From assembly GCA_046758745.1 (NCBI GenBank), contig JBHIAV010000072.1:1-10593 (forward strand): a stretch of 10,593 nucleotides of DNA, in the 5' to 3' direction. Both the position numbers and the translations under genes were made by a program. This DNA is from Gemmatimonadota bacterium (GTDB lineage Bacteria > Gemmatimonadota > Gemmatimonadetes > Palauibacterales > Palauibacteraceae). Below are positions 1 to 10,593 of the stretch, in pieces. The first letter of the stretch is position 1. Every line of letters starts with the position of its first letter. The notes beneath the pieces were generated by a model that worked only from the letters and a program-made list of their open reading frames with translations, did not search any database and had not been told where the DNA came from.

Positions 1-327
1 GTGATCGGAATCATGATGATCTCGGTCACCGAGCGCACCCGGGAGATCGGCCTCCGCAAGTCGATGGGGGCGCGGCGGCGAGACATCCTTTGGCAGTTCC
101 TCGTCGAGGCGGCGACGCTCACCCTTGTCGGCGGCGCCATCGGGATGTTGCTCGGAGGGGGGCTCGTACACCTGGTGAACCGGCTCACCCCGGTGCCCGC
201 CGTCGTTCCGGTGTGGTCGGTCGCCGTCGCCCTGCTCGTGTCGGCGCTGACCGGGATCGGGTTCGGTCTCTACCCTGCCTCCCGCGGCGCGCGCCTGGAC
301 CCGGTGGTGGCGCTGCGCTACGAGTGA
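1..327 (+). CDS. ABC transporter permease, MacB/FtsX family, C-terminal part (5'-truncated by window)
   Basis: Translation has the family motifs SVTERTREIGLRKSMGARRRDILWQFLVEA and GLYPASRGARLDPVVALRYE plus hydrophobic TM segments; stop TGA at 325-327. Confidence 0.93.
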   Translation: MIGIMMISVTERTREIGLRKSMGARRRDILWQFLVEAATLTLVGGAIGMLLGGGLVHLVNRLTPVPAVVPVWSVAVALLVSALTGIGFGLYPASRGARLDPVVALRYE

Positions 328-346
328 CCGTAAGACTCGGGCCGTG

Positions 347-400
347 GCGCGGCGCTCCAGGCCGGCCGACCTCGCCGCGCGGCGCTCCGGGCCGGCCGAC
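347..400. repeat. Direct repeat: two 24-bp copies, 30-bp period
   Basis: GCGCGGCGCTCCAGGCCGGCCGAC (347-370) and GCGCGGCGCTCCGGGCCGGCCGAC (377-400), 23/24 identical. Confidence 0.85.
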
Positions 401-472
401 ATGGCAAGCGGAAAGGGCCGCTCCGGCACACGCGGGAGGGACCGCGCCAGCGCGCCCGGAAGAGGCGTGGGC

Positions 473-1201
473 TTGAACTCCCCGACGACGTCCGTCGACG
501 TCCTCGCCATCGGAGCGCATTGCGATGACGTCGAGCTGGTGTGTGGCGGCACGCTCATCCGCTGCGCCGACCAGGGTTACCGCACCGGCGTGATAGACCT
601 CACCCGGGGCGAGGTGGGAACGAAGGGCTCGGCCGAGATCCGCGCGGCGGAGGCGGCGCGAGCGGCCGAGCTGATGGGGCTCAGCGTGCGGCTCAACGCG
701 GGCTTCTCCGATGCCGGCATCTTCAACACGCCCGAGGCCCGCGAGCGGCTGGCGGAAATGATCCGGCAGCTCACCCCGCGCGTCGTGATCCTCCCCTTCC
801 CCCGTGGCCGCCACCCGGACCACCGCATCACAGCCGAGCTCGGCCGCGACGCCAGCTACCTCGCCGGCCTCCAGCGGTACGGCCGCGGACCCGCGCACCG
901 GCCGCACAAGGTGCTGTACGCGATGGCGTTCCGTGAGGATGCGATCAAGCCCACCTTCGTGGTAAACATCGAGGAGCAGTTCGAGCGGAAGATGCGGGCG
1001 ATCCGTTGTTACGCCTCGCAGTTCGACGCCGCCACGTCGGCGGGCGAGGCGTATCCGACCGGCCAGCCCCTATACGAGCTGGTGGAGGCGCAGAGTCGGC
1101 ACTACGGGTCCCTGATTCGGGCGGGCTTCGGGGAGCCGTTCTACACGGAGGAGACGATGGAAGCCGTGGATATCGTCCGGCTAGGCGTCCGCTCCATGTG
1201 A
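473..1201 (+). CDS. bshB1: Bacillithiol biosynthesis deacetylase BshB1 (PIG-L/LmbE family N-acetyl-alpha-D-glucosaminyl L-malate deacetylase)
   Basis: Metal-binding motifs AHCDD (usually AHPDD) and HPDH, plus DLTRGEVGTKG, CYASQF and GEPF segments typical of BshB1. Start placed at TTG 473 behind the SD-like GGAAGAGG (458-465), giving 242 aa; in-frame GTG 344 and ATG 401 are alternatives. Confidence 0.85.
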   Translation: MNSPTTSVDVLAIGAHCDDVELVCGGTLIRCADQGYRTGVIDLTRGEVGTKGSAEIRAAEAARAAELMGLSVRLNAGFSDAGIFNTPEARERLAEMIRQLTPRVVILPFPRGRHPDHRITAELGRDASYLAGLQRYGRGPAHRPHKVLYAMAFREDAIKPTFVVNIEEQFERKMRAIRCYASQFDAATSAGEAYPTGQPLYELVEAQSRHYGSLIRAGFGEPFYTEETMEAVDIVRLGVRSM

Positions 1202-1212
1202 CGGCACCGTGA

Positions 1213-1234
1213 GACGCCCTGCCCCGCAGGCGTT
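1213..1234. terminator. Possible hairpin between convergent bshB1 and HIRAN-like genes
   Basis: ACGCCCTGC-CCC-GCAGGCGT stem with one bulge. No U-tract on either strand, so terminator function is uncertain. Confidence 0.25.
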
Positions 1235-1258
1235 CGGCCGGCCGGTACGCCGGGCGGT

Positions 1259-1600
1259 CTACCCGCAGGTGACCTCCACGACCAGCCGACGCCAGCTCGG
1301 GACGCTGGCGTCGCCGACCTTCACGGTGCGTGCCAGCGCCCGTCCCCCGTGGCGCATCCACGGCGCCAGCCAGCCGCCGATCTCGTCCGGCAGGTGACCG
1401 ATCGGGTCGCCCGCCGCCGCGTGCACCCACACCTGCTCGACGCCGCTCCCGGCCGGCTCGGGTATGAGGAGCAGGGGGTCGCCCGGCCTCACGCCGGCGA
1501 GAACCCGGGCGCGGTCGCCGAATACGACCCCATGCACGGTCGCCCGAAAAACCGAGGCCGCGGGTGGCGGGAGGGAAGCGGGACGGCGGCGCCGTGGCAT
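1259..1600 (-). CDS. Stand-alone HIRAN-like domain protein (113 aa)
   Basis: Pattern V-x-G-V-x-F...VRPGDPLLLIPEP...VWVH...GDPIGHLP...LAPWM matches the HIRAN layout (GD-L-L-x-EP ... IG[YH]LP ... LAP). ATG 1600 chosen; TTG 1606 is also in frame. Confidence 0.7.
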   Translation of the reverse strand: MPRRRRPASLPPPAASVFRATVHGVVFGDRARVLAGVRPGDPLLLIPEPAGSGVEQVWVHAAAGDPIGHLPDEIGGWLAPWMRHGGRALARTVKVGDASVPSWRRLVVEVTCG

Positions 1601-1606
1601 GGACAA

Positions 1607-1612
1607 ACATTA
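1607..1612 (-). promoter_or_regulatory. Putative -10 element TAATGT giving a leaderless transcript of the HIRAN-like gene
   Basis: Minus strand reads GGC-TAATGT-TTGTCC-ATG: a TAnnnT hexamer 6 nt before the ATG, with no SD, in a short AT-rich patch within a GC-rich spacer. Confidence 0.5.
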
Positions 1613-1887
1613 GCCACGGGAGGGTCGCGGCGCGACGGCGCTCGGCCCGCTCTCCGCCCCGGCGCCCCTGCCGCGTCGGAGCCCGGAGGGCCGGTCCCCG
1701 GGCAGCGGTTCGCGGCCGGAGGCGAGAGGGCCGCTCGGACCGTCGGGACCCCCCGAGCGGGGTGGCGCGGCCACGGTCTCTCGCCCACCTTCCGTGACCG
1801 AGCCAAGCCTCCGCTATGACAGGAGCCGGCGGAGCGCTGACCCGCTCCGCACGCGTGCCACGGAGCAAGCGAAGGAACGAGACTCGA

Positions 1888-3108
1888 ATGCCGTTGCAGC
1901 GACAGGAGACCGGATCGAGCCGGATCTACCTCGACCACGCGGCGACTTCCCCCCTCCGGCCCGAGGTGTGGGAGGCGATGCAGGCGGTGGTCGGGGATGC
2001 GGATTTCAATCCGGCCAGCGTGCACGCCTTCGGGCGCCGCGCCCAGCAGCGCCTCGAGGAGGCACGCGAGGAACTCGCCGCGGCATTGGGGGCGAGCCGG
2101 CGTTGTCTCATCTTGACAGGCGGCGGCACGCACTCCGACAACCTGGCGATCCTCGGCTTTCTGCGCGCGCACCGGAACGAAGGTCCCCGCATATTCGTCT
2201 CCGCGATCGAGCACAAGGCCGTCCTCGAGCCGGCGAAGCGGGCGGCCCGCGAGGGTGCTGAAGTTCACATCGTGCCCGTTGCCGGCTGCGGGACGATCAT
2301 TGCGGACGAGCTCGAGCGCGAGCTCGCCTCCGACTCCGGACGGCCGACGCTCGTCTCGGTGATGTGGGCCAACAACGAGGTCGGAACCGTGCAGCCCGTG
2401 GAGCGCGTCTGCGAGGCCGCGCACCGATACGGGGCGCTCTTCCACACCGACGCGGTGCAGGCGTTCGGCAAGCTTCCGGTGTCGCTCGAGCGGGTGCCCG
2501 CCGACATGTTGACCATCACGGCCCACAAGATCGGCGGACCCGTCGGGATCGGTTTGCTGTACGTGCGGGACGGCCTCTCCCTCGAGCCGCTCATGTACGG
2601 CGGATCTCAGGAACGCGCGATGTGGCCGGGCACTCAGAACCCCATGGCCACGGTCGGGTTCGCGACGGCGGCGCAGCTCGCGGTCGCCGATCTGCCGGTG
2701 TCCGCCCCGGCGTGGCGGCGGCTACGCGACCATCTGGCCGAGCGGCTCCTTGCGAGCGTTCCCGGCCTTCGCGTGCACGCCGCCGAGGCGCAGTCGCGCA
2801 TGCCCAACCTGCTCAGCGTCGGCATCCCCGGCTGCGACCAGGCCTCTCTCCTCCTCTCCCTGGATCTGGCGGGAATCGCCATCTCGGGGGGGTCCGCGTG
2901 CAGCAGCGGATCGGTCGTCGGCTCCCACGTCCTGGAGGCGATGGGCGCGGGGAGCGCCGAGACGGAGTACGCCGCGCTCCGCTTCAGCTTCGGACACAGC
3001 ACGACGGCCCAGGAGATCGACCGGGCGGCCGATGCCGTGGTGCGAGCCGTGGCTCGCTTCCGCCCGACCCGCGATACCTCGACCGCCGCGTCGGGCGGCC
3101 CGGCGTGA
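1888..3108 (+). CDS. iscS: Cysteine desulfurase, group I (IscS/NifS-type, class V PLP aminotransferase)
   Basis: YLDHAATSP, IEHKAV, ANNEVG, HTDAVQ, PLP lysine in TAHKIGGP, catalytic Cys in SGGSACSSG, and LRFSFG. Start ATG 1888 behind AAGGA; ATG 1816 is an in-frame alternative. Confidence 0.92.
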   Translation: MPLQRQETGSSRIYLDHAATSPLRPEVWEAMQAVVGDADFNPASVHAFGRRAQQRLEEAREELAAALGASRRCLILTGGGTHSDNLAILGFLRAHRNEGPRIFVSAIEHKAVLEPAKRAAREGAEVHIVPVAGCGTIIADELERELASDSGRPTLVSVMWANNEVGTVQPVERVCEAAHRYGALFHTDAVQAFGKLPVSLERVPADMLTITAHKIGGPVGIGLLYVRDGLSLEPLMYGGSQERAMWPGTQNPMATVGFATAAQLAVADLPVSAPAWRRLRDHLAERLLASVPGLRVHAAEAQSRMPNLLSVGIPGCDQASLLLSLDLAGIAISGGSACSSGSVVGSHVLEAMGAGSAETEYAALRFSFGHSTTAQEIDRAADAVVRAVARFRPTRDTSTAASGGPA

Positions 3109-3115
3109 GGGCCGC

Positions 3116-4240
3116 GTGAGCAGCCTCGCCTCGGCCGCGGCGGCCGTCCCGGCCGGCCCTCCCGACGCGCGGCACGGGACGGTACTCGTCGCCATGTCGG
3201 GTGGCGTCGACTCGAGCGTCGCGGCGGCGATCCTGCACCGGTCCGGATACCGGGTGGTCGGCGTCACGATGAAGACCTTCTGTTACGGGAAGGTCACCGG
3301 TCCCAGTCGGGCCTGCTGCGGCCTCGAGGGAATCGCCGACGCGCGCTCGGTCGCCGCCCGTCTCGGCGTGGCCCACATGGTGTTCGACGTGGAGGAGCGG
3401 TTCTCGAGCGACGTGATCGAGAACTTCGTGAGCGAGTACGCGGTCGGCCGCACACCGATCCCGTGTGTGCGCTGCAACAGCTTCACCAAGTTTCGGGATC
3501 TCATGGGCCGGGCCGAGCGCCTGGGGTGCGATTTCCTCGCCACGGGCCACTATGCGAGGATCGACCGCACGGCCGGGGAGGCCCGTCTGGTGCGCCCGCG
3601 GGATGAGCGCAAGGACCAGACCTACTTTCTGTGGGGGATCCCGCGCGACGTGTTGGACCGCCTCCTTCTCCCCATCGGCGAGCTGGAAAAGCCGCAAGTG
3701 CGGGCGCTCGCCCGCTCGCTCGGATTGAGCACGGCGGAGAAGCCGGAATCGTACGAGATCTGCTTCGTACCGGACAACGACTACGCGGGCGTGCTCCGCC
3801 GCTACCTGGGCGAGTCGCACCCGGCGCTCTCGCCGGGACCGTTCGTGCTGCGAGACGGAACCGTGGTGGGTGAGCACGAGGGATACGCCCATTTCACGGT
3901 GGGGCAGAGGAAGCGTCTGCCAGGAGGATTCGCCGAACCGATGTACGTGCTCGAGATCCGTCCGGAGACGCGCGCTGTGGTTGTCGGTCCGCGCGCGCAG
4001 CTCGCCACGTCACGGCTCACGGCCGGAGAGGCCAACTGGCTCGCCGAGCCTCCCGAACCCGGCGACACTCTGGGCGTTCGCATCCGCCACGGCGCGGCGG
4101 TGGTGGACGCCACCGTCCTGGATCGTGGGAAGCGCTCGTTCACGGTGGAGCTGACGGGGGCGCAGCGGGCGGTGACGCCCGGTCAGAGCGCGGTCCTGTA
4201 CCGGGGAGACGTGGTGGTGGGAGGCGGCGTCATCCACTAG
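3116..4240 (+). CDS. mnmA: tRNA 2-thiouridine(34) synthase MnmA
   Basis: PP-loop AMSGGVDSS, TPIPCVRCN, ATGHYA, KDQTYFL, ESYEICF, TVGQRK, and TPGQSAVLY...GGG. GTG 3116 lies 7 nt after the desulfurase stop, behind GAGGG. Confidence 0.97.
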   Translation: MSSLASAAAAVPAGPPDARHGTVLVAMSGGVDSSVAAAILHRSGYRVVGVTMKTFCYGKVTGPSRACCGLEGIADARSVAARLGVAHMVFDVEERFSSDVIENFVSEYAVGRTPIPCVRCNSFTKFRDLMGRAERLGCDFLATGHYARIDRTAGEARLVRPRDERKDQTYFLWGIPRDVLDRLLLPIGELEKPQVRALARSLGLSTAEKPESYEICFVPDNDYAGVLRRYLGESHPALSPGPFVLRDGTVVGEHEGYAHFTVGQRKRLPGGFAEPMYVLEIRPETRAVVVGPRAQLATSRLTAGEANWLAEPPEPGDTLGVRIRHGAAVVDATVLDRGKRSFTVELTGAQRAVTPGQSAVLYRGDVVVGGGVIH

Positions 4241-4256
4241 CGGGTCGCCGGGATGG

Positions 4257-5354
4257 TCAGTGCCGCAGGCCTTCCGCCTCGGCGAACTTCTCGATCATCT
4301 CGCGCCCTTCGCGTGAGATCTCCTCCGGCACCCGCACGGCCACCCGAACCAGCTGGTCGCCGATGGCGTCCCCCTTGTGCACGCCGTGGCCCTTGATGCG
4401 GAACGTCGTGCCGCCCTGCGTGCCGGGCGGGATGCGGAGGACGATCCTCTTGTTGTCCACCGTGCGAACTCGGATTCGCGATCCGAGGAGGCTCTGGGCG
4501 AGGTTGATCGGCACCTCGCAGACGAGATCGAGACCGTCACGCGTGAAGAACGGGTCCCTCTTCACCTTGAACCGGACGATCAGGTCACCGGGCGGGCCTC
4601 CGCCCGGCCCGCGCTCGCCCTGACCGGAGATTCGAAGGCGCGATCCCTCTTCCACGCCGGCCGGCACGGCCACGCTGATCTTCCGACGGGTTCGCACCTC
4701 GCCCCGTCCATGGCACGCCGAACAGGGCTCGGAAGGGATCTGCCCACGTCCCACGCACGCGGGACACGGGCGGGTCACCGAGAAGGTGCCCTGCCCGAAC
4801 GTCACCGTGCCGCGTCCGTTGCAGTCTCGGCAGGTCTGCAGCGTCGAGCCGGGCGCGCCTCCCGAGCCGTCGCAGGCGGCGCACTCCTCCTGGATCGGCA
4901 CGGTGATCGTCGCTCTGCCTCCCCGGACCGCTGTGCGAAAGGGAATCTCTACCAGGTACTCGACGTCGTGGCCGCGTTCAGGGCCGCGGCGACGTCCGGC
5001 CGTTCGTTTCCCGAAATCGAAGATCGAGCTGAAGATATCGCCGAGACCACCGATGTCCCCGAGATCCTCGAAACGGAAACCGCCCCCGGGGCCTGGGCGG
5101 CCTCCGGGAGCCCCAATCCCGCCGAGCCCTCCGAACCGGCGCACACGATCGTACTGCTTGCGGCGCTCCGGATCGGAGAGAACCGTGTATGCCTCGGAGA
5201 TCTCCTTGAAGCGCTCGGCGGCCTTCCGGTCGCCGGCATTCTTGTCCGGGTGGTACTGCTTGGCGAGCTTGCGGTACGCCTTCTTGATCTCGTCCGGGGA
5301 GGCGCCCTCCGACACGCCGAGCGTCTGGTAATGGTCCTTTGTCCGGGTGGCCAT
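4257..5354 (-). CDS. dnaJ: Molecular chaperone DnaJ (class A)
   Basis: J domain with HPD, G/F-rich linker with DIF, four CxxCxGxG repeats ([32 protein letters not shown]) and C-terminal domain; its ATG overlaps the grpE stop (TGATG). Confidence 0.97.
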
Positions 5355-6106
5355 CAGACCGCTCCGGGATCCGGCCCATCGTCGCGGCCCGCGGCCTCGG
5401 CTTCGGTCTTCGCGTACCTCGCCACCCCGACCTGCGCCGGCCTGAGGAGCCGGTCCCGGAAGCGGTAGCCCTCCACGAGGACCTGGGTGATGATCTCATC
5501 CTTGCTCGGATCGTCCACCTCGGTGACCAGCAGGGCCTCGTGCAGCGTCGGGTCGAAGCGGGCGCCGAGCGCCTCGATCCGGGAGAGCCCGGCCTCTTCC
5601 AGCGCCTTGCGCAGCTTTCGGTGAATGAGCCCGACGGCCTCTTGCAGGGTCTCGACCGTGACCGTGTCGCCGGGCGTCTCCGCCATTCGCGAGAGGTCGT
5701 CCAGGGTCTCCAGGAGATCCCGGACGAGGTCAGCCTGCGCCCGCTGCCACAAATCCGACTGCTCGCGCCGGGTTCGCTTGCGATAGTTCTCGAACTCCGC
5801 CGCCAGGCGCAGGTGCCGGTCCCTAAGCTCCTCCAGCTCCGCCAGCTCCTCCTCGATCTGAGCGGAGAGGTGCGCGGTCATGTTCTCCGCGCTGGGACCG
5901 GCTCCGGAAGGCTTCTCCTCCCTGGCCGCCGCGCCGGCTGCCGAGGGCGTCTTCCGCCCCGCGGCCGCAGTGGCGTCGGGCTCCTCCTCCCCCGCGGCGG
6001 TGCCGGCTCCCTCCGCCGCCCCGGCATCCGGCTCAGGTGGGACGCCCGCCTCCTCCCCGGCGTTGCGCCTCTCGGCCTCGGGGCGGCCGCCTGTCCGTTC
6101 GCTCAC
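5354..6106 (-). CDS. grpE: Nucleotide exchange factor GrpE with long acidic/Ala-rich N-terminus
   Basis: [21 protein letters not shown] and [16 protein letters not shown] motifs; GTG start behind a strong SD (GGGAGGAG). Confidence 0.96.
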
Positions 6107-6137
6107 TCGCTCCTCCCGTGACTTCGGTACGGCTCCC

Positions 6138-6989
6138 TCATGCGCTCGTCGGCACCACCTGGCTGCACAGCCAGGAGGCGGCGTCCGACAGACCGTGCTC
6201 GGCTTCAGGATCGTGGTACAGGTCGTGGTACGCCTCGGAGTAGACCCGCACGTCGCACGAGGTCGAGATTCGGTCGCTCAACGCCTCGCTAGCCGCCGAG
6301 TCGACGACCAGGTCCGTACCGGGAAGCTGAAAGAGCACCGGGACCCCGATGCGCTGCTCCCGGTCGACGAGCCGCTTCGCGTTCCGCAGCATCTCGGCCC
6401 ACAGCCGCGCGCTGATGCGCCGATGTACGAGAGGATCCGAGCGATAGGCTTCCCGCTCGGCGTCTTCGCGAAAGAGCACTTCCGGACGCAGCTCGTTGTC
6501 CAGAGTGATCGCCGGAGCCAGGCGGTCCGCCAGCCGGCCGAAGCGGAACTTCCACGCGGGGACCTCCATCGTGAGCCGGATGAAGGGGGCCACGGCCACA
6601 GCCCCGCGAAGGGACGGACAGCCGTACTCCTGCAGATACCGCAGGGTGACCAGCCCGCCGAGCGACTGGCCGAGCAGGAAGGTCGGACAGTGGACGGCAT
6701 CGTATGAGCACACCCTGCGCCGAAGTCGGTCCACGTCCTGGAGCAGATGTTCGAACGCCCTGACGTGGCCCCGCCGCCCCTGCGACCGTCCGTGGCCGCG
6801 CAGGTCCAGACCGTAGGCGGAAAAGCCCGCCGCGTTGAGGGCCCGCGCCACTCCCTCGTACCGCCCGGAGTGCTCGCCGAGCCCGTGCACCAGGAGGACC
6901 GTCGCCCTCGGATCCCGGATCTCCCAGGCGCGGTAGAAGAGGCGCAAGCCCCCCACGCCCTTCACGTATCCGTGCGACTCCTCAGCCAT
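6138..6989 (-). CDS. Alpha/beta hydrolase, lysophospholipase/monoacylglycerol lipase-like (Hydrolase_4)
   Basis: [20 protein letters not shown], nucleophile elbow GQSLGG, candidate Asp (GTDLVV) and His (YHDL). ATG 6989 overlaps the end of the upstream gene by 8 nt. Confidence 0.88.
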
Positions 6990-7491
6990 CGTTCGCCTCG
7001 CCATGAAGCGCGAGCAGCGCCACCAGAGCGGCCTCCACCGCATGCCGCCGCACCTCTTCCCGCTCTCCCGGAAAGCGCTCCGCCCTCTCGGCCCGCCGCG
7101 GCCCGTCGATCGTGATCCACACCGTGCCCACGGGCTTCTCGGGCGTGCCGCCGGAGGGTCCGGCGATGCCGGTGATCGCCACCCCCCAGGTGGCTCCCGA
7201 GCGCTCCCGGACCGCTTGCGCCATCGCCCTCGCCGTTTCGCGGGAGACGGCACCGTGCGCCGCGAGGGTGGCCGCCGGCACGTCGAGAAGTTCTCGCTTC
7301 GCCTCGTCCGCGTAGGCGATCGCGCCGCCCCAGAAGACGTCCGAGGCGCCCGGCACTGCGGTAACCGCCCGGCCGAGCCAGCCGCCCGTGCAGCTTTCGG
7401 CCACGGCGAGGGTTTGGCCGGCTCTACGCAGGCGGCTCACCACCTTCTCCGCGAGTGCGGAGAGACTCGCCCCGGCACCCACCGCGCTCAT
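6982..7491 (-). CDS. pncC: Nicotinamide-nucleotide amidohydrolase PncC (stand-alone CinA C-terminal domain, 169 aa)
   Basis: [21 protein letters not shown] and [10 protein letters not shown]...KPVGTV motifs; ATG 7491 forms an ATGA overlap with the pgsA stop, behind GGAAGG. Confidence 0.9.
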
Positions 7492-8120
7492 GCCGCCTTC
7501 CCGGCGAACAGCCGCTGAAAGCCAAAAAGGTACACGCCCATGGAGTAAACCGTAAGCGTGAGCGCGACCACCAGACCGAGGGTCGTGAACCACCCGTGGA
7601 ACGCCTCCCACCCCTGTGCGAGTCCGCCGGACCAGCCCTGCTGGACCGCGGCCGCTCGGAAGGCGAGCCACAGGATCATCGCCCCGATGAAGATGTTTTG
7701 GGCGAGGGCCTTGAGTTTGCCCGACGGGCCCGCCGGAACCACCCTTCCGAGCCGTACGGCGGCCATGCGCAGGCCTGTGATCAGGAGCTCGCGCGCCAGG
7801 AAGACCAGAAGCGCCCACAGGGGGAAGCCGTCAAAAATCGGGAGCCCTCCGAGGACCGGGTCCCGGCGCGTGACGAGGTAGAAGGGTATGAGGGTGACCG
7901 CCAGCAAAAGCTTGTCGGCGATCGGATCGACCAGCTTGCCGAAGTCGGTGATCTGACCTCGCCGGCGGGCGAGTTCGCCGTCCCACAGATCGGAGAGCGC
8001 CGCCAGGAGGAAGACAAGAAATCCGATGAGACGGGCCTCGGCACTCGGCCGTAGAAGCAGGGCGGCGACCACGGGAGCCAGAACCACGCGTAGCGTGGTG
8101 ACCGCATTGGGAAGGTTCAC
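7488..8120 (-). CDS. pgsA: CDP-diacylglycerol--glycerol-3-phosphate 3-phosphatidyltransferase
   Basis: N-terminal MNLPNxxTxxR, CDP-alcohol phosphotransferase motif [40 protein letters not shown] and multiple TM helices. Confidence 0.92.
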
Positions 8121-8132
8121 CGGTCCCTCGCC

Positions 8133-8711
8133 TCAGCTGAGCGAGGTGATGACCTGCTTCGAAACGGCCTTCAAGGTCTCGAACACGCCCTCGCCCTCGA
8201 CAGCTATCGCCTCGAAGGAGGGAAAGCCGCCCCGGTTGAGGGCCTGCTCCAGTTCGGCCACCGGCATCACGTCGGCCAGGTCCCTCTTGTTGTACTGGAA
8301 GACGCAGGGCATCGAATCGAGATCCCGCCCCGTCTCGGTCAGGTTCTCGCAAAGGTTCGCCAGCGACTCCACGTTGTCCTCGAGGCGATCCAGCTGGCTG
8401 TCGGCCACGAAGACTATCCCGTCGACCCCACGCACGATGAGCCGCCGGCTCTCGTTGTATCGCACCTCACCCGGCACCGTATAGAGGTGAAAGCGCGTCT
8501 TGTACCCGCGAACCTTGCCGAGGTCGACCGACAGAAAGTCGAAGAACAGGGTGCGGTGGCTGTCCGTGGATGGCGTGATCAGCTTGCCTCGCGTGGCCGG
8601 GTCCAGCTTTCGGTATACGTACTTTAGATTGGTGGTCTTTCCGCTGGATGCGGGACCGTAGTAGACGATCTTGCAGTCGAGCTCGCCGCCCGCCTGGTTA
8701 GTCGTCGCCAT
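8133..8711 (-). CDS. mglA: MglA-family small Ras-like GTPase (192 aa), divergent at catalytic positions
   Basis: CKIVYYGPASSGKTTNL (G1), RTLFFDFL (G2), FHLYTVPGE (G3), GVDGIVFVADSQ and QYNKRD (G4); collinear with Myxococcus MglA as recalled. ATG 8711 behind AGGGGG. Confidence 0.93.
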   Translation of the reverse strand: MATTNQAGGELDCKIVYYGPASSGKTTNLKYVYRKLDPATRGKLITPSTDSHRTLFFDFLSVDLGKVRGYKTRFHLYTVPGEVRYNESRRLIVRGVDGIVFVADSQLDRLEDNVESLANLCENLTETGRDLDSMPCVFQYNKRDLADVMPVAELEQALNRGGFPSFEAIAVEGEGVFETLKAVSKQVITSLS

Positions 8712-8772
8712 GAGCCCCCTGGAGGGCCCCGATGGGCGCCCGCTCGCACCGCACGAATCCCTCCCGGAGCAA

Positions 8773-9114
8773 CTATGCTTCCTCGGCGCTTTCCACCGCC
8801 GCCAGATCCTCCTCCATCTCCGTGAGGATGTGGGCGGCACGTCGACGCAGGATCGGACGCTCCTCCCAGGCGACGTAGTCCCGAAGGAGCAGCACGTTGT
8901 CCACGGCCGGATGGGATCGGAGGTATCCGAGCGCCGCCAGCCGGCGGAGGGGGTGAGGACTGAATAGATCGCGCTGATGCCGTGACATCTGGTCCCGGGC
9001 CACCAGCAGTCCGATGACGCCGAGGGCCGCGACGCCCAGGGCCGCCAGCCCGGCGATCTTCAGGAAACGCCACGCGCCGTCCTCGGAACTCGATCGCGCC
9101 ACCACTACCTTCAT
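8773..9114 (-). CDS. Hypothetical 113-aa protein: one N-terminal TM helix plus a short helical (HEAT-like) domain
   Basis: SD GAGGAG and ATG 7 nt after the recR stop; hydrophobic run IAGLAALGVAALGVIGLLVA; amphipathic segments PLRRLAALGYL and LRRRAAHIL. Confidence 0.8.
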   Translation of the reverse strand: MKVVVARSSSEDGAWRFLKIAGLAALGVAALGVIGLLVARDQMSRHQRDLFSPHPLRRLAALGYLRSHPAVDNVLLLRDYVAWEERPILRRRAAHILTEMEEDLAAVESAEEA

Positions 9115-9121
9115 CCGCTCC

Positions 9122-9715
9122 TCACATTTCCCGTCGTCCGCTCAACGCCTCAGCGATCGTTACCCCATCGGCGTATTCGAGATCGCCGCCGACCGGGAGA
9201 CCCCGCGCCAGACGCGTGACCCGAATCCCCTCGAGCGGGATGACGAGCTTGTGCAGGTACGTCGCCGTCGCTTCCCCTTCCACGCTCGGATTGGTCGCTA
9301 TGATGACCTCGCGTATCCCCTTCTTCAGGCGCTCGGTCAGCCGCGCGATGTTGAGGTCGTCAGGGCCGACCCCGTCCAACGGCGAGAGCCGGCCACCTAG
9401 CACGTGATAGCGGCCCCGGTATTGCCCCGACCTCTCGATGGCCGGGATGTCCGACGCTTCCTCCACGATGCAGAGCTGGCTCGCATCGCGGCGGGGGCTG
9501 CGGCAGTACTCGCACGGGTCCGTGTCGCTGAGATTGCCACACTCCGAGCACGGCTTCACCTCCTCCACCACCCGCTCGATCGCACGCGCGAGCCGGCTGG
9601 GTTGCGCCGGGGCCGTCTTCAGCAGGTGGTACGTCAGCCGCTGTGCCGTTTTCTGACCGACGCCGGGCAGGCGGCTGAACTCCGCGATCAGCTCTTCGAT
9701 CGCCGGCTTCTCCAC
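9122..9715 (-). CDS. recR: Recombination mediator RecR
   Basis: HhH LPGVGQKTAQR, zinc finger CSECGN...PCEYC, YHVLGGRLSPLDGVGP, Toprim EVIIATNPSVEGEATA and GLPVGGDLEYAD. Confidence 0.98.
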   Translation of the reverse strand: MEKPAIEELIAEFSRLPGVGQKTAQRLTYHLLKTAPAQPSRLARAIERVVEEVKPCSECGNLSDTDPCEYCRSPRRDASQLCIVEEASDIPAIERSGQYRGRYHVLGGRLSPLDGVGPDDLNIARLTERLKKGIREVIIATNPSVEGEATATYLHKLVIPLEGIRVTRLARGLPVGGDLEYADGVTIAEALSGRREM

Positions 9716-9733
9716 GATGTCCCGAACGCGCGG

Positions 9734-10069
9734 TCAGCCCCCGAGCAGGCTGCCGAGATTCGGGAGGGGCAGGCCGCCGGCCGCCTGCTTCATCTCCCGA
9801 TCGAGCCGCTCCTTCGCTCGGGCCTGCGCCTGCGAGATCGCGGCCAGGATGAGGTCTTCCAACATCTCGATCTCGGACGGATCCACGGCCGAGGGGTCGA
9901 GACGTATCCCCCGGATCGTGCCCTTCCCGTCCGCGGTGACCTCGACCACTCCGCCCCCGCTGGTGACGGTGAACGTCTCCTGCTCGAGCCGCTGCTGCAC
10001 GTCTGCCAGGCGCGCCTGGACCTGTTGCCCGAGCTGGAAAAGCTGCTGTATCTGGTTCAGGTTCTCCAT
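9734..10069 (-). CDS. ybaB: Nucleoid-associated protein, YbaB/EbfC family
   Basis: SGGGVVEVTADG and EMLEDLILAA motifs; canonical position between dnaX and recR; SD AAGGAG. Confidence 0.95.
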   Translation of the reverse strand: MENLNQIQQLFQLGQQVQARLADVQQRLEQETFTVTSGGGVVEVTADGKGTIRGIRLDPSAVDPSEIEMLEDLILAAISQAQARAKERLDREMKQAAGGLPLPNLGSLLGG

Positions 10070-10076
10070 CGATTGA

Positions 10077-10592
10077 TCACTCCTTCAACCGCAAGTCCAG
10101 CTCTCGTACAGCCTCTCTCAACCGGGGATCCACTTCCACCATCTTCGCGAGGCGTTGCTCGCGCGCCGCGGCCGCGGTGAGGCGGCGGCGCCCCCCTGCC
10201 TCCTGGACGCGGAAGGCAAGCTCGGCCGGCGTCGTTCCGAGCCGCGCGGCGAGCGCTCCCCGCAGGGAGGCGGAGCGCTGCCCATCGTCCAGAAACCGCT
10301 GCAAGTCCTCGGCCAGCCCCGGCGGCACGCCAAGATGGAGCTCACCACCCTCCAGGGACAGTACGCTGACCCCCGAGAGGACGAGCGCCTGACCCCCCAG
10401 GCCTTCCGCCGCGGCGATGGCGTCGCGCCATGCCTCGCGCAGGCCCGGAGCGCCGCCTGCGGGCCCCGTGTCGGCTGCGGGCGCTCCGGCAGAGGGCGTC
10501 GCGGGGTCCGGCCCTGCGTTCTCACCGGAGGCGGGGGAGCCTCCCTGGCGGGCGGTTGCCCCGGCGGGGCGGGACGGAGTCGAGCCGCGGGC
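10077..10592 (-). CDS. dnaX: Probable C-terminus of DNA polymerase III subunit gamma/tau (5'-truncated by window)
   Basis: Manual translation shows the 10077-10328 frame stays open to the window edge: a Pro/Ala/Gly linker, then LREAWRDAI...LHLGVPPG...DPRLREAVRELDLRLKE. Identity rests mainly on dnaX-ybaB-recR synteny; the AAA+ domain is outside the window. Confidence 0.75.
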   Translation of the reverse strand, partial: ARGSTPSRPAGATARQGGSPASGENAGPDPATPSAGAPAADTGPAGGAPGLREAWRDAIAAAEGLGGQALVLSGVSVLSLEGGELHLGVPPGLAEDLQRFLDDGQRSASLRGALAARLGTTPAELAFRVQEAGGRRRLTAAAAREQRLAKMVEVDPRLREAVRELDLRLKE

Positions 10593-10593
10593 C

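Follow-up and report, generated by a model that had tools for sequence, protein, structure and literature searches.

What becomes of a Ras-like switch when its GAP disappears? MglA and MglB are the model bacterial Ras-GAP polarity switch, and lineages that have deleted the GAP can show which parts of the GTPase serve nucleotide binding and which serve GAP-assisted hydrolysis only. The window, that is, the whole stretch of 10,593 nucleotides of Gemmatimonadota DNA analysed here, raises this question with an orphan mglA-like gene. The original prediction had read it as an MglA with alanine at position 21 (GCA) and glutamate at position 82 (GAG) in which R53, GKT and NKRD are intact, and our reading of the codons of 8133-8711 on the reverse strand agrees with it in all these residues. 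It had further proposed that A21 and E82 mark a hydrolysis-impaired or GAP-independent subfamily, a rewired polarity switch, and these proposals are supported in part.

The mglA-like CDS occupies positions 8133..8711 of the reverse strand (192 aa plus stop), with the ATG at 8711 and the stop codon at 8133-8135. A longer reading from a GTG at 8840 was rejected, because all the homologues begin at the MATTN/MSMIN position instead. Translation, Pfam, PDB matches and an AF2 model identify the product: Pfam Arf matches it at 29 bits, NCBIfam gives only a generic small_GTP match below threshold, and in a PDB sequence search M. xanthus MglA aligned with its residues 3-191 with zero indels, and therefore the codon numbers used here are also M. 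xanthus numbers. The protein is colinear with the canonical MglAs of M. xanthus and T. thermophilus (E 1.8e-71 and 2.7e-67) and has the same length and fold. The AF2 model has a pLDDT of 87, except at residues 50-53 where it is below 50 and the model is unreliable, and Foldseek matched it to 6izw_A with a TM of 0.92. The gene is a genuine, intact MglA-type small GTPase. Regarding the Group-1 MglA criteria of Wuichet & Sogaard-Andersen 2014, it is a single Ras-like G domain within the range of about 190-200 aa, and it is an MglA orthologue by position, in the recR-orf113-(mglB)-mglA-pgsA locus, as well as by phylogeny, the MglAs of its family forming a clade (support 96) nested in the canonical MglAs of the phylum.

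The active site combines retained and replaced residues. The P-loop (codons 19-26, 8634..8657, reverse strand) reads GPASSGKT, which follows the G1 pattern GxxxxGK[ST] and retains G19, G24, K25 and T26; codon 21 (GCA, 8649..8651, reverse strand), at the position of Ras Gly12, can be read directly as alanine where glycine is usual. The G4 motif for guanine specificity (codons 141-144, 8280..8291, reverse strand) is an intact NKRD and follows the NKxD pattern. Codon 53 (CGC, 8553..8555, reverse strand) retains the intrinsic arginine finger, next to T54, and an intrinsic arginine finger beside the G2 threonine is reported to define Group-1 MglAs (PMC4316618). Their G3 motif is TVPGQ, with Thr replacing Asp and followed by the catalytic Gln; the window's protein has TVPGE, agreeing in four of the five positions (T78, V79, P80 and G81) and carrying at codon 82 (GAG, 8466..8468, reverse strand) a species-specific glutamate in the place of the catalytic Gln. 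According to PMC6785124 the Mg2+ ligands of MglA are T54 and D58 and its catalytic residues R53 and Q82; D58 is retained here together with T54 and G81. Codon 52 (CAC, 8556..8558, reverse strand), which adjoins the arginine finger, encodes a histidine that is private to the window, D or E being found in the others. This H52 and a D50 are further private changes in the switch regions of the window's lineage.

The two main substitutions are not equally unusual. Among the close homologues, taken as the best 120 of 8000 scored homologues, position 21 was G in 115 and A in 5, position 82 was Q in 119 and E in 1, which is the window itself, R53 was found in 120/120, and position 52 was H in 1/120 and E or D in the remaining 119. 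In a more diverse set (the best 150 of 6719 representatives at 50% clustering) position 21 was G in 125, A in 22, S in 2 and E in 1, while R53 and Q82 were present in 150/150 and E82 in 0/150. Thus, A21 is a recurrent natural variant (22/150 and 5/120) and E82 is rare (0/150 and 1/120). A21 is a clade trait, common among MglAs generally, and E82 is private to the window's species; its nearest relatives (77-79% identity) carry Q82. Therefore, A21 and E82 do not form one subfamily signature, as had been proposed.

Downstream of mglA, after 12 bp, lies a pgsA-like CDP-alcohol phosphatidyltransferase gene (7488..8120, reverse strand; Pfam). Upstream, an intergenic gap of 61 bp (8712..8772, reverse strand) corresponds by synteny to the site of mglB in the sister family, which encodes there a Roadblock protein of 166 aa, and it is followed by orf113 (8773..9114, reverse strand), which is the upstream neighbour in all the loci, and by recR (9122..9715, reverse strand; Pfam), in the array dnaX-ybaB-recR-orf113-(mglB)-mglA-pgsA. 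In 8/8 sister-family loci the order is recR-orf113, a gap holding mglB, mglA and pgsA, versus recR-orf113-mglA-pgsA in the window and in 15/15 further loci of its family. On this contiguous contig no mglB was found within four genes of the window's mglA, and in the window's own genome, which is 87.4% complete, neither the Roadblock profile PF03259 nor the sister-family MglB used as query (at E<=1) gave a match. Furthermore, Roadblock genes were found in 0/36 genomes of the family (22 with a completeness of 90% or more) versus 24/24 of the sister family. Thus the recR-orf113-mglB-mglA-pgsA operon lost its mglB by deletion in the ancestor of the family, and all the other Roadblock genes were also lost. 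The gene orf113, which encodes a small conserved membrane protein where a HEAT-like stretch is faintly recognisable, had no Pfam match at E<=0.01, and its sister-family orthologue matched HEAT_2 at E 0.037, below the cut-off. We found orf113 in 60/61 genomes, among them all 36 of the family, and loci that have lost mglA retain it. We rejected it as a partner replacing MglB, because it is present with or without mglA and precedes mglB in the sister family. A scan of 6900-10593 was uninformative, with no promoter-like site and 2 terminator-like ones (1.4 expected), and mglA is predicted to be transcribed inside the housekeeping operon.

The deletion is thus visible at a fixed locus with the sister family as control, and this allowed us to compare the active sites on its two sides. 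All the 23 sister-family MglAs have G21, R53 and Q82, so the co-variation with mglB that had been suggested as a check is borne out. Among the 16 MglAs of the window's family, position 21 is A in 6, E in 4, R in 3, F in 2 and S in 1, and never Gly (0/16); 10/16 retain R53 and 4/16 retain Q82, with E in 2/16 and D in 2/16 at position 82, where R, G, T or A also occur. Nevertheless, G19, G24, K25, D58, N141 and D144 are invariant in 16/16. Since the loss of mglB in the family is a single event, this contrast of 16 versus 23 proteins does not amount to 39 independent data points. Parsimony on the locus tree gave one change from G to non-G, four losses of R53, four losses of Q82 and nine state changes at position 82 as a whole. 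The replacement of Gly21 dates to the stem of the family, and Arg53 and Gln82 were later replaced repeatedly across lineages. The window's MglA is the least eroded member of the family: its A21 was inherited from its clade and its R53 was kept, whereas its own terminal lineage acquired Q82E and D52H. We found no burst of changes accompanying E82: the terminal branch of the window measures 0.13, and those of the sisters with Q82 measure 0.11 and 0.13.

Elsewhere in the phylum, one genus (8 genomes) has R53S with no Roadblock gene found, and one genome (G142) has T21 and K53, again with no Roadblock gene found, and an MglA far more divergent than those of its congeners that keep Roadblock genes. 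These two cases are independent replicates. In all, at least three lineages have independently undergone erosion of the G21/R53/Q82 trio with the binding residues fixed. However, five genomes of one family and two others (G144 and G220) keep the canonical G21/R53/Q82 despite the absence of MglB, and therefore the loss of the GAP does not force the substitutions.

We consider that the window's MglA is probably a GAP-independent, nucleotide-binding regulator with altered hydrolysis that has remained under selection after the deletion of mglB in its family. Once MglB had gone, selection for MglB-assisted hydrolysis would have ended; Gly21 would have been replaced first, on the stem, and R53 and Q82 eroded afterwards, with the nucleotide- and Mg2+-binding residues fixed. 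The protein would then retain GTP binding and be mostly GTP-bound, its hydrolysis being slow or otherwise altered, and it would likely act on type IV pili, for which the genome has genes, or serve a different polar function. For GTP binding, hydrolysis rate and any partner, these are predictions from the sequence. As for the original description of the protein as hydrolysis-impaired, this is not established, because the Q61E substitution of Ras is reported to increase intrinsic GTPase activity (PMC2987813, PMC10515638).

The main rival is that mglA is a dispensable remnant, which had no important role after the loss of MglB/Roadblock and persists through its housekeeping operon, with E82, H52 and A21 as neutral or slightly deleterious drift. 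We regard this as possible, although doubtful. The dN/dS of mglA (NG86 values, with dS near saturation at 0.4-1.6) was 0.005-0.03 in seven sister-family pairs versus 0.05-0.6 in the window's family, that is, a constraint relaxed 10- to 50-fold. The family values lie near those of the neighbouring genes, which they equalled or exceeded in 8/9 pairs. Furthermore, 21/36 family genomes have no copy of mglA, which was cleanly excised in 16/16 of the mglA-less genomes examined, with at least three independent losses. The catalytic residues were exchanged for varied amino acids, as the nine changes at position 82 reflect, and some branches of the family tree are very long (1.59 in G034). Loss of the type IV pilus was rejected as a cause of the relaxation, because 61/61 genomes, the window's own included, carry PilT and PilM; as the mglA-less genomes also retain them, mglA is dispensable for the pilus use of the family.

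Against a remnant, however, all the 16 family ORFs are intact with a conserved length (190-201 aa), the nucleotide- and Mg-binding residues are invariant in all of them, and the AF2 model is confident. The dN/dS values stay well under 1, and reach 0.046 in a pair with F21 and R82 (G016-G031), while in the window's clade mglA is kept in 13/13 genomes. In line with the original prediction, the gene does not show pseudogene-like decay: its ORF is intact and its dN/dS versus the nearest genome (pair G000-G004) is 0.264, compared with 0.116 for recR, 0.189 for orf113 and 0.231 for pgsA. Nevertheless, the relaxed constraint and the repeated losses mean that the proposed rewired switch has to compete with a dispensable remnant.

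A bolder version of the GAP-independent reading is that the family records a stepwise series from a Ras-like switch to a hydrolysis-independent "pseudo-GTPase" under purifying selection: the GAP would have been deleted first, Gly21 would have gone next, and Arg53 and Gln82 would have followed repeatedly, GKT, D58 and NKxD staying frozen. The window's protein would be the first step, and its Q82E (with D52H) a compensatory general base allowing self-timed, GAP-free hydrolysis. We put this series forward only tentatively, as a rather improbable one.

Taken by itself, the idea that Glu82 is a built-in general base, giving faster intrinsic hydrolysis without a GAP and a self-timed cycle that was regained and not locked, seems unlikely. 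A21 corresponds in position to G12 of Ras and E82 to Q61, which is a functional analogy only. The reported increase of intrinsic activity in Ras Q61E fits the idea, but substitutions at Ras G12 are reported to lower hydrolysis and GAP sensitivity (PMC3983030, PMC3000849, PMC2987813, PMC10515638), and at the equivalent position of T. thermophilus MglA G21V is reported to have a 7-fold lower kcat (PMC3000849). Actually, the arginine finger of Ras comes from its GAP and MglA carries its own, so the effects of Ras mutations may not transfer. R53, T54, D58 and G81 are all in place in the window's protein, and acidic residues recur at position 82 of the family; however, the R, G, T or A of other members show no trend towards a base, and in MglA both Q82 and R53 are described as requiring a repositioning induced by MglB, which a change of side chain does not supply (PMC6785124). 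The adjoining D52H could be a charge-compensating partner, but an H52-E82 contact is beyond the reach of the AF2 model, given its low pLDDT at 50-53.

It is very improbable that hydrolysis is driven by a non-Roadblock GAP, or by a Roadblock gene lying in the 12.6% of the genome that is missing from the assembly, with A21 and E82 adapted to the new partner. At the present completeness the genome could carry such a gene elsewhere, SofG is described as an MglA-family GTPase that does not use MglB as its GAP (PMC4316618), and some MglB-less lineages have a fully canonical active site. Nevertheless, Roadblock genes were found in none of the 36 family genomes and in all 24 of the sister family, the mglB slot is empty on one contiguous contig, and the loss of R53 or Q82 in many family members is hard to square with a GAP acting through them.

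A sequencing or assembly error at codon 82 is ruled out for practical purposes: CAG to GAG is one base and E82 is a singleton among the best-scoring homologues, but the contigs that Logan assembled independently from four runs (four vent samples of one study; DNA-type contig sets, in which minority variants are invisible, and two of the runs may be the source of the assembly) match the window with 0 differences across codon 82, two of them (X1, X2) spanning all of 7400-9400, the third (X3) 7461-9009 and the fourth (X4) 8461-8915, 3 contigs from two sources (NCBI and Logan) are on record with exactly this protein, and the same lineage carries the private switch changes D50 and H52.

The pattern is known from Bdellovibrio, and the kind of system is not new. 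The MglA of Bdellovibrio bacteriovorus (Bd3734), described in 2014, has S21, no mglB and dnaX-recR-mglA synteny, and in the same account five of nine species without MglB had A or S at position 21; it was proposed to be permanently GTP-bound and GAP-independent, which was inferred there too (PMC3983030). The idea behind the original prediction was therefore not novel. The window's protein belongs with this orphan, P-loop-substituted type, with A21 and no Roadblock gene found. As with Bd3734, it belongs to the Group-1 MglAs and naturally has a residue other than Gly at position 21, in a genome where mglB was not found and type IV pilus genes are present, and its dnaX-recR-mglA synteny is shared with mglB-bearing relatives. 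The differences are A21 instead of S21, a different phylum, Glu at 82 and His at 52 where PM3/G3 is reported as conserved in Bdellovibrio, and graded erosion with repeated loss of mglA across a whole family. Moreover, Bdellovibrio MglA has demonstrated partners, according to the published description (RomR and a further interactor), and a knockout phenotype, whereas the window's protein is known from its sequence alone. Our results extend a single example to a second phylum, with an unusual additional Gln to Glu change, and provide a graded series of natural mutants, including a Q82E protein, that is useful for studying MglA without a GTPase cycle. In our literature search we found no paper naming both "MglA" and "Q82E", and MglA, MglB and Gemmatimonadetes appeared together in PMC4316618 only.

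Like SofG of M. xanthus, which PMC4316618 describes as having an intrinsic arginine, as unstimulated by MglB and as having no known GAP, the window's protein is a member of the MglA family; SofG, however, is a 239-aa paralogue coexisting with MglA and MglB, whereas the window's gene is the single positional mglA orthologue of an MglB-less genome. With canonical MglA it shares T78-V79-P80-G81, R53, the Mg ligands T54 and D58, GKT and NKxD, and it differs in Ala for G21, Glu for Q82, the lack of a cognate MglB and the 10- to 50-fold weaker constraint. Furthermore, it departs from the canonical MglAs at around 20 positions with a conservation of 95% or more among them, and these changes are clustered in four regions: N-terminal strand, P-loop, switch II and the stretch preceding switch I.

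The window's mglA, which codes for the Ras-like polarity GTPase MglA, is a 192-aa reading frame translated from the reverse strand, with its ATG at 8711 and its stop codon at 8133-8135. Regarding the residues of interest (M. xanthus numbering), codon 21 reads GCA (Ala) within GPASSGKT, codons 52 and 53 read CAC (His) and CGC (Arg), codon 82 reads GAG (Glu) within TVPGE, and NKRD occupies codons 141-144. The Pfam signal (29 bits) was no more specific than a generic Arf/small GTPase, but the protein is colinear with the solved MglAs, without indels (E 1.8e-71 for M. xanthus and 2.7e-67 for T. thermophilus); this alignment and the codon readout agree with the original prediction in every coordinate, residue and number. 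The AlphaFold2 model (pLDDT 87, pTM 0.87, low confidence limited to residues 50-53) superposes on 6izw_A, the MglA-GTPgammaS-MglB complex, with a TM of 0.92.

In the top 120 of 8000 scored homologues, 115 proteins had Gly and 5 had Ala at position 21; at position 82 all had Gln (119) except the window's protein, with Glu, and Arg53 was present in 120/120. The five A21 proteins are the window's and P0002-P0005, homologues 66-79% identical to it; common to all five are GPASSGKT, the N-terminus MxTTN and VR[YF] behind the G3 motif, and the two nearest relatives, P0002 and P0003, have Gln82. For a diverse set we took the 150 top-scoring of 6719 representatives from clustering at 50% identity, and counted 125 G, 22 A, 2 S and 1 E at position 21, and R53 and Q82 in 150/150 each. 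Judging by these residue counts, A21 is common as a natural variant and is a trait of the window's clade, and E82 is private to the window's organism.

An assembly artefact can be ruled out for E82, because codon 82 (8466-8468) is identical in contigs assembled independently from four runs and the exact protein has been recorded from two sources; the runs come from four samples in a single hydrothermal-vent study, of which two may be the window's own source, and such contigs leave room for a minority allele. In the vent metagenomes of runs X1-X4, short contigs also match the P-loop region 8651-8684 alone, with a few letters differing; they come from other organisms and thus point to other MglA bearers in these samples.

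The gene belongs to a co-directional, tightly packed array, dnaX(C-terminus)-ybaB-recR-orf113-mglA-pgsA-cinA-hydrolase-grpE-dnaJ, with 61 bp upstream and 12 bp downstream of mglA. The window's genome (3.08 Mb, 130 contigs) has one MglA-like gene and, at 87.4% completeness, gave no match to PF03259, the Roadblock/LC7 domain of the GAP MglB, nor to a sister-family MglB at E<=1. In 60 relatives, the window's own family (f1) had MglA-like genes in 15/36 genomes and PF03259 in 0/36, and the sister family (f2) had both in 24/24, one PF03259 copy lying directly upstream of mglA. The f2 order was recR-orf113-[~540-bp gap with a 166-aa Roadblock gene]-mglA-pgsA in the 8/8 loci examined, the f1 order recR-orf113-mglA-pgsA in 15/15 loci and the window, and the order without mglA recR-orf113-pgsA in 16/16 (16 of the 21 mglA-less f1 genomes were examined). 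This exact synteny shows that, by position, the window's gene is orthologous to canonical mglA and that mglB was deleted in the f1 ancestor; mglA was later excised in several f1 lineages. Type IV pili are the classical MglA output, and PilT and PilM are present in the window's genome and also kept by the relatives without mglA. The f2 genomes carry a second MglA paralogue as well (e.g. G040:C1:1672149-1673912), ~50% identical to the window's MglA and with three Roadblock-domain genes in tandem ahead of it; f1 lacks this entire cluster, too.

The co-variation of residues 21, 53 and 82 with mglB expected in the original prediction was found. All 23 f2 MglAs had G21/R53/Q82 (a 24th, split over contigs, was left out), whereas among the 16 f1 MglAs, the window's included, Gly21 was found in none (A6, E4, F2, S1, R3), Arg53 in 10 (the rest K, G x3, S, H) and Gln82 in 4 (the rest E2, R3, G3, D2, T, A). 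G19, G24, K25, D58, N141 and D144 were invariant in 16/16, and position 54 was T13/S2/G1. R53 and Q82 are described as the catalytic residues reoriented by MglB, and T54 and D58 as Mg2+ ligands in the GTPgammaS-bound form (PMC6785124). The fold and the binding residues are thus kept and the catalytic residues released, so that, judged by the residues kept and lost, nucleotide binding appears conserved and hydrolysis released in f1.

A quick IQ-TREE run on the four neighbour genes linked to mglA gave a locus tree (45 genomes, 622 columns; 16 f1 genomes with mglA, 16 of 21 without and 13 of 24 f2), in which f1 is monophyletic (support 100) and mglA is retained in a 13-genome clade including the window (support 99) and in one other genus, its presence and absence needing 3 changes. 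On this tree there was a single loss of Gly21 and four losses each of Arg53 and Gln82; position 82 changed state nine times. The contrast between the families is strong, but it does not amount to 39 independent observations, because the genomes are related and the mglB loss was one event.

Regarding selection, pairwise NG86 was used (YN00 failed for most pairs), with neighbour genes as control because dS was 0.4-1.6, near saturation. In 7 f2 pairs dN/dS was 0.005-0.030 for mglA, 0.060-0.113 for recR and 0.074-0.141 for pgsA; in 9 f1 pairs it was 0.046-0.612, 0.067-0.160 and 0.078-0.296 respectively. Canonical mglA therefore ranks with the most tightly constrained genes at this locus, and after the mglB loss it is an ordinary gene, its constraint relaxed 10- to 50-fold, although clearly still under purifying selection. 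The decay considered in the original prediction was not seen: against the nearest genome, G004, the window gave 0.264 for mglA (recR 0.116, orf113 0.189, pgsA 0.231), and all 16 f1 reading frames are intact (190-201 aa). The strongest purifying selection in f1 was that of the F21/R82 pair G016-G031 (loci L030 and L029; GPFRSGKT, AAPGR; dN/dS 0.046, 92% identity), which speaks for some of the eroded forms, at least, being functional. In the MglA tree the f1 proteins form one clade (support 96) with long branches. The window's terminal branch (0.13) is no longer than the branches of its sisters that keep Q82 (0.11 and 0.13), so no burst of other changes came with E82; eight substitutions are found only in the window's protein, three of them (D50, H52, E82) in switch I and II.

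The pattern suggests that the window's MglA would bind GTP and act without a GAP, probably being mostly GTP-bound. The counterpart of A21 in Ras is G12; in T. thermophilus MglA, G21V is reported to lower kcat 7-fold (PMC3000849), and S21 of Bdellovibrio MglA was read as GTP-locking (PMC3983030). At position 82, M. xanthus Q82A and Q82R are described as unstable, whereas increased intrinsic GTPase activity is reported for Ras Q61E (PMC2987813, PMC10515638). By this analogy the effect of E82 is ambiguous and a compensatory role possible, and therefore the impaired hydrolysis originally proposed is not established.

In a phylum sample of 251 genomes, MglA and Roadblock were found in 113/113 and 113/113 genomes of f3, 53/53 and 50/53 of f4, 4/4 and 4/4 of f5, 3/3 and 3/3 of f7, 3/3 and 3/3 of f8, and 14/37 and 1/37 of f6 (four genomes flagged as unpublished are counted in f3, f4 and f8; their sequences stayed unused). 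The 17/17 MglB-less genomes fetched had mglA at the same recR-(orf113)-mglA-pgsA locus. One MglB-less f6 genus of the window's class (L091-L098, from G251, G177, G195, G193, G134, G117, G253 and G216; recR-orf113-mglA-pgsA) had R53S in 8/8 genomes with G21 and Q82 kept. In f4, G142 (L101, G142:C4:99866-103345) had T21/K53 and no Roadblock match, and its MglA is far more divergent (E 1.5e-45) than that of its congeners, which keep Roadblock (~8e-65); here the GAP was apparently lost recently and independently, and the active site changed afterwards. Fully canonical MglAs were found in five MglB-less f6 genomes, in a sixth (G273) with a weak Roadblock match, and in the MglB-less G144 and G220. 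In at least three lineages, separately, the loss of the GAP was thus followed by erosion of the catalytic trio, each time at a different residue, but not obligatorily, in agreement with the nine species without MglB tallied in PMC3983030 (G21 in 4, A/S21 in 5).

The feature is thus real and correctly described, and its interpretation partly right, but a precedent exists: in Bdellovibrio, MglA has S21, mglB is missing and the neighbourhood is likewise dnaX-recR-mglA (PMC3983030). Orphan MglAs (59/449) and Group-1 MglA in Gemmatimonadetes were also catalogued (PMC4316618). Our literature search found no paper with both "MglA" and "Q82E"; the natural Q82E and the graded, family-wide erosion series with its syntenic control are new as far as the supplementary tables of PMC4316618 and PMC3983030, which may list such sequences, allow, and the quantified relaxation of mglA constraint is new as well.

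As for the neighbours, orf113 (8773-9114, reverse strand) codes for a conserved protein of ~113 aa for which one membrane helix is predicted; one stretch is faintly HEAT-like, the HEAT_2 match of the sister orthologue (E 0.037) staying below the cut-off. The gene lies between recR and mglB/mglA in 60/61 genomes of the order, as it does in other families of this phylum, and is retained even where mglA and mglB are gone (orthologues in loci L002-L102). Positions 1-6106 are ordinary housekeeping: an FtsX-type permease C-terminus (1-327), a PIG-L family deacetylase (344-1201), a class-V aminotransferase/cysteine desulfurase (1816-3108), an MnmA-type tRNA thiouridylase (about 3155-4240) and, on the reverse strand, DnaJ (4257-5354) and GrpE (5354-6106).
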